Positions 1 to 64,000 of a DNA stretch of 64,000 nucleotides are shown piece by piece. Within the stretch, counting starts at the first letter, position 1; every line of letters begins with the position of its first letter. The notes under the pieces were generated by a model, which saw only the letters and a list, made by a program, of their open reading frames with translations, made no database searches and had not been told where the DNA came from. The position numbers and the translations under genes are program-made. Source of the stretch: Vicinamibacteria bacterium (GTDB taxonomy: Bacteria; Acidobacteriota; Vicinamibacteria; Marinacidobacterales; Marinacidobacteraceae); the NCBI GenBank assembly GCA_963422395.1, contig OY729431.1:1472001-1536000 (forward strand). Reading direction: 5' to 3'.

Positions 1-1045
1 CGGTTTTGCCGTCGAGTACGGTGAGGATGCCGCCGTCGCTGACGAGGATGAGCCGGCCCCGGTGGAAGACGGGTGACGGTACATACCCCTGCCCCTTCCG
101 ATAGCTCCACACGAGCGAACCGTCCTCGACATCGAGGGCGAGGATCCGCTTCTGCGGATAGCCGGTGACGGCGAACACCAGACCGTCCCCGGAAGCCGCC
201 GGGGTCGGGACCGCGTTGCCCGAGAGGCCCTCCGCGCGCCAGCGCTCCCGGCCGGTGGCACTCTCATAGGCAGCGATCGCCCGGACGCCCATGGCCACCA
301 CCAGCGAGGTTCCGTCGCTGGTCTCGACGATCGCCGGGGTGGCCCAGCCCGCCGGCTGCTCCCGTTCTCGCCGCCAGGCGAGCTCCCCGGTGGCGGTATC
401 GAGGGCGGCGAGGAAGGAGCCTTCGCCCCCCTCCACATCGTTTTGCAGCACTACCAGCCCCGCGCTCGCGACGACCACCGGCGAGATGCCCACCCCCATG
501 CCCATCGTCCCGACACCGCCGAAATCCCGGGACCAGAGCGGCTCGCCGTCGAGGCCGAAGGCGTGGAGCCCCTGCGAGCCGAACCAGGCCACCACCCGTT
601 CGCCGTCGCTCGCCGGAGTGGGGTTCGCGTAGGAGCTCACCCGGTGGCGGTTGTCGAAGGGCAGCGCCGAAGGCTGCGCCGTCCTCCGCCAGCGGACTTC
701 GCCGCTTCGCCGGTCGAGGGCGAGCAGCACCGCTTCGAGCCGCCGATCGGCACCGAGGCTGTCGGGGTGGAGGAATTCCTCTTCCCCCATGAAGTGGATC
801 ACCGCGCGGGCGCCGGGGACGGTCTCACCGGGGACCGCGGTGGTGAGGAACACCGCGTCGCCGACCACGATCGGCGATGAATTCCCCCGCCCCCCGATCC
901 GCAGCTTCCAGAGGATGTTCTCGTCCTCCTGCCAGCGCAGCGGCCCTGCCGCGTCCACGACCGCCCGCCCGCCGGGGCCGCGCCAGCCGGGCCAATCCTG
1001 CGCCGCGAGCGAGAGGGCGGCCGCGGCCAAGAGGGCGAACTTCAC
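1..1045 (-). CDS. PQQ/BamB-like beta-propeller repeat protein (3' end runs off window)
   Basis: Not in ORF track. Manual translation from GTG at 1045 (GTGA overlap with upstream stop) gives a signal peptide, then AQDWPGWRGPGG, NILWKL, NSSPIV, NPTP, YVPSP motifs. Confidence 0.8.
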   Translation of the reverse strand, partial: MKFALLAAAALSLAAQDWPGWRGPGGRAVVDAAGPLRWQEDENILWKLRIGGRGNSSPIVVGDAVFLTTAVPGETVPGARAVIHFMGEEEFLHPDSLGADRRLEAVLLALDRRSGEVRWRRTAQPSALPFDNRHRVSSYANPTPASDGERVVAWFGSQGLHAFGLDGEPLWSRDFGGVGTMGMGVGISPVVVASAGLVVLQNDVEGGEGSFLAALDTATGELAWRREREQPAGWATPAIVETSDGTSLVVAMGVRAIAAYESATGRERWRAEGLSGNAVPTPAASGDGLVFAVTGYPQKRILALDVEDGSLVWSYRKGQGYVPSPVFHRGRLILVSDGGILTVLDGKT

Positions 1046-2427
1046 TGCGGGGCCTCGCGGAAGGCATAGAGGTGGTCCACGCCGCGCAGGAAGATGGTCC
1101 CTCCGGCCACCGCGGGAGAGGCCCAGAGCGCCTCGGGGATCGAGCTCTCGGCGACGATCTCGAACTCGCGCCCGGCGCGGAAGACCGTCAAGTCGCCTTC
1201 GAGGCTGCCGATGAGGATGTTCCCCTCGTAGCCGATCGGCGAAGCGTGGTAGCGCCCCGGGTTCGACGGCCGCCCCTGGAAGAGAAGGGTGCCGCTCTCC
1301 GGATCGAGCGCGGTGACCACTCCGCCGTCCGACAGGAAGAAGAGGAGGCCGCGGTAGAGGAGCGCCGACGGCAGGTAGCCGGTGCCGCGCTCGTAGGACC
1401 ACCGGGTCTCCGGCGGAGCTGGGCCCGTGAGGGAAAGGGCGCGCATTTCCTTCCTGGGATATCCCGTCGAGACGAAGACGAGCCGCTCGCCGCCGAGGGG
1501 AGCGTGGACCGGAGTGTGGATCACATTCGAGTCGAAACCGGCAGTTCGCCAGATTTCGGCGCCGCTCGCCGGGTCGTAGCCGGCGATCCGGTCGTAGCTC
1601 GGGACCACCAGCTGCGTTTCGCCGCCGACCGGGAGCAGCGCGGGGGTCCCCCAGCTCTTCCGCACCCGGCGCGGAGTGGTCCAGACCACCACGCCCGAGC
1701 GCCGATCCACCGCGAAGATCCGGGACCTCTCCCCGCCGTCGTCGTCGCAGACGAGGAGGAGGAGCTCCTCGTGGAGCACCGGGGAGATGCCGTGGCCGAG
1801 CCCCCAGACTCCGAAATCGCCCAAGTCCGTCTCCCAAACGGGTTCTCCGTCCAGGGTGAAGGCGAAGAGCCCTTCCGAGCCGAAGAAGAAATAGACCCGT
1901 TCCCCGTCGGTCAGTGCGGTGGGGGAGGCGTAGGTGTTGCCGCGGTGGCGGTCGTCGTACACCGGGCCTTCGCGCACCGCCCGCCGCCATAGTTCCTCGC
2001 CGTTCGCGGCGTCGTAGGCGAGTGCGAGCAGGACATGCGACCGCTCGCCGTCCAGGCTCCCCGGGTGCAGGTACATTTCGCCGTCCCGGATGTGCTCCGG
2101 CGGCGCCTTCCCGGGAAGCACCTCGCCGGCTACTGCAGCGGAGACGAACAGGCGCCTGCCCCAGACGATGGGCGACGAGTGGCCTTCGCCCGGAGTCACC
2201 GTCTTCCAGATCCCGGTCGCTTCCGGATCGAAACGGATCGGGAGCCCGGTCTCGTTCGAGACGCCGTCGGCAGTCGGCCCCCGCCAGTTCGGCCAGTGCG
2301 CCGGCGGCTCACCGCTATTCGGCCCTCGCTCCGGGCTCGGCAAGGCCGGTCCAGCGGGAGACGGACCCACTCCTGAGAGGAAGAACAACGGGAGGAGCAG
2401 CGGGACCGCCGCAGGAGGGACGCTCAC
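1042..2427 (-). CDS. PQQ/BamB-like beta-propeller repeat protein
   Basis: C-terminal part of track ORF 1042..3366; WPNWRGP, GHSSPIVWG, YASPTA, SWGTP, WASPAV repeats; GTG at 2427 overlaps upstream stop (GTGA); signal-like N-terminus. Confidence 0.85.
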   Translation of the reverse strand: MSVPPAAVPLLLPLFFLSGVGPSPAGPALPSPERGPNSGEPPAHWPNWRGPTADGVSNETGLPIRFDPEATGIWKTVTPGEGHSSPIVWGRRLFVSAAVAGEVLPGKAPPEHIRDGEMYLHPGSLDGERSHVLLALAYDAANGEELWRRAVREGPVYDDRHRGNTYASPTALTDGERVYFFFGSEGLFAFTLDGEPVWETDLGDFGVWGLGHGISPVLHEELLLLVCDDDGGERSRIFAVDRRSGVVVWTTPRRVRKSWGTPALLPVGGETQLVVPSYDRIAGYDPASGAEIWRTAGFDSNVIHTPVHAPLGGERLVFVSTGYPRKEMRALSLTGPAPPETRWSYERGTGYLPSALLYRGLLFFLSDGGVVTALDPESGTLLFQGRPSNPGRYHASPIGYEGNILIGSLEGDLTVFRAGREFEIVAESSIPEALWASPAVAGGTIFLRGVDHLYAFREAPQ

Positions 2428-3713
2428 GGAGGCTTCTCCCGCGTATTGTGCATCTCTCCGGCGGCTTCCGAGGTGCGTTTCAGGAACCTTGTGCCGCCGA
2501 TCTCGCCCCCGTCTTCGAAGTCGCCGATCAGTCGGGGGTGGTGCTGCAACGCCTTCGCCTCCGCCCGCCTGCGGGCCTCGGAGAGTTTCGAGCGCGGGTG
2601 GATCAACTGGCGAACCCGCCGCCGGATCCGATGAGCGAGCAGTTTCGAACGCTCTCCGAAGGACAAGCCCGCCCCATCCGGCACGGCAAAGGTATTCGCG
2701 AGCCCGGCACGCCAGAACCTGCCGTTGGCGTGTTCCCGCAGAGTTTCGCGGGGAGTGTCCAGCCGGGCGATGGATTCCGCCAGCCATCGCGAAGTCGCTG
2801 CGCCAGGGATGTGGGTGGTGGCTGGGGCGTCCGGCCAGAACCAGATCAGCAGCTGCCGCGCCGCTGCCAGCTCCTCGGGGTGGCGGGTGAAGGCACGCTC
2901 GATCACCGACCAGTCGACTCGCCCTCCGGCAGCCGTGACTAGCAGGTAGATGTGATAGCTGTAGCGCAGATCGAGCGACCGATCGCGGTAATGGTGATGG
3001 TCGAGCAGGTCGTGGGCGATGGCCTGCGCGACTTTTCCCGACGAGGTCAGCTGCCAGGCGCGCAGCGGCGGGTCGAATTCCGGCGCGGCGACGGGTTCGC
3101 GCGCATCCGCAGCCAGCATCCGCAGCGGATCGCCGCCGTTCAGCAAGCGTCGGTGCAACTCGACGGTCACCCCGCCCGGTCCCACGAGAGCCGGAGCGTG
3201 CTTCTCCTCGCGTGCTTCCGGCCACGGGGAGAGATCCCCGGGTTCGATCTCCTGATAGCCGCGCTCGCGGAGTGCCCGCCAAGCAGAGCCTACTGTCTCG
3301 GGCGGAAGCAGCACATCCAGGTCCATCATGAAGCGCCGGCCGCGCAGATCGGCCGGCTCGCTCCATAGTTCTGCCGAGCCCTTGAACAGCAGCGGCTCGA
3401 TGCTGCGCTCGTTCAAGAACGCGACCAGGCGCATCAACTCATCTTCGAGCGCAGCATGACGCCGCTCGCTCCCTTCGATGAGCCAGCGGCAGTAGCCGCC
3501 GAGAGAATCGTCGCTGTCGGCGATGCGCAGCGGATGCCGCACCACTGCGTGGGCGAGCGCCGGCCCTAGCCAGAAGCGGTTGGCCAGCTCGAAGAGATCC
3601 GGCCAGTCCACCTGGGCCGCCGGCGGGAATTCGTCCCAGCGAGTCGGGTGCTCCAGAGTTGCGAGGGCGCGGCACAGATTCCGGATGAGAGCCTCTGTTC
3701 CCGATTCCTGCAT
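2424..3713 (-). CDS. nucleotidyltransferase family protein (NTP_transf_5-like)
   Basis: LLFKG...RRFMMDLDVLL and VELH motifs typical of this family; TGATG overlap with the upstream frame. Confidence 0.8.
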   Translation of the reverse strand: MQESGTEALIRNLCRALATLEHPTRWDEFPPAAQVDWPDLFELANRFWLGPALAHAVVRHPLRIADSDDSLGGYCRWLIEGSERRHAALEDELMRLVAFLNERSIEPLLFKGSAELWSEPADLRGRRFMMDLDVLLPPETVGSAWRALRERGYQEIEPGDLSPWPEAREEKHAPALVGPGGVTVELHRRLLNGGDPLRMLAADAREPVAAPEFDPPLRAWQLTSSGKVAQAIAHDLLDHHHYRDRSLDLRYSYHIYLLVTAAGGRVDWSVIERAFTRHPEELAAARQLLIWFWPDAPATTHIPGAATSRWLAESIARLDTPRETLREHANGRFWRAGLANTFAVPDGAGLSFGERSKLLAHRIRRRVRQLIHPRSKLSEARRRAEAKALQHHPRLIGDFEDGGEIGGTRFLKRTSEAAGEMHNTREKPP

Positions 3714-5048
3714 CAGCCGTACCAGGCCACCGCCTGTTCCTCCATCCAGCGGACGACGCGATCGCAGGCGCCGTATCGAACCTCGAAGGCCGGCAGCGCC
3801 GCGAGGTGATCGACGAAGGCGATGGCCTCTTCGGCGTGTCCGATCCGCCGCTGGCGATAGCCGTTGCGGGTCATTGCGAGCACCGCTTCAGGCAGCGAGA
3901 GCGGCCGGACGGCCAGCTCCTCTCCCGGTACGAATCGAGGCGCGACCAGCACTGTGGGAATCGGGGGCTCCTCGGCGGGTGGTCCCTGGGCAGGGTCTTC
4001 CGTCCGCACCGCCGAAGGGAACTGATGGCGCCCATCTCTCTCTCTCTCTCTCTCTCTCTCTGGCAGAGGGCGGCCAGTAGAGGACGAACCGACGCCCGTC
4101 CGGGCGCTCCAGCACTGGAGGCAGGCCGTCGGGGTCCATGCCAGCGGCCTTCCAGGCGCCCTCCTTGATGGCGAGGGGCACTTCGGTGGGCAGCGGTCGG
4201 AGTTCCTCGTCGAGGACGATGGCATCGTCTGACGAACAGATGCCGCCCCGGTCGGTCAACACTTTCGAAAGGGTCGTCTTGCCGGCGCCGGTCGGAGCGG
4301 GTAGCAGCCACTGCACGCCGCGGAAGCACACAGAAGCGCCGTGACACCAGAATCGATACGGGAGTGCTTCGCAAACCGCCTCGAACGCCGCGGCGACGAC
4401 GGCTCCGGCGAGCTGCCCCAGGTTCGCGCAGGGGACGAGCCGCCCTTCCGGCAGGACGACCTGATAGGCATCGGACCCGAGGGAGTCCACGGCTAGCTCC
4501 ATCACTGGGCCTGGCGGCCTGTCCCCTCCTCGATCACTACGCCGGTGGACGGAGTCCACCGGCCGTCGAGCTGCGATCGCCTGGTCCGCCACTCGCCGCA
4601 GCAGGTGCGCCGCCCGGGCCGCCGCTCGCTCTGGGCCGCGGAAATTCACCCGCACCGCCGCCGGCGGAAACACGAACGACTCTGCGCGTTCCGAGAGCCG
4701 AGGGGTGCGAGGGGGGCGCTCGCGCCGTCTGTCTTGCCCCTCAGAGATCCGCCCCGGCCGGAACGGCAGGTCGGGCAGCGGGAGTGAGGGGTCGGCCAGC
4801 GTCGCCGCGTTGGCACGCGCGATTTCCAGGCTGGTGCCGCCGATGTCCGGCTCCAGTTCGTCGGCCGCCGGTTCCGGCCGTTCGGCTGCGAGTGCCTGCA
4901 AGAAGCGCCAGGAGGTCCAGTCCAGCCACACCAGCGACTGACGCTTGCGGCAGTAGACGAGCGGGCTGGAGACGAGCGGACCGGCCGCCGAACTGCCGAG
5001 TGGCGGCTCTAGAACCTCCCAGGCAACGAGGTGCGGAAGGCCGGACAG
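3713..5048 (-). pseudogene. HPr-kinase-related P-loop protein with N-terminal PqqD/RRE-like segment; frameshifted at (TC)13 tract (possibly phase-OFF)
   Basis: Frame of ORF 3888..4931 has HGASV...LLPAPTGAGKTT...SDD (HPrK-like). The plausible C-terminus (LVAPRFVPG..PLSLPEAVL..LPAFEVRYG) lies in the frame of ORF 3713..4225. The switch coincides with the repeat at 4035-4061. Start uncertain (GTG 4931 or CTG 5048). Confidence 0.7.
4035..4061. repeat. perfect dinucleotide simple sequence repeat (TC)13T
   Basis: Directly visible: ...ccca tctctctctctctctctctctctctct ggc...; only such tract noticed in the window. Confidence 0.97.
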
Positions 5049-5224
5049 CTCTTTCCTGGCAGCCTGCGCCGCAGGAAAGAGTGAGGTCGAGGTGGGGAGG
5101 ATGGGTGCGTCGGGAGGATGGACGAGGTTCTATCGGGGTTTCGCGGTAACCGCCGCAGGAGAGATGCGCACGTCAGGTCCCCGCGTATTGTCCGCTGGAG
5201 TGATAGCAGTGACTTTGGGCGAAG

Positions 5225-5243
5225 TGCCGTGTGACTTCATCCA
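5225..5243 (-). repeat. remnant of MITE end sequence
   Basis: TGCCGTGTGACTTCATCCA matches 45506-45524 (TGCCGTGTGACTTTGTCCA) at 17/19 positions. Confidence 0.5.
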
Positions 5244-5259
5244 TGCATAGAAGGCTGTT

Positions 5260-5604
5260 TCAAGCCAAGAACCGAAAGGCGGCGAAGAGGAGCCCGGCGA
5301 TGGCCAGGGTGGCGAGCATGCCCCGGCGCTCGCTGGCGCTGATCGCTGCGGAGAGTTTAGCATAGCTCGTCTCGATGGCGGCTTCGAGGTGGACGCGGAG
5401 CGTGTCGAGGTCGGACTTCGCCGCGGCTTCGAGGCGCTCGAGGCGGGCGGTGAGCGCGGTTTCGAGGCGGTCGAGGTCGGACTTCGAGGCGCCGGATCCA
5501 TCGGCGAGCGCGAGCTCGGTGACGATGGCGCGGGCAATGGCAGGATCGGCCCCGGCGGCGATGATGCGTTCGGCGGCGGCTGCGGTATCGAGGGAGTAGG
5601 GCAT
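5260..5604 (-). CDS. DUF1640/CCDC90-like small coiled-coil protein with C-terminal TM helix
   Basis: ATG 5604 after AGGAG; LDT..A.ERI.AAG...A.AIV N-terminus, repeated KSDLD motif, hydrophobic C-terminus. Confidence 0.7.
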   Translation of the reverse strand: MPYSLDTAAAAERIIAAGADPAIARAIVTELALADGSGASKSDLDRLETALTARLERLEAAAKSDLDTLRVHLEAAIETSYAKLSAAISASERRGMLATLAIAGLLFAAFRFLA

Positions 5605-5792
5605 GGTGAGCTCCTGTGGTCGGGCGATCGGGAATTCGCAATCTACAGCATCGACCACCACCACCCCATCGGGCACCTCCACCTCGTCGAGGTTGTGTGC
5701 GGCCCTTCCCCTGAAGATAGCCAGCTCTGCTCGCGGCGACGATGGCTTCGCGGCTTGGGTGCGTGCCGCCGCCGATAGAATCCCGGCCCGCC

Positions 5793-8099
5793 GTGCCTAC
5801 TGGACCCCCTTTCGGATTCTTTGCCGGCCCTTCCACCAGCCGGGCTGACTCTCGGATCCGGCCGGCGATCCCTCCCGCCCTGCCGGTGGTTTTCACCGCT
5901 TGTCTCTTCGCCGCCGGCGCTTTTTCAGCCGACTGGCCCGAGGGTCGAGGACCGACGCGCGACGGCCGCTCACCGGAGACCGGTCTTCCCGAATCCTGGT
6001 CGCCCGACGGAGAGAACCTCCTGTTCCGGGCGCCTTACGGCGGCCGCTCCACCCCGGTGATCCTCGGCGGCCGCCTGTTCCTCCAGACCGCGGTCGGCGA
6101 GGGCGAGACCCGCCAGGCCCGGCTGCTCGCCCTCGACGCCGGCACCGGCGAACTGCTCTGGGAAGAGCGCCGCAACATCTACCACTCCGATGCGCCCCCC
6201 CGGCGGGTGGGATGGGCTTCTCCGGCCGCCGACGCCGAGACCGGGACGGTGTTCTGGTTCACCGTCGGCGGCGGGCTTTCCGCCTTGGCTGCCGAAAGCG
6301 GAAACCTCCGCTGGGAGCGCTCGCTGCCCGAAGAACTCGGCCTGGTGACCACCCACGGGGGGCGGACCGCTTCGCCGCTGATCCTCGGGGACCTGGTGAT
6401 CCTTTCCGGTCTCACTTCCTCCTGGGGGGCGCAGGCGCGCGGCAGCCAGCGCTTCTTCGCCTTCGACAAGCGGACCGGCGAGATCGTCTGGCTCTCGACG
6501 CCCGGCGGCCGTCCCTTCGACACGACCTACTCCCCCGCCCTGGTCCGCAAGGTCGCCGGTCAGCGGCTTCTGCTGGTGGGCGGCGGCGACGGGGCGTTCC
6601 ACGCGATCCAGCCGACCACCGGAGCCTCGGTCTGGCGGTTCCCGATGAGCAAGCGCGGAGTGAACAGCGGGGCGGTGGTCTTCGGAAACCTCGCGGTGGT
6701 GAGCCACGGCGAGGAGAACCTCGAGTCCTCGCAGATGGGCCTGCTGGCGGCGCTCGACGCCCGCTCCTCCGGCGAGATCGCGCGAAGCGAGGCGCTCTGG
6801 GAAGCGCCGGGCTTCATGGGGGGCTATTCCTCCGGCGTCGGTGATGGAGAAATCCTCTACCAGCTCGACAACAGCGCGAACCTGACCGCTTTCTCCGCGA
6901 ACGACGGCGCCGAGCTCTGGTCGGAAAACCTCGGCACCATCCAGCGCGCCTCTCCGGTGCTCGCCGACGGCAAGCTCTATGTGGGGACCGCGAACGGCCG
7001 GTTCTTCATCCTGCGGCCGGGCCGCGAAGGCGTCCTCGTGCTCGACGACGACCGGCTCGGCACCGAAAGCGCCCTGGAGGAAATCCTGGCTTCGGCGGCG
7101 ATCAGCGACGGTGTCGTGTACCTGGTCTCTACCGGAGCGCTCTACGCGATCGGCGAGCGCCGCCCGACCCTCGAAGCTCCGCCCGAAGCTCCGATTGACG
7201 CCTCCTCCCCTGAGATCTCCCCCGAAGCTCCTTCTCCGCCGGTGCGTATCCCGGTGCGCCTGTTGGTCTCCCCCACCGAGGAGATCCTGGCGCCCGGGGA
7301 CGAGGTCCCGCTCACGGTGCGGGCCTTCGACGAGCTCGGCGATCCGGTGGACCCCCCGGCGGAACTTCGCTGGTCGGTGGCAGGATTCGATGCGGAGGTC
7401 CGGAACGGGACGCTTTCGGTCGGGGCCGATGCTCCGGAAGGAGCCGGAACGGTGATCGCCGCTGCGGGCGCCATCGAGGGAGCGGCGCGCTTCCGCGTCG
7501 TTCCTCCCCTGCCCTGGCACTGGGATTTCGACGGCGAAGACGCCAGGGTCCCGCCGCAATGGGTGAACGCCGCCGGCAAGTACGAGACGCGCACCGCCTT
7601 CGCCGGCGAGCGAGAGGAGCGCGTTCTGGTCAAGAAGGCCGACAACCCGTTCCTGCGCCGCGCGCGGGTGTACATGGGCGCTCCGACGCTTTCCGGATAC
7701 ACGGTTTCCGCCGATGTGCTGGCGAAGGAGCGGCGCCGCCAGCTGGGGAACGCCGGGCTCGTCGCCCAGCGCTATCAGTTCGTCCTGATGGGTTCCCACC
7801 AGCGCCTCGAGATCCACTCCTGGCAGGCGACGCCCGGCCGGACCGTCCAGATGCCGTTCGCTTGGGAACCGGACACTTGGTACTCCATGAAGTTCCAGGT
7901 CGTCGAGGACGAGGCCGGAACCGTCGCCCGCGGCAAGGTCTGGCAGCGGAGCGAGCCGGAGCCGGAGGCCTGGACCCTCGACTGGCGCGAGCCGCTGCCG
8001 CATCGCGAGGGGACCCCCGGCATCTTCGCCGACGCGGTGACCGCCGAAGTCTTCTTCGACAACATCCGCGTGGAACCGGGGAACCCGCCCGGAAACTAG
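5793..8099 (+). CDS. PQQ-like beta-propeller protein with C-terminal Ig-like and beta-sandwich domains
   Basis: ADWPEGRGP, STPVI, WASPA, TYSP, RASPVLADGKLYVG; start GTG 5793 (downstream of TAGAAT 5776-5781) or ATG 5742. Confidence 0.85.
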   Translation: MPTGPPFGFFAGPSTSRADSRIRPAIPPALPVVFTACLFAAGAFSADWPEGRGPTRDGRSPETGLPESWSPDGENLLFRAPYGGRSTPVILGGRLFLQTAVGEGETRQARLLALDAGTGELLWEERRNIYHSDAPPRRVGWASPAADAETGTVFWFTVGGGLSALAAESGNLRWERSLPEELGLVTTHGGRTASPLILGDLVILSGLTSSWGAQARGSQRFFAFDKRTGEIVWLSTPGGRPFDTTYSPALVRKVAGQRLLLVGGGDGAFHAIQPTTGASVWRFPMSKRGVNSGAVVFGNLAVVSHGEENLESSQMGLLAALDARSSGEIARSEALWEAPGFMGGYSSGVGDGEILYQLDNSANLTAFSANDGAELWSENLGTIQRASPVLADGKLYVGTANGRFFILRPGREGVLVLDDDRLGTESALEEILASAAISDGVVYLVSTGALYAIGERRPTLEAPPEAPIDASSPEISPEAPSPPVRIPVRLLVSPTEEILAPGDEVPLTVRAFDELGDPVDPPAELRWSVAGFDAEVRNGTLSVGADAPEGAGTVIAAAGAIEGAARFRVVPPLPWHWDFDGEDARVPPQWVNAAGKYETRTAFAGEREERVLVKKADNPFLRRARVYMGAPTLSGYTVSADVLAKERRRQLGNAGLVAQRYQFVLMGSHQRLEIHSWQATPGRTVQMPFAWEPDTWYSMKFQVVEDEAGTVARGKVWQRSEPEPEAWTLDWREPLPHREGTPGIFADAVTAEVFFDNIRVEPGNPPGN

Positions 8100-8116
8100 G
8101 AGGGGAATTCCGCCCC

Positions 8117-9652
8117 ATGCCCTCACGAAAAGGTCTGCCTCCGAGAAGCGTCTCCCGACAGGGCCTCTCCCGGCGAAGCCGGTTCCGACCGAACAGCGGC
8201 CCGGCCCCCGGACTCGCCGCTTTGGCGGCGGCAACCGCTTTGGCGGCGGCCTCGGGATCGGCTTCGGCCCAGGATTGGCCGATGTGGGGCGGCAGTCCCG
8301 ATCGCAACATGGTTTCGGAGAGCCCCGCCCGGCTGCCTTCCGAATGGGATGTGGACAGTGGCCGGAACATCCGCTGGTCAGCCCCGCTCGGCTCGCAGAC
8401 CTACGGCAACCCGGTGGTCGCCGGGGGCCGAGTCTTCATCGGCACCAACAACGAAGCGCTCTACGACGAGGAGATCGTCGGCGACAAGGGCATCCTGTTG
8501 GCCTTCGACGCCGCGACCGGCGAGTTCCTCTGGCAGATGGTCTCGGACAAGCTCGCCTCGGGGCGGGTGAACGACTGGCCCTACCAGGGGGTCTGTTCCT
8601 CGCCCCTCGTCGAGGGGGACCGCCTCTACTATGTGACGAACCGGGGCGAGGTGCTGGCCCTCGACGCCGCGGGGATGGCCGACGGCAACGACGGGCTCTT
8701 CACCGGCGAAGTGCTCGGGTCGCCGAACGACGGTGACATCGTCTGGAAGTTCGACATGATGGAGGAACTCGGTGCCTTCCCGCACAACATGTCGAATGCC
8801 AGCCCGGTGGCCCTCGGCGATCTCCTCTTCGTCAGCACCTCGAACGGGCACGACGAAACGCACGCCAACATCCCCTCCCCGCGCTCTCCTGCGATCATCG
8901 CGCTGGACAAGCGCACCGGCGAACTCGTCTGGGAGCAGAACCAGGTGGGGGAGAACATCCTCCACGGCCAGTGGTCTTCGGCGGGAGTCGGCGAGGTCGC
9001 GGGCCTGGCCCAGGTGGTGATGGGCGAGGGCGACGGCTTCGTCCGCGGCTATGCCGCGGCGAGCGGGGAAATGCTCTGGGAGTTCGATACGAACCCGGCG
9101 GGTTCCGTCTGGCCGCGCACTCGGAACAATGTGATCTCGACTCCGGTGATCCGCGGCGACCGGCTCTATATCGCGAACGGACAGGACCCCGAACACGGCG
9201 AGGGCATCGGCCACCTCTACGCGATAGACCCGACGCAGCGCGGCGACATCACCGAGACCGGACGGCTCTGGCACTACGACGCCATCCGGCGCTCGATCTC
9301 GACCGCCGCGGTGAAGGACGGCATCCTCTACCTTCCGGATTTCTCCGGCTTCCTCCACGCACTCGACCTCGAAACCGGGGAACCGATCTGGGTCCACGAC
9401 ACCTTCGCCGCCGTCTGGGGGTCGCCGCTGATCGCCGACGGCAAGCTCTACCTCGGCGACGAGGATGGGGATGTGGTGGTCCTCCGACCCGGTCCGACGG
9501 AGGAAGTGATCGCCGAGATGAACATGGGCAGCTCGGTCTATTCGAGCGCCGTCCCCGCGAACGGGGTGCTCTACATCGCCAGCCGGAACCGCCTCTTCGC
9601 CATCGAGGAGCGGGAAGAGGCCGCCTCAGGCGCCGGCGGCGGCAGCCGATAG
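8117..9652 (+). CDS. PQQ-like beta-propeller repeat protein
   Basis: ATG 8117 after AGGAGG; signal peptide, QDWPMWGG, TYGNPVVAGG, CSSPLVEG, WGSPLIADGKLY. Confidence 0.88.
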   Translation: MPSRKGLPPRSVSRQGLSRRSRFRPNSGPAPGLAALAAATALAAASGSASAQDWPMWGGSPDRNMVSESPARLPSEWDVDSGRNIRWSAPLGSQTYGNPVVAGGRVFIGTNNEALYDEEIVGDKGILLAFDAATGEFLWQMVSDKLASGRVNDWPYQGVCSSPLVEGDRLYYVTNRGEVLALDAAGMADGNDGLFTGEVLGSPNDGDIVWKFDMMEELGAFPHNMSNASPVALGDLLFVSTSNGHDETHANIPSPRSPAIIALDKRTGELVWEQNQVGENILHGQWSSAGVGEVAGLAQVVMGEGDGFVRGYAAASGEMLWEFDTNPAGSVWPRTRNNVISTPVIRGDRLYIANGQDPEHGEGIGHLYAIDPTQRGDITETGRLWHYDAIRRSISTAAVKDGILYLPDFSGFLHALDLETGEPIWVHDTFAAVWGSPLIADGKLYLGDEDGDVVVLRPGPTEEVIAEMNMGSSVYSSAVPANGVLYIASRNRLFAIEEREEAASGAGGGSR

Positions 9653-9789
9653 CGACTCGCGCACGCCGTCCCCCGATCCGGACACTCCCCTCACCCCGCT
9701 TTCAGCTCGACCGTCCTGGTGTGGACCGCCCTGCTCCTCACTGCCGTCTCAAGCGCTCCAAGCCGCACAACACCTCTGAACGAGGGGGC

Positions 9790-11082
9790 ATGAGCAACGA
9801 GAACTTCGGGGGCGAAACCGATTTCCCCGAAATATCCGAAGGCCGCTGGCGGCTGCCCACCGGGCCTTCCCCGCTGGTGCGCTCCGGGCCGGGCGCCCTC
9901 GCCGTTCTCGGGGAGCTCGCGCGGGAGTTCGGCTTTCAGCGAACCCTGGTGTGCTCCGATCCCGGAATCGCCGCTGCCGGGATCACCGGCCGCGCACTCG
10001 ACAGCCTGCGCGCTGCCGGGATCACCGCTGCCTGCTTTTCCGATTTCGCCGAAAATCCAAAGGAGTCCGAGGTGGCGCGCGGCGCGGAAGCCGCCCGGCG
10101 GCTAGGAGCCGACTCGCTCGCCGGAGTCGGCGGCGGCAGCTCGCTCGATGTGGCGAAGGGGGTCGGCTTCCTGCTCGCCGGCGGCGGGCGGATGGAGGAT
10201 TACCGGGGCTACGACCGCTGCCCGGCGCCGCTCCCCCCGCTCCTCGGAGTTCCCACCACCGCGGGAACCGGCAGCGAGGCGCAGTCCTACGCGCTGATCT
10301 CCCGCGACCGGGACCATCGAAAATGCGCCTGCGGCGCGCCCTCGGCGATGTTCCGCGGGGTGGTGCTCGACCCCGAGCTCTTGCCTTCGGCGCCGCTTCC
10401 GGTGATCGCCGCCGCCGGCTTCGACGCGGTGGCCCACGCGGTCGAGACTGCGGTGAGCTCGAAGCGCACCGAAGAGTCCCTGCCCCTGAGCCAGCGCGCC
10501 TTCCGGCTGCTCCGCCGGGCGTTTCCCGAAATTCTCGGCGGGCAACCCGGCGCGAGTGCCTGGGAGGCGATGCAGCGGGGCGCCTTCCTCGCCGGAGCGG
10601 CCATCGAGCGGTCCATGCTCGGTGCCGCCCACGCGCTGGCGAACCCGCTGACCCGCCTTCATGGTCTCGCCCATGGCCGGGCGCTCGCCATCACCCTGCC
10701 GCCGGTCACCCGCTGGAACGGAGAGGCGGATCGAAGCGGCAAGCGGGGGCGGGGGCGAGTGGGGGAGGGCTACCGAGCGCTCCTCCGCGCCGCCGACCTT
10801 TGCCCCCCGGGCAGCGGCGATCCTGCGAAAGGGTCCGGGAAGACGCCCGCCGAGATGCCCGAGGGAAGGCCGGAGGAGACGCTCGCCGAGCTGCTCGGGG
10901 AGTGGGTCCGCGCCGCCGGACTGCCGGAAAGCCTCGCCGCCGCCGGAATCCCTGCCCCCGAAACGCCTGCCCCCGACTGGTCGGCACTCGCCCGAGAAGC
11001 GGCCGAGGAGTGGACCGGGCGCTGCAACCCGCGCCCTTTCGATGCGGCCGCCGCACTCGCCCTCTATCGTTCCTGCGCTTGA
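9790..11082 (+). CDS. iron-containing alcohol dehydrogenase
   Basis: GGGSSLDVAK, PTTAGTGSE, DAVAHAVE and HALAN...HG metal ligands. Confidence 0.9.
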   Translation: MSNENFGGETDFPEISEGRWRLPTGPSPLVRSGPGALAVLGELAREFGFQRTLVCSDPGIAAAGITGRALDSLRAAGITAACFSDFAENPKESEVARGAEAARRLGADSLAGVGGGSSLDVAKGVGFLLAGGGRMEDYRGYDRCPAPLPPLLGVPTTAGTGSEAQSYALISRDRDHRKCACGAPSAMFRGVVLDPELLPSAPLPVIAAAGFDAVAHAVETAVSSKRTEESLPLSQRAFRLLRRAFPEILGGQPGASAWEAMQRGAFLAGAAIERSMLGAAHALANPLTRLHGLAHGRALAITLPPVTRWNGEADRSGKRGRGRVGEGYRALLRAADLCPPGSGDPAKGSGKTPAEMPEGRPEETLAELLGEWVRAAGLPESLAAAGIPAPETPAPDWSALAREAAEEWTGRCNPRPFDAAAALALYRSCA

Positions 11083-12347
11083 TGCGATCCCTCCGCTTCC
11101 GGCACCCCGGATTCCTGCCGATCGGACTCCTGCTGCTCTTCTCGGCGGCGCCCGCGCCCGCCCTCGGCCAACATCCCCCCGACCAGGCAGTGTTCGAGCC
11201 GGGCAGCGCGGACTGGCCGCAATTTCGCCGCGACGCCGCGCTCACCGGAGTGGCCGCCTCCGGCCCCGGGGACGCCCTGGAACCGATCTGGACCGTGCCG
11301 CTCGGCTTTTCGGTCGAGTCCTCCCCGGCGGTGGTGGACGGCTTCGTGTACGCCACCGCGCTTCCCGGGGTGCTGGTGAAGCTCGACCTCACGACTGGCG
11401 CTGAGCAGTGGCGCTATCAGCCGGGCAACGAGCCGGTAGCTATCGAGCCGGCGCCAGCCGCAGCTCCCGAGGAGGCCGCCGCCGCACCCGTCGCTTCAGC
11501 GCCCGACGGTTTCGAAGAAGACCGCTTCGGCGAGTCCTCACCGGCGGTTTCCGGCGGCGCGGTGTTCCTCGGCGACCTCCTCGGGGTGCTCCACGCGGTG
11601 TCTGCCGCTACCGGAGAGGCGCTTTGGAGCTTCACCACCGGCGCCGAGATCAAGGCTTCTCCGGTAGTGGCGGACGAGCTGGTGCTCATCGGCAGCTACG
11701 ACGAGCACTTCTACGCCTTGGAGCGGGAGAGCGGGGCGCTCGCCTGGTCGATCCGGACCGAAGGGCCGCTCCACGCGACCCCGGCGCGCCACCAGGGACT
11801 CGCCTGGATCACCGGCTGCGACGCGGTGCTGCGCGGAGTGCGGATCCGCGACGGAGTCGAGGTCCGGCGCTTCGACTCCGGGGCCTACACCGCCGCCTCG
11901 CCGGTGATCAGCGGCGGCACGCTCTTCTACGGCACCTTCGACAACGAGGTGCTGGCGGTCGACGCCTCCTCCGGCAGGCTCCGCTGGCGCTACCAGCACC
12001 CGGAACGGCACTTTCCCTTCTACGCTTCGGCGGCGGCGGCGGGAGAGCTGGTGATCGTCGCCGGACGGGACAAGCTGGTCCACGCGCTCGACCGGGAGAC
12101 CGGCGAGGCCCGCTGGACCTTCCGCGCCCGCGCGCGCTTCGATGCCTCCCCGGCGGTCGCCGGCGGCCGGGTGTATGCGGGGAACGCCGACGGGCGGCTC
12201 TATGTGCTCGACCTCGAGAGCGGAGAAAAGCTCTCCGAGTTCCACGCCGGCGCTCCCATCATGGGATCTCCGGCGATCAGCGGCGACCGCATCGTCTTCG
12301 GGACCCAGGACGGCACTCTCTTCGCGCTCGGCCCGAAGCGCCGCTGA
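11082..12347 (+). CDS. PQQ/BamB-like beta-propeller repeat protein
   Basis: ATG overlaps ADH stop (TGATG); DWPQFR and repeated (E)SSPAV/ASPVV/ATPA blades. Confidence 0.88.
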   Translation: MRSLRFRHPGFLPIGLLLLFSAAPAPALGQHPPDQAVFEPGSADWPQFRRDAALTGVAASGPGDALEPIWTVPLGFSVESSPAVVDGFVYATALPGVLVKLDLTTGAEQWRYQPGNEPVAIEPAPAAAPEEAAAAPVASAPDGFEEDRFGESSPAVSGGAVFLGDLLGVLHAVSAATGEALWSFTTGAEIKASPVVADELVLIGSYDEHFYALERESGALAWSIRTEGPLHATPARHQGLAWITGCDAVLRGVRIRDGVEVRRFDSGAYTAASPVISGGTLFYGTFDNEVLAVDASSGRLRWRYQHPERHFPFYASAAAAGELVIVAGRDKLVHALDRETGEARWTFRARARFDASPAVAGGRVYAGNADGRLYVLDLESGEKLSEFHAGAPIMGSPAISGDRIVFGTQDGTLFALGPKRR

Positions 12348-12453
12348 TCCTCCCTCCGGACGGGAGAGGAGACGGGAGAAATCCGTAGCGCGGAGCGGCA
12401 CGGTTCGGTGTCGGGTTCGGCTTCCGGGGCGGCCCGACGCTCGGGGAGGCTGT

Positions 12454-12657
12454 TCAGATCGGGACGCACATCCCCAGGCCGCACATCCCGAAGAAGAACA
12501 ACACCAGGATGAGGCAGCCCAGGCAGGCGATCCCTTTCACGACCGTTTTGACCGTGCGTTCGCCTCCGCTCAGGCCGGGATGCCGGATGCCGCAGTGCGG
12601 GCAGGTCTTCGCCTGGCTGGAGACCTCTTTCCCGCACTCGGAGCAGGACTGCATCAT
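12454..12657 (-). CDS. small zinc-ribbon membrane protein (67 aa)
   Basis: AAGGAGG RBS; CSECGKEVSSQAKTCPHCG followed by a hydrophobic Cys-rich helix. Confidence 0.75.
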   Translation of the reverse strand: MMQSCSECGKEVSSQAKTCPHCGIRHPGLSGGERTVKTVVKGIACLGCLILVLFFFGMCGLGMCVPI

Positions 12658-12755
12658 GATGCTTCCTCCTTCCCGGCTCCCCCGCCGGTTCGAATCGGGG
12701 CTCCTCGACGGAGCGTAGCGGAGGATCGGCTCTTCGGACGGAGCGGTGATCTCGT

Positions 12756-15700
12756 TCAGCCTTCGGGTTCGGCGTCGGGGCGGCCCGCCGCCAGGGCGTT
12801 TCCCCAGGCGAGGGCGAGGTCGCGCGATCGGTAGCTCCCGAATGTCTGCTGCTCCTGGCGTTCGAGGAGCGGGAAGGTCGAGTAGATATGCCGCACCTCG
12901 TCCCGGTCGCTCACTCCGTAGAGGTGGAAGAAGACTGCGTCGATCTTTGCGCGGAGGCGGAGGCGCCGGTCCTCGTTCCAGACGAAGGGCGGGCGGACCC
13001 GGCCGGAGGCGTCCAGATACCCGAGCTGCTCGGCGAAGGATGCCAGGTCGTTCGCGGTGTAGCTGAGCTCGAGCACCGCTTCGCGGACGATCTCGAAGGC
13101 GGTCTTCGGTCCGAAGCGGACGGCCTCGTAGGCCTCCGGCGGCACCACCGGCAGCTGCTCCAGCAGGAACAGGTTGAGGGTCTGACCCTGGACCTTCTGG
13201 CGGGCCACGAAGTCCAGCGGAATCGAGTTCAGATTGGCTGCCAGCAGCCACTCGCGCCGCTCGGTGAAAAGCGGGCAGAGAACCGGAATCTTGTTCCCGA
13301 AACCCACCGCCGGGAGGAGCGCGGCGATCACCGTACGGATGTTCGTCGTCGCAGTGATTTCCTTGAAACCGAGGACCCATCCCGTCTCCGGCTGCCAGCC
13401 GCAGTCGGCTTCCGGTATCCAGAACTGCGGCTCCGGCGACCAGTCGGGATCGCGGTGCTGTTCGAGGGCGGCGGGGACGGGGACGCCGGGGCGGTGCCGG
13501 TTCTCCGGATTCACCGCGACGCGCGCCGCCCGGTGATCGAACGCCTGCACCATCTTCCCCTCGTAGAGGGGGACGAAGGCGCCGGAAGGGCTGTCGAAGA
13601 GGTTTCCGCGGACGCGCCAGGCGCCCTCCTTCTCCTCCAATTCGGCGCGGGTGCGGAACCGCCGGGAATCGTTCGTCATGTCGAACATGCGGACATATTT
13701 CACCGGCCACGCCCGCACCGCCTCGCCAGCCGACCGGTCCACCAGCACCGGCAGCCGCCGGTAGATCGCGGTGGTGATCTCCTGGTCGCGCCGGCTGCGG
13801 AAGATCGGGGCAGTGCCGGTGTTCGGGTTCACCCGGCGGAAGTCCTCCGGGCTCAGCTCGAGCACCCGCTCCGGATCGCCGAGCTCCGAGATGCTCTGCA
13901 GGAAGAAGGCGCAGCGGGCGGGCGCGTTCGTCGGGGAGCGTCCCGCCGCCAGGACGCAGAATTTGAAGCGCGAGTCCACTGCCGGGAAAAAGGGCGGCGC
14001 GCCGAATCTCGTCCTCCGGTTCTCGAAGTCGTAGAGCGCCCGCAGCTTTCCCGCACTGGTGAGCGAGCGGAAGAAAGGGGCCGCCGTCTTGTCGGCAGCG
14101 ATCCCCGAAGGCACCAGCAGCCCCAGCACTCCCTCGGGGTGCAGCAGCGCCATCCCCCGCTCGACGAAGAGCGAGTAGAGGTTCAGGTCTCCCCTGCCGA
14201 GGAGCGGATAGTCGCCGGATTCCCGCGCCACCCGCGCGGCGGCCCGCGCCCGCCGGTCGGCCCGCGCGAAATCGGCGGCGAGCGGGTCCCCGCTCTTCCC
14301 GAGCGCCGCGATCTTCGCCTTCCGGTCGGAAGCGCGCTGGGCCCCGGCGATCTCCGGGCGGCGGAGTGCGAACCATTCGACCTGCTGCAGCTTCACCCGG
14401 TCCCAGGGCGGGTTGCCGATCACCGCGTCGAACCCGCCCCGCTCCGGGCTCTCGGCATCCGGCTCGGCGAAGACGCCCGGGAAGGCGAGCTCCCAGGAAA
14501 GGAAGCTCTCCTCGGCGGCGAGGCGGCGCGCCTCGTCGAGGAGTCCCCGGAACTTCGCCGCCAGCGCGCCCTCACCGGGGACCTCGATCTCGCCGGCGGC
14601 AGCCTCGGCAGCGAGAGCCACCGGATCGCCGAACCGCCCGCCCAGGTAGGCCTTCACCGCGGCGCGCGCCTCGCGCGACCGGTCCTCCAGCCAGTCGAGG
14701 GCGTGGAGCACCGACAAGAAGGCGGCGAAGGGGCGGGTCCGCTCCTGGATCTCGTCGAACAGGCGCTCCGATTCGCTCACCTCGGAGAGTTCGGCGTCGC
14801 TCAGCCGTTCGATGGCCGCCATCGGCGAAGCCGCCGCTGCTGCCCGGCGGATCGGTCCGGCGACGAAGAGCGGACCGCCCTCGGCGAGCGCGCGCGCCTT
14901 CCCCTCGCGCACCCAGGAACCGAAGAGGCTGTCGCCCGAGCGCAGGTGGTGGTCCAGGAAGGAGAGCGGCGCCCCCACGGTGAAGGAGTGGAGCCAGAGG
15001 GAGAGCTTGGCGAGCTCGACCGCCATCGGGTTCTTGTCCACCCCGTAGATCGAGCGTTTCAGCACCATCCGGCGGACCAGCTGCCGGTCGTCGAGCTGCG
15101 ACGGTTCCACCGTCCAGCCCCCGGCGCGCGCGTTTTCCAGGATCGTTTGGCGGATCTCGCGGATGCGGGCTGCGACCGGCGATTCGTAGCCCGGCGCCTG
15201 CTCGTGGGTGAGTGCGAGGGCCTCGATCACCCCGTCGGTGAGGTAGTCGAGCAGGCTCACCAGGAAGTGCCCCGAGCCCATCGCCGGATCCAGGACCTTC
15301 AGGGCGAGGATCCGCGAGGCGGCGTCCGCCGCAGCGAGCTCCGCCGGGTCGGCTTCGGGACCGGCGCACTCGGCAAACTCGTGCAGGGCCTTCTCCACCC
15401 GCGGGCTGACGGTCTCCTCGATCACCAGGCGGACCAGGGGCTCCGGGGTGTAGTAGCTGCCCGAATCCCTCCGCGCCGCCGAGTTCGGCCGCACCACCAC
15501 TCTTCGAGCGACTCCCCCTTCGTCTTCCTTTCCTGCTTCCCCTGCCTTCTCGTGGACGACCTCCTGTTCCAGGAGCCGTTCGTAGATCGAGCCCAATTGC
15601 GAGACCGAGAGGTCCCGGTAGTTGAGGTAGCGCCGGCCGCCCGGCGCTTCGCGGAAGCCCAGCCGGTCCACCACCCGCGCCACCGCCGCGTCCGACAGCG

Positions 15701-16856
15701 CGATCCGATCGAGGAGCGGCGCTCGGCTCCGGTCGAAGAGCCCGCCGTTGTAGGGCGGCAGCCCGAAGGCGGGGTCGCCGGAATCGAGGACGCGGCAGAG
15801 ATCGGTGATCTGGTGCCAGTAGCCGCTGGCCTGCTCCGAGAAGGCCTCCCCCCGGTCCAGCCGCTCGGCGATGTCGCCCCGGACCTGATGGCGCAGCCCG
15901 ATGTTCCGGTAGCGGGAGTCGCCCACCGGCAGCAGCCCCCGGTCTTCGGCGTAGAGGATGAAGAGCAGGCGATAGAGCAGCACCAGCGCCGCTTCCTGGA
16001 CCTCGGGGAGCGGGGCGTCCGGCGCCGCTCCGGCGATCCTGGCGGCGAGCCCCCCGAACACCTCGCCGAAGACCACCTTCGAGAGATCGCCGGCCACCTT
16101 TTCTGCGAAGTAACGCCCCTGTTCCAGGGCGAGATCGTGGACCGTCTCCCCACCGCCGCCCTCCGGCAGGAACCCGTCGCGCCGGAAGAAGAGGGTGAAG
16201 AGCGTCAGTTCGTCGAGCGGCTCGCCTCCCTCGAGCGGGAACCGATCGGGAGCGCTGCCGGTCGGATCCAACGCCCGATCCAGCTCCACCTCGAAGAAAT
16301 CGCCGGAGACCGAGCGCGCCTCGGTGTGGTAGAGGCGCCAGCGGGCGCCGTTCGTCAGGATGCCCCAGCGCACCCGCCCGCCGGTGGCGGTCCGCGCCCG
16401 TCGCAGGTAGCGGAGCATCTGGGTGGCTGGCGCCGCCCGGTCGGAACCGGAAGGCCGATCCAGATCCAGCTTCCAGCGTTTCGTTTCGACGAGGCAGACG
16501 CCGAAGGCGAATCGCCGGAATTCGTCCTCGACTCGGAGCGCCTGCGTCTTTTCGGCAGCGTTCAGGAACAGGAGTCCGTCGGGGATGTCCCGGCGGCCGT
16601 GGAGGCTCAGGTTCTGCTCCCGAAGCGTTTCGGTCCAGCCGAGTGCCCCGAGCACTCGCCAGACGAGTTCGTCGGCAGTGACCTGCTCGCTGACCCTCTG
16701 TTCCGACGCGCTCGGTGCGGGAAACTCGGCGCGGAGGCGCCGGAGCTTTGCGGCGAGGCCGGATGCGAGGTCGCCCCGCGCCGCTTTCCAGGCGGCGAGC
16801 TCGCGCACCCCTTCGGCGAGGAACTCACCGGAAAAGAGTGATCCCGCCGCCATCAT
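12756..16856 (-). CDS. Type IIG/IIL (Eco57I-like) fused restriction endonuclease-N6 adenine methyltransferase
   Basis: N-terminal PD...ETK nuclease motif, WGILTNG, SGSYYTP, DPAMGSGHFL (motif I), GVD, GNPPW (motif IV), C-terminal TRD-like region. Confidence 0.92.
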   Translation of the reverse strand: MMAAGSLFSGEFLAEGVRELAAWKAARGDLASGLAAKLRRLRAEFPAPSASEQRVSEQVTADELVWRVLGALGWTETLREQNLSLHGRRDIPDGLLFLNAAEKTQALRVEDEFRRFAFGVCLVETKRWKLDLDRPSGSDRAAPATQMLRYLRRARTATGGRVRWGILTNGARWRLYHTEARSVSGDFFEVELDRALDPTGSAPDRFPLEGGEPLDELTLFTLFFRRDGFLPEGGGGETVHDLALEQGRYFAEKVAGDLSKVVFGEVFGGLAARIAGAAPDAPLPEVQEAALVLLYRLLFILYAEDRGLLPVGDSRYRNIGLRHQVRGDIAERLDRGEAFSEQASGYWHQITDLCRVLDSGDPAFGLPPYNGGLFDRSRAPLLDRIALSDAAVARVVDRLGFREAPGGRRYLNYRDLSVSQLGSIYERLLEQEVVHEKAGEAGKEDEGGVARRVVVRPNSAARRDSGSYYTPEPLVRLVIEETVSPRVEKALHEFAECAGPEADPAELAAADAASRILALKVLDPAMGSGHFLVSLLDYLTDGVIEALALTHEQAPGYESPVAARIREIRQTILENARAGGWTVEPSQLDDRQLVRRMVLKRSIYGVDKNPMAVELAKLSLWLHSFTVGAPLSFLDHHLRSGDSLFGSWVREGKARALAEGGPLFVAGPIRRAAAAASPMAAIERLSDAELSEVSESERLFDEIQERTRPFAAFLSVLHALDWLEDRSREARAAVKAYLGGRFGDPVALAAEAAAGEIEVPGEGALAAKFRGLLDEARRLAAEESFLSWELAFPGVFAEPDAESPERGGFDAVIGNPPWDRVKLQQVEWFALRRPEIAGAQRASDRKAKIAALGKSGDPLAADFARADRRARAAARVARESGDYPLLGRGDLNLYSLFVERGMALLHPEGVLGLLVPSGIAADKTAAPFFRSLTSAGKLRALYDFENRRTRFGAPPFFPAVDSRFKFCVLAAGRSPTNAPARCAFFLQSISELGDPERVLELSPEDFRRVNPNTGTAPIFRSRRDQEITTAIYRRLPVLVDRSAGEAVRAWPVKYVRMFDMTNDSRRFRTRAELEEKEGAWRVRGNLFDSPSGAFVPLYEGKMVQAFDHRAARVAVNPENRHRPGVPVPAALEQHRDPDWSPEPQFWIPEADCGWQPETGWVLGFKEITATTNIRTVIAALLPAVGFGNKIPVLCPLFTERREWLLAANLNSIPLDFVARQKVQGQTLNLFLLEQLPVVPPEAYEAVRFGPKTAFEIVREAVLELSYTANDLASFAEQLGYLDASGRVRPPFVWNEDRRLRLRAKIDAVFFHLYGVSDRDEVRHIYSTFPLLERQEQQTFGSYRSRDLALAWGNALAAGRPDAEPEG

Positions 16857-16965
16857 CGGACCCGAGCGCGTCTCGCTCGGACCGGAGGCGAAGGCGGCCT
16901 GGCGAGCCCCGGCGCTGCTCTTCGGCAATCCCTGTCCCGGCGACTCCGGCTCTCAAAGGGGCGGG

Positions 16966-18183
16966 TCAGAGGCGGTTCATCGCTTCGAGAAGGGGCCAGA
17001 ACGAAAGCTGCTCCACTGCGTGGCTGCGGTAGATGCCGAGCCCGTCCATTCCGGCGGCGCGGGCGATGCGGGCCGCCTCCATCATCGCCCGCGGGTCTTG
17101 CAGGCTGCCCGGGTGGTAACAGGAGAACTCGGCCACCGTGGGCACCCGACCGCCGACCGTCTCCACGAAATGGCGGCAGCGCCGCTCGATCGTGGCGAGG
17201 TCGGTCGTGGAACGGAACCACAGGTGCATCTCGTCGCAAAGGCTCTGTTCCACCCAGGCGGCGAAGTCCTGCATCCGCGGGAGATAGCCGTCCACCCCGC
17301 GGTCGATCACGGTGATCGTGAACGCCGCATCGGCGCGGGCGGTTTTCACTCCGTCGCGGATGGCGCGCACCATCTCGGTCCAGCGGTCGGCGCGGAATTG
17401 CACCCACTCCGGATCGCGGTTCGGCAGCGCGAAGGGGTCCCGCCCGGTCGTCTCGCGGAAGGCGTCGGCGATCGAGTCCTCGTAGCCGTCGGTGCTGACT
17501 CCGTCCTCGTCCTCGTTGATGGAGACGAACTCGGCCTGGATACCGCGGGCACCGCTCCGAGAGAGCAGCTCGCCGAAGGCCCGCGCCTCTTCCGCTCGGC
17601 CGCCAGGCGATCCGGGACTCAAGAACACCCGCTGGTAGGGGCGGAGCGCGTCGGTTCGCTCCCGGTTCCGGTGGCGGTGTTCGGGGTGGTCTCGCAGGAA
17701 GTCGCTCAGGCTCTCGACCCGCCGGGGATGGCTCCAGATCGGGCGGTGGGCGTTCAGGACCGTCCGGCCTGCTTCGCTGCCGAAGCGCGGCACCATGAAG
17801 TTCGAAGACCAGGCCGGGTACATCCGCATCCCGCCGTGCGAGGCGACCGCCTTGTAAGGATGGACTTCGACCCCCACTGCGGCGCCCGCCTCGACGAGCT
17901 CGGCGCTCGCGCCCGGAGCGAAGACGCGGGAGACTCCGTGATCGGCGCACTTGCGGACATAGACTTCGACCTCGGTCTCCCCGGTGGTGCTGCGGAAGGC
18001 TTCCCCCAGGCCGAGGTCCTGCCCCCAGAGCGCCACCCCCGCCGGCGGCGGCCCGGCGGCCGGTCTGCCGGCAGGTTCGGCGCTGGCAGGCCGAACGCCG
18101 ACAGGTGCGGCCAGTACCGGAAGCGCGACCGCTCCCGGGAAAGCCAGGCCCTTCAGGAATTCGCGGCGGCGGAACGCGCTCAT
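16966..18183 (-). CDS. Tat-exported glycoside hydrolase-like (GHL10-like TIM barrel) protein
   Basis: MSAFRRREFLK Tat signal; AF...TGRDP...EWVQFRAD and QDFAAWVEQ segments reminiscent of GHL10. Confidence 0.6.
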   Translation of the reverse strand: MSAFRRREFLKGLAFPGAVALPVLAAPVGVRPASAEPAGRPAAGPPPAGVALWGQDLGLGEAFRSTTGETEVEVYVRKCADHGVSRVFAPGASAELVEAGAAVGVEVHPYKAVASHGGMRMYPAWSSNFMVPRFGSEAGRTVLNAHRPIWSHPRRVESLSDFLRDHPEHRHRNRERTDALRPYQRVFLSPGSPGGRAEEARAFGELLSRSGARGIQAEFVSINEDEDGVSTDGYEDSIADAFRETTGRDPFALPNRDPEWVQFRADRWTEMVRAIRDGVKTARADAAFTITVIDRGVDGYLPRMQDFAAWVEQSLCDEMHLWFRSTTDLATIERRCRHFVETVGGRVPTVAEFSCYHPGSLQDPRAMMEAARIARAAGMDGLGIYRSHAVEQLSFWPLLEAMNRL

Positions 18184-19463
18184 CCGGTCACTCCGTTTCG
18201 GACGGCATCCTCGATCCCGGCAGCGAACAGATCCACCTCTTCGAGGGTGGTGAAGACGCTCGGCGAAACCCGGATGCAGTCGAACTCGCCCCGAACGAAG
18301 CGGGGTCGGACATGGACCCGATACTCGTGCTCGAGAAAGTCGGTCAACGCTCCGGAGTCCACCCCTTCGATCCGCATCGCCCCGATCCCGCAGGCTTGCC
18401 GGATGTCCGGCGGGTTCAGCACCCGAACCCCGGGCAGCTCCTGCACCCGCTCGGCCCAGCGCTGCCGCAGGTACAGCAGGCGCTCGGCCTTCCGCTCGGC
18501 GCCGAGGCCCTCGTGGAAGGTGACCGCCTCGGTGATCGGCCCTCGGAGCGCCACCGGGTTCGTCCCGATCTGCTCGAACTTGCGGATGTCGTCGGCCTGA
18601 CTCGCAGGCGCGCTCATCAGCGGCCAGACCCTCGGAATCTTCTCCTTGCGGACATAGAGGAACCCGGTGCCCACCGGGGCGAAGAGCCATTTGTGGAGGC
18701 TGGTGCCGTAGTAGTCGCAGTCGAGCTCGTCGCGGGTGAAGGGGAAATGGGCGAAGCCGTGGGCGCCGTCCACCAGCGTCTCGACGCCGCGGCGGCGGGC
18801 CATCCGGCAGATCTCTCCCACCGGGAAGATCTGCCCGGTGGTGTAGGTGGTGTGGCAGATCAGCAGCAGCTTCGTCTTCTCGGTGATCGCGCGTTCGAGG
18901 ATCCCGGTGAGTTCCGAGAGGTCCTCCGGCGGCGTGGGGTACGGGACCGTCCGCAGCACGATGCCGTCGCGCCGCTCCCGCTGGCGGAAGGTGGTGAGCA
19001 TCCGGGGGTAGTCCTGGGTGGTGGTGAGCACCTCGTCCCCGGCTTCGAGCGGCAGGCCGAACTGCACGATCTCCATCGCCTCGCTCGCGTTTCGGGTGAA
19101 GGCCAGCTCGTCGGCCCCGCAGCCGAAGGCTGCGGCGAGCCGCCGCCGCGCCACTTCGAGGCGCGGGCCGAGCAGCTCGTCCACATAGAGCGAGGGCCCC
19201 ATGTTGGTGATGTCCCAGTACTGCTGCATCGCCCGTTGGACCGAGACCGGCGCCGGGCTCACGCTGCCCGAGTTCAGGTTGATGTGGTTACGGTCGATGG
19301 TGAAGGCCTCGCGCACTCGGAACCAGAAGTCCTCGTCCCGGGCTGCCTCGGCCGCAGTGCGCCCGCCGAGCTGCGCGGCCGCCTTTCCGATCCGCGCTTC
19401 GGCGTCCTCTTGGAGCGCGGTGAGGAGGCCGCCGGCCGCCCCCAGAAAAGTCCTTCGGAGCAT
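18180..19463 (-). CDS. Tat-exported aminotransferase class V (isopenicillin N epimerase/PvdN-like)
   Basis: MLRRTFLG Tat signal; LNSGSVSP, TRNASEA, VDGAH, SLHKWL PLP lysine. Confidence 0.88.
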   Translation of the reverse strand: MLRRTFLGAAGGLLTALQEDAEARIGKAAAQLGGRTAAEAARDEDFWFRVREAFTIDRNHINLNSGSVSPAPVSVQRAMQQYWDITNMGPSLYVDELLGPRLEVARRRLAAAFGCGADELAFTRNASEAMEIVQFGLPLEAGDEVLTTTQDYPRMLTTFRQRERRDGIVLRTVPYPTPPEDLSELTGILERAITEKTKLLLICHTTYTTGQIFPVGEICRMARRRGVETLVDGAHGFAHFPFTRDELDCDYYGTSLHKWLFAPVGTGFLYVRKEKIPRVWPLMSAPASQADDIRKFEQIGTNPVALRGPITEAVTFHEGLGAERKAERLLYLRQRWAERVQELPGVRVLNPPDIRQACGIGAMRIEGVDSGALTDFLEHEYRVHVRPRFVRGEFDCIRVSPSVFTTLEEVDLFAAGIEDAVRNGVTG

Positions 19464-19614
19464 GGAACCCCTCCCCTCGATCGGCTCCCGAACATACCAT
19501 CGGGCGCCGAACCGTTCTTGGGTACCCTTTCGAGCGCCTCCGTCTGCCCCGGGTCTCCCGCGCTGCCTGGCCGGCTTCGGGCATTTCGGGGATCGGAGCG
19601 GGGCGAGTGGAGAT

Positions 19615-20043
19615 ATGACCCGAACGACGGACTTCGCCGACGCCCATCTTCGGCACGGGGAGGATGCCGAACTGTTGTTCGGTTCGAAACGCTTCGGGGG
19701 TGCCGACCACCTCTACGGGCTGAGCGCCGAATGCGGTCTGAAGGCGGTCATGGAACGGTTGGGCATGGAGGTGGACGCGGCCGGCACTCCGAAAGATCCC
19801 CACTACAAGAAGCACATCCATGAGCTCTGGCCTATCTTCGAGGACTTCATCCAGAATCGGAAGCAGGCTCGGTTTCGACTCCCGCCGGGCAAGCCGTTCG
19901 CCGACTGGTCGCATCATGACCGGTATGCGCCCCGAAGCCGTTTCGAGGAGGGGAGCGTGGATCGGCACCGACTCGGCGCGAAGATGATTCTGCCCCTGGT
20001 GGAACGGGCACGGCTGGAGCTGGAACCACCGGAGCAGGAATGA
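19615..20043 (+). CDS. HEPN-like small protein
   Basis: ATG after GGAG; H..DAELL...R...ADHLYGLSAECGLKA and W....RY pattern of HEPN-fold proteins. Confidence 0.65.
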   Translation: MTRTTDFADAHLRHGEDAELLFGSKRFGGADHLYGLSAECGLKAVMERLGMEVDAAGTPKDPHYKKHIHELWPIFEDFIQNRKQARFRLPPGKPFADWSHHDRYAPRSRFEEGSVDRHRLGAKMILPLVERARLELEPPEQE

Positions 20044-21356
20044 TGAAGCACCAGTTCGTTCCCTTCGACGCCATGCGGAAGCGAGCCGCGGAGGCTGTCG
20101 ACGCCCTGCCGCCTGCACCGGCGGGACTCTCGAAGATCTGGCTGGTTCGGAACCTCCACGGTCGGCTGAGGATCTGTGTCGGAAACGAGTGCGAGGCCGA
20201 TCGCGAGATCCGGGAATTCCTGCGTGATGCCGCGGTGCGCCTCCACGAGGTGCTCGGAGTTCGGAGCCATGAGCCGGAGCAGGGAGTGCTGTTCGTGGGA
20301 GACCAACTGCTCGACTCCCTCGAGCAGGGCGGCCAGCCGCTCCGGCCTGGATCGAGGTTCTATCTGGCCGACCGGCTGGTGGCCGGAACCGACTGGTGGA
20401 CGGTTGCACCATCGTCGGAAGTCCCCGGCCGTCCGCAACGGTTCACGCTCTACTCGGTGAAAGGCGGGGTCGGGCGCAGCACCACGGCCGCGATCCTCGC
20501 CTGGGACCTGGCTCGGCGGGGCCGGCGCGTTCTGGTCTTGGACCTGGATCTGGAATCCCCGGGTCTTTCGCCGGTGATGCTGGAACGCGAGCGACGCCCT
20601 GAATTCGGCGTCACCGACTGGTTCGTCGAAGACCTGGTCGGTCAGGGAGATCGGGTCCTCGAGCGCATGGCCGCCGCGCCCGCCTGGGCTCGCGACTTCG
20701 AGGGCGCGGTGCACATCGTGCCGGCCCACGGCAGGAATCCGGGCGAATATCTGGCGAAACTGGGGCGCGTCTATCTGGGCTTCGGCCAGGAGGAGTGGAC
20801 CGCCCGCCTGAAGCGGCTCCTCCAGACCCTCGAAAAGCGGCACGACCCCGAGGTGGTGCTCATCGAGAGCCGAAGCGGGCTCCACGACATCGCGGCGGCG
20901 ACGGTGACCGACCTCGGCGCCGAGGTGCTGCTCTTCGGCACCGATTCGGAGAGTGCCTGGGACGGCTACCGCATCCTCTTCCGCCACTGGCAGGAGCTCG
21001 GACTCGCCCGAGACATCCGGGAGCGGCTCTGGACGGTGTCGGCGCTCACCCCCGAATTCAACACCGGCTCCTATCTGGCCCGCTTCCGGCTGCGCGCCTG
21101 GGAACTGTTCCAGGAGTACCTCTACGACGAATTGGCAGCCGGTGAAGGTGCGGAAAGCAACGCTTTCTCCTTCGGCGAGACCGACGACGACGCCCCGCAC
21201 CACCCCCTGCCCATCCACTGGAATCGGGGGCTCGCGGCCGGGGCATCGCTGCTCGACATCGCGGGGTTGCCCACCGGATCGGCCTACGGGGCGTTTCTCG
21301 AGCGCTTCCACGCCCGCTTTCCACCCCGCCCCAGCGCCGCCGGGAAACTGCGGTGA
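20040..21356 (+). CDS. ParA/MinD-family ATPase, KGGVGR variant, with N-terminal extension
   Basis: YSVKGGVGRST deviant Walker A, DLDLESPGL, VLIESRSG; ATGA overlap. Confidence 0.85.
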   Translation: MMKHQFVPFDAMRKRAAEAVDALPPAPAGLSKIWLVRNLHGRLRICVGNECEADREIREFLRDAAVRLHEVLGVRSHEPEQGVLFVGDQLLDSLEQGGQPLRPGSRFYLADRLVAGTDWWTVAPSSEVPGRPQRFTLYSVKGGVGRSTTAAILAWDLARRGRRVLVLDLDLESPGLSPVMLERERRPEFGVTDWFVEDLVGQGDRVLERMAAAPAWARDFEGAVHIVPAHGRNPGEYLAKLGRVYLGFGQEEWTARLKRLLQTLEKRHDPEVVLIESRSGLHDIAAATVTDLGAEVLLFGTDSESAWDGYRILFRHWQELGLARDIRERLWTVSALTPEFNTGSYLARFRLRAWELFQEYLYDELAAGEGAESNAFSFGETDDDAPHHPLPIHWNRGLAAGASLLDIAGLPTGSAYGAFLERFHARFPPRPSAAGKLR

Positions 21357-22819
21357 GCACGATAAAGGCTGCCGAGGCGAGGGAGGCGCTGCGGCAGCTG
21401 CCGGAGGGGACGAGCCACGGCGATACGCCAAAGCTGGAGGAGGTGTACCTGCCGCGCTCCCACCTCCGGGCGATGGACCCCGACGCACTGGTCGTCACCG
21501 GCATGCGCGGCGCCGGCAAGACCTTCTGGTGGGGTGCGCTCCAGGACAAAGCGGTGCGGGCGATGCTCGGCAAAGTGCCCGGATTCCGCACGGTGGACGC
21601 CTCGACCGAAGTGCGAACTGGCTTCGGCGTTCGACCGGATTCCGGGAAATACCCGGGGAAGGACACGATTCGGCAACTGCTGGATGAAGGACACGAAGCG
21701 CGGATCATCTGGCGCACGGTGGCCGCCTGGCAGTTCACCCGGCAGTTCCCCCGCGAGGATCACCCGCTCCGGCAGAAAACCTCGTGGGCGGAGCGGGTGG
21801 AGTGGGCGGCGCACCATCCGGAATCGACGGAAGCGCTGTTCGAAGAGAGCGACCGGGCCTCGGATCAGCGGAAAACGCACACCCTGCTGCTCTTCGACGG
21901 TTTGGACCGATCCGCCGACGATTGGAAGACGATGTATGTGGTCATCCGCGGTCTCTTGCAGACCGCGTTGGATCTGCGCTCCTATCGGCGGCTGCGCGTG
22001 AAGGTCTTCCTCCGGTCCGACCAGCTCGACGAGGGACGCATCGCCGATTTCCCCGATGCCTCGAAGGTCCTCGCTTCCAGCGTCGATCTGAGCTGGCCCC
22101 GGCGCGAGCTCTATGGACTCCTCTGGCATTCGCTGGCGAACGGAGACGCCGGTAAGTTATTTCGGGCCTTCCTCGGAGACGACAGGCGGGCTCGGGCTGC
22201 GGCGGTGCTTCCGACTCTCTTCAATGTGCCGCGGCGGTTCGTCGCGGACGAAGACCGCCAGCGGGAGAAGTTCCATGCTCTCACCGGCCCCTGGATGGGA
22301 AGCGGCCCGCGCCGGGGCTTCCCCTACACCTGGATCCCGAACCATCTGGCAGACACCGCCGGACGGGTGAGCCCGCGCTCTTTCCTCGCCGCCCTCCGCG
22401 CGGCTGCCGAAGACACCGCCGAGCGCCATCCGGATTGGGATCACGCTCTCCACTACGAGAGCATCAAGCGCGGCGTGCAGGAAGCTTCCAGGATCCGGGT
22501 GGACGAGCTGCGGGAGGACTATCCCTGGGTCCACCGCCTCCTCAATGCCCTGAAAGGAATGGTCGTTCCCCTCTCCTTCGCCGAGATCGAGGAGCGTTGG
22601 CGGGAGCGGGGAGTGATCGAGGACCTCGATGGTTGGACGGGAGGGCAAGAAGTGAAAGTGAAGCTGCCGCCTGGCCGCCCCGGGCCCGAGGGGGCCCGCG
22701 AGGGCCTCGAGACCCTCGGGGTCTTCCAGCGCCTCTACGACGGTCGGGTGAACATCCCCGATGTGTATCGGGTGGGCTATGGGCTCGGACGCCGGGGCGG
22801 GGTGAAGCCGGTCCGCTGA
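21353..22819 (+). CDS. P-loop NTPase of unknown function
   Basis: VTGMRGAGKT Walker A, LLLFDGLD Walker B, KVFLRSD; GTGA overlap. Confidence 0.82.
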   Translation: MSTIKAAEAREALRQLPEGTSHGDTPKLEEVYLPRSHLRAMDPDALVVTGMRGAGKTFWWGALQDKAVRAMLGKVPGFRTVDASTEVRTGFGVRPDSGKYPGKDTIRQLLDEGHEARIIWRTVAAWQFTRQFPREDHPLRQKTSWAERVEWAAHHPESTEALFEESDRASDQRKTHTLLLFDGLDRSADDWKTMYVVIRGLLQTALDLRSYRRLRVKVFLRSDQLDEGRIADFPDASKVLASSVDLSWPRRELYGLLWHSLANGDAGKLFRAFLGDDRRARAAAVLPTLFNVPRRFVADEDRQREKFHALTGPWMGSGPRRGFPYTWIPNHLADTAGRVSPRSFLAALRAAAEDTAERHPDWDHALHYESIKRGVQEASRIRVDELREDYPWVHRLLNALKGMVVPLSFAEIEERWRERGVIEDLDGWTGGQEVKVKLPPGRPGPEGAREGLETLGVFQRLYDGRVNIPDVYRVGYGLGRRGGVKPVR

Positions 22820-22950
22820 GGACACTCCGCTACCCGGGAACTGCACCGACCGCATCGCCCCGCCGGTCTCCCGCCGGCCGCGGCGGAGACGCCGCGCCTT
22901 CTCCACCCGCCTTCGTGCTCCCTTTGCGTCTTCGTGCTTCCACACCTTCG

Positions 22951-22969
22951 TACCATTGCCGTTCGGAGG
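22951..22969 (+). promoter_or_regulatory. putative -10 box (TACCAT) and RBS (GGAGG) of amidohydrolase gene
   Basis: TACCAT 22951-22956; GGAGG 22965-22969; ATG 22979. Confidence 0.4.
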
Positions 22970-22978
22970 GTTCTCCCC

Positions 22979-24322
22979 ATGATGCAAAAAGCGCAAGACA
23001 TCCTGCCGTTCGCGGTCACTGCCGCGCTGTCGCTCTTCGCCGCCCCGGAAAACGGGGCGGCGCAGCCGACGGTCCCCCACCTGCCGGGAGAGGACGGCAT
23101 CCTGCCGCAGCCCTGGGCGGCGCTCGTGAACACCCAGGTCGTCGATGTGGAAGACGGCTCGATCATCGAGAACGCGGTGGTGGTGGTCCGGGACGGGCTG
23201 ATCGAGTCCGTGGGAACCGACCCGCCGCCCGAAGGGGCGCACCTCCTCGATCTCGGCGGCCGATACCTCATCCCCGGCCTCTTCGACGCCCACTGGCACG
23301 GGCGCACCCTCGACGGCCTCTACCGCGCCCTCGAATCCGGGGTCACCACGATGAAGAGCGCCGCGGTGGGCAGCTTTCTCGATGTACAGATGAACGACAT
23401 GGTGGAACGGGGCTACCTCGCCGGGCCCGAGATCTTCGCCGCCGGCGTCTATGTGCTGCCCCAGCTCGGGCAGTCGGCACTCGCCGACCCGCGTCTCTAC
23501 CGGTACCTCCATCGGGAGGTCCGGGGGGCGGCGGCAGTGCGCGAAGTGGTGCGGGTGGATGTGGACCGGGGCGCGCGTTGGATCAAGACCCGTTCCGGGG
23601 GCACCACTTCGGGGCCGAACGGACCGGACCCCAAGATGATGGTGTACAGCGTGGACGAGCTCACCGCCATCGTGGAGGAAGCCGACGCGCTGGGAGTCAG
23701 GGTCTCCTGCCACGCCCACGGGAAGGAAGTCGTTCGCAACGCCATCGTCGCGGGTTGCGCCACGATCGAGCACGGCTCCTATGTGGACGAAGAAGGCCTG
23801 CGGCTGATGGCGGAACGCGGGACGGCGTGGGTGCCGACCTATACCTCGGTCGTCGGCTTTCTGCTGCCGCACGACGACTACGACTCCTCGGCGAGTTTCC
23901 AGCGGGGCAGCCACCTGCTCCACTACCTGGAAAAGGGCTTTCGGCGGGCGCTGGAACTCGGGGTCACCGTCATCACCGCCACCGATACCCAGTACGGCCC
24001 GCGCAGCAACAACCGCATCTACCGGGAGATGACTCACTTCGTCGAGCTGGGGATGACCCCGCTCCAGGCGCTGCAGTCGGCGACGACCCGCTCCGCCGAG
24101 GTGTACGGGATCCGCCACCGCACCGGCGCCATCGAACCGGGTCTCGAAGCCGATCTGGTGTCGGTGGACGGCAACCCGATCGAGGACATCTACGCCACCC
24201 ACGAACCCATGTTCGTGATGAGCAACGGCCGCATCGTCTTCCACCGAACGGTGGATCCCGACCACTACATCCCCCGTCGGATGGGGGTTTCGGGGTTCGG
24301 AACCGGCGGTCCCCGCCCCTGA
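22979..24322 (+). CDS. secreted amidohydrolase family protein (Xaa-Pro dipeptidase-like)
   Basis: PGLFDAHWH, WIK, CHAHG, IEHG, TD, GAIEPGLEADLV; signal peptide. Confidence 0.88.
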   Translation: MMQKAQDILPFAVTAALSLFAAPENGAAQPTVPHLPGEDGILPQPWAALVNTQVVDVEDGSIIENAVVVVRDGLIESVGTDPPPEGAHLLDLGGRYLIPGLFDAHWHGRTLDGLYRALESGVTTMKSAAVGSFLDVQMNDMVERGYLAGPEIFAAGVYVLPQLGQSALADPRLYRYLHREVRGAAAVREVVRVDVDRGARWIKTRSGGTTSGPNGPDPKMMVYSVDELTAIVEEADALGVRVSCHAHGKEVVRNAIVAGCATIEHGSYVDEEGLRLMAERGTAWVPTYTSVVGFLLPHDDYDSSASFQRGSHLLHYLEKGFRRALELGVTVITATDTQYGPRSNNRIYREMTHFVELGMTPLQALQSATTRSAEVYGIRHRTGAIEPGLEADLVSVDGNPIEDIYATHEPMFVMSNGRIVFHRTVDPDHYIPRRMGVSGFGTGGPRP

Positions 24323-24383
24323 CGGATTTCCCTTACGGATTCCCCTGACGGATCTCCCTCGGTGGATCTACGCTGACGGATCG
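24318..24383. repeat. degenerate ~13-bp tandem repeat, about 5 copies (CCTGACGGATyyC)
   Basis: CCTGACGGATTTC / CCTTACGGATTCC / CCTGACGGATCTC / CCTCGGTGGATCTA / CGCTGACGGATCG. Confidence 0.7.
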
Positions 24384-24432
24384 CCGTGGAGCGAATCGCC
24401 GGGCCGGGCCGGCCGCTTCCAGGCGGCAGCGG

Positions 24433-26970
24433 TCAGAAGCGGAAGCGGATTCCCACCGTCGGGACCCGGGGAAAGCCGAAACTCGGCGTCTGCTCGACGG
24501 TGGGCAGACCCCCAGCGGGATCCGAAACCACTTCGGTCTCGATCTCGACCCCGTTTTCACGGTTCAGCGCGTTGATGACCTCCGCATAGGCCTCGAAACG
24601 CCCGCCGCGGCCGCCGTGGCGGTAGGTCAGGCGCAGATCGAGGCGGGCGTAGGAGGGGAGCCGTGCCCGGCCGCGGTTGTCGAGGCCGCCGAAGTCCGCT
24701 GCCCAGGCGAGGTTCCCCGCGCCGTCCCGCTCGGGAACCAGCCGGCCCCGGGCGTCTTCGATCGCTGCGGCCCGAATCCCGACCGCCGGCGTGTAGGGGA
24801 ATCCACTGGCGAACCTCGCGGTGCCGGCGAGGCTCAGCCGGGAACCGAGCCGCACCCGGCCGACGAGGTTCAGGGCATGGGGCCGGTCGTATTCGAAGGG
24901 GTAGCGGCGCCCCCAGGTTTGCCGCTCTGCCTTCCCGTAGGCGTAGGAGACCCAGCCCGCCAGCCGCGCTTCCGGATCGAGTCGTTCCAGGTAGATGTCG
25001 AGCCCGCGGGCGCTTCCGTCGCCGCCGTTCACCGGCGCCACCGTGACTTGCGGAGCCGACGGCACGCTTCCGGCCAGCTCCTCCGGAAAGTCGTAGCGGG
25101 CGACACGGGCGAGCCTTACCGCTTCGGTCTCGAGTTGGCCCACGAGCAACCCGTCGAACTGCTTCCAGTAGGCCTCGACCTGCAGCCGCGCCTCTCCGGG
25201 CAGGGACTTTTCGATTCCCAGCACCGCATGGTAGGCCCGTTCGTGCTCGAGCTCGCGGATATCGCTGAGGTCGAGAAGCGTGTCCGAAGCGGAGAGCTTC
25301 TCCCACCCGGGGCTTTGGGTGTACACCCCGCCGGCGGCCCGAGCCTGGAGCCCGCCGCCGAAGTCCCAGCTAGCCGCGAAGCGGGGTGACAGGGTGGCGC
25401 GGCGATTCAGCGTGCTCCATTCCAGCCGCAACCCGGGCTCGATGGTGAACCGTTCGGAGAGGCGAAAGCCGTCCTGGACCCAAGCACCGCCGCGAAAGCC
25501 GGTAAGCGAGGAGTCGAGGGCATCGGGCAGCGCGGTGCCTCCCCGGACACTCGTCGGATCGGCCAGCGATTCGTTGCGGATGCCGCGGATCGTCTGCTGG
25601 AGGCCCGAGTCGAGGCGGTGCAGCTCGAAACCGGTCTCGACGAAGTGGGTCTCGCCGAAACGGATGCCGAGTTCCTGTCGGAGCGAGAGGTCGCGGACTT
25701 CACGGGTCTGGTCGAACACGATCGGCACCAACAGGTCGCGCTCGTCCGGTTCCTCGACGTTCACCGCGCGGTTGCCAGTGCGGACCAGGGCGTCGAAGTC
25801 CACCACCTCCACATTGCGGTACCAGGCGACGATGGTGGTCGAGGTCAGCCGATCCGAGATCAGCGCGTCGAAGCGGGCGGCGCCGAGATCGTTCTCGGCG
25901 TCGGCCAGCACCTCCACCCGCTCGTCTTCATCCTCCTCGTCGAAGGAGAATTCGGTGTCCTCCCGGCTGCGGATGCCGGTGAGGGTGAGGCGGTGGCCAG
26001 GTCCCAACTCCCAGTCGGCCCGCAGTTGGAAATCCGCGAAGGAGGGAAAGTCCTGATCGAGGATTCGTCCGGCGACCAGGTCGTAGTAGGTGCGCCGGCC
26101 GGTGGCGAGAAACGAGCCGGCGCCCGGCAGCGGCCCTTCCACGACCAGGTTCGCGTCGGTGACGCTGAGCGACGAAGTCCCTCCGAAGTCCCGCTCGCCG
26201 GACCGGTTCCTCACCATCAGCAGCGAGGAGAGCCGGTCTCCGTACTTGGCGCCGAACCCGCCGGCGGCCAGCGAAAAATTCGAGACCGTCTCCGGGTTGA
26301 ACGCGCTCACCAGACCGAACAGCCGGTAGGGGTTGTGGATCTCGACCCCGTCCATCAGCGTCAGGTTCTGGTCCGGGGTCCCGCCGCGCACCGAGAGGAA
26401 GCTGCCGAAGTCCGAAGTGGGAGCGACCCCCGGCAGGGTGGTGAGTGCTCGGAAGATGTTGTCCACCGAGCCCGCGGTTTCGAGCACTTCGGTCGGGGCC
26501 ACCACGGTGGCGGCCGCCCGGTCCGCCACGGGATTCCGCGCCGTCACTTCGACCTCTTCCTCGAAGGTTCGGGGCGCGAGCTCCACAGTGATCTCGGCGG
26601 CAGCAGCAGGCAATAGGATGGAAGCCTCGAAATATCCCTCGGCCGCGAAGGAAAGCGAACGGGCTCCCGCCGGGACTTCGATGCGGAAAGACCCGTCCGC
26701 TGCGCTTTCGACGGCGGCTTCCCCGGCGCGGATCTCCACTCCGGGAAGCGGCTCGCCGGACACTGCGGAAAGTACCCGGCCGGTGATCTCCTGGATCGTC
26801 TCGCGGTCCGTCTCCTGAGCCATCTCGCGGTCCGCCGGGGCGGCGGGTCCGGTCTGGGATCCCTGCTGGAATTCCATCGGAAACCCCATTTGCTCGGCGG
26901 CGGAGACGACGCCGGAAAAAAGCAGCGTCCCGAGGGCGGCGGCAGCAGCGGGAAGGAATCTTCGGCTCAT
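24433..26970 (-). CDS. TonB-dependent receptor with N-terminal carboxypeptidase-regulatory-like domain
   Basis: Signal peptide; plug LPGV..VRGG..QNL..MDG; GGFGAKYGDRLSS; C-terminal GIRFRF. Confidence 0.92.
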   Translation of the reverse strand: MSRRFLPAAAAALGTLLFSGVVSAAEQMGFPMEFQQGSQTGPAAPADREMAQETDRETIQEITGRVLSAVSGEPLPGVEIRAGEAAVESAADGSFRIEVPAGARSLSFAAEGYFEASILLPAAAAEITVELAPRTFEEEVEVTARNPVADRAAATVVAPTEVLETAGSVDNIFRALTTLPGVAPTSDFGSFLSVRGGTPDQNLTLMDGVEIHNPYRLFGLVSAFNPETVSNFSLAAGGFGAKYGDRLSSLLMVRNRSGERDFGGTSSLSVTDANLVVEGPLPGAGSFLATGRRTYYDLVAGRILDQDFPSFADFQLRADWELGPGHRLTLTGIRSREDTEFSFDEEDEDERVEVLADAENDLGAARFDALISDRLTSTTIVAWYRNVEVVDFDALVRTGNRAVNVEEPDERDLLVPIVFDQTREVRDLSLRQELGIRFGETHFVETGFELHRLDSGLQQTIRGIRNESLADPTSVRGGTALPDALDSSLTGFRGGAWVQDGFRLSERFTIEPGLRLEWSTLNRRATLSPRFAASWDFGGGLQARAAGGVYTQSPGWEKLSASDTLLDLSDIRELEHERAYHAVLGIEKSLPGEARLQVEAYWKQFDGLLVGQLETEAVRLARVARYDFPEELAGSVPSAPQVTVAPVNGGDGSARGLDIYLERLDPEARLAGWVSYAYGKAERQTWGRRYPFEYDRPHALNLVGRVRLGSRLSLAGTARFASGFPYTPAVGIRAAAIEDARGRLVPERDGAGNLAWAADFGGLDNRGRARLPSYARLDLRLTYRHGGRGGRFEAYAEVINALNRENGVEIETEVVSDPAGGLPTVEQTPSFGFPRVPTVGIRFRF

Positions 26971-26983
26971 GCAGGCCGGAAGG

Positions 26984-27901
26984 CTAGTCCGCGCGAACCG
27001 AGAGCCGAGGCGCGGAAGAGGCGGACGGGCGGCGCCGTGCTTCGTTTCCCTGCAAGAGCGCGACCGAGAGCACGATCAGCGCGAGAGCCAGCCAGACTCG
27101 CGGCGATAGGGGCTCGCCGAGGATCAGCCAGCCGAGGAAGACCGCGATCAGCGGGTTCACGAACGCGTAGCTGGCGGCGAGTGCCGGTTCCACATGGGCC
27201 AGCAACCAGGTGTAGGCGAGGAACGCGACGATGGAACCGAAGACGACGAGGTAGAGCACTGCGGCCACCGCCGACAGCCGCACCGCGGAGAGCGAGAACT
27301 CCTGCCAGTCGCCCGCCGCGGTGGCCACCAGCAGGAGCGCCGTGCCGCCCGCCAGCATCTGCGCTCCCGCCGAGAGCGGCAGACAGCGGGGCATCGCTTC
27401 CCGGCGCGACCAGAGACTCGCGGTCGCCCAGGCGACCGGGGCGGCGAGCATCGCGAGGACTCCCGCCGGGTCGAGCACGGCGTCGGCGCGCCACGGCTGG
27501 GCGAGCACGAGCACTCCGGAAAACCCGATGACGATGCAGAGCACCGTCACTCGCCGCGGAACCCGTCGGACCACGAAGGCTGCCTCGAGGCCCGGAATCC
27601 AGAACGCCGCCGTGGCAGCCAGCACCGCCGCTACTCCCGAGGGAATGCGCACCTGTGCCCAATGGCCGAGCCCGTGAGCGCAGGTGAAGAACAGCCCGCC
27701 GGCGAATCCCGCCTCCATCCATTCGCGCCGGGTGAGCGGCGCCCGCCCGCGGCGGGCGAAGCAGAAGAGAAGTGTGCCGGCGATCAGGAAGCGAACGCCC
27801 GCCATCAGGAACGGGGGCAGGTCGCGCACCCCGACGCCGATCGCCAGGTAGGTGGACCCCCAGATCAGATAGACGGCGGCGAACGCCAGCAGCGTGCGCA
27901 T
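26984..27901 (-). CDS. EamA/DMT family transporter
   Basis: VYLIWGSTY, RFLIAG, GSIVAFLAY.WLL, YAFVNP; about 10 TM helices. Confidence 0.92.
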   Translation of the reverse strand: MRTLLAFAAVYLIWGSTYLAIGVGVRDLPPFLMAGVRFLIAGTLLFCFARRGRAPLTRREWMEAGFAGGLFFTCAHGLGHWAQVRIPSGVAAVLAATAAFWIPGLEAAFVVRRVPRRVTVLCIVIGFSGVLVLAQPWRADAVLDPAGVLAMLAAPVAWATASLWSRREAMPRCLPLSAGAQMLAGGTALLLVATAAGDWQEFSLSAVRLSAVAAVLYLVVFGSIVAFLAYTWLLAHVEPALAASYAFVNPLIAVFLGWLILGEPLSPRVWLALALIVLSVALLQGNEARRRPSASSAPRLSVRAD

Positions 27902-27985
27902 CGCGCCGGGGGAAAGCGCGATGGCTCGGTAAACCGGGAGCGGTTCCGTACCGGGGGCGGTGGAGCCGAGAGCGGATGGGCGGGT

Positions 27986-30190
27986 TCAGCGGAGCGAGGC
28001 GACGATGCGCTCCGCCTCCCGGACCTGGTTCGTGAGCTCGCCGAGCGCTTCGCTGACCACCCGCACATAGAAACGGGCTGCCTCCCACTCCTCTTCCTCG
28101 ATGCCCTCGCGGACGCCGGGGATGGTCTTGACCCCGTACCCGGTGTAGAAGCCCGGCGCATAGACCTGGTGGCGGAACCACTCGCGGTTCGGCAGCCCCT
28201 CGTCGTAGCCGAGGCGGCGTTCCGAGGTGTAGAGCAGTTGGTTCAGTTCCGACGCCCGAGACTCCGAAAGCACCGCATCCGCCGAAGTGCCGCCGAGCGC
28301 CCGGAGCGCCTGCTCATACCCCTGCCCGGCTTCGTCGAGGGCGGCGAGCGCCTGGTCGAGCGATTCGAAATCGATCGCTTCGGGCGAGTCCATCGCTCGG
28401 TGGGTCTCGCGGATCTCCTCCACATAGTCGCGCATCGCGGCCGTGAGGTCGGTGAACCCGAAGGGGAGGATCGCGGCGTTAGCGAGACGGAGGAGCGCGG
28501 TGCCGATGAGCTGCGAGAGCGCCCGGCCGAACACGAATTCGCTGTCGGAGAACTGCTGGTACCAATGGAACGAGTCATAGTTCGAGTGGTACACGCCGCC
28601 CGGACTGCCGCCCCCGAAGCCGAGGTTCAGCGAAGCCATCGTGAGGTGGTCGATGAACACGGTGTAATCCGATCCGGATCCCAGCGCGGCCAGCCGCAGA
28701 TCGTCGCTCTGTTCGATCTGCCGGCGGGCTTCCGGGTTCGCCGCGGTTTCGAGACGCCGGGCGCGCGCCGCCTCGAAGACGCTCACCCCCCGTTCCGGAT
28801 CTTCGATGTCGCGCGCCACTTCGTTCAGGAAGCGCTGCAGGGTATGGCTGCCCGCCATTCCCAGCCAGCCCTTTCCGGTGCTGTCGGAGTTGATGTAGGC
28901 GACGCCCTTCTCTCCGAGGTCGCCGCGGTGGGTTTCCGCCCACTCGGTCGAGCCGAGCAGGCCCCACTCCTCGGCGTCCCAGAGGGCGAAGATCACCGTG
29001 CGCTTCGGCCGGATCCCCGCCTGCAGCAGCTCGCCGAACCCGCGCGCGGTCTCCATGAGCTGGACCGCGCCGCTGATCGGATCGGTGGCCCCCGCGCACC
29101 AGCCGTCATGGTGGTTTCCGTGGATGATCCACTCGTCGGGCCAAGTGGAGCCCTCGATGCGGGCGATCACATTGTAGATGGGGCGGACCTGCCAGTCGAA
29201 GGCGGTGCGCAGGCGGACCTCGGTCGGTCCCGGTCCGAGGTAGTAGGTGATGGGAAGCGCCCCTTTCCAGTCGTCGTTCGGTGCCGGCGTGCCGCGGAGC
29301 TGCTCGAGGATGGGGAGGGCGTCTCCCCAGGAGATGGGGAGTACCGGGATTCGCACCAGCGTGCGCGCGGTCTCCCGCGTCAGCTTCTCCCGATCCTCGG
29401 TCGCCCCGAAGCCGGGAGTCAGGGGGTCGCCGGGGTGGATCGGCATATCCAGGATCGAGCCGCGCTGCACCCCCCACTCGGGCCGGTAGGGGCCTTCGGG
29501 GTAGGTGGGTCCCTGGTAGTAGCCGTCCTCTTCCGGGTCCGAATAGATCAGCGCCCCGATGGCGCCGTTCTCCTGGGCGAGCTTGGCCTTGATCCCCCGC
29601 CAGCTCCGGCCGTAGCGAGCGAGGACGATCTTCCCTTCGACCGAGATGCCCAGTTCGGCCAGCTTTTCGTAATCCTCGGGGATGCCGTAGTTCACATAGA
29701 CGACCTGACCGGTGACATCCCCGTCGGCGGCGTAGGCGTTGTAGGTCGGCAGGCGGCCCGCGTCGGAGGAATCTTCGTCTTCCGGAACCCCGGGCTCGGC
29801 GAGCCGCAGCGTATAGGGCTCCGGGCCGAGCACCTCCACATGCCGGTCCAGCGGGAGCGGCATGAGAGCCTCGGTCACCTCGATCGCGGCGTCGAGGCCG
29901 AAGGATCGGAACTTTTCGAGGGCGTATTCGGCCACCCGCCGGCTGCCGTGGCCCAGACCGGCGACATGCGGCTCTGCGGTCATGAAGGCCATGTACTCTC
30001 GGAGCCGTGCCGGGTCGGGCACCGCCCGAAAGCGCTCCTCGATCCCGCGCTGCGCCTCCCACTGACCGGCGAGGAAGCCCCGGGCCGGTTCCCTTTCGGG
30101 CTGGGCGGCAGCCGCCGACGCGAGGGCGAGGGCAGCGGCGGAGAAGAGGAAAACGGGGCGAAGAGCGGGGACGCAGGAGTTTCGGAGCAT
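27986..30190 (-). CDS. M28 peptidase (glutamate carboxypeptidase II-like; PA and TfR-dimer domains)
   Basis: YVNYG, VQRGS, GNHHDGW, DP.SG, WDAEEWG, GSGSDY, YHS.YD. Confidence 0.92.
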   Translation of the reverse strand: MLRNSCVPALRPVFLFSAAALALASAAAAQPEREPARGFLAGQWEAQRGIEERFRAVPDPARLREYMAFMTAEPHVAGLGHGSRRVAEYALEKFRSFGLDAAIEVTEALMPLPLDRHVEVLGPEPYTLRLAEPGVPEDEDSSDAGRLPTYNAYAADGDVTGQVVYVNYGIPEDYEKLAELGISVEGKIVLARYGRSWRGIKAKLAQENGAIGALIYSDPEEDGYYQGPTYPEGPYRPEWGVQRGSILDMPIHPGDPLTPGFGATEDREKLTRETARTLVRIPVLPISWGDALPILEQLRGTPAPNDDWKGALPITYYLGPGPTEVRLRTAFDWQVRPIYNVIARIEGSTWPDEWIIHGNHHDGWCAGATDPISGAVQLMETARGFGELLQAGIRPKRTVIFALWDAEEWGLLGSTEWAETHRGDLGEKGVAYINSDSTGKGWLGMAGSHTLQRFLNEVARDIEDPERGVSVFEAARARRLETAANPEARRQIEQSDDLRLAALGSGSDYTVFIDHLTMASLNLGFGGGSPGGVYHSNYDSFHWYQQFSDSEFVFGRALSQLIGTALLRLANAAILPFGFTDLTAAMRDYVEEIRETHRAMDSPEAIDFESLDQALAALDEAGQGYEQALRALGGTSADAVLSESRASELNQLLYTSERRLGYDEGLPNREWFRHQVYAPGFYTGYGVKTIPGVREGIEEEEWEAARFYVRVVSEALGELTNQVREAERIVASLR

Positions 30191-30380
30191 GGCCGGGAAT
30201 CGTATCCGGGGCGGCGAACCGCATTCCGCGGCATCCACCGCCGCTTCGCCGCATCCCCTCGGGTGCGGAACCGCCGCAGCGGGCGCTCGGCACCGCGGCC
30301 GCGGTCTCTCCGGTCCCCGAGGGGGCCCGGATCGAACTTCGTCGATCAGATTTCGCCAGTCGAACTTCGTCGGTCGGGCT

Positions 30381-31430
30381 TCATGTTCGGGGCCCGCCGA
30401 GGAAACGAATCAGGGTTTCGTTGAACACGCCGACATCGAGAAAGTAGTTCGGATACGCCCGACGCAGCGCTTTCGCCGATTCCACCGACACCAGACAGGT
30501 CAGGAAGCCGCTGCGGTCCTCCTGTTCGCGTTTCAGATACTCGGCCCGCGCCGCTTCGAATCCCGATTCCCGGTAGACCCGAATCCATACTTTTCGCTCC
30601 CGCGCGTCGAGCGTCATCAGAAACCAGGCAGCGCCGGGCAGATCTGGCACCCCGTCGACCGCTGCTCTCAATCCGGCGAGAGTTCGGGAGACCTCGAGAC
30701 TCTCGACCAACTCCCGGACTTCGGCCCGCAGCTCGGCGAGCGCGGCCGGAGTCCCCGGAACCCTGGCGCGCCCTTCTTCGATGGCGAACACGCTGCCCAT
30801 GAGCTGGAAGAAACGGTCCCAGCCGCCGTTCTCCGGCCCTTGCGTCTTCAATCGAGTTCCGGTGAGCGCATCCACGGTCTCGACCGCGGTGGCCCACGCA
30901 TGCTGCAGCCGGGAACGGAGCTGGACTTCGATGCGCAGCCCGTTCCACCCGGCATTGCGCTCGTTGCGCGAGCGATAGCGGTACACCAGATGGACGCTCC
31001 GATAGCCGCTGGACTTCGGCTGTTCGAGGTAGTCGTACTTCCTGACGAATTCGTGTCCTTGCCATTTCGTCTCATATACGGTGAGCAGCCGGTCCACATC
31101 GTCCGCAGTCGGCAGGATGGCGCGGCAGCCGCCGAGGTCCTGCATCCGCGAAACCAGCATCTTCGGGAATCGGCGGATCTTGGCCTCCACCGAGGCGAGA
31201 CGCTTCAGCCGCTGCGCGGTGACGCTGCTTCCGTTCACCTTCTGTGCTCTCCTTTCGAGGAGGACGCGAATCGCCAGCAGCGGATAACGGTGGGCGGCTC
31301 GCCAGTCGTCCACGATCTTCTGCGCTTCCCGGCGAGGCGCGCCGTCCGACCCGGGGGTTCTCCGCTGCGCGAGCCGGCGGCCGGCGTCATCCACCGCACT
31401 GCGGGAAAACCGAGAAGGTCGATACTGCAC
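30381..31430 (-). CDS. RelA/SpoT SYNTH-domain protein, fused CapRel-like toxSAS
   Basis: WRAAHRYPL, QRLKR, MQDLGGCRA, GYRSVH, EVQLR...QHAWATAVE, C-terminal AYPNYF; start GTG 31430 uncertain. Confidence 0.82.
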   Translation of the reverse strand: MQYRPSRFSRSAVDDAGRRLAQRRTPGSDGAPRREAQKIVDDWRAAHRYPLLAIRVLLERRAQKVNGSSVTAQRLKRLASVEAKIRRFPKMLVSRMQDLGGCRAILPTADDVDRLLTVYETKWQGHEFVRKYDYLEQPKSSGYRSVHLVYRYRSRNERNAGWNGLRIEVQLRSRLQHAWATAVETVDALTGTRLKTQGPENGGWDRFFQLMGSVFAIEEGRARVPGTPAALAELRAEVRELVESLEVSRTLAGLRAAVDGVPDLPGAAWFLMTLDARERKVWIRVYRESGFEAARAEYLKREQEDRSGFLTCLVSVESAKALRRAYPNYFLDVGVFNETLIRFLGGPRT

Positions 31431-31488
31431 GGGGAGAACGGCGGCTGCGGGCAACGGTAACCCGGTGCGCCGATCTCTTTGTGTTGCC

Positions 31489-34400
31489 TCAGCCGCGGCG
31501 GAGTGCGGCGAGCAGCGGGCCGCCCGCGGCGCTGCGGGCGGCGAGGGCTCCCGCGAGCAGGCCGAATCCGAGCACCCCGAGCAGCAGCAGGGTGACGAGC
31601 CCGACACTGCCCCCCGGCTGCCGCTCACCGAGCAGCGGGAAGATCGCGAGCAGCGCCGCGCCGGTCCCGGAAGCGAGCCCGGCGAGCAGCAGCAGCGCGT
31701 TCTCCCAGAAGCCGAGCGCGGCGAAATCGCGGGGGCGGTAGCCCGTCGCAGCGAGCAGCCCCCATTCCCGGCGGCGTTCGTCGGCGTTCCTGAAGAGCAC
31801 CGCCCCGAGGCCCAGGGTGCCGAGCAGCAGCCCGAGGCCGCCGAGCGCCTGGAAGGTCGAGAGGTAGGTGTTCTCCACTCGGTGGAAGTCGGCGAGCCGG
31901 GCGCGGACCGAGGTCGAGACCGCTCCGTAGTCGGCGAGCGCTTCGCCGAGCAGGCGGAGCGCCGCCGCCTCCGCCGCGGCGAGGTCTTCCCGGCTGTCCG
32001 GAGCCGGGGTTCGGTCGGTGAGGAACATCCGGTAGCCGTCGGCGGCGGGCAGGCGGTCGAGCAGGTCTTCCTCTGCCATCAGCAGTTCGCCCTGGAACAG
32101 GCTGTCCCAGAGCGTCCCCACCAGCCGGAGCCGGACCGAGGCGCCGCCCTCGCCGATGGGGAAGGTCCGCTCTTCCCCGACCGGCCACTTCAGGACATAG
32201 GTCATGGAGTTCTGATCGCCGAGGACCGGGATGGCCGCCGTCGGATCGCGTTCGCCCCAGAGCAGGCGCCAGGGATTGTCGATCTCCTCGGTCGTCCGGC
32301 CCAGGTGGGCGGCGAAGGGGAAGCGGTTCTCCTCGGCGAATTCCCGGGGGATTCCCACCACCCGGGGCCGGGCGGGCCGATAGAGGTTGCGGCAGCTCGC
32401 GTCTTCGCCGCCGGCGAGCCGCAGCGGCCGGATGCGGAATCCCTCGAGGTCCGGTGGGAGGTGCAGCGCGTCCCGGCCGGCAGCATCCGTCGGGTTCCAG
32501 GGCGCCCCGAAGACCGTTTCGGTGAGGGCGAGGAAGCCGCCGGCGCCGGCGGGGAGCCGTTCGGGATCGGGGCGCTTTCGGAAGGACTCCACCGCGACCA
32601 GGGTGAAGGCCGCGAACGCGACGAGAGCCATTGCGGCGAGGCTCCGCCCCGGCCGGAACGAGGCCGCCCGGAATCCCAGACTGCGTAGCCCCGAGCCGCG
32701 GAGTCCGCGCCCGAAGCCCAGCCCGAGTCCGCGGCGCTTCGGGTCCGCCGCATCCCGGAGTCGGGACCAGGCGAGGAGCAGGAAGGCGGTCAGCAGCGCC
32801 GCGCCGGCACCGAAGAAGCCCCCGGTCTCGGCAATCGCGCCCGTCCAGCCCGAAACGAGGAGGGCGCCTCCGAGAATTCCTGCCGCCGCGGCGAGACGCC
32901 GCGCCCCCCGCCCCGGCGAGGCCGCAGGCCTCAGCTGCGCCGCTGCGGGTGCCGGGCTCGCCAGATCGCCCAGCAGCAGCGCTCGCGGCGAGCGGCGGAC
33001 GAGGCTGCGGGTCGTCCACCAGCCGGCCAGCATCGCCATTTCCAGACCGCCGAGCGACCCCATGGCGATCGACCGCCAGCCGACGAACAGCGAGAGGCGT
33101 CCCGAGGCGTCCCCGGCCGGTCCCTCGCCCAGAAGGGTGCCCGCCACCGCTCCCTCCCAGGCGCCGGAGAGCAGTCCGATCATTCCGAAGGCGTAAGCGA
33201 CTCCGGCAGCGGCCCCGGCGAGCGCGCCCAGGAAAGCGACCACTCCGGTTTCCAGGAGCAGAGTGCTCGCGACCCGCCGCACCGGCCAGCCGCAGGCGAG
33301 GAGCAGGCCGATCTCGCCCAGGCGCCGTTCGATGCCCAGCCGGTAGAGCAGTGCCAGCAGCACGAACGCGGAGACCAGCAGGAAGCCGGAGAAGTAGAGG
33401 AAATAGGTCCCGAAATCGGTGGCGCCGCGGGAGGCTTCGAGCCCCTGTCGGCGCACCGGGATGGGAACGAGGCCGAAATCCGCCGGAGGCAGTGCGGCGG
33501 CGAGCGCGGCGGCGAGGCGCCGGCGGTCACCGCCCTCGAAACGGACCGAAGTCGCGCTGCCCTGCCGCATCGCCCAGAGACGCTGTGCGGTGGCGAGTGG
33601 GACGAACGCCTTGGGCAGCGTGCGGTGATCTTCCCAGTAGCGCTCGTCGCGCTCGCGGATTCGGGTCAGGTCCACCGGGAACGGCGGATCCCAGTCCCGC
33701 AAGTGCTCCGAATCGCTCACCCCCGGGAACTCGGGGGCGAGGGTCGGATCGCCGAAGACCCCGGTCGAAGAGGCGGCCGGCCCGGCCACCAGAGAAACCG
33801 CTGCCGTGCCGAACCGGCCGTGCTCTTCCCAGACGAGGTACGAGAGCTCCACCGGGTCGCCGGGAGCGAGCGAGAGATCTTCCGCGAGCCAGGCGCCGGG
33901 AAACAGGAGATCGCTGCCAGCTGCCGGCAAGTCTGCCGCCGGCAGGCCGGCCACCAGCGAATACGGAGTTTCGCGGCCGCCCGCTCGGATCGCGGTCGCC
34001 AGGTAGGTCAACACCGGCGCCGCGCGGCTTCCGAGCGAATCGGCCGCAGCGAGCGCCGCTTCCACGACGGAATCGGCGAGGACGAGGCTGCGGCTTTCGA
34101 GCACGAACTCCCCGCCGTTCCCTGGCTGAAGCGACAGTCCGCGCTCGTCCAGCGAACTCGCCGCGGCGAGTGACCGGGCGAGCACCGTCTCGTCCTCCTC
34201 CGCTCTTCCCTCTCCGGCGGGGAGCCGCCGGATGAGCAGCGCGTTCACGCGGCCCGGATCGTCGAGCGCCCGCTGCAGCTCGGAAAGCGGCAGGAACACC
34301 GCGCGCGGGGCGCCCTGCCCGGGAAAGAGTGCGAAATCGCCCGAGGCGGCGCCGGGGGCCGGAGCGGGCCAGGGCTCGACTGCCCGGCGGAGCGTGACCG

Positions 34401-35019
34401 CCGCGTCGTCCTTGTCGCCGTAGAGGGAGGCCGGGGCGACCTCCGCGTGCTCTCCCACCCTGACGAGGAGAGAGCTTCCCGGTTCGATGCCCGCCCGGCG
34501 CAGGCCGCTGCTGATCCGGGCCGCCCCCGGAGGGATCCGGCCGGAGAGTCCGTGGAACCGGAAGAACCGCTCGTCCACTCCGAACACCGTGACCGGTACG
34601 GGAGGGGCGTCCGGCGGGAACACCGTTCCCGAGAGGCGGAACACCGGCACCGGCTCGGCGAACCGGAGCCGGTACTCGGGGGCGGCGGCGAGCCGAGCCG
34701 CGAGCCCGGTATCGGGAGTATCCGAAAAGGCAGCGACCGGAAGCACCGCGAAATCGGCGGCGCCCAACCGTTCGGTGAAGGCAGCGCGGAGGCTGCCCCG
34801 AACGGAGTCGCCGACCACCAGCGCCCCGACCAGCACCGAGACCGCGACCGCGGTTGCCGCCGCCACCAGGAGATGTTCCCGGCGGTAGTGGGACAGGCCG
34901 CGCCCGGCGAGCCGGGCGTCGATCCGCAGCCTTTGGATCGAGCGGTGCAGCATCCGCGAGCGGCGAAGCCCGCTTGGACGGGCGGGTGCCGATCCTCCCG
35001 GCGCAGCGTGGTCAGGCAT
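31489..35019 (-). CDS. ABC transporter permease (double MacB/FtsX-like)
   Basis: GALVVGDSVRGSL, ERRLGEIGLLLACG, ERRREWGLLAATG; two TM clusters. Confidence 0.88.
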   Translation of the reverse strand: MPDHAAPGGSAPARPSGLRRSRMLHRSIQRLRIDARLAGRGLSHYRREHLLVAAATAVAVSVLVGALVVGDSVRGSLRAAFTERLGAADFAVLPVAAFSDTPDTGLAARLAAAPEYRLRFAEPVPVFRLSGTVFPPDAPPVPVTVFGVDERFFRFHGLSGRIPPGAARISSGLRRAGIEPGSSLLVRVGEHAEVAPASLYGDKDDAAVTLRRAVEPWPAPAPGAASGDFALFPGQGAPRAVFLPLSELQRALDDPGRVNALLIRRLPAGEGRAEEDETVLARSLAAASSLDERGLSLQPGNGGEFVLESRSLVLADSVVEAALAAADSLGSRAAPVLTYLATAIRAGGRETPYSLVAGLPAADLPAAGSDLLFPGAWLAEDLSLAPGDPVELSYLVWEEHGRFGTAAVSLVAGPAASSTGVFGDPTLAPEFPGVSDSEHLRDWDPPFPVDLTRIRERDERYWEDHRTLPKAFVPLATAQRLWAMRQGSATSVRFEGGDRRRLAAALAAALPPADFGLVPIPVRRQGLEASRGATDFGTYFLYFSGFLLVSAFVLLALLYRLGIERRLGEIGLLLACGWPVRRVASTLLLETGVVAFLGALAGAAAGVAYAFGMIGLLSGAWEGAVAGTLLGEGPAGDASGRLSLFVGWRSIAMGSLGGLEMAMLAGWWTTRSLVRRSPRALLLGDLASPAPAAAQLRPAASPGRGARRLAAAAGILGGALLVSGWTGAIAETGGFFGAGAALLTAFLLLAWSRLRDAADPKRRGLGLGFGRGLRGSGLRSLGFRAASFRPGRSLAAMALVAFAAFTLVAVESFRKRPDPERLPAGAGGFLALTETVFGAPWNPTDAAGRDALHLPPDLEGFRIRPLRLAGGEDASCRNLYRPARPRVVGIPREFAEENRFPFAAHLGRTTEEIDNPWRLLWGERDPTAAIPVLGDQNSMTYVLKWPVGEERTFPIGEGGASVRLRLVGTLWDSLFQGELLMAEEDLLDRLPAADGYRMFLTDRTPAPDSREDLAAAEAAALRLLGEALADYGAVSTSVRARLADFHRVENTYLSTFQALGGLGLLLGTLGLGAVLFRNADERRREWGLLAATGYRPRDFAALGFWENALLLLAGLASGTGAALLAIFPLLGERQPGGSVGLVTLLLLGVLGFGLLAGALAARSAAGGPLLAALRRG

Positions 35020-35052
35020 GGGCCGTTTCTACCAGCGCCGCGGAAACGGGTC

Positions 35053-35766
35053 TCAGGGATCGGTCAGGCGCCCGCCGTGCATCCGGTAGCGCTTCGGAAA
35101 CCGGGCGGCCAGCGCCGGGTCGTGGGTGACGAGAACCACGATGCGATCCTGGTCCACGACTTCCGGCTCGAACAGGAGCTCCGCCACCTCTTGCGCAGCC
35201 CTCCCGTCGAGATTGCCGGTCGGCTCGTCGCAGAGAAGAAGCCGCGGGCGGCGCACCAAGGCGCGCGCTACCGCCACCCGCTGCTTCTCCCCGCCGGAGA
35301 GTTCGGCGGGGAGGTGGCGGCGGCGGCCTCCGAGCCCGACCCGGTCCAGCAGCGCCTCGGCGCGCTCTCGGTCGCCCTCCTTCGGATCGGGAAGGGTCGG
35401 CGCCAAGACATTCTCGACCGCAGTGCATTGCGGGAGGAGGCAGTGGTCCTGGAAGACGAATCCCACCCGGTCGCGGCGGAACCTCGCCTGTTCGTCGGGC
35501 GGAAGTTCCTGGGGGTCCACGCCGTCCAGGCGGGCCTCGCCCGCCGACGGCGGCTCGATCGCTCCTAGCAGAAACAGCAGCGTGCTCTTGCCGCACCCCG
35601 AAGCCCCCATCACCGAAGCCGATTCCCCCGGTACCAGGCAGAGGTCCACCCCGTCGAGCACCCGCAACAGGCCGTCAGGCGCCGGGTACTCCTTCACCAA
35701 CCCGGACACCGCGAGACCGGCTTCCACCGGGGCCGCCGGCATCCGCGTTCCCGGGTGGGCCGGCAT
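35053..35766 (-). CDS. ABC transporter ATP-binding protein (LolD-like)
   Basis: GASGCGKST, LSGGEKQR, LLCDEPTGNLD, VTHD. Confidence 0.95.
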   Translation of the reverse strand: MPAHPGTRMPAAPVEAGLAVSGLVKEYPAPDGLLRVLDGVDLCLVPGESASVMGASGCGKSTLLFLLGAIEPPSAGEARLDGVDPQELPPDEQARFRRDRVGFVFQDHCLLPQCTAVENVLAPTLPDPKEGDRERAEALLDRVGLGGRRRHLPAELSGGEKQRVAVARALVRRPRLLLCDEPTGNLDGRAAQEVAELLFEPEVVDQDRIVVLVTHDPALAARFPKRYRMHGGRLTDP

Positions 35767-35778
35767 CCCGCCTCTCGG

Positions 35779-37200
35779 TCAGGCGCTCTGGAAGGCGCGG
35801 GCTCGGTACAGCAGATCGAGGATGTTGCCCTCGTGCGGCTGCAGCCAGTTGATCCGGAAAGTGGGGATCGGCCCGAAGTTGAGGCGATCGATCGAAGTCG
35901 TCTCGAGCAGGCGGGCGCGGAAACCGGTGTCCTCGGTGATCGCAGTGGCCACCAGGGTGTCTCCGATCCGGTCCAGCATCTTTTCCTGCGGGCAGTGGAC
36001 TACCGACACGAAAGGAAACATGTATTCGAGGTTGGCGGCGGGCGCCTCCGATCCCTCGCAGTGCACCACGGTGGGGCGCAGCCAAGATGCCGGGCCCTGC
36101 TCGACGAGCCGCGAACCGCTGCGGAAGCGGGCGGTGATGTCCTCGGCGCCGCCGCCTGCCAGACGCTCCTCGATATCCCGATGGATCGCCGCCGCGGCTC
36201 CGGGCACGGTGAACGCGGCGAGCGCGCTCTCCGGGTCCTCGGGAGGGCGCGGCGCGACCGGGCCGAGGCGCTCGGCGAGCGCCGCGGCGATCTCTTCGGT
36301 GTGACGAGATGCCCAGATGCTGGAGCAGGAGATGCAGCTCCGGCCGCTGTTCACGAACACGCTCGAAAGCAGCACTTCTAGGTGCTCCTCCCACCGATCC
36401 ACCACGTCGTCGCCCAGCAGGATCTTGGAGAAGCCGGGGCCGTGTACCCGGACCGCCGGGTTTTCGCGGTACTGCTCAACGGTGGCTCGGCTGCCGAAGA
36501 TGAGGCTCCGCGGAGCGCCCTGCAGCACCGCGGCACCCACTTCGCCTCCGCCCGGATAGACGGCGACGGCCTCGCGGGGAATCCCGGCAGCGAAGAACGC
36601 CTCCGCCATCCGGACCGGAGTCCACGGCTCTTCGGGGCCCGGTTTCAGCACCAGGCCGATCCGCAACGGAACGACCGGCAGCCACAGCGTGTGAACGCCG
36701 GGGGAGTTCGAGGGCAGGACGACGCCGAGCACCGGCGTCTCCGCCTGGTAGGCGACGGGAACGCCGCGCGCCTCCATCCCGTGTCCTTGGGCGAGGATGT
36801 CGAGGTCGAGACCTCGGGTGAGCGCGTCGAGCACCTGCTCCATCCGTTCGAGGACGAACCGGTTCTTCTCCATGTTCGCCCGGCACATGGACTCGGGAAG
36901 CCCGGTGGTGGCCGACTGGCAGCGGACGAACTCTTCGGGCGTCTGCTGCCCTTCCCCGAGCGGCAGCTCTGCCTCCTGATAGAGCCGCGCCGCTTCCCGG
37001 AGCATCGCGAGCAGCTCCGCCGTCGGGATTTCGCAGAGCGCGGCGCGCGCCCGGCGCGCGTGACGGAGATCCCGCGCCACCATTCCGGAAGCCGCCTGAT
37101 CCACTTCCGCGACCGGCGCTCCCGTCAGAAAGTGGGAGAGGGGGTTCGTTTCGAGGCTCCGGTAGGGACGGCCCCAACGGAGCACCGGAACTCGAATCAC
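35779..37200 (-). CDS. aldehyde dehydrogenase-fold protein (possibly acyl reductase, EhpG/LuxC-like)
   Basis: LPSNSP, LKP, IFGS, NSGRSC catalytic Cys, EYMFP; HGPG in place of ELGG. Confidence 0.82.
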   Translation of the reverse strand: MIRVPVLRWGRPYRSLETNPLSHFLTGAPVAEVDQAASGMVARDLRHARRARAALCEIPTAELLAMLREAARLYQEAELPLGEGQQTPEEFVRCQSATTGLPESMCRANMEKNRFVLERMEQVLDALTRGLDLDILAQGHGMEARGVPVAYQAETPVLGVVLPSNSPGVHTLWLPVVPLRIGLVLKPGPEEPWTPVRMAEAFFAAGIPREAVAVYPGGGEVGAAVLQGAPRSLIFGSRATVEQYRENPAVRVHGPGFSKILLGDDVVDRWEEHLEVLLSSVFVNSGRSCISCSSIWASRHTEEIAAALAERLGPVAPRPPEDPESALAAFTVPGAAAAIHRDIEERLAGGGAEDITARFRSGSRLVEQGPASWLRPTVVHCEGSEAPAANLEYMFPFVSVVHCPQEKMLDRIGDTLVATAITEDTGFRARLLETTSIDRLNFGPIPTFRINWLQPHEGNILDLLYRARAFQSA

Positions 37201-37213
37201 GGCAGCACCCCGG

Positions 37214-38311
37214 TCAATAGACCCCGACGGTCGTGCCCCCAGGCAGTTTCCCGAAGGGCCGGACGCCGCTCACCCCGTCCCAGGCGTAGGGGCCCCAGGG
37301 GGGCTCGCGCTCCCCCTCGTCGCGCTCGAGGAAACCCGGCACGAAGAACTCGCGGGTGAGAGTGGTGAGCCGGACGCGCCCGGTCTCCCCGTAGTCCACC
37401 ACCGCGCCGGTGTCCGGGTGCACGACTTCGAGGATGGCCCGCGGTGCCGGAGGGTAGTAGGCGATCCGGTAGCCGTCCTCCGGGGTCGGCGGGCGGGCCG
37501 GCGCGAGCCCCATCAGAGTGTTCCCGTAGGTGGGCTGCAAGAACACCCCGTCGAGCAGCTCTTCCATGGCGAACCGGGTCCACTGCGGGGTGAACTCGGT
37601 GCCTCCGGAGAAGATGCCCCGAATGCCGGTTTCCGCCAGCGTCGTCCCCTCGTCTTCGAGCTGCAGGCAGAGCGCTTCGAGGAGCTTCGGGGTCGCGAAG
37701 AGACAGCGGATGTCGTGGCCGGCAGAGAGGATGGTCATCGCCTGAGAGATCACATGGCGCTGGTATGCCTTGAGGTGTTCGGTCCACCCCTTTTGGATGA
37801 GCTGGATGACCCACCTCGGATCGAGATCGAGGCAGAAGGCGATGCCGCCCCGGAACTGCGCCAAGTGCTCGACGGCCAGCCGGAGCCGGCGGGGGCCGCT
37901 CGGACCCAGCATGAGCCAGTTCGATCCGGGAGGGAAATGCTCGTCCGGAAGCGCAGCGCTGAACAGTTCGTAATCGGTCCGGAAATCCCCCACGCTCACT
38001 CGGCTCTTGGGAATGCCGGTGGTACCGCCGGTCTCGAACACGAACAGCGGGCGGTCCTGGTAGGGCTTCGGAACCCACCGGCGGACCGGGCCGCCGCGGA
38101 GCCATTCGTCCTCGAAGGGGGGAAACCGCTTCAGGTCCTCGAACCCGCGCACCTCGGTCAGCGGATCGAAGTCCAGCTGCTTGCGGAAGTCGAGCCAGAA
38201 GGCACAGCCGGTGGTTTCGGAAAAGTGCCAGGCGACGATCTCCCGCACCTGCTGGTCGAGCTGGGTGCGCGCCGCTGCGACCGCCTCGGCGCCGAAGTCC
38301 GGTTCGCTCAT
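37214..38311 (-). CDS. EhpF/LuxE/PaaK-like adenylate-forming ligase
   Basis: FETGGTTGIPK P-loop, YGNT, GETGRV.LTTL, ERD; lacks the small C-terminal ANL domain. Confidence 0.75.
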   Translation of the reverse strand: MSEPDFGAEAVAAARTQLDQQVREIVAWHFSETTGCAFWLDFRKQLDFDPLTEVRGFEDLKRFPPFEDEWLRGGPVRRWVPKPYQDRPLFVFETGGTTGIPKSRVSVGDFRTDYELFSAALPDEHFPPGSNWLMLGPSGPRRLRLAVEHLAQFRGGIAFCLDLDPRWVIQLIQKGWTEHLKAYQRHVISQAMTILSAGHDIRCLFATPKLLEALCLQLEDEGTTLAETGIRGIFSGGTEFTPQWTRFAMEELLDGVFLQPTYGNTLMGLAPARPPTPEDGYRIAYYPPAPRAILEVVHPDTGAVVDYGETGRVRLTTLTREFFVPGFLERDEGEREPPWGPYAWDGVSGVRPFGKLPGGTTVGVY

Positions 38312-38318
38312 CGCCGCG

Positions 38319-39626
38319 TCAGGCGGCCCTCGGGAGCTGGATCGCGCGGGAGAAGGCCGCCTCCGCCTCTTCGGCCATCCGGGCGAGCGAGTGCTCCTCC
38401 CGGACCTTCTCGAAACCCCGCGCTCCGACGAGCCGCCGGCGCCGGGGATGCAGGACGAGCTGCCCGAGCGCGGCGGCGAAATCCTCGGGTTCGCTTGAGC
38501 GGGCGAGGACTCCCCCTTCGGTGCGGTCGAAGAGTTCCGGATAGACGCCTTCCTGGGGCGCCACCACCGGGGTTCCCGCCATCATCGCCTCGATCGCCGG
38601 CAACCCCTTGGCTTCGGGGAAGGCGGCGGGGATCGCGATCAGGTCGGCGTCACGCAGGAAGGCGATCTTAGCCGCCCGGTCGGGTGAGCCGAGGTAATCG
38701 AAAGGGATGCGCTTCCCGGATCCGGAAACGAGCCGCCGCACCTCGGCGAGCTGGCGGCGGCCGGCGCGGCTCATCCAGCCGGCGGCCCGCAGCCGGAGCG
38801 GTGGAACCTCGGGTTCGGCGGCGAGGCGGCAGGCGGCGCGCGCCAGCCGGTCGAGTCCCTTCTCCGGAGCGATGCGGGAGAAGAAGCCGATGGTGACTGG
38901 AGTCTGGCCTTTCGCGATCGGGCCGTCTGCCTTCGGAGCCTCCGGAAAGCCCGCCGGGTCGATCCCGAGGCGGACCAGTGCCGCCCGTTCTTCGGGAAGC
39001 CCGAGGCGCCCCGCCATGTCGCGGGTGTGGTGTTCGCTCACCCCGACGAAAAGACTCACTTCGGGGGCGGCTTCCCGCATCAGTTCGAGCGCACGCTCCC
39101 GATGGGCCGTGGGCAGCTGGGACAGGAAGAGGTCCTCTCCCGAGAAGGTGACCACCAGTGGGGCATCGAGGGCTCGGCGGAGCGGCCGCGCCAATCCGAG
39201 GAGCAGCGAATTCGGCAGCACCACGACATCGGCTCGCTCCCCGGCGAGCGAACGGACGAGCGCCCGGACCGCCGCCCGTGCCGGTCCCCGCTCGCCGAGC
39301 AGCGTGGTGACCGTGAGCGGCCCGAGCTTCGCCGCTTCGGTGGAAGCCGAGAAGCGTCCGGCGAGGCTCGAAACCCACGACGAGTCGAGGATCGGATCCA
39401 GCAGGCGGCCGAGACGCGGGGCGGCGTGCTGCAAGAAGAGCGACACGCCGCCGAAGCGGACTTCGGAGTCCGAGGCATCGGCTTCGTCGGTGCGGCTCTT
39501 CTGGTAGAGCGGAAGAAGCCGCACCTCATGACCGCGCCGCCTCAGCTCCCGGGCGAGCGCGTTGTCACGGATGCAGCTGCCGCAGAGCATCGCCCCGGCA
39601 CCGGCGGTGAAGCTCAGGATACGCAC
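38319..39626 (-). CDS. glycosyltransferase family 4
   Basis: SRIAPEKG, EAKGLPAIEAM..GTPVV; N-terminal CGSC.RDNAL. Confidence 0.88.
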   Translation of the reverse strand: MRILSFTAGAGAMLCGSCIRDNALARELRRRGHEVRLLPLYQKSRTDEADASDSEVRFGGVSLFLQHAAPRLGRLLDPILDSSWVSSLAGRFSASTEAAKLGPLTVTTLLGERGPARAAVRALVRSLAGERADVVVLPNSLLLGLARPLRRALDAPLVVTFSGEDLFLSQLPTAHRERALELMREAAPEVSLFVGVSEHHTRDMAGRLGLPEERAALVRLGIDPAGFPEAPKADGPIAKGQTPVTIGFFSRIAPEKGLDRLARAACRLAAEPEVPPLRLRAAGWMSRAGRRQLAEVRRLVSGSGKRIPFDYLGSPDRAAKIAFLRDADLIAIPAAFPEAKGLPAIEAMMAGTPVVAPQEGVYPELFDRTEGGVLARSSEPEDFAAALGQLVLHPRRRRLVGARGFEKVREEHSLARMAEEAEAAFSRAIQLPRAA

Positions 39627-39669
39627 GGCTCGGGATGGCGTGGATTCGGCGCGGGAGACCCGAAAGTCC

Positions 39670-40065
39670 TCAGAACTCCGGCCAGCCGGTGATCGGATGG
39701 CGCCAGAGGGAGTAGTTCATTCCGCCGGCGTAGAGGCGGGGCGGCCAGCGGACCGGCCCGGTCTGCTGGGAGGGATAGAGGTGGTAGCGCATCCCGAGAG
39801 CCCCCCAGATACGCCGCCAGCGATCCTGGAAGTTCTGCTCCAGCGGGAGCAGGTCGTGCGGGTTCTCGACTCGGTGGTCGAGGTCGAAGATCGTCGGGGG
39901 CCGCGGCTGTTCCGCTTCTTCGCGGTCGGCCGACTGCGCGTGGGCAGCCGCCGGCACTGCGAGGAGTGACGATGCCAACAGGCCCGCCGCGACACTCGAT
40001 CCGCGGGGTCGGAACCGTGCTCGACGCAAGCGCTTCGGCGGCTCCTCAGTCCGACGGGCTGCCAT
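39670..40065 (-). CDS. hypothetical small secreted protein
   Basis: Signal-like LLASSLLAVPAAAHAQ followed by an aromatic/Pro-rich segment; start uncertain. Confidence 0.45.
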   Translation of the reverse strand: MAARRTEEPPKRLRRARFRPRGSSVAAGLLASSLLAVPAAAHAQSADREEAEQPRPPTIFDLDHRVENPHDLLPLEQNFQDRWRRIWGALGMRYHLYPSQQTGPVRWPPRLYAGGMNYSLWRHPITGWPEF

Positions 40066-41191
40066 CGAGGAATGGCTCCAGCGGCAGCGATTCCGGGCCG
40101 TTTTCGGTGCACACTGCGTAACTGGACCGGGCGCCCGCGTACATCGAGACCCCGGCATGCTCCCCGGCTCGGTTCACCGCATAGAACGACAGCCCGAAAT
40201 TGGGCAGGCCGCGGCTGTTCCGAAGACGCTTCTCCACGGTGTTTTCGCGAACCCGCGCGAGGGCGGTCATCGCGGCGTCCTTGGGATGGGCGCCCCGGCG
40301 CATCTCCTCGACGATGAGGAAGGAACAGAGGCCGTAGAGGTTCGCCTCACCGCGCCCCGTGGATCCCGCAGCGCCTACCTCGCCGTCCACATAGAGGCCG
40401 GCTCCGAGAATCGGGGAGTCCCCGACCCGACCGGGGATCTTCCAGGCGAGGCCGCTGGTGGTGGTTACTCCGGCGAGCTCCCCGCTCGCGTTCAGCCCGT
40501 TGCAGTTGATCGTGCCGTAGTAGTCCTCTTCGTCCATCAGTCCGTCGCGCACCATGGAAAGCCCCGCGGCGTGCCCGGCAGCGGCCCGTTTCTTCGGGTC
40601 GAGGTAGTGGCCGGGATCGATCCGGCGTTTCCATTCCAGCCACATTTCACGCGAGCGGGGAGTGTTGAGGTCGTCTTCGATCTCGAATCCCAGGTTGCGG
40701 GCGAAGGTCTGCGCCCCCTTCCCCACCAGCAGGTGATGGTCGGTCACCTGGAGGACCTGGTGGGCGACCAGCGACGGCGTGCGCACCCCCTCGATCCCGG
40801 CTACGCCGCCCGCCCGGCGGTTCGGGCCGTGCATGCAGCACGAATCGAGCTGCACCACGCCGTCGGCGTTCGGACGGCCGCCGTAGCCCACGCTGGCATC
40901 CTCGGGATCGAGCTCGACGATGTTCACTCCGGCGATCAGGCTCTCCAGGATGTCCTCACCCCCGGTCATCAGTCGGAACGCCCTCTCGACCACGACCTCG
41001 TCGCCGCCGTTCCGGTAGCGATTCCCGTTTCCCGAAGCGATCACCACCGGTTTCGGGCCGGAGGACTGGACCGCCGGTGCCCGCCGGACTCCGATCCCCA
41101 TCGCGGCGGCGCCCGCCGCTCCGGTGCGGACGAATTGTCGGCGGCTGATCTCCCGCGGGGAGGTTTTCTGCTGGCGTCGGCTCTCATCCAT
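40046..41191 (-). CDS. Tat-exported N(4)-(beta-N-acetylglucosaminyl)-L-asparaginase (Ntn hydrolase)
   Basis: SRRQFV Tat signal; SVGYGG, GTI nucleophile, TTSG, GRVGDSP, TGRGE. Confidence 0.9.
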   Translation of the reverse strand: MDESRRQQKTSPREISRRQFVRTGAAGAAAMGIGVRRAPAVQSSGPKPVVIASGNGNRYRNGGDEVVVERAFRLMTGGEDILESLIAGVNIVELDPEDASVGYGGRPNADGVVQLDSCCMHGPNRRAGGVAGIEGVRTPSLVAHQVLQVTDHHLLVGKGAQTFARNLGFEIEDDLNTPRSREMWLEWKRRIDPGHYLDPKKRAAAGHAAGLSMVRDGLMDEEDYYGTINCNGLNASGELAGVTTTSGLAWKIPGRVGDSPILGAGLYVDGEVGAAGSTGRGEANLYGLCSFLIVEEMRRGAHPKDAAMTALARVRENTVEKRLRNSRGLPNFGLSFYAVNRAGEHAGVSMYAGARSSYAVCTENGPESLPLEPFLDGSPSD

Positions 41192-41265
41192 ACCCGTTCC
41201 CTCGTTCCCGCTCCGGTCGGCCGGGTCCCACTAGCGGGAGGGCTGCCGGACCGAACCCCGAAGAG

Positions 41266-41458
41266 TAGCAGCCTGTGGACGAAGTCACACGGCCAAAGGT
41301 CGGCGATGCCCAGTTCTCCCGGTGGGGGCCCCGGCTGAACGCTTTGCTCGGTGTTGCGATTCCGTCGGAATACACCCGGTATGCCTCCCGAATCGCGCCT
41401 TGTCCGCCGGGCGCCTCCCCCATCCAGGCGCTCGACTTCCCCCTCAACAACCTGGTGA
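41266..41458 (+). mobile_element. MITE-like element, copy 1 (right end degenerate)
   Basis: Clearly homologous to the reverse complement of 45341-45534; left end TAGCAGCCTGTGGACGAAGT. Confidence 0.75.
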
Positions 41459-41579
41459 GCTTGCACATGGGCGAAATGACGCGGCGAGGTTCGCTTTCCC
41501 CGGTACGGACCAGACGCCAATGGGAACGGGGGTGCTTGCCGACGGGCGCTCGGCGACGCTGCGGGCGTACCATCCCGCG

Positions 41580-42572
41580 ATGCCGGACGAACCGACGCTC
41601 GAAGGGATCGAGGCTGCCCACGCCGCGATCCCCGGGGAGTTCCGTAACTCTCCGCAGTTCGTTTCTGCGCCTCTCGGGGCCGTAACCAGAGCACGGGTGC
41701 TGGTCAAGGTGGAGTGCGTCAATCCGATCCGCAGCTTCAAGGCGCGGGGAGCCTGTTGGTTCGCCGCTCGGCGCGGGCCGGAGGCCGGCGGTGCCCGCGG
41801 AACCGGCTGGGTGACCGGTTCGGCAGGCAATTTCGGACAGGGTCTCGCCTGGGCGGCGCGGCGCGCCGGAATCCCGCTCACGGTGTTCTCCGCAACTGGA
41901 GCGAATCCGGCGAAGGTGACAGCGATGCGGGAGTTCGGCGCCGAAGTCCGGCTGGTGGGCGGCGACTTCGATGCCGCGAAGGAGGCGGGGCGTGCTTTCG
42001 CCGAAGACCGTGGAGCCATGTTCGTCGAGGACGGACGGGAGCCGGAGATCACTGAGGGCGCGGGAACGATCGCCCTCGAATGCCTCGAGGCGGGCGTACT
42101 TCCAGAGGCCGCACTGGTGGACACCGCGCTGGTTCCGGTCGGAAACGGCGCCCTCATCGGCGGGATGGGGCTTTGGATTCGCCACGCTCGCCCGGAGATG
42201 GCGGTGGTCGGAGTGGTGGCCCGTCGGGCGCCGGTGATGCGCCGCGCTTTCGCGTCCGGAGATTGCGCCGCTGCCAGCGAAACGCCCGAAACCTGCGCCG
42301 ACGGGATCGCCGTCCGGGTTCCGGTTCCGAAAGCGGTGGAACTCATGCGGCGGGTGGTGGACGAGGTCGTGGAAGTCGGGGAAGAGGCGCTCGAGGAAGC
42401 GGTTCGCCTCCTCCACCGGACTCTCGGGCTGGTGGTCGAGCCGGCAGGTGCTGCGGGAGTGGCCGCCCTCCTCGAACATCGGGCCCGGTTTTCGGGCCGG
42501 ACCGTCCTGACCCCGCTCTGCGGCGGCAACATCGTGCAGTGCGCTCCGGACGCGGGGCGTCAGGATGCGTGA
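41580..42572 (+). CDS. PLP-dependent threonine/serine dehydratase family enzyme
   Basis: KVECVNPIRSFKARG, SAGNFGQG, PVGNG, ADGIAV, EPAGA, CGGN. Confidence 0.9.
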   Translation: MPDEPTLEGIEAAHAAIPGEFRNSPQFVSAPLGAVTRARVLVKVECVNPIRSFKARGACWFAARRGPEAGGARGTGWVTGSAGNFGQGLAWAARRAGIPLTVFSATGANPAKVTAMREFGAEVRLVGGDFDAAKEAGRAFAEDRGAMFVEDGREPEITEGAGTIALECLEAGVLPEAALVDTALVPVGNGALIGGMGLWIRHARPEMAVVGVVARRAPVMRRAFASGDCAAASETPETCADGIAVRVPVPKAVELMRRVVDEVVEVGEEALEEAVRLLHRTLGLVVEPAGAAGVAALLEHRARFSGRTVLTPLCGGNIVQCAPDAGRQDA

Positions 42573-42686
42573 GGCGTTCATGGGGGAAGGGGGAAACGCC
42601 TCGGCCGCCGCGCGCCCCACCACCGGGAGAACGGGGCCGGTCTTGGGGCTCGGTCCCTTTCTTTCATCCGTAGGCAGCTAGTCTCC

Positions 42687-44546
42687 ATGCCTTCCCAGTC
42701 CGTTCTCGGGCCGCGGGGGCCGCGGCCGGCCCGCCTCGTCGAACAGGTTCCCCTGCCCGGCCGGTCGGATGTTTCCGGCAACCGCGGCGCAGTGACCGCC
42801 ATGACCCCGGTTGCGGCCCGCACCGGGGCGGAGGTCTTGGCCGGCGGGGGGAACGCTGCCGATGCCGCGGTGGCCGCAGCGCTCGCCGCCGGCGTGGTCG
42901 AGCCGGCGATGAGCGGCCTCGGCGGTACCGCCTACGCCCTCGTCTTCGACCCGCGAATCGGAAGGGCGGTGGCGCTCGACGGGAGCGCTCGCTGCCCTCG
43001 GGCAGCGCGGGGGGGGATGTTCGAGGTGCTGCCCGGGGCGGGAAGCGGGCTCTACGGGTTTCCCCCGACGCGCGGTGACCGTGCCGAGACCGGGCCCCTC
43101 GCAGTGCTCGCGCCCACTGCCCCCGGGGTGCTCTTCGAGCTGCATCGGCGCTTCGGTCGGCTGCCGCTTCCGGTGCTGGTCGAACCGGCGATCCGGCTCG
43201 CTGAAGATGGCTTTTCGCCCGATTGGGTGTTCGCGCTCCATGCCGCCGCCGGCTATCGCCGCCTGAAGCGTTGCCCCCCGGCGTTTTCCCTCTACACCCG
43301 CGACGACGGCAGCCCCTTCGTTCCGGCGGGCGACGACGACCTGCTTCGTCTCCCCGAGCTCGCGGGGTCGCTGCGGCTTTTCGCCGCCGAGGGAGCGGAT
43401 GCCTTCGCCCGCGGCCCGGCCGCTCGCCGGATCGCCGAAGCGGTCGCCGCCGCGGGAGGCCTCCTCACCGAAGCCGACCTCGCCGTCTCGCCGGTGCGCG
43501 AAGCGGCGCCGCTGCGGTTTCGCTTTCGCGGACTGATGGTCGAGACCCTGCCGGAGAATTCGGGCGGGCCGACCCTCGCCGCCGCCCTGTACCACTTGGC
43601 GGCGTTCCCTCCGGCGGTGCTTCGGAGCTGCCTTCCGGCCGACTCCGGCACGGGGTCTTCGCCGGTTCGCGTAGAGGACGAGGTTCGCTTTCTCCACCTC
43701 GCCGGAGAGTCGCTGCGCCTCGCCTTCTCCGACCGTTTTCGCTATCTCGGCGATCCCGCGAGCGTGCCGGTCCCGCTCCCGGGGCTCCTCGATCCCGAGT
43801 ACCTCGTCCGGCGCCGGCACGGAATGTCGCCGGACGGCCCCCGGCTCGCGACGCCGCCGGAGCCGGTTCCCCCCGGCGCTAGCGAGGCCTTCGAGGGCGA
43901 ACTGCTTTCCGGCGCTCCGGCGGGCGATTGCACCACCCATCTGAACGCCATGGACGATGCCGGCATGGCGGTGGCGCTCACCGCAACCCTCGGGGGCCGC
44001 TTCGGGGCGGCTTTCACGGCCCCGGGACTGGGCTACCCTCTGAACAACGGCATGATGTGGTTCGACCCGCGGCCGGGCCGGCGCATTTCTGCGGCGCCCG
44101 GAAGGCGGGCGCTCCACGCCGCGGCGCCGGTCCTCGCCTTCGAGGATGGCATTCTCCGTGCGGCGGCGGGTTCCCCGGGAGGGCGGCGGCTCATCTCGGC
44201 AGTGGCGATGACCCTGGCCCGGCTGGTGGATCGCGGGTCTTCCATTGCAGAAGCTGCGGGGGGGCCCGGATTCCACAGGGAAGAAGGGCCACTGTTCCTC
44301 GACGAGCGAACTCCCGGCTACACTGCGGTCGCCCGCGGGCTCGAAGCGCGGGGACACGAAGTCCTCGTGCGGCGGGAGACCGCGCTGACCGGGCACTTCG
44401 GCCGAGCCAGCGGGATTCGCCGTGCCGAGCACCCTGCCGGCGTGTGTTTCGAGGCCGGCGTGGACCCGGTGCGGGCGGCCACCGCCGTCGCCCTCGTCGA
44501 AAAATATCCGGTCGAAAAGGACCCCGAATGGAGGCCGCTTCCATGA
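42687..44546 (+). CDS. gamma-glutamyltransferase family protein
   Basis: GGNAADAAVA, EP.MSGLGG, TTH nucleophile, LNNGM, GSPGG. Confidence 0.92.
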   Translation: MPSQSVLGPRGPRPARLVEQVPLPGRSDVSGNRGAVTAMTPVAARTGAEVLAGGGNAADAAVAAALAAGVVEPAMSGLGGTAYALVFDPRIGRAVALDGSARCPRAARGGMFEVLPGAGSGLYGFPPTRGDRAETGPLAVLAPTAPGVLFELHRRFGRLPLPVLVEPAIRLAEDGFSPDWVFALHAAAGYRRLKRCPPAFSLYTRDDGSPFVPAGDDDLLRLPELAGSLRLFAAEGADAFARGPAARRIAEAVAAAGGLLTEADLAVSPVREAAPLRFRFRGLMVETLPENSGGPTLAAALYHLAAFPPAVLRSCLPADSGTGSSPVRVEDEVRFLHLAGESLRLAFSDRFRYLGDPASVPVPLPGLLDPEYLVRRRHGMSPDGPRLATPPEPVPPGASEAFEGELLSGAPAGDCTTHLNAMDDAGMAVALTATLGGRFGAAFTAPGLGYPLNNGMMWFDPRPGRRISAAPGRRALHAAAPVLAFEDGILRAAAGSPGGRRLISAVAMTLARLVDRGSSIAEAAGGPGFHREEGPLFLDERTPGYTAVARGLEARGHEVLVRRETALTGHFGRASGIRRAEHPAGVCFEAGVDPVRAATAVALVEKYPVEKDPEWRPLP

Positions 44547-45310
44547 TCTCCCACTCCGCCCGCTCCGGATCTCGCCGGCTCTCGTTCGCCGGGATGCTGC
44601 TCGGCGGTTTGGCGGTGCTCCCGACGACCGGATGCGGCGGCGATGGCACCGCCCCTGCGCCTGCCCCCGCCCCACCGAGCGTACCGAAGCCCGCACCAGA
44701 TCCCGGGCCTCCGACGATGCGCTACAACTTTTCTCTGCCCGAAGTGCGGATCAGCCCGCGAGTTCCGGGGTCTCTGCCGGAGGGAGTTGCCTTCGCGCCG
44801 GCTATCGCGCTGGTGGCCCATCCGCGAGACTTCACCCCCTTCTCGCTGGGGCAGCCTGCTTCCGACGGCCTCGAAGTGCTGGCGGAGACCGGGGCATCGG
44901 AGCTCTTCCTCGAGGGAGCGAGAGCGGCTGCCATGAAGGAGATCGCCGCGAGCTTCGGCGAGCTGCTGGCGATCTTCCTCAGCCCCGACCCCTCGATCGA
45001 GATGCACCCCGACCGCCCCTGCCTCACCTACGCGCAGAGGATCGCTCCGAGCCCCGATTGGTTCATCGGCTTCTCGAATGTCTGTGCGACCGATGAGAGT
45101 GGGGCCTGGCTCGACGAGATCCGCGCGGATCTCATCGCCTACGACGCTGGAACCGCCGCCGGCGACGAGTTCGCCGACAAGGCCGAGGGCGGCGATACCG
45201 AGCCGCGAGATCCGGTGTCCCATCTCGACCGCCCCCCGCATTTCGTGCCCCCCGCCGTGGTCCAGGTGCTCCGCGCTGCCCGCAAGACCGACCCGCAAGA
45301 CCGCGAGTAG
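44543..45310 (+). CDS. spondin_N-domain lipoprotein
   Basis: Lipobox-like TTGC, Pro-rich linker, ASDGL..LAETG, PSPDWFIG, YDAGT; ATGA overlap with ggt-like gene. Confidence 0.8.
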   Translation: MISHSARSGSRRLSFAGMLLGGLAVLPTTGCGGDGTAPAPAPAPPSVPKPAPDPGPPTMRYNFSLPEVRISPRVPGSLPEGVAFAPAIALVAHPRDFTPFSLGQPASDGLEVLAETGASELFLEGARAAAMKEIAASFGELLAIFLSPDPSIEMHPDRPCLTYAQRIAPSPDWFIGFSNVCATDESGAWLDEIRADLIAYDAGTAAGDEFADKAEGGDTEPRDPVSHLDRPPHFVPPAVVQVLRAARKTDPQDRE

Positions 45311-45340
45311 CCGCGCGGCAAGAGCGAGCTCCGCGCGGCC

Positions 45341-45534
45341 TAACAGTCCGTGGATAAAGTGGCGCGAGCACCGAGACCGGGGAGGCGCCTGGCTGACAAG
45401 GCGCGAATCGGGAGGCATACCGGGCGTATTCCGACGGATTCGCAACGAAGAGCGAAGCGGTTCAGCCGGGGCCCCCACCGGGAGAACTGGGCATCGCCGG
45501 TCGACTGCCGTGTGACTTTGTCCACGGGCGGTTA
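45341..45534 (-). mobile_element. MITE-like element, copy 2, with 20-bp imperfect terminal inverted repeats
   Basis: TAACAGTCCGTGGATAAAGT ... ACTTTGTCCACGGGCGGTTA (17/20 inverted match); no transposase. Confidence 0.8.
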
Positions 45535-45640
45535 AGGTTCGACCGTTTCCCGAGGGCCTACAATCCCGCGTCTCTGGACGTGGTTTCGCTCCGGGCGCGG
45601 ACCTGGTCGAAAAAATCGTCCACAGCGAGGTGAACCGAGC

Positions 45641-46408
45641 ATGAAAAATCTCCCGACCCTGCGGAGCACTTTCCTGGCGGCGGCGTTGATCGGCGGCGTC
45701 TCCACTTTCAGCGGTTGTGGAAGCGACAATTCCACGATTCCCGCGCCGACGCCGGCGCCTCCGGCCCCGACCCCAGCTCCGCAGCCGGATCCCGAACCTC
45801 CGTCGCCGGCGGAGAAGGCGACCTTCGACATCGAGTATGTGCCGCTGATTTCGGGGAATCCCCTGTTCCAGCAGCTCGGAGCGCAGCCCTTCCCCGAAGG
45901 GGTCGCGGCCGCTGCAGAGGTCGCCATGGTCGCGCATTCCGCCGATGCGGTCCTTTGGGAGGAGGACGGCTTGGCCTCAGAGGGGCTGAAGAGCCTCGCC
46001 GAGACCGGCACCTCCAGTCTGTTGATCGCCGAGGCCTACGGGCTCGGCTACACCACCCTGGCCCAGACTTTCGAGGTGGTCACCCAGGTCATCGGTGCCG
46101 AGGAGTTGACCCTGGCGCACGATCAGCCCTGCATCAGCTTCGCCCAGAAGATCGATCCGAGCCCGGACTGGTTCCTCGGGTTCAACGCCTGTGCCGTCGA
46201 CGAGGACGGGAACTGGCTGCAGGAGATCACCATCACGGCCATCGCTTTCGACGCCGGAACGGCCGAGGGAGACGACTTCTCGCCGAAGGCCGAGGGAGCG
46301 GACAGCGACCCGCGCCAACCGATCGCCCCGCTCGAGGTCTCGGGTACGGTGTTCAGTCCGGCCCGGACGCCGCTCTCCACCATCACTGCCACCCTTCGTA
46401 CCGAATAG
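45641..46408 (+). CDS. spondin_N-domain lipoprotein (paralog)
   Basis: FSGC lipobox, ASEGL..LAETG, PSPDWFLG, FDAGT; GAGG RBS; TACAAT -10-like at 45559-45564. Confidence 0.82.
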   Translation: MKNLPTLRSTFLAAALIGGVSTFSGCGSDNSTIPAPTPAPPAPTPAPQPDPEPPSPAEKATFDIEYVPLISGNPLFQQLGAQPFPEGVAAAAEVAMVAHSADAVLWEEDGLASEGLKSLAETGTSSLLIAEAYGLGYTTLAQTFEVVTQVIGAEELTLAHDQPCISFAQKIDPSPDWFLGFNACAVDEDGNWLQEITITAIAFDAGTAEGDDFSPKAEGADSDPRQPIAPLEVSGTVFSPARTPLSTITATLRTE

Positions 46409-46469
46409 CCAGGCACACCGCGGTCGGAGTCCGCCGAATCCGGCGGTCGTGATTCCGCTCGGAGATCAC

Positions 46470-47936
46470 ATGAACTCTGATCGCGCGGATCGCTCCGAGT
46501 CGGCGGCCGCGCAGGCGCATGGCCGCCCCCGAGTGGTCATCGTGGGCGCCGGGCAGACCGGCCGGGAGCTCGCTCGGCAGCTCGCGCAGGAGCGGCGGGT
46601 GGTCGTTCTCGACACCGACCGAGCGAAGCTCGATCAGCTGTGCCCCGAAGCCGAGAGCCCGAATATCGAGACGATCGCCCGCGATGGAACGAGCGCTCTC
46701 GCTCTGCGGAGCGCCGCCGGCGAAGGCGCCGAGTGGGTGATCGCCACCACCGACCAGGATTCGGTGAACATCGAAGTCTGTCGGTTGGCCGCGGAACTCG
46801 CGCCCCGCCCCTCCGCGATCGGCACCCTGCGGGCATCGGAGCGCGCGCCGCTGCTGCGGGCCACCGGTGCCGAGAGCGTCGCCCGCCCGGTGATGATCGC
46901 GAACCAGATCCGGAACCGCATCGAACGGTCTCACCAGGTGGCGACCTCGCTCGGATTCGGGCGCGGCGAGATCCGGGAAATCCAGGTTTTGCCGACTTCT
47001 CCGGCGGTGCGGGTGCGGCTCCGGGACCTCGGCGCCCGAAAGTGGCTGGTGGCTGGGATCTATCGCGCGGACCGTTTCGTGGTGCCCCATGGCGATGCGG
47101 TGATCGAGGCCGGCGACCGCCTGCTGATCACCGGCGAACCCGAAGTCGCGCCGGGTGCCGCGGAGTTTCTGCGCGAGGGGAAATCACTCTTCCCGCTCCA
47201 GTTCGGCAGCCATCTCGTGGTCTTCGCCGAGCGAGCCCTCCCCGACCTCGCCTGGCGAGAGGCCGAGTACCTGTTCCGTACTTCCCGGGCGCGCCATTTT
47301 CGGATCGTGGCTCCCGAGGGAATCGGACCTCCGGCGGACTTCGGAATCCCGGCGCAGCAGTGCGTCCGGGTTCCGCCAGGAGACGACCCGTTCGGCGCCG
47401 CCCGCCCCGATGCCGGGTGCGTGGTGATCGGGCGGAGCGAACCCTCGCTCGCGGCCCGCATCGGATGGAACACCGCCCGCTTTCTCTCGACCGTGGCCGG
47501 ATTCTCCTGTCCCGTGCTGATTCCCGGCGGCCGCTTTCCCTGGAAGCGGCTCGTGGTTCCAGTGACCGATGTGCGCTCTACCCTTCGCGCTGCGGATACC
47601 GCGATCGGACTCGCCCGCCAGTTCCGCATTCCGCTCGCCGCCATCCTGGTGACCCCGCCGGCGTTCATCAGCGGCGGATTCGACGAAGCGGGTGATGCGG
47701 GCACCGTGCTCCCCGCCATCGAGCGGATGGCCGAGCTCTATCGCACCAGAGTGCCCATCCTCCGCGCCGAGGGGAATCCGCCGCGGCAGGTCGCCCGCCT
47801 CACCGAAGCGCGCGACCTGATCGTGCTCGGGTACGACCCGAGCCACGCCGGGTCTTTCTTCCGGCCGGACCCGGCGGTGCACATGATGATCCGCGCCCGC
47901 GCCTCGATTCTCGCCATTCCGGTCCCCACGCAGTGA
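46470..47936 (+). CDS. TrkA-N/TrkA-C (RCK) protein fused to USP-like domain(s)
   Basis: VVIVGAGQTG, ATTDQDSVN, VVPHGD.VI.AGDRL; C-terminal LVVPV...DLIVLG USP-like segment. Confidence 0.8.
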   Translation: MNSDRADRSESAAAQAHGRPRVVIVGAGQTGRELARQLAQERRVVVLDTDRAKLDQLCPEAESPNIETIARDGTSALALRSAAGEGAEWVIATTDQDSVNIEVCRLAAELAPRPSAIGTLRASERAPLLRATGAESVARPVMIANQIRNRIERSHQVATSLGFGRGEIREIQVLPTSPAVRVRLRDLGARKWLVAGIYRADRFVVPHGDAVIEAGDRLLITGEPEVAPGAAEFLREGKSLFPLQFGSHLVVFAERALPDLAWREAEYLFRTSRARHFRIVAPEGIGPPADFGIPAQQCVRVPPGDDPFGAARPDAGCVVIGRSEPSLAARIGWNTARFLSTVAGFSCPVLIPGGRFPWKRLVVPVTDVRSTLRAADTAIGLARQFRIPLAAILVTPPAFISGGFDEAGDAGTVLPAIERMAELYRTRVPILRAEGNPPRQVARLTEARDLIVLGYDPSHAGSFFRPDPAVHMMIRARASILAIPVPTQ

Positions 47937-47943
47937 CCCGCCA

Positions 47944-50550
47944 TCAGCGGCGCGGGCGGATGGGGGACGCTCCGGAAAGAGCCGCCCCGATGGGCGAACC
48001 GGGAGGAAGCGCCGGGCGCTTCGCTTCCGGATCGAGGCTCTCTTCCCGGTCGAGGAACCGGTGGATGTCAGCGGTGGCGAGCATCTCGTGGGCGCTCGCG
48101 TCTTCCATCCCCGCGAGTCGGCCGCCGAGCGTGCGGAGCCGATCCTCGATCACTGCCCGCACCCGCGCCGGATTGTCGGGGTTCTGTGCTTCCCGCATCA
48201 TGCCGTTCACCACGCTTCGCTCGGCGGCGTCCTGGACCGCGCGGCGGTAGCCGTCCTCCGGCTCCCCGGCGCCCCAGGTCTTCTCGACGAGTCGGTCGAG
48301 CACCTCGCCGAGCCCCGGTTGGCTGGAGTCCATCGCCTGGTTGTTCACCAGCCGCGCCATCCGTTCGGGATGGAGCAACAGCAACACCGTGTAGTCGGCG
48401 GAAGTGTCCACTGCGGCGAGCGGATCGAAGACGAGGCCGGTGTGTCCGTCGAAGGTCTCGCCGCCGGACACCCGATAGGCAGGCGGCGGGATCAGCTCCA
48501 CGATCCGCTCGGGCAGAGCGAGGAAATCCGTTTCCAGAGTGCGGAGCACGACCTCGAGCGCCTGGCGCTGACGGTTGCCGGGCACCGGCGCCACCGGGCG
48601 CTGACCGTCTCCCCGCACCGCATAGTAGTACTCCTGCCCGCCGATCGTGTTCATCGCCGCCTTCATCTGGAAGCGGTGGTGGAGGTAGAGCGGGACCAGC
48701 ACCGGCTCGAGCAGGGACATCGCTTCGCCGGGTCGAATGGCCTCTTCTCCGAACGCGTCGAGGCCGGCCTGGCGGATTTCGATCTCGCGCTCGAGGTGGC
48801 GGACCAGGTCCCCGCCGTTGTCCCAGACCGACACCAGCGGATGCGCACCGGCGCCGATGTAGTTGTCGGTGTGCGCCATGAAGCGCGCCTCCGAGGTCAG
48901 GCTCTCCTGAAGGATGGCGTCGAGGGCGGCCGCCGTCCTATCCGGCGGGAAGTGGCCGTAGGCCCAGCGAACGGAGAGCACATCGTAGGAACCGATGCCG
49001 ACTCCGTAGGCGTCGTCGAGCGACACGACCCCATCCTCGAGGACCGCGAGCGGAGCCGGGTAATCCATCACACTCGCCCGCCCGCCGTAGGTGGAGGCCA
49101 GATAGTTGTGGGGAAAGCCGAGCGTGTGCCCCACTTCGTGGGCGGAGAGCTGCCGCACCCGGGCCAGCGCGAGCTCGACCGGTGAGGCGCCTTCGCCCAC
49201 CTGGGCCAGGTAGGAGAAGCCCGGCGCCGCCGAGAGCCCGCAGGAGTGCGGGCCGCCGGGGTCCGGCGGGAGACCGGCAGACCGATCGAAGGGCAGAGCA
49301 CTCGGCAGGCCGCCGAGCGCGGCGCCGTACGGCGCGGTGAGGCCCACCCCGTGGAGGTGATCCTGGCGAAGCCGCAGGCTTCCGAGGTTCACATTCCCCT
49401 TGATGATCTCTCCGGTACGCGGATCCTGGACCGACCCGCCGTAGGACCAACCGCGGGTTCGACGGTGCGTCCAATGGATCATGTTGTAGCGGATGTCCTG
49501 CGCATCCGCCCCCTCGGGAAGAACCTCCACTCGAAACGCGTCGATGAACCCGGCGGCCTCGAAGGCGTCGTTCCACCAGCGGGCACCGTCGAGCAGCGCA
49601 CTCCGGACCGGCTCCGGCACCCCGCGGTCCAGGTGATACATGATGGGCTCGACCGGTTCGGAGCGTTCGGCGGACGGGTCCTTCTTCTGGAGGCGGTGGC
49701 GGGCGGCGAGCCGCACGGTCATCCGCTGGTCGATCGGAGTCGCATAGTCCAGGAACTGCGGCCCGTTGGCTCCGATTCGCGGATCCGCGGCCCGAACCTC
49801 GAAGCCCGGCCCCGGTAGCCGGACCAGCGAATGGTGCTGGCGCAGAGTGACCGCTTCGCCGCTCGCCGCTACCCCGCTCACCAATCTCCCCGGAGCGTCG
49901 CTCGTGAAGGTGAGCAGCGTCTCGACTTCGGAATTGTCGGGAAATCCCTTGGTGTGGGGCAGATAGAAGGTGCTCCGCTCCCGGTCCACCGCGAATCTCC
50001 CCTGCCCGGCGCGGGCGATCCGGGCCGCGGCGCCGTGCGTATCCCGGAGGAAGAAGTCGGTCGCGTCCACGAGCACCCGCTCTCCGGACTCGGCCGCCAC
50101 CGCGAATCCCCAGTGGACCGACGGCGCGAAAGCGTCCTCCACCGCCCGTACTTCGTCGGGGTTGTCGCTCTCCGCGCGGAAGCGGTGGTTCGGCTCCATC
50201 AACAGCAACCGCGGCCCGATCCGAGTGGGCCGGAGGAGTGCGGTCATGCTCAACTGGCCGCGGTCGAGCCCCACCGGATTGCTGCCGAGTCCGGAGGCGA
50301 GCGAAACCTGATACAGGAATTCTTTTTCCTGGTCTCCGAACTCCGCGTAGAGCTTGCCGGTGGCGTCATCCCAGTAGAGCGGGACGAAGCCCGAAATCGC
50401 CGTCATCCCGGAGGTCTTCTCCTCGATGGTCGGCAGCGCGTCGGCCCCCCGTGTGTTTTGGGAGGACGTCGGGGCTGCAGTCAGCAGCACGGCCAGCGTC
50501 GAAGCTGCCAAGGCCCGGTGCGCCCGGAGGAGAGCGGAAAACTTCGTCAT
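47944..50550 (-). CDS. zinc-dependent metalloprotease (DUF5117/DUF4953 metzincin-type)
   Basis: HEVGHTLGFPHN, SVMDY Met-turn, DPRTGEII; signal peptide from ATG 50550. Confidence 0.9.
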   Translation of the reverse strand: MTKFSALLRAHRALAASTLAVLLTAAPTSSQNTRGADALPTIEEKTSGMTAISGFVPLYWDDATGKLYAEFGDQEKEFLYQVSLASGLGSNPVGLDRGQLSMTALLRPTRIGPRLLLMEPNHRFRAESDNPDEVRAVEDAFAPSVHWGFAVAAESGERVLVDATDFFLRDTHGAAARIARAGQGRFAVDRERSTFYLPHTKGFPDNSEVETLLTFTSDAPGRLVSGVAASGEAVTLRQHHSLVRLPGPGFEVRAADPRIGANGPQFLDYATPIDQRMTVRLAARHRLQKKDPSAERSEPVEPIMYHLDRGVPEPVRSALLDGARWWNDAFEAAGFIDAFRVEVLPEGADAQDIRYNMIHWTHRRTRGWSYGGSVQDPRTGEIIKGNVNLGSLRLRQDHLHGVGLTAPYGAALGGLPSALPFDRSAGLPPDPGGPHSCGLSAAPGFSYLAQVGEGASPVELALARVRQLSAHEVGHTLGFPHNYLASTYGGRASVMDYPAPLAVLEDGVVSLDDAYGVGIGSYDVLSVRWAYGHFPPDRTAAALDAILQESLTSEARFMAHTDNYIGAGAHPLVSVWDNGGDLVRHLEREIEIRQAGLDAFGEEAIRPGEAMSLLEPVLVPLYLHHRFQMKAAMNTIGGQEYYYAVRGDGQRPVAPVPGNRQRQALEVVLRTLETDFLALPERIVELIPPPAYRVSGGETFDGHTGLVFDPLAAVDTSADYTVLLLLHPERMARLVNNQAMDSSQPGLGEVLDRLVEKTWGAGEPEDGYRRAVQDAAERSVVNGMMREAQNPDNPARVRAVIEDRLRTLGGRLAGMEDASAHEMLATADIHRFLDREESLDPEAKRPALPPGSPIGAALSGASPIRPRR

Positions 50551-50617
50551 CAGAAGAACCAACCTTTGTGAAAGACGGCGAAACAGCCCCGGTCCGGCGC
50601 GTTCCGCATGCGGTACA

Positions 50618-51451
50618 TCATGTCCGAACCGCCAAGTCGGGACAACGGAGGCGGGCCTCGCCAGAGCGGATCCTGACCGAGGTCTTCCCGGCCTCGGCAC
50701 CGGCCCCGAAAAGGGCGGCGACCCCGAGCGTGTGGGTGCCGCTGGCGGTAGTCCAGAAATGCCAACCCCGATCGGTCGGCCCATCACCCGGCCAGCGGGC
50801 GGAGTGTGGGTAGATCGAGGCTGACGGGGAGGGCGGCGGGAGTAGGTCCCCGAGCTCGCGGATCGAGAACCCGATCCGGGAAAGGGCCGCCGGCACCGCC
50901 ACCCCGGCTGCCTTGCCCCAGGCTTCCTTCAGAGTCCAGGCGCGGAGGAAGGCCGCGCGCCGCCGCACTCTCGGCAGGGTGGTGAGCTCGGCTGCTTCGC
51001 TCGGGAGGAAGTGCCGCCGGGCAATCGCTTCGGGGCGGGTGCGCCGATCCAGCCGTTCGACATCCACCCCGACTCGGCGAGCCGAGGAGCTCCCGGCGAC
51101 CACTACGAGGCCTGCGGTGTGGGCGACGCTGACCGCGAGGGATTCGGCCCCCCCTTCGCCTGCACGCCGGCCCGCCGGCCCGCCGGCCCGCGGCGCGCCC
51201 TGCGGACTCGTCCCGGTCGCTACCTCGCGGGGTTCGATCCCGAGGATCCCGCCGGCCAGCAGGCGCAGCAGGGCGCGGCCGATGACTGTTCGCCGCCGGC
51301 CGGACTCGGTCCGGCGGCGAACGGCGCGAGCTCGATCGGAAGGTGCGAGCAGCACCTCCGCAGCTGTGGCGAGCGCGCGGTCATCCGGCGCGACGAGCAG
51401 CTCGACGGCTCCCGCCGGAGGCGAGAGGACTGCGGCAGAAAAGCGGGTCAG
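50618..51451 (-). CDS. 4'-phosphopantetheinyl transferase (Sfp-type)
   Basis: SVAHT, VGVDVE, WTLKEAWGKA; start CTG 51451 (CTGA overlap with hflC stop) or GTG 51355. Confidence 0.85.
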   Translation of the reverse strand: MTRFSAAVLSPPAGAVELLVAPDDRALATAAEVLLAPSDRARAVRRRTESGRRRTVIGRALLRLLAGGILGIEPREVATGTSPQGAPRAGGPAGRRAGEGGAESLAVSVAHTAGLVVVAGSSSARRVGVDVERLDRRTRPEAIARRHFLPSEAAELTTLPRVRRRAAFLRAWTLKEAWGKAAGVAVPAALSRIGFSIRELGDLLPPPSPSASIYPHSARWPGDGPTDRGWHFWTTASGTHTLGVAALFGAGAEAGKTSVRIRSGEARLRCPDLAVRT

Positions 51452-52377
51452 CGGGAACGGTTCAGGAATTCGAGAAATTCACTGTCGTTGCCGATGACGA
51501 GGGTGACCCTTTCGTCGAGAGCGTTGCGGTAGGTCTCGAGCGTCTTCATGAACCGGTAGAAGTCGGCGTCCCGCTGGTAGGCGCCGGCGTAGATGGCCGC
51601 AGCTTCGGCGTCGGCCCGGCCCCGGACCTCCTCGGCCTGTCGGAAGGCTTCCGATTCGATGGTCTTGAGTTCCCGCTCCCGCTGTCCCCGAACCTCGGCG
51701 GCGCGCCCCTGCCCTTCGGACCGGCTCCGTTCTGCAATCCGCTGCCGCTCCGAGATCATCCGTTCGTACACCTTGGCGCGAACTTCCTCCACATAATTGA
51801 CCCGCTTGATCCGCACATCCACGAGTTCGATGCCGAAGCTCGGAGTGACCTCCGAAGCCTTCTCGAGGATGCTGCGGGTGATGCCGTTACGTCCGAACTC
51901 GATTTCGCGGACGGCCTCTTCGTTGGCGAAGGAAACGAGGTCCTCGGTCAACTCGAAATCTCGGTTCGTGATCCGGACGATCTCGATCAGGTCATGGGTT
52001 GCGACCGCGTTCCGGGTCTCTCCATCGATGATGTCGTCGAGACGGCTCTGCGCACCGCGTTCGTCGCGGACCGACTGGAAGAACAACAGCGGGTCCGCAA
52101 TCCGCCAGCGGGCGTAGGTGTCCACCCAGATGAATTTCTTGTCTCGCGTGGTGATCTGGTTCGCGTCCCCGTCCCAGGGCAGCCAGCGCTGATCGAAGCG
52201 GGTGACCCGATGGATGAAGGGAAGCTTGAAGTGGAGGCCGGGTTCGTTCACCGCTCCACCGACCGGTTCTCCGAACTGGGTGATGATCGCCTGCTCGGTC
52301 TCGGCGATCGTGTACGTGGCGGAAAGGAGCAGGATGAGGCCGAGGAGCCCGCTGGCGGGGGCGATGAGCCGTTTCAT
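51448..52377 (-). CDS. hflC: FtsH protease modulator HflC
   Basis: ITQFG, PGLHFK.PF, WRI.DP..F, RMISER.RIA...RSEG, FY.F.KTLE.Y. Confidence 0.95.
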   Translation of the reverse strand: MKRLIAPASGLLGLILLLSATYTIAETEQAIITQFGEPVGGAVNEPGLHFKLPFIHRVTRFDQRWLPWDGDANQITTRDKKFIWVDTYARWRIADPLLFFQSVRDERGAQSRLDDIIDGETRNAVATHDLIEIVRITNRDFELTEDLVSFANEEAVREIEFGRNGITRSILEKASEVTPSFGIELVDVRIKRVNYVEEVRAKVYERMISERQRIAERSRSEGQGRAAEVRGQRERELKTIESEAFRQAEEVRGRADAEAAAIYAGAYQRDADFYRFMKTLETYRNALDERVTLVIGNDSEFLEFLNRSR

Positions 52378-53456
52378 CGCTCTGCCCCTCCCGGGTCGGA
52401 AGGATTCGGGCCGGGAGTCCCTCGCGGCCGCAGCTCGCCGTTCAGGTTGAGAAGGGGGAGCAGGTTGGCGCCGTTTTCGTCGAGGATGACCTTCTGCCCC
52501 AGCTTCGGCATCACTTCGGCCAGAGTCTCGAGATAGAGGCGCGTTCGCGTTACCCGCGGCGCATTGCGGTACTCGGTGTGGATGGATTCGAATCGGGCCG
52601 CCTCCCCGCGGGCTCGGTTCACCCGTTCGGCGGCATAGCCCTCGGATTCCTGGAGGAGCCGCTGCGCGTCGCCGCGAGCGCGCGGGATCGCCTGGTTGTA
52701 TTCGGCGAGCGCCTCGTTGGTGAGGCGTTCCTTCTCCTGGATCGCCTCGTTGACCTCGTTGAACGAGGGCTTCACCATATCCGGCGGATTCACATCCTGC
52801 AGCACGAGCTGCTGGACGCTGATCCCGGTTTCGTAGTGGTCGTTCATTTCCTGGAGCAGCTCTTTCGCACGGGCGGCGATCCGCTCCCGGCCGACGGTGA
52901 GCACCTCGTCCACGCTGTGGTCCCCCACCACATCGCGCATCGCGGCTTCGCTCATGTCACGGAAGGTAGAGCCGATGCCCCGGACATGGAACAGATAAGC
53001 CCTCGGATCCTGAACCTTGAACTGGACGATCCACTCCACCACCGCCACATTCAGATCTCCGGTGAGCATCAGCGACTCCTCCAGGAATTGCCGCTCGTCG
53101 TACCGCGTCCGCACTCCGGCTTCCACTGTCCGGAAGCCGAATTCCTCCTTGAGCTGCCGTTCCACCGGGACCTTCGTCACCGACTCCACCAACGGAAAGA
53201 CGAAGTGCAGGCCCGGATCCGTCACCCGCGCGTAACGGCCGAATCGGGTGACCACCCCGGCCTCATCCGGCTCCAGTTGATAGACCGAAAGGAAGAAGAG
53301 CAGGAGGGCCAATACCGCTCCCGCTCCCCAGAGGACGGTGCGGCGCGACCCGCCACGGAACCGCCCGAGAATCTCTTCGAGGTCAGGCAGACCGGAGCGG
53401 TCTCCGCCGATTCCCGACCAAGGCCCATCACCTCCTGAATTTCCGTAAGTCGCCAG
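52374..53456 (-). CDS. hflK: FtsH protease modulator HflK
   Basis: GVVTRFG, MLTGD.N, LQDVNPP, IPRARG, TR.RLYLET; the in-frame N-terminus PW...PDLEEILGRF lies upstream of the track start, implying a CTG start at 53456. Confidence 0.93.
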   Translation of the reverse strand: MATYGNSGGDGPWSGIGGDRSGLPDLEEILGRFRGGSRRTVLWGAGAVLALLLFFLSVYQLEPDEAGVVTRFGRYARVTDPGLHFVFPLVESVTKVPVERQLKEEFGFRTVEAGVRTRYDERQFLEESLMLTGDLNVAVVEWIVQFKVQDPRAYLFHVRGIGSTFRDMSEAAMRDVVGDHSVDEVLTVGRERIAARAKELLQEMNDHYETGISVQQLVLQDVNPPDMVKPSFNEVNEAIQEKERLTNEALAEYNQAIPRARGDAQRLLQESEGYAAERVNRARGEAARFESIHTEYRNAPRVTRTRLYLETLAEVMPKLGQKVILDENGANLLPLLNLNGELRPRGTPGPNPSDPGGAER

Positions 53457-53464
53457 TGCAATCG

Positions 53465-53508
53465 CCTCCGTTAGATCGGGATGATAGCGTGCCGTCGAGC
53501 GGTACTAT
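53465..53508. promoter_or_regulatory. compact divergent promoter region (hflK / NTF2-like gene)
   Basis: Minus strand: TATCAT 53486-53481 and GGAGG 53469-53465. Plus strand: TACTAT 53503-53508. Confidence 0.45.
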
Positions 53509-53516
53509 CTTCATCG

Positions 53517-54017
53517 GTGACGAATCCCGCTCCCCGTATCGGTCTCTGGATCCTGCTGTCCGCAGCCTGTTCGCCCGGCGCACTCGATCCGGAGTCGAGT
53601 CCGGCGGCACGAGAGGTCCGCGAGAGTGTTGCCGGGGGCGAAGCTGCGGAGATCGGGAGCGCCATCCGAAGCTTGCTCGCGCACCAGACCGCCGCCTGGA
53701 ACGAAGGCGACCTCGCCGCCTTCGTCGCCTTCTATCTGGATTCTCCCCGGATGCGCTTCGTCTCCGGCGGAAGCGTCCGCTACGGGATGGAGGATGTGCT
53801 GGAACGGTACCGGCGGAACTACCCCGGCCCCGCCGCGATGGGACGGCTCCGCTTCACCGATCTCGATGTCCGAGTGCTGTCGGAGGGGTTCGTGTTCGTA
53901 TTCGGCCGCTACCGCCTCGCACGCGAGGGTGACGCACCGACCGGCCTTTTCACCCTGCTCTTCGAACGCACTCCGGACGGCTGGAAGATCGTCCACGACC
54001 ACACCTCCACCGACTGA
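53517..54017 (+). CDS. NTF2-like (DUF4440/YybH) lipoprotein
   Basis: SAAC lipobox, AWNEGDL..F..FY, MG.L.F, GLFTL.F...DGWKIVHDHTS; start GTG 53517 or ATG 53481. Confidence 0.85.
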   Translation: MTNPAPRIGLWILLSAACSPGALDPESSPAAREVRESVAGGEAAEIGSAIRSLLAHQTAAWNEGDLAAFVAFYLDSPRMRFVSGGSVRYGMEDVLERYRRNYPGPAAMGRLRFTDLDVRVLSEGFVFVFGRYRLAREGDAPTGLFTLLFERTPDGWKIVHDHTSTD

Positions 54018-54029
54018 TCCGCGGCACAG

Positions 54030-57000
54030 TCAGCGGCCGGCGGGTCGGCGGCTCAGGTTGCGGAAGTACTCCTCGACCATCTCGCGGTAGCCCTCCGGGA
54101 CGTGCTCGGAGGCACCGGTGAGGACCTCGCTGCCCTCCGTCTCGGCAAGCGTACGGCGGAGTTCGAATTCGAGTTGGCGGAGGGTGTCGAGGACTTCAGC
54201 CTCGAGGATCTCCATGCCTCGGGGATCTCCGGCCAGCCGCTCGGGGTTCAGCCCGCGAAGCGAGGAGGCGACCTGATCGAGGCGTTCGGCAGCCCCTTCG
54301 CGGCCCGCTCCGATTCCGGTCATCGCCTGCCGCAACGCCTCCACATCCTCGATCCGCCGGCCGAGTTCGCGATCGAGCTGGCGGGTTTCGGCCGCATCGG
54401 AACCCGACTCCTCCGCAGCCCCGCCATTTTCAGGCGTCGGGCGGCCGCTCCGATCGGCGAGCCGATTCCGCATCGCCTCGAGTCCGCGAAGGAGTCCGGC
54501 GGCGCGGTCGAGGACCTGTTCCCGACCGCCGCGCTCCGATCCGCGCACCACTTCGAGGGCAGCGGTGAGCTCTTCCTCGAGCGATCTGATGTCGTCCTCG
54601 ATCATCGCTTCGAACTGATCGGCATACTCCGGAGACCTCTGGGCAGCCACACCGCGCGAGTAGTGGATCTTCTCTTTCAGTTTGCGGTTGCGGATGCCGG
54701 CGGCAGCCTGTCCCACCGCCCGCGACGCCTCGGGCTCGTCGCCGCTCCAGTCGCGGCTGACTTCATCGAGCCGCAGCTCGAGATCCTTCACTCTGTTTAC
54801 GAGTTCCTCCTTCTGTCCGGAAACCCGAGACACGGCCTCCGGGCTCCGCTCGGTTTCGAGATCCTTCACCTGGGAGCGGATTCGTTCCTGCGCCTGCCGG
54901 AGACGCCGAGCTTCGCCGGCCGCGTCCGCGACATCCCGATCGAGCCGCTCCCGCCGCTGCCCGTCGAGGTCGCGGCGAGCGCTGCGCAGACTGTTCGCAG
55001 CCGAGAGTCCGCTCGAAAGTCCGCTTTCACCGCCAGCAGCGCGCATCTGGTCGGCAGCGGTGCGAAGCCGGCGGGAGAGCGCCGCGAGGTCCGGGCGGGA
55101 CCGCTCGCGGGCGAGCCGTTCGAGCCGGCGGGCCACATCTTCGGTCTCTTCGGCCAGCCGGCCCTGCGCCGAACCCGATCCGCTCCCCGGGGGGCGAGAG
55201 CTTCGCCGCCGCCGTTCGTTTTCCTGTTCCTGACGCCGCGCGAGTTCGGCGAGCCGCTCGAGAACCTCGTCCACTTCGTCGTCCGCCGACGAACGGCGCT
55301 GCTGCTCGACGGTCTCGTACTGGTTGCGGAGCTTGTCCATCTCCAGCTCGAACAGGTCGGCGAGGTCCTCCGCCTGCGGGCGGGGGCTGCCTCCCCCGCC
55401 GCCGCCTCCCTGCGAAAAGGCGACCTGCACTTCCCGGAAGACCGCGTCGGCGCGCTGCAGGTGGGTCAGTGCCTTCTGCTCGTGGGGGAGCGCCGTCTCC
55501 GGATCACCACCGATGAGCAGCTCTTCGGCCGCTCCCATCTCGACGAGTCCGGCGTCGAGGTGTTCGAGGATCTGCCCGAATTCGGCGCTCGCCTCGATGC
55601 CGCGATTCCGCAGGCGCCGGGTCAGGGTTCCGACCTGCTCGCCGAGCCGCCCCTGCGCGAGACCGATGGTCGCCACCGTCTCCGACAGCACGGCCGCCGG
55701 CAGCTCTTCGCGGTCGCGCAGCACCTTGAAGGTAGCCACCACTACCTGCCGCTGGCGCAGGGTCAGGGTCCCGTCGAGCCCGTCTCCGGCCCCCCCGGCT
55801 CCGCCGGGCAGCGAATCCGCCTGCCGATAGGTTCGGTCGAAGGGGCGGATGGCGACGAAGAAGAGATCCGTCGAGGATTCGGCCCCGGCGCCGTCCGCAG
55901 CGAACGCGTAATAGGAGACGAGGTCGCCGGGCGCGAGTTCCTCCTCCTCGAGGAACAGCGTGTGGCCGGATTGGACCGTCTCGCGGGCGCCGCCCGAGGC
56001 GAGCACGACGCGCTTCTCCTCGCCGCCGTTCACCGACAGCCGGATCTCGAGGCGATCCACTGCGTAATCGTCCTCGGCCTGGACTTCGGTGAACACCTCT
56101 TCCACCGGACTCGCCTGGAGGTCGCGTCCGGGCCTGAGAAAACGGACGAGGGGAGGAAGATCCTCGAGAACCTCGATCGCGTAGTCTCGGGATGCGGTGC
56201 GCAACACTCCGTCCGGACCCGCGAGGGCGATGCGGTAGGAACCGCTCGTATCGATCCCGAGACTCGCGGTCAGACGGGCCGCCGCTCCGGAAGAATCCCT
56301 CTCCGGGGTGAGCGCCGTCTCCCGGGCGCCGGGCTCCCGCCGAAGCGCCCCGGTCACTCCGGAGAGGGTCGGCCACACCGTCAGGTCCACCATGGTTCCG
56401 GCGACCGCCGCGATGTCTCCGCCGTCCTCCACCTCCCGAGGGGAGAGCCCGGTGTGTGCCGGATAGCGATAGCGCAAGCTGATCCGGGACACCTGGGGCA
56501 CATGCTCGACCTCGATCCGAAAAACGGGCGACCGAACGCCCTCGGCGTCCACGAAGTAGTCGGTCGCTTCCGGGATTCCGACGAGCAGACGGCGAAAAGT
56601 TCCGCTCTCGGGATCGAGGACCATCGGAGTGGATTCCCAAGCGGCCGCCGCGCCGCCCCGGGTGCGAAGATCCACTCGTTCGGCGGTGAAGCCTTCGAGC
56701 CGGGCTTCGATCCAGCGGTCGGCGCCCACTGCGACCGCAGCGCCCTCCGGTTCGACGAACACCCGGTAGGGATTCGCGGCCGCGATGTCCGCCCAGGGAG
56801 TGAGCAGCAGGCTCGCGCCCCGGCGAATCCCCTCCGGCGCCAGCAGGGACAGTACGACGGCCGCCCCCGCCATGCCGGCGAGCGCGCCCCCCGCGCGGCG
56901 CAGTCCACTCTTCTCCACGAGCTTCCCCGCCCCGAGGGTCTCGAGGTGCTTCGCCGCATCGACGATCACCAGCCGGGTCAGCTCCGGAGATATTCCGCGG

Positions 57001-57419
57001 ACATCCGCGCCTTCCGCCGCCCCGTCGGGGCCGCCGACCCGTTTCCCGAGTTCTACTCCGCTGACCACCGCCTCGCAGAGCGTGGGGTCGTGCTCCTCGA
57101 TGTACAGCGCGACCTGTTCGTCGCTGACCTTCGAGCGGAGCGGCCGCCAGAGGAAGCGCCACACCGCACCCGCGGCCAGCAACCACACGGCCGCGGACAG
57201 CCCGCGGACGGCCCAAGGTTCGTAGCGCAGCGCATCCAACCCCGCCGAAGAGATCCCCAGAACCGCAGCGGCAGCCGCGACGAGCGCAGCCAGCCCGAGC
57301 AGCAACCGACGAGTGCGCCAGCGGGACCGAACCCGGCGGATGACCCGTACCAGGTCGGCGTACGAAGCATCGCCAAACGGCGGGCCCGGGGGCGGCTCGC
57401 GGAGTCCGAGAGAGGTCAT
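54030..57419 (-). CDS. DUF4175-like membrane-anchored coiled-coil protein
   Basis: N-terminal TM helices, YPAHTGL, DDYAV, L.PGD.VSYY, long Q/E/R coiled coil, VPEGYREMVEEYFRNLS C-terminus. Confidence 0.8.
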   Translation of the reverse strand: MTSLGLREPPPGPPFGDASYADLVRVIRRVRSRWRTRRLLLGLAALVAAAAAVLGISSAGLDALRYEPWAVRGLSAAVWLLAAGAVWRFLWRPLRSKVSDEQVALYIEEHDPTLCEAVVSGVELGKRVGGPDGAAEGADVRGISPELTRLVIVDAAKHLETLGAGKLVEKSGLRRAGGALAGMAGAAVVLSLLAPEGIRRGASLLLTPWADIAAANPYRVFVEPEGAAVAVGADRWIEARLEGFTAERVDLRTRGGAAAAWESTPMVLDPESGTFRRLLVGIPEATDYFVDAEGVRSPVFRIEVEHVPQVSRISLRYRYPAHTGLSPREVEDGGDIAAVAGTMVDLTVWPTLSGVTGALRREPGARETALTPERDSSGAAARLTASLGIDTSGSYRIALAGPDGVLRTASRDYAIEVLEDLPPLVRFLRPGRDLQASPVEEVFTEVQAEDDYAVDRLEIRLSVNGGEEKRVVLASGGARETVQSGHTLFLEEEELAPGDLVSYYAFAADGAGAESSTDLFFVAIRPFDRTYRQADSLPGGAGGAGDGLDGTLTLRQRQVVVATFKVLRDREELPAAVLSETVATIGLAQGRLGEQVGTLTRRLRNRGIEASAEFGQILEHLDAGLVEMGAAEELLIGGDPETALPHEQKALTHLQRADAVFREVQVAFSQGGGGGGGSPRPQAEDLADLFELEMDKLRNQYETVEQQRRSSADDEVDEVLERLAELARRQEQENERRRRSSRPPGSGSGSAQGRLAEETEDVARRLERLARERSRPDLAALSRRLRTAADQMRAAGGESGLSSGLSAANSLRSARRDLDGQRRERLDRDVADAAGEARRLRQAQERIRSQVKDLETERSPEAVSRVSGQKEELVNRVKDLELRLDEVSRDWSGDEPEASRAVGQAAAGIRNRKLKEKIHYSRGVAAQRSPEYADQFEAMIEDDIRSLEEELTAALEVVRGSERGGREQVLDRAAGLLRGLEAMRNRLADRSGRPTPENGGAAEESGSDAAETRQLDRELGRRIEDVEALRQAMTGIGAGREGAAERLDQVASSLRGLNPERLAGDPRGMEILEAEVLDTLRQLEFELRRTLAETEGSEVLTGASEHVPEGYREMVEEYFRNLSRRPAGR

Positions 57420-57463
57420 GAAGTCATCACTATGGGGAGGAGGAATCGGCGCTCCGGGTTCGT

Positions 57464-59551
57464 TCAGGGTCCAGTATAAGAACGCGCTCCGGATTCCCGA
57501 CGGTTCGCGGCCCACGCCTCAGCGGCGAGCAGCAGGCCGAATCCGGCGAGCAGCAGTCGCCAGGCCGGGAATCCTGCCGGCGGAATTCCAGCCGCAGCAG
57601 ATTCCTCGTTCGCCGGCACCGGGGGAGCGGCGGCGCCGATCCGCACTTCGTCTGCATCGAGAACCCGCAGATCCGATTCGCTCGGCGGCGGATTCACGGC
57701 GATCTCCCGAAACTCCGCAGAGCCCGGGCGGCGGGCGCGGAAGAACCCCGCCTGTTCCAGACGGAGCGCGGACGCCCCTCGAAGCACCGACCTCGCTCCC
57801 GAGGGGGATTCGAGCAGGAGCTCTCCCGGCTCCCCAGGGGACGGACCCCTCCCGTCGGAGGGCGCGAGGCGAAATGCCGCCGCCGGGTCCACGCTGTCTC
57901 CGACCCGGAAAGCGAGCGGGACCTCCCGATAGTCGGCGGCTACTTCGATGAGCCGGTGGAGGAAAGGCACGAAGGCCGGTCGACGGGGTAGATCGTTCCA
58001 CTCACCGCCGAACGACGAAGCGAAGACGAAAGCACGGCCCGCCCCCCGCGGGGCCGCGAGGATCGCCGGCCTTCCGTCGTCGAAGTAGGCCAGGATCTCG
58101 ACTCCGGGCCGTCCCGCCGGGAGTGCCCGATAGCGGAAGAACGCCGTGTCGGCGAGCGGCAGAGCGCCTTCCCCGACGAACGGCTCGAAGATCGGGTGCC
58201 GAATCGAGAGGTCCGCGAGGCGGCCCGCGGGCTCCCGATCCACGAACCCGGCGGACGCTGCGGGCAGCAGGTCCGGGAACGCGGACGCCGCCGCGCCGGT
58301 GCCGCGCCGGGGCCCCATCGCCATCACGAGCCCCCCGCCCTCGCTGACGAATTGCGAGAGTGCGCGGGCGGCGCCGGCGTCGAGGGCACCGGGATCCCGC
58401 ACCAGCGCCACTTGGGTTCCCCGCAGTGCCTGCCGGAGGGCCGCTTCGCCGCGCGCCGGCGCCTGCTCTAGCAAGAACGCCGGCTCGACGCTGACCGCGA
58501 GGGCTTCGCGCACATACACGAACTGCGGACCGCCGAAGTCGACGAGCCGGATCGCGGTTTCGGGGTGGATCACGAACCGGAAACCGTCGTCGCCGGAGAG
58601 CGCGTCGGCTTCGAGACGGACTTCGGCGGCGAGCGGTTCGCTCGGGCGGAGAACGGGAGCGAACTGCACCGTGATCGCACGGTCGCCGATCAGCTCCACG
58701 GAACGCCGTTCGGCAACCCGCCCGGAGAGCAGCAACTGCATGGTCGCGGTGCGCTCCGGAACCGCGGGAGAGGGAGCGAACCGGACTTCGGCGGTCACCG
58801 CGATCTCTTCCCGCCCGACCGCCGTCAGCCGGACCTCGAGAATCGAGGCGTTCGGCGGCGGGGCGCTGCCGATCCGGCGCACCCGCAGGCCGACGCCGGC
58901 GGGGAGACTCGATTCGGGGCGGCCCGCCTCGAAGCCGCTGCGCTGGAGGTCCGAGAAGAGCACCGCCTCCCGGCGGCGTCCGGGAGTTTCGGGAAGGAGC
59001 CGCCCGGAGAGCCCGAGCGCGGAGGGGAACCGGGTGCCTCCCTCCCCGGCAGCGAGCTCGGAGAGTGCCTGCCGCAGGGTAGCGAGGTCGCCGGTGAGTT
59101 CGGTGAGCGCTTCGGCCCGATCGGCGAAAGCCACGATCACCGCCCGATCATCCCGCCCCAGCTGGTCCAGCTCCTCTCCGGCGGTGCGGAGAGCTTCCTC
59201 CATCCGCCCCTCGACCCCCATGCTCAGCGAGCGGTCCACGAGCACCGCCAGGTCGAGGGGCGCCGCCGCGAAGGCTCCGGCACCCTCCGCCTCGATCCGG
59301 GGCTGCGCGAACGCCGAGGCGAGCAGGAGGATCGCCAGGCAGCGGAGAATGAGCAACGGGATGTTTCGAAAGCGCCGGCGCTTCCAACGCGCCGCGGCAC
59401 TCGTCGCCCCGAGCAACAGGAAAGATGGAAAGGCGATCGGCTCGCGGCGGCGGCGGGTCAGGTGGAGGACGACCGGCAGCGCGGCGAGCAATCCGCCGAG
59501 CAGGAAGAGGGGAGCGAGGAAACCCACGAAGCGGCCGATGCCCGGAATCAA
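57464..59551 (-). CDS. BatA N-terminal + vWA domain membrane protein
   Basis: LPVVLHL...FPS...LLILR.LA..LL..AFAQP (BatA), DRSLSM MIDAS, FSDLQ, ESDL, C-terminal TM. Confidence 0.88.
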   Translation of the reverse strand: MIPGIGRFVGFLAPLFLLGGLLAALPVVLHLTRRRREPIAFPSFLLLGATSAAARWKRRRFRNIPLLILRCLAILLLASAFAQPRIEAEGAGAFAAAPLDLAVLVDRSLSMGVEGRMEEALRTAGEELDQLGRDDRAVIVAFADRAEALTELTGDLATLRQALSELAAGEGGTRFPSALGLSGRLLPETPGRRREAVLFSDLQRSGFEAGRPESSLPAGVGLRVRRIGSAPPPNASILEVRLTAVGREEIAVTAEVRFAPSPAVPERTATMQLLLSGRVAERRSVELIGDRAITVQFAPVLRPSEPLAAEVRLEADALSGDDGFRFVIHPETAIRLVDFGGPQFVYVREALAVSVEPAFLLEQAPARGEAALRQALRGTQVALVRDPGALDAGAARALSQFVSEGGGLVMAMGPRRGTGAAASAFPDLLPAASAGFVDREPAGRLADLSIRHPIFEPFVGEGALPLADTAFFRYRALPAGRPGVEILAYFDDGRPAILAAPRGAGRAFVFASSFGGEWNDLPRRPAFVPFLHRLIEVAADYREVPLAFRVGDSVDPAAAFRLAPSDGRGPSPGEPGELLLESPSGARSVLRGASALRLEQAGFFRARRPGSAEFREIAVNPPPSESDLRVLDADEVRIGAAAPPVPANEESAAAGIPPAGFPAWRLLLAGFGLLLAAEAWAANRRESGARSYTGP

Positions 59552-60483
59552 CGCCTCCGGCGGCGTCGTTCCCGCTCGCTGAGGTAGCGGAAGAGAGCGA
59601 AATCGAGCGGGGCGGCGGTATCGATCGGGATGTAGTCCACTCCGAGCCGACCGAATCCCGCGGCGAGCGCGCCGAGGTGCTCGTCCATGGCGTTTCGATA
59701 GGCATCCCGAATCCGCGCCGGCGAAAGATCGAGCAGAGCCCCGGTTTCGAGATCCCGGAAACGGCTTCCGGACTCTTCGAATCCCCGGGTCCCGTCGAGC
59801 CCGAGATCGCGTTCCGCCGGATCGAGGACCTGGAAGGCCATGATGTCGTGGCCGGCGGCGCGGAGGCTGCCGAAGGCGTCGAGCACCTGCTCGGGCGGTT
59901 CGTAGAAGTCGGAGATGACGGCGACCAGGCCCCGGCGGTCGAGCGCTGCTCCCAGCCTGGCGAGCGGTGCAGCGAGGCCATCGCCGGCCGGGCCGGGGGC
60001 TGCCGGAGGCTGCGCGCCCGCGAGGTGCTGCAGCACGGTGTCCAGTTGCTTCGCCGAAGGAGGGACGAACTCCCGAATGTCGGTGTCGAAGGTGGCGAGC
60101 CCCACTCGGTCGCGTTGACCGCGCGAAAAAGCCGCGAGGCATCCCGCGAGCAGGCGCGCGTAGTCCAGCTTGCGGATCCCGCGGCTGCCGAAATCCATGG
60201 AACGGGAGATGTCCACCGCAGCGACGAAGTTGGCGTTCGTGTCCGCCTCGAACTCCTTCACATGGAAACGGTCGGATCGGGCGAAGAGGCGCCAGTCCAG
60301 TCGGCGGATGTCGTCACCGGGCAGATAGGGGCGGTGTTCGGCGAAGTCCACCGAACGCCCGAAGGCCGTCGAACGGTGCAGCCCGCTGATGAATCCCTGG
60401 ACGACGGTACGCGCCACCAGGGAGAGGTTGGCGATCCGGGCGAGCGCCGCCGGATCGAGAAACCTGCTGGCCCGGGCCCGCAT
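59548..60483 (-). CDS. DUF58 domain protein
   Basis: GLHRS...G.SVDFAEHRPY.PGDD.R..DW, VKEFE, DISRSM, ISDF. Confidence 0.93.
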   Translation of the reverse strand: MRARASRFLDPAALARIANLSLVARTVVQGFISGLHRSTAFGRSVDFAEHRPYLPGDDIRRLDWRLFARSDRFHVKEFEADTNANFVAAVDISRSMDFGSRGIRKLDYARLLAGCLAAFSRGQRDRVGLATFDTDIREFVPPSAKQLDTVLQHLAGAQPPAAPGPAGDGLAAPLARLGAALDRRGLVAVISDFYEPPEQVLDAFGSLRAAGHDIMAFQVLDPAERDLGLDGTRGFEESGSRFRDLETGALLDLSPARIRDAYRNAMDEHLGALAAGFGRLGVDYIPIDTAAPLDFALFRYLSERERRRRRR

Positions 60484-61527
60484 CTACATCAGGGAGGCGG
60501 GGGCCGGGACTTCTTCGAGCAGCCTCCGGACGATGGCCTCGGAATCCACCTTCTCCGATTGCGCGTGGAAGTTGGGCTGGATGCGGTGCCTGAAGATCGC
60601 GGGGGCCAGCGCCCGTACATCCTCGAAGGCCACATGGTGGCGTCCGTGGATGAGCGCCCGCGCCTTCGAGGCCAGTACCGCGTACTGCGCAGCGCGGACG
60701 CTCGCGCCGTATTCGACCTGCTCGGTGATGAAAGCGGGAGCGCCCGCTTCCCCGGGCCGGCTGCTGCGGGCGAGATCCACCGCATACCGGAGCGCCGCTT
60801 CCGACACCGGCACCCGGCGCACCAGATGCTGGAACCGGAGCAATTCCTCTCCGGACAGGACATTCGCCAGTTCGGCGGTCTCGTCGGAGGTGGTGGCGCG
60901 GACGACCTCGTACTCCTCGGAGGCCGGCAGGTAGCCGATGACGATGTTGAAGAGGAACCGGTCGAGCTGAGCCTCGGGAAGTGGATAGGTCCCCTCCAGT
61001 TCGATCGGGTTCTGGGTCGCGAACACGAAATAGGGTTCGGGCAGGGGGTAGGTGCGGCCCTGGACGGTCACCTGGTGCTCCTGCATGGCCTCGAGAAGCG
61101 CGGACTGGGTCTTCGGCGGGGTACGGTTGATCTCGTCGGCGAGAACGATGTTCGCGAAGACGGGGCCCGGCACGAACACCAGATTCCGCTTTCCGGTCTC
61201 CGGGTTCTCCTGGATGATGTCGGTGCCGGTGATGTCCGACGGCATCAGGTCCGGGGTGAACTGGATCCGGTGGAAGCGGAGGGCCAGAACTTCGGAGAGC
61301 GTCTGGACGATGAGGGTCTTGGCGAGGCCTGGAACGCCGGTGATGATGCTGTTCCCACCCACGAAGAGGCTGACCAGAACCTCCTCGAGCGCCTGATCCT
61401 GGCCGATGATCCGCTTGCGGATTTCGGCGGTGATCCGTGCGGCGGCGTCCCGCAGCCGTTCGGCCAGCTCGCCGTCGGAAACTACCGCCGGCGAGGCGGC
61501 TGCTGCGGCCGGGGCGCCGCTTTCCAT
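60484..61527 (-). CDS. MoxR family AAA+ ATPase
   Basis: GVPGLAKT, RIQFTPDLMPSD, LADEINR.PPKTQSALLEAM, ATQNPIE.EGTYPLPEAQLDRF. Confidence 0.96.
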   Translation of the reverse strand: MESGAPAAAAASPAVVSDGELAERLRDAAARITAEIRKRIIGQDQALEEVLVSLFVGGNSIITGVPGLAKTLIVQTLSEVLALRFHRIQFTPDLMPSDITGTDIIQENPETGKRNLVFVPGPVFANIVLADEINRTPPKTQSALLEAMQEHQVTVQGRTYPLPEPYFVFATQNPIELEGTYPLPEAQLDRFLFNIVIGYLPASEEYEVVRATTSDETAELANVLSGEELLRFQHLVRRVPVSEAALRYAVDLARSSRPGEAGAPAFITEQVEYGASVRAAQYAVLASKARALIHGRHHVAFEDVRALAPAIFRHRIQPNFHAQSEKVDSEAIVRRLLEEVPAPASLM

Positions 61528-61589
61528 CGCGTCTTCGATCAAGGAAACCTCCTGGATTCCGGCGGGTCGGCCGGCGGTGGGACGGGCGG

Positions 61590-62447
61590 TCAGTGGGTCA
61601 TCCCGTAGATGACATAGTTGACCCCGAGCTTGAAAGCCTCGTTGGTGAGCGCCACCGGCCAGTAGCCGCTTCCCGACCACTCCCAGTAGTCGCCGATGTC
61701 GTGGTTGTAGTTGGCGATCACGATCAGGCGCTGGTCCGGGTCGTTGTTCTCGAAGAATCCGTAATAGACCGGTACCAGGTCGGGGCGGGCGGCGTGTTCG
61801 AAGTCCAGGGTCTCGATGTGGAAGAAGGAGTCGAAGACGGGATGGGAGACATCGAGCGGCACCGCATCGTAACCCGGCAGCACCCGCTCCATCGCCTCGA
61901 GGAAGTTCCCCAGTTGGAAGGGCTGGACGAAATCGTCCACCACCAGGAAGCCGCCCTTCAACAGCCAGGCGCGGAGGTTCTCCGCTTCCTGTTCGCTCGG
62001 ATTCCAGTACCCGACCTCGCAGAGATAGGCGAACGGGCGGCGGAACAGACCCGCCTCGTTGAGCGAATAGATGTCTCCGCCGCCCTCGTTGAGCGAGATC
62101 GAGGTGTATTCGGCCAGGATGCGGGTGAAGTTCTCCTCCCCCCAGGGATAGTCGTGGTTCCACTTGAGGTCGAGGCCCCAGTAGAAGCTGCCGCGGGAAT
62201 AGCGGGGCGGCTCGAAGCGGATCCGGGCGAAGGTGAAGCGGTCGTCGTAGGGGAAATTCTGGTAGTCGAGCGGAAGTTCGACCGCGGCCGGGTCGGGGCG
62301 GAAGGTCGCGGTGAGAGTGTCGGGCGCCGCGCTCTCGGGAGACGGCGAAATCGAGAGGCGGCTTCCGGCAGCGAAGAGCAGGCCGGCGAATCCGATCGAC
62401 AGCCCGGCCGCGGCGGCGGCTCGGCCGAATCGGGGCGAGATCACCAT
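61590..62447 (-). CDS. DUF4159 domain protein
   Basis: F.FARI.F, W.HDYP, LR.WL.KGGFL.VDDF, AFKLGVNYVIY.MTH. Confidence 0.85.
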   Translation of the reverse strand: MVISPRFGRAAAAAGLSIGFAGLLFAAGSRLSISPSPESAAPDTLTATFRPDPAAVELPLDYQNFPYDDRFTFARIRFEPPRYSRGSFYWGLDLKWNHDYPWGEENFTRILAEYTSISLNEGGGDIYSLNEAGLFRRPFAYLCEVGYWNPSEQEAENLRAWLLKGGFLVVDDFVQPFQLGNFLEAMERVLPGYDAVPLDVSHPVFDSFFHIETLDFEHAARPDLVPVYYGFFENNDPDQRLIVIANYNHDIGDYWEWSGSGYWPVALTNEAFKLGVNYVIYGMTH

Positions 62448-62448
62448 C

Positions 62449-64000
62449 TCACCCCTCCCGCCGCAATTCCAGCAGGAGCCGCAGCGCCTCCTCGAAGGTG
62501 GGGGCGATCTCCAGGGCTTCGAGCACCCGGCGGCGCGCCGACTGGCGGTCGCCGGCGCCGAAGTGGGCCTGGGCGAGGCCGAAGAGCGCCCCGGCGCGGT
62601 CCGGCGGATCGGTGGCCAGGACCGCGAGCCGCTCCCGAACTTCGATCCGGGGCCGCCCCGCGGCAGCGGCGAGCTCCGCAAGCCGTTCGTGGGGCTCGGC
62701 GAACATCGGATAGGCATGGATCGCCGAAACCAGAGCGTCGGCCGCCCCCGAGGGATCCTCGGCAGCGCTCTCGAGTTCGGCGAGTCGGAGCCAGGCATCG
62801 TACGCTGCGGGAACCCGGCGCAGATGCCGGGTCAGCGCGGAACGGGCCCGATCCATCTGTCCGGCCCGGGTGAAGATGCGGGCGAGAAACCCCTGCGGCC
62901 CGTCGGCACCGCCGTAGTCGGGCGCGATCTCGGCAGCGCGCTGGAGCCGCTCCTCGGCCTCCGCGTCCCGTTCGGCCCGGAAGAGTGCGATTCCGGCGAG
63001 GAGCTGGCGCACGAAATTCCGCGGCGCGGCGTCGGCCCGTTCCACCAGGAAGCCGGGGTCCGTTCCGCCCGCCGCGGGGGGATGGCCCGCTCCGGCGGCG
63101 GGGGCCCCCAGATCGCGGGCCGCCGCGCCGTAGCGGTCGCCGATCCCGGCGTCCACTGCGGCGTCGAGTTCCTCGGGAGCGAGGTCGAGAGTCTGCCGGA
63201 TCACTTCGGAACTGCCGAAGCCCCGGCGGAATCCTTCGAGCATCTCCAGGATCACGGAAAATCCGTATTCGGCCTCGATGTGTTCGAGCACCAGCGAGGC
63301 GTGGAAGTAGGACACCGCGACCTGCCCCGGCCAGCTCGGCCGGACGAAACCGTCGTTCAGCTCGGGAAGGTCCAGGAGCCGTCCGTCCCGCAGCGCCGCG
63401 TAGAACCCGAGCGGGGCGCCGTCGCCGAAACGCCGCCGTTCTTCGAGCAGACTCAGGCCTTCGGTGAACCAGCGCGGGACCCGGTTGTCGGTCATCCCCA
63501 GGGAGACCACGTGCGCCAGTTCGTGCCAGAGCGTCGATGCCCAGTGGTAGGTGCCAGCCTCCCGGGCCGAGGGCGATTCCAGAGCGATCACTTCGCCGAA
63601 ACAGACGCCGTGGGCGCCGATTCCGGGGATTCCCACCGTGCGAACCGAGAAATCTGCCGAACGGTCGTAGATTTCGATGCGGAGGCCCGCCTCCGGTACG
63701 AAGCCGTAGCGCTCGCCGAATCCGGTGAGTGCTTCCCGAGCCAACTCTTCGACATAGGGAGCGAGAAGCTCCGCTTCCGCCGCGGGAAGAACGATTTCGA
63801 AGGGAGGCGAAGACACCACTTCGTAACCGTCCAGTTCGTCGAGGAGATCCAGGGTGTTCTTCACCAGTGCATCGAACGGATCACGCGAGAACGCCTCCTC
63901 GAGCACCGTGCGCCCTTCCTCCATCCGGCCGAGGCGGAGCAGGTTCAGCCCGAGCAGCCGGCTCGCCGAGGCCGAGCCGGGTTCGAGACGAAGCGCGGCG
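62449..64000 (-). CDS. TPR-repeat protein with peptidase MA-like (HExxH) domain (5' end outside window)
   Basis: DFSVRT.G.PG, GVCFG, WHELAHV, VPRWFTEG, TPR helices. Confidence 0.85.
   Translation of the reverse strand, partial: AALRLEPGSASASRLLGLNLLRLGRMEEGRTVLEEAFSRDPFDALVKNTLDLLDELDGYEVVSSPPFEIVLPAAEAELLAPYVEELAREALTGFGERYGFVPEAGLRIEIYDRSADFSVRTVGIPGIGAHGVCFGEVIALESPSAREAGTYHWASTLWHELAHVVSLGMTDNRVPRWFTEGLSLLEERRRFGDGAPLGFYAALRDGRLLDLPELNDGFVRPSWPGQVAVSYFHASLVLEHIEAEYGFSVILEMLEGFRRGFGSSEVIRQTLDLAPEELDAAVDAGIGDRYGAAARDLGAPAAGAGHPPAAGGTDPGFLVERADAAPRNFVRQLLAGIALFRAERDAEAEERLQRAAEIAPDYGGADGPQGFLARIFTRAGQMDRARSALTRHLRRVPAAYDAWLRLAELESAAEDPSGAADALVSAIHAYPMFAEPHERLAELAAAAGRPRIEVRERLAVLATDPPDRAGALFGLAQAHFGAGDRQSARRRVLEALEIAPTFEEALRLLLELRREG

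Follow-up and report, generated by a model that had tools for sequence, protein, structure and literature searches.

The window is a stretch of 64,000 nt from the closed contig of a 2.908 Mb bacterial genome with a GC content of 68.4% (G000). At one end of the window, on the minus strand, the gene for a P-loop kinase is split by a simple sequence repeat (SSR) and is followed by genes for a nucleotidyltransferase and two beta-propeller proteins (Table 1). The repeat is a perfect (TC)13T tract of 27 nt at 4035-4061, as the preliminary description of this DNA had stated. In particular, TRF reports a period of 2, 13.5 copies and 100% matches, and a pattern search finds the tract with 0 mismatches; 0 of 100 dinucleotide-preserving shuffles contain a match when up to 3 mismatches are allowed. 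Across the genome, there are 35 dinucleotide runs of at least 5 units, of which 32 have 5 units, one has 6, one has 14, and one, the tract described here, has 13. Frame A, the reading frame upstream of the tract, reads it as RERERERER. The tract has the sequence characteristics expected of a contingency locus: it is a perfect repeat, its unit is not divisible by 3, and it lies within a coding sequence.

Table 1. Features of the split kinase gene and of its neighbours; positions are those of the window.
Feature	Position	Strand	Description
Shine-Dalgarno-like AGGAAAGAG	5049..5057	-	abuts the CTG at 5048; the aligned spot in the ortholog P0003 is GGAAGGG ahead of an ATG
Kinase N-terminal part, frame A	4062..5048	-	329 codons; putative PqqD/RRE-like region, then P-loop kinase core
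Simple sequence repeat	4035..4061	-	(TC)13T on the + strand, A(GA)13 on the coding strand
Out-of-frame tail, frame A, (TC)13 allele	3888..4034	-	WAPSVPFGG...AALAA; stop 3888-3890
Kinase C-terminal part, frame B	3713..4034	-	DGRHQ...VAPRFVPGEEL...RYGACDRVVRWMEEQAVAWYG; stop 3713-3715
NTP_transf_5 nucleotidyltransferase gene	2424..3713	-	ATG overlaps the frame B stop (TGATG); PF14907 match
Secreted PQQ_2/BamB-like beta-propeller gene 1	1042..2427	-	GTG overlaps the nucleotidyltransferase stop (GTGA, ~2424-2427)
Beta-propeller gene 2	1..1045	-	GTG overlaps the beta-propeller 1 stop (GTGA, ~1042-1045); continues past the window start

Upstream of the tract, frame A carries the motifs of a P-loop kinase core (CHGAS, GAGKTT, SSDD, IKEGAW and LERPDGRR). 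Downstream of it, the C-terminal part of the kinase lies in frame B, which is open from the tract to its stop, and the next ORF begins with an ATG that overlaps this stop (GGCTGATGCAG). The preliminary description had recognised this arrangement, including the HGAS, GAGKTT and SDD motifs upstream of the tract, the change of frame, the TGATG overlap at 3711-3715 and the termination of the present allele at 3888, and each of these readings was confirmed. At 68% GC, an open frame of 116 codons such as frame B is weak evidence by itself. By hand arithmetic, frame B is offset by +1 from frame A; therefore, alleles with n = 2 mod 3 units (8, 11, 14 or 17) fuse the two frames. A (TC)14 allele would encode 445 aa when translated from the CTG at 5048, and the earlier calculation that (TC)14 or (TC)11 restores a single ORF of about 445 aa holds from that codon. 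This CTG (5046-5048) is the putative start of the kinase, being the sole, non-canonical candidate for the homologous N-terminus: frame A has no ATG, GTG or TTG from its in-frame stop at 5130-5132 to a GTG at 4931. Further, a scan of positions 1-6000 for sigma-70 promoters and terminators found nothing that exceeds shuffled sequences.

Both halves come from a single family of PqqD-like/HprK-related kinases, since orthologs that are single ORFs span both frames. In these orthologs, P0003 (394 aa) and P0004 (417 aa), the alignment with frame A extends to ...RFVLYWPP and that with frame B begins at ...VAPRF; the frame break sits at the tract, in a linker whose length and sequence differ between orthologs. 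For comparison with a related locus (L009), blastp of chosen ORFs was used, as tblastx was too noisy in GC-rich DNA. Frame A is 56% identical to the L009 kinase over 320 aa (E = 4e-101), and for frame B the identity is 69% over the 83 aa that align with residues 306-388 of that protein (E = 6e-38). The latter alignment, together with a match to TIGR04352 (HprK-related kinase A), bears out the kinase C-terminal homology of the 3713 frame, on which the earlier reading depended. In particular, the TIGR04352 profile (280 positions) matches frame B at 203-278 (E = 1.8e-4, 20.7 bits) and P0003 at 96-278 (30.4 bits), with scores of 24.5 bits for P0004 and 122.8 bits for a further relative, P0005, against a cut-off of 200 bits. 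Judging from these scores, the kinase is a distant relative of HprK-related kinase A and not a member of the equivalog. The clade is small, with 5 proteins at E <= 1e-30 among 1.84 billion representatives, and exact look-up of P0003, P0004 and P0010, a 79-aa ORF that is all the deposited genome calls in the kinase C-terminal region, returned a singleton cluster for each. P0010 is not independent evidence, because it derives from the window's own genome.

In an alignment of 50 family sequences, the invariant and near-invariant residues are H221, P235, G239, G241, K242, T244, L245, L249, G253, D259, K280, R299 and P342, and the two frames of the window retain all of them; H221, G241 and K242 do not vary at all, and D259 is shared by at least 90% of the 50 relatives. 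The motifs and conserved residues of frame A are those of the HPrK/PEPCK-like P-loop kinase superfamily, with a Walker A motif (GxxGxGKT/S) that follows a conserved His and precedes an Asp. The AlphaFold model of P0004 has a mean pLDDT of 88.9 and a pTM of 0.88, with scores of 60 and 53 in the linker (residues 311-330) and block means of 89-98 from residue 331; its C-terminal part, from residue 337, consists of four strands and three helices. The best fold matches of the model in the PDB are PEPCK (E = 1.7e-3, TMq 0.34) and segments of HPrK/P, with weak scores. At the N-terminus of the model, three strands (17-22, 38-43 and 48-52) are followed by three helices (54-65, 70-73 and 79-93). The Pfam PqqD family (PF05402) has no match in the window frame, P0003 or P0004, and it matches P0005 at the aligned position with an E-value of 4.7e-9.

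The nucleotidyltransferase gene is present as a single copy in the genome. Its product matches PF14907 with 62.4 bits (E = 6e-17), above the gathering threshold of 31.2 bits, and is 63% identical to its L009 ortholog (E = 2e-152). A search for related loci with the family alignment returned one locus, L009, which shares the kinase and the nucleotidyltransferase only; the beta-propellers are not conserved there, and the neighbouring genes encode a PAD_porph deiminase and an acyltransferase. As judged from gene content at the two loci, the conserved module is the kinase with the NTP_transf_5 nucleotidyltransferase, the beta-propellers excluded. The preliminary description had proposed a four-gene operon, whose TGATG and GTGA overlaps do exist, but the four genes do not form a conserved unit. 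It had also suggested that lost translational coupling could reach the whole operon, a proposal that is now weakened. Both beta-propellers, which begin with signal-peptide-like sequences, carry Shine-Dalgarno-like sequences of their own (GGAGA and GAGG, 8 nt ahead of the GTG starts); therefore, a loss of coupling would most plausibly affect the nucleotidyltransferase only.

The length of the tract is polymorphic between samples. The comparison masks positions 4026-4070, and unit numbers were therefore inferred from the lengths and ends of contigs. A contig from another study (X5, record 16) covers 3961-4682, lacks 8 nt and otherwise shows 0 differences, a length that implies 9 units. From either side, the contigs of sample X1 reach 28 nt into the masked stretch and end there, and those of sample X3 reach 36 nt into it; these are the positions at which branches of a k=31 graph are expected once 19 nt and 27 nt of the tract have been passed. 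The X3 contigs imply an allele with more than 13 units. The shorter X5 tract and the different depths of the X1 and X3 breaks bear out the variation in repeat length that the preliminary description had anticipated. PCR or sequencing stutter could be partly responsible where contigs break at a repeat of 27 nt. Alleles of 13 and 9 units are OFF, as neither length joins the two frames, and no in-frame allele is found among the lengths inferred from the sample contigs. A scan of metagenomes for the two tract flanks separated by a gap of 9-39 nt gave 0 matches, and a protein-based scan of contigs from metagenomes yielded 401 pattern matches, of which 0 were confirmed; neither scan added an allele. 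A sample of about 1/100 of a Hi-C run (X8) contained 0 reads over 3000-6000.

Genes split by SSRs are recurrent in this genome and in its family. The genome has nine very long tracts, and at least five of them split genes, comprising four defence genes and the kinase. Besides the (TC)13T tract, they include (AG)14 at C1:2579287 and poly-G/C tracts at C1:635512, 1015888, 2451234, 681483, 1461736, 1462611 and 189637. (AG)14 is the genome's sole further long dinucleotide SSR; it splits a type IIG REase-MTase gene into parts that are out of frame with each other, with PADLOC profile positions 314-1023 before the tract and 1099-1352 after it. Similarly, G19 splits the BREX gene pglX (profile positions 3-567 and 599-1121), C32 splits sspB (2-82 and 84-279), and G16 splits a type III mod gene (76-126 and 138-621). 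Tracts of (AG)10 or longer occur in 7 of 24 same-family genomes, compared with 2 of 16 genomes from other families of the order, and poly-G tracts of at least 16 nt occur in 16 of 24 compared with 1 of 16. In relatives, hmaB and a type III mod gene are split by tracts, and another tract sits within sspC; at an orthologous hmaB locus, tract length is 24 nt in one species and 79 nt in a second. The longest SSRs reach 38 nt for poly-G and 79 nt for (AG)n. A loss of mismatch repair as the source of the repeats was rejected: both MutS and MutL are present in the genome, and the repeats are therefore not a by-product of such a loss.

The (TC)13T tract is probably a phase-variable ON/OFF switch driven by slippage. 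This reading is favoured because the frames are split, the tract differs in length between samples, and similar repeats occur in phage-defence genes of the same genome, a context that favours a contingency locus. According to the proposed mechanism, a hypermutable dinucleotide repeat would occupy a permissive surface linker of the PqqD-like/HprK-related kinase gene, and replication slippage would alter its number of units. Alleles in the n = 2 mod 3 series would read on into the C-terminal ~110 residues and produce a kinase of ~445 aa that contains an (RE)n insert. Any other length, 13 units included, would end in a short out-of-frame tail, 160-175 nt ahead of the next gene. The OFF kinase would then miss four strands and three helices of the fold, and the coupled nucleotidyltransferase, which lacks a strong ribosome-binding site of its own, would probably be poorly translated. 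The reversibility of the switch, its ON alleles, its polar effect and its selective value are the parts of this reading that we infer.

The main rival, unlikely but deserving serious weight, is that the locus is a decaying pseudogene, in which a horizontally acquired kinase gene is being lost, the repeat expands or drifts neutrally, and the frameshift is the inactivating lesion. Both inferred tract lengths are out of frame; however, the gene has no lesion besides the tract, and the near-invariant residues of the family are all retained. The deposited genome calls just the 79-aa fragment, in line with decay. Against decay, the identity of frame B to its ortholog (69%) exceeds that of the N-terminal part (56%), the TGATG coupling to the nucleotidyltransferase is intact, and the repeat is perfect across its 13 units. 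The lack of an ATG, GTG or TTG start for the homologous N-terminus and the finding of no kinase ortholog in the same-family genomes searched (0 of 24) do fit a dispensable, decaying acquisition; among same-order genomes, 5 of 16 have weak P-loop matches and nothing better. However, independent decay is hard to reconcile with the at least four other genes of this genome, all of classical phase-variable classes, that are split likewise.

A second alternative, translational recoding, is very improbable. On this view, a -2 or +1 slip of ribosomes along the AGA-GAG run would let the 13-unit allele yield some full-length kinase, with the tract tuning its level and not switching it. The required shift is indeed +1 (equal to -2), and after a -2 slip on a dinucleotide repeat, pairing is perfectly restored. 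Frame A also reads five AGA codons, the rarest Arg codon of the genome (1.9% of Arg in long ORFs with GC3 > 0.8), and runs of rare AGA/AGG codons promote frameshifting in E. coli. However, tRNA-Arg(UCU) is present in the genome, a 9-unit allele would require a different shift, and the other split genes use poly-G/C tracts, where DNA slippage is the established mechanism. An assembly or sequencing artefact, in which the gene is truly in frame and its repeat was miscounted, can hardly account for the locus either: dinucleotide repeats are error-prone in long-read consensus and PCR-based libraries, and a one-unit error suffices for a frameshift, but the independent X5 contig is off by 8 nt, not by one unit, and is likewise out of frame, the X1 and X3 contigs break at different depths in the tract, which points to real heterogeneity and not one true length, and several other long tracts in the closed contig give the same split-gene pattern.

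If the switch reading is true, it would provide a natural ON/OFF genetic handle on poorly understood pairs of HprK-related kinases and NTP_transf_5 nucleotidyltransferases, of which the module described here is an uncharacterised, RiPP-style example. It would also make this bacterial family a system in which to study how defence genes are gated stochastically in bacteria other than pathogens. For host-adapted pathogens, phase variation by SSRs is textbook material; to our knowledge, it is much less documented in environmental, high-GC bacteria that are proficient in mismatch repair. As to function, it is conceivable, though doubtful, that the kinase/nucleotidyltransferase pair is a phage-interaction module, placed under the switch within a lineage-wide 'phasome' of SSR-gated, costly defence genes. 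This suggestion draws on guilt by shared regulation, as all the SSR-split genes of recognisable function are defence genes (pglX, sspB, type III mod and type IIG in this genome; hmaB, type III mod and sspC in relatives). It could take two forms: the pair may constitute an undescribed defence system, or it may phosphorylate and glycosylate a surface or secreted peptide that phages use. PADLOC-DB 2.0 assigned 0 families to P0004, the nucleotidyltransferase and beta-propeller 1.

The same pair of enzymes is found in lasso-peptide tailoring, with an HPr-kinase homolog (paeninodin) and a nucleotidyltransferase (pseudomycoidin). In contrast to lasso-peptide clusters, the neighbours here are beta-propellers in the window, and the PAD_porph deiminase and acyltransferase at L009; the lasso protease domain PF13471 has 0 matches in the whole genome, and a lasso peptide cluster was rejected on this basis. 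The HPr-rel-A system, which comprises a TIGR04352 HprK-related kinase A, a PqqD-family protein and a nucleotidyltransferase, resembles the locus, where a P-loop, HprK-like kinase core with a putative PqqD-like recognition region is encoded next to an NTP_transf_5 gene. However, the window frame and its close orthologs score 20.7-30.4 bits against a cut-off of 200, and the PqqD-like part is here fused to the kinase.

With regard to regulation, the G-tract in pglX of the Streptomyces coelicolor Pgl/BREX system is an established phase-variation switch (PMC4365076). The likeness to such SSR contingency loci, among them phase-variable type III mod genes, lies in a perfect intragenic repeat, whose unit length is not divisible by 3 and whose changes in length shift the frame; the window genome also has tracts in pglX, type III mod, type IIG and sspB themselves. 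The differences are that the gated gene here encodes a PqqD-like/HprK-related kinase coupled to a nucleotidyltransferase, that the host belongs to an environmental, high-GC lineage and is not a host-adapted pathogen, and that the ON/OFF switching here is a proposed one. The preliminary description knew of no phase-variable kinase/nucleotidyltransferase module, and a search of titles and abstracts agrees with it: among the matches listed, none ties phase variation to PqqD, HprK-related kinases or NTP_transf_5. Type III and type I phasevarions, for their part, are reportedly the subject of surveys (PMC5909438, PMC7383803). Dinucleotide repeats of the CT/GA type act as a frameshift switch in the Helicobacter pylori outer-membrane protein genes oipA, hopZ and sabA, and they are intragenic, as is the tract described here. 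In H. pylori, however, the tract is situated in the signal-peptide region of surface adhesins, whereas here it lies two thirds of the way along a cytoplasmic enzyme, in an internal linker at the surface.

The kinase gene on the minus strand (5048-3713) is broken by a perfect dinucleotide repeat. By TRF, the tract at 4035-4061 has a period of 2, 13.5 copies and 100% matches, reading A(GA)13 on the coding strand, and none of 100 dinucleotide-preserving shuffles of the window gave a comparable tract, even with 3 mismatches allowed. The genome, one contig of 2,908,270 bases and 68.4% GC, has 35 dinucleotide runs that reach 5 units or more: 32 with exactly 5 and one each with 6, 13 (the kinase tract) and 14 units. 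On the 5′ side of the tract, the N-terminal frame (frame A) encodes CHGAS, GAGKTT and SSDD; across the tract it yields RERERERER, and its stop lies at 3888. From the tract on, the C-terminal frame (frame B) has no stop until 3713-3715, and this stop codon shares bases with the ATG of the following gene. Because frame B is offset by +1 relative to frame A, adding 1 unit or removing 2 units fuses both frames into a 445-aa ORF from CTG 5048. The preliminary description was correct in its account of the perfect (TC)13T tract, the kinase motifs, the frame split, the stop/ATG overlap and the frame-restoring unit changes.

Both frames belong to one gene. In a word-indexed search, the 329 N-terminal residues matched three relatives, and the single-ORF orthologs P0003 (394 aa, 57% identity) and P0004 (417 aa, 54% identity) align to frame A through ...DGRRFVLYWPP and, starting at ...VAPRF, to the rest of frame B. 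By blastp, the ortholog at locus L009 matches frame A with 56% identity over 320 aa (E 4e-101) and frame B with 69% over 83 aa (ortholog residues 306-388, E 6e-38). Further, positions 203-278 of the 280 in NCBIfam TIGR04352 (HprK-related kinase A) match frame B (E 1.8e-4), and P0003 covers positions 96-278 of this profile; the supposition that both halves come from a single HPrK-related family is thus borne out. The tract occupies the position of the ortholog linker between the aligned blocks, where length and sequence vary among orthologs. The AlphaFold model of P0004, built from a 50-sequence alignment, has a mean pLDDT of 88.9 and a pTM of 0.88; pLDDT is low at residues 311-330 (60 and 53), and block means are 89-98 from residue 331 on. 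Since the C-terminal part, from residue 337, is modeled as four strands and three helices, an allele stopping after the tract would lose an integral part of the fold. Every residue conserved without exception, or nearly so, in 50 relatives is kept in the window's two frames.

Contigs from three sequencing runs were compared with the locus with 4026-4070 masked, so that tract lengths are inferred. A 742-nt contig from X5, a run of a different study, spans 3961-4682 and is 8 letters shorter with 0 substitutions, which fits 9 units. Flanking contigs stop, on both sides, 28 nt into the masked stretch in run X1 (depth ~150-180) and 36 nt into it in run X3 (depth ~45-58); with k = 31, these ends fall exactly where graph branches are expected after 19 nt (9 units) and 27 nt (13 units), implying that X1 carries 9 units plus longer alleles and X3 carries 13 units plus longer alleles. 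The contig breaks may be due in part to stutter, which cannot explain the 8-nt difference in X5. Lengths of 9 and 13 units are both out of frame (OFF), and no in-frame allele was seen among the lengths from this masked comparison. Raw-read run X8 yielded 0 reads at the locus, and two metagenome scans returned no further copies of it.

Frame A contains no ATG, GTG or TTG from the in-frame stop at 5130-5132 to GTG 4931, and its homology to P0004 starts before 5040, ahead of that GTG. CTG 5048, directly preceded by AGGAAAGAG, is a possible start codon; in the alignment it corresponds to the P0003 ATG, ahead of which stands GGAAGGG. A lost start codon would equally be a sign of decay.

The neighboring gene (see table) is the genome's sole NTP_transf_5 gene. 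L009, which lies on a closed contig (2.56 Mb) from a Bryobacterales MAG, also has the kinase followed by an orthologous nucleotidyltransferase (63% identity, E 2e-152), whose GTG start overlaps the kinase end by 13 nt. Beyond the pair, L009 carries a PAD_porph gene of the peptidyl-arginine/agmatine deiminase family (L009 10496-12505) and an acyltransferase gene, whereas the window has two secreted PQQ_2 beta-propellers with GTGA overlaps; the conserved unit is thus kinase plus nucleotidyltransferase. In OFF alleles, translation would end 160-175 nt ahead of the nucleotidyltransferase ATG, which lacks a strong ribosome binding site, and nucleotidyltransferase translation would probably fall as well. 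Of the four-gene operon switch proposed earlier, the overlaps linking the genes hold; whether the whole operon would be affected is doubtful, as each propeller gene has a Shine-Dalgarno-like sequence of its own and neither is a conserved partner.

Many PQQ_2 propeller genes populate the wider neighborhood, together with genes for a prolyl oligopeptidase (S9) and for an AAA_15/AAA_21 ATPase that is weakly similar to several defence ATPases. Window positions 1-9652 and G000:C1:1464120-1471706 (L022) hold at least six densely clustered PQQ_2/BamB-like propeller genes around the pair, including an ankyrin-repeat fusion.

Among HprK-related kinases, the kinase family forms a distant branch. Searched exhaustively with a profile, 1.84 billion representatives yielded 928 proteins at E <=1e-3, 28 at <=1e-10 and 5 at <=1e-30; a fold search gave only weak matches, to PEPCK and HPrK/P, and in the relative P0005 a Pfam PqqD domain occupies the corresponding N-terminal position of the alignment. 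A kinase ortholog was found in none of 24 same-family genomes, and same-order genomes gave weak P-loop matches alone, in 5 of 16, one being G033 (unpublished).

Other long repeats of the genome (G000, contig C1) and the gene next to the kinase gene
Feature	Coordinates	Context	Profile match
NTP_transf_5 nucleotidyltransferase	2424-3713	Gene next to kinase	PF14907, 62.4 bits
(AG)14	G000:C1:2579287-2579314 (L001 4288-4315), outside window	Only other long dinucleotide repeat in genome	
G19	G000:C1:635512-635530 (L013 3513-3531)	Splits BREX pglX, out of frame	3-567 / 599-1121
C32	G000:C1:2451234-2451265 (L012 3235-3266)	Splits sspB (DUF4007), out of frame	2-82 / 84-279
G16	G000:C1:1015888-1015903 (L014 2889-2904)	Splits type III mod methylase gene, out of frame	76-126 / 138-621
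G32 (32-nt poly-C run)	G000:C1:681483-681514 (L011 3484-3515)	In frame inside ORF of ~660 aa	
G38 and G17	G000:C1:1461736-1461773, 1462611-1462627 (L010 2737-2774, 3612-3628)	~10-14 kb before window	

In a type IIG restriction enzyme-methyltransferase gene, the (AG)14 tract breaks the frame: positions 314-1023 of PDLC03620, from the anti-phage defence database PADLOC, are matched before the tract and 1099-1352 after it; +1 unit or -2 units would restore the frame, and the gene adjoins a PLD + SNF2 helicase gene. Moreover, seven poly-G/C tracts of 16-38 nt occur in the genome (those tabulated and a G18). The G32 tract would encode ~10 prolines in its ORF, which has an EVIQNSWDA motif in its N-terminal part, presumably GHKL-ATPase-like, and only a weak PADLOC match (PDC-M33A, E 1.8e-5). 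The sequences flanking G38 and G17 are nearly identical. Read on the minus strand, both tracts come after a Shine-Dalgarno-like AAGGAGGA and a possible GTG start and open into two paralogous ORFs of ~135 aa with no Pfam or PADLOC match; these appear to be paired small phase-variable genes encoding a poly-Pro N-terminus. Short AT-rich motifs lie immediately 5′ of long poly-G tracts in this 68% GC genome (AATTTTTTC, ACTTTTTC, GAATTC, GAGAATTC, TTATTTC and GAAAAAT), and could mark tract origin or a sequence requirement for tract stability. MutS and MutL are both encoded.

Overall, this bacterial family is much richer in long (AG)n and poly-G tracts than the rest of its order: (AG)10 or longer occurs in 7/24 same-family genomes versus 2/16 from other families, and poly-G of at least 16 in 16/24 versus 1/16. 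Five tract loci of relatives were inspected. For four of them, 7 protein parts were compared with PADLOC: hmaB is interrupted by the tract in G003, as is a type III mod gene in G002, the G005 tract falls inside sspC, and locus L016 had no PADLOC match. The flanks of the fifth locus, L020 (G008), are the same as those of the hmaB methylase locus L019 (G003), and the (TC)n tract measures 24 nt in L019 (1500-1523) and 79 nt in L020 (1501-1579), the two genomes being congeners.

The most economical reading, and a fairly probable one, is that long SSRs serve this lineage as stochastic switches, chiefly for defence genes, with the kinase gene as one more gated locus. The main rival, a decaying pseudogene with a drifting repeat, is unlikely but draws on three observations: the gene has no canonical start codon, its distribution is sporadic and two OFF alleles are present. 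An assembly artefact is a minor and very improbable rival, and so remote a chance also attaches to ribosomal -2/+1 slippage on the AGA-rich run (AGA makes up 1.9% of Arg codons).

SSR phase variation is itself a known mechanism. In the literature found, the HprK-related kinase gene class is not described as phase-variable, and the preliminary description's statement that no phase-variable kinase/nucleotidyltransferase module of this kind was known agrees with that literature. The many very long SSRs that the lineage carries in defence genes merit a separate look, the bacterium being environmental and repair-proficient.

Two known systems offer comparison. According to PMC8498205, HPr-kinase homologs and nucleotidyltransferases carry out Ser phosphorylation and then hexose addition on lasso peptides, and a PAD_porph-type enzyme class is also named among the tailoring enzymes; the window's genome contains no lasso protease domain, so the identification of the module as a lasso cluster was rejected. 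The other comparison concerns the tracts: a G tract in pglX is an established phase-variation switch (PMC4365076), and the pglX of the window's genome is likewise split by a G tract.
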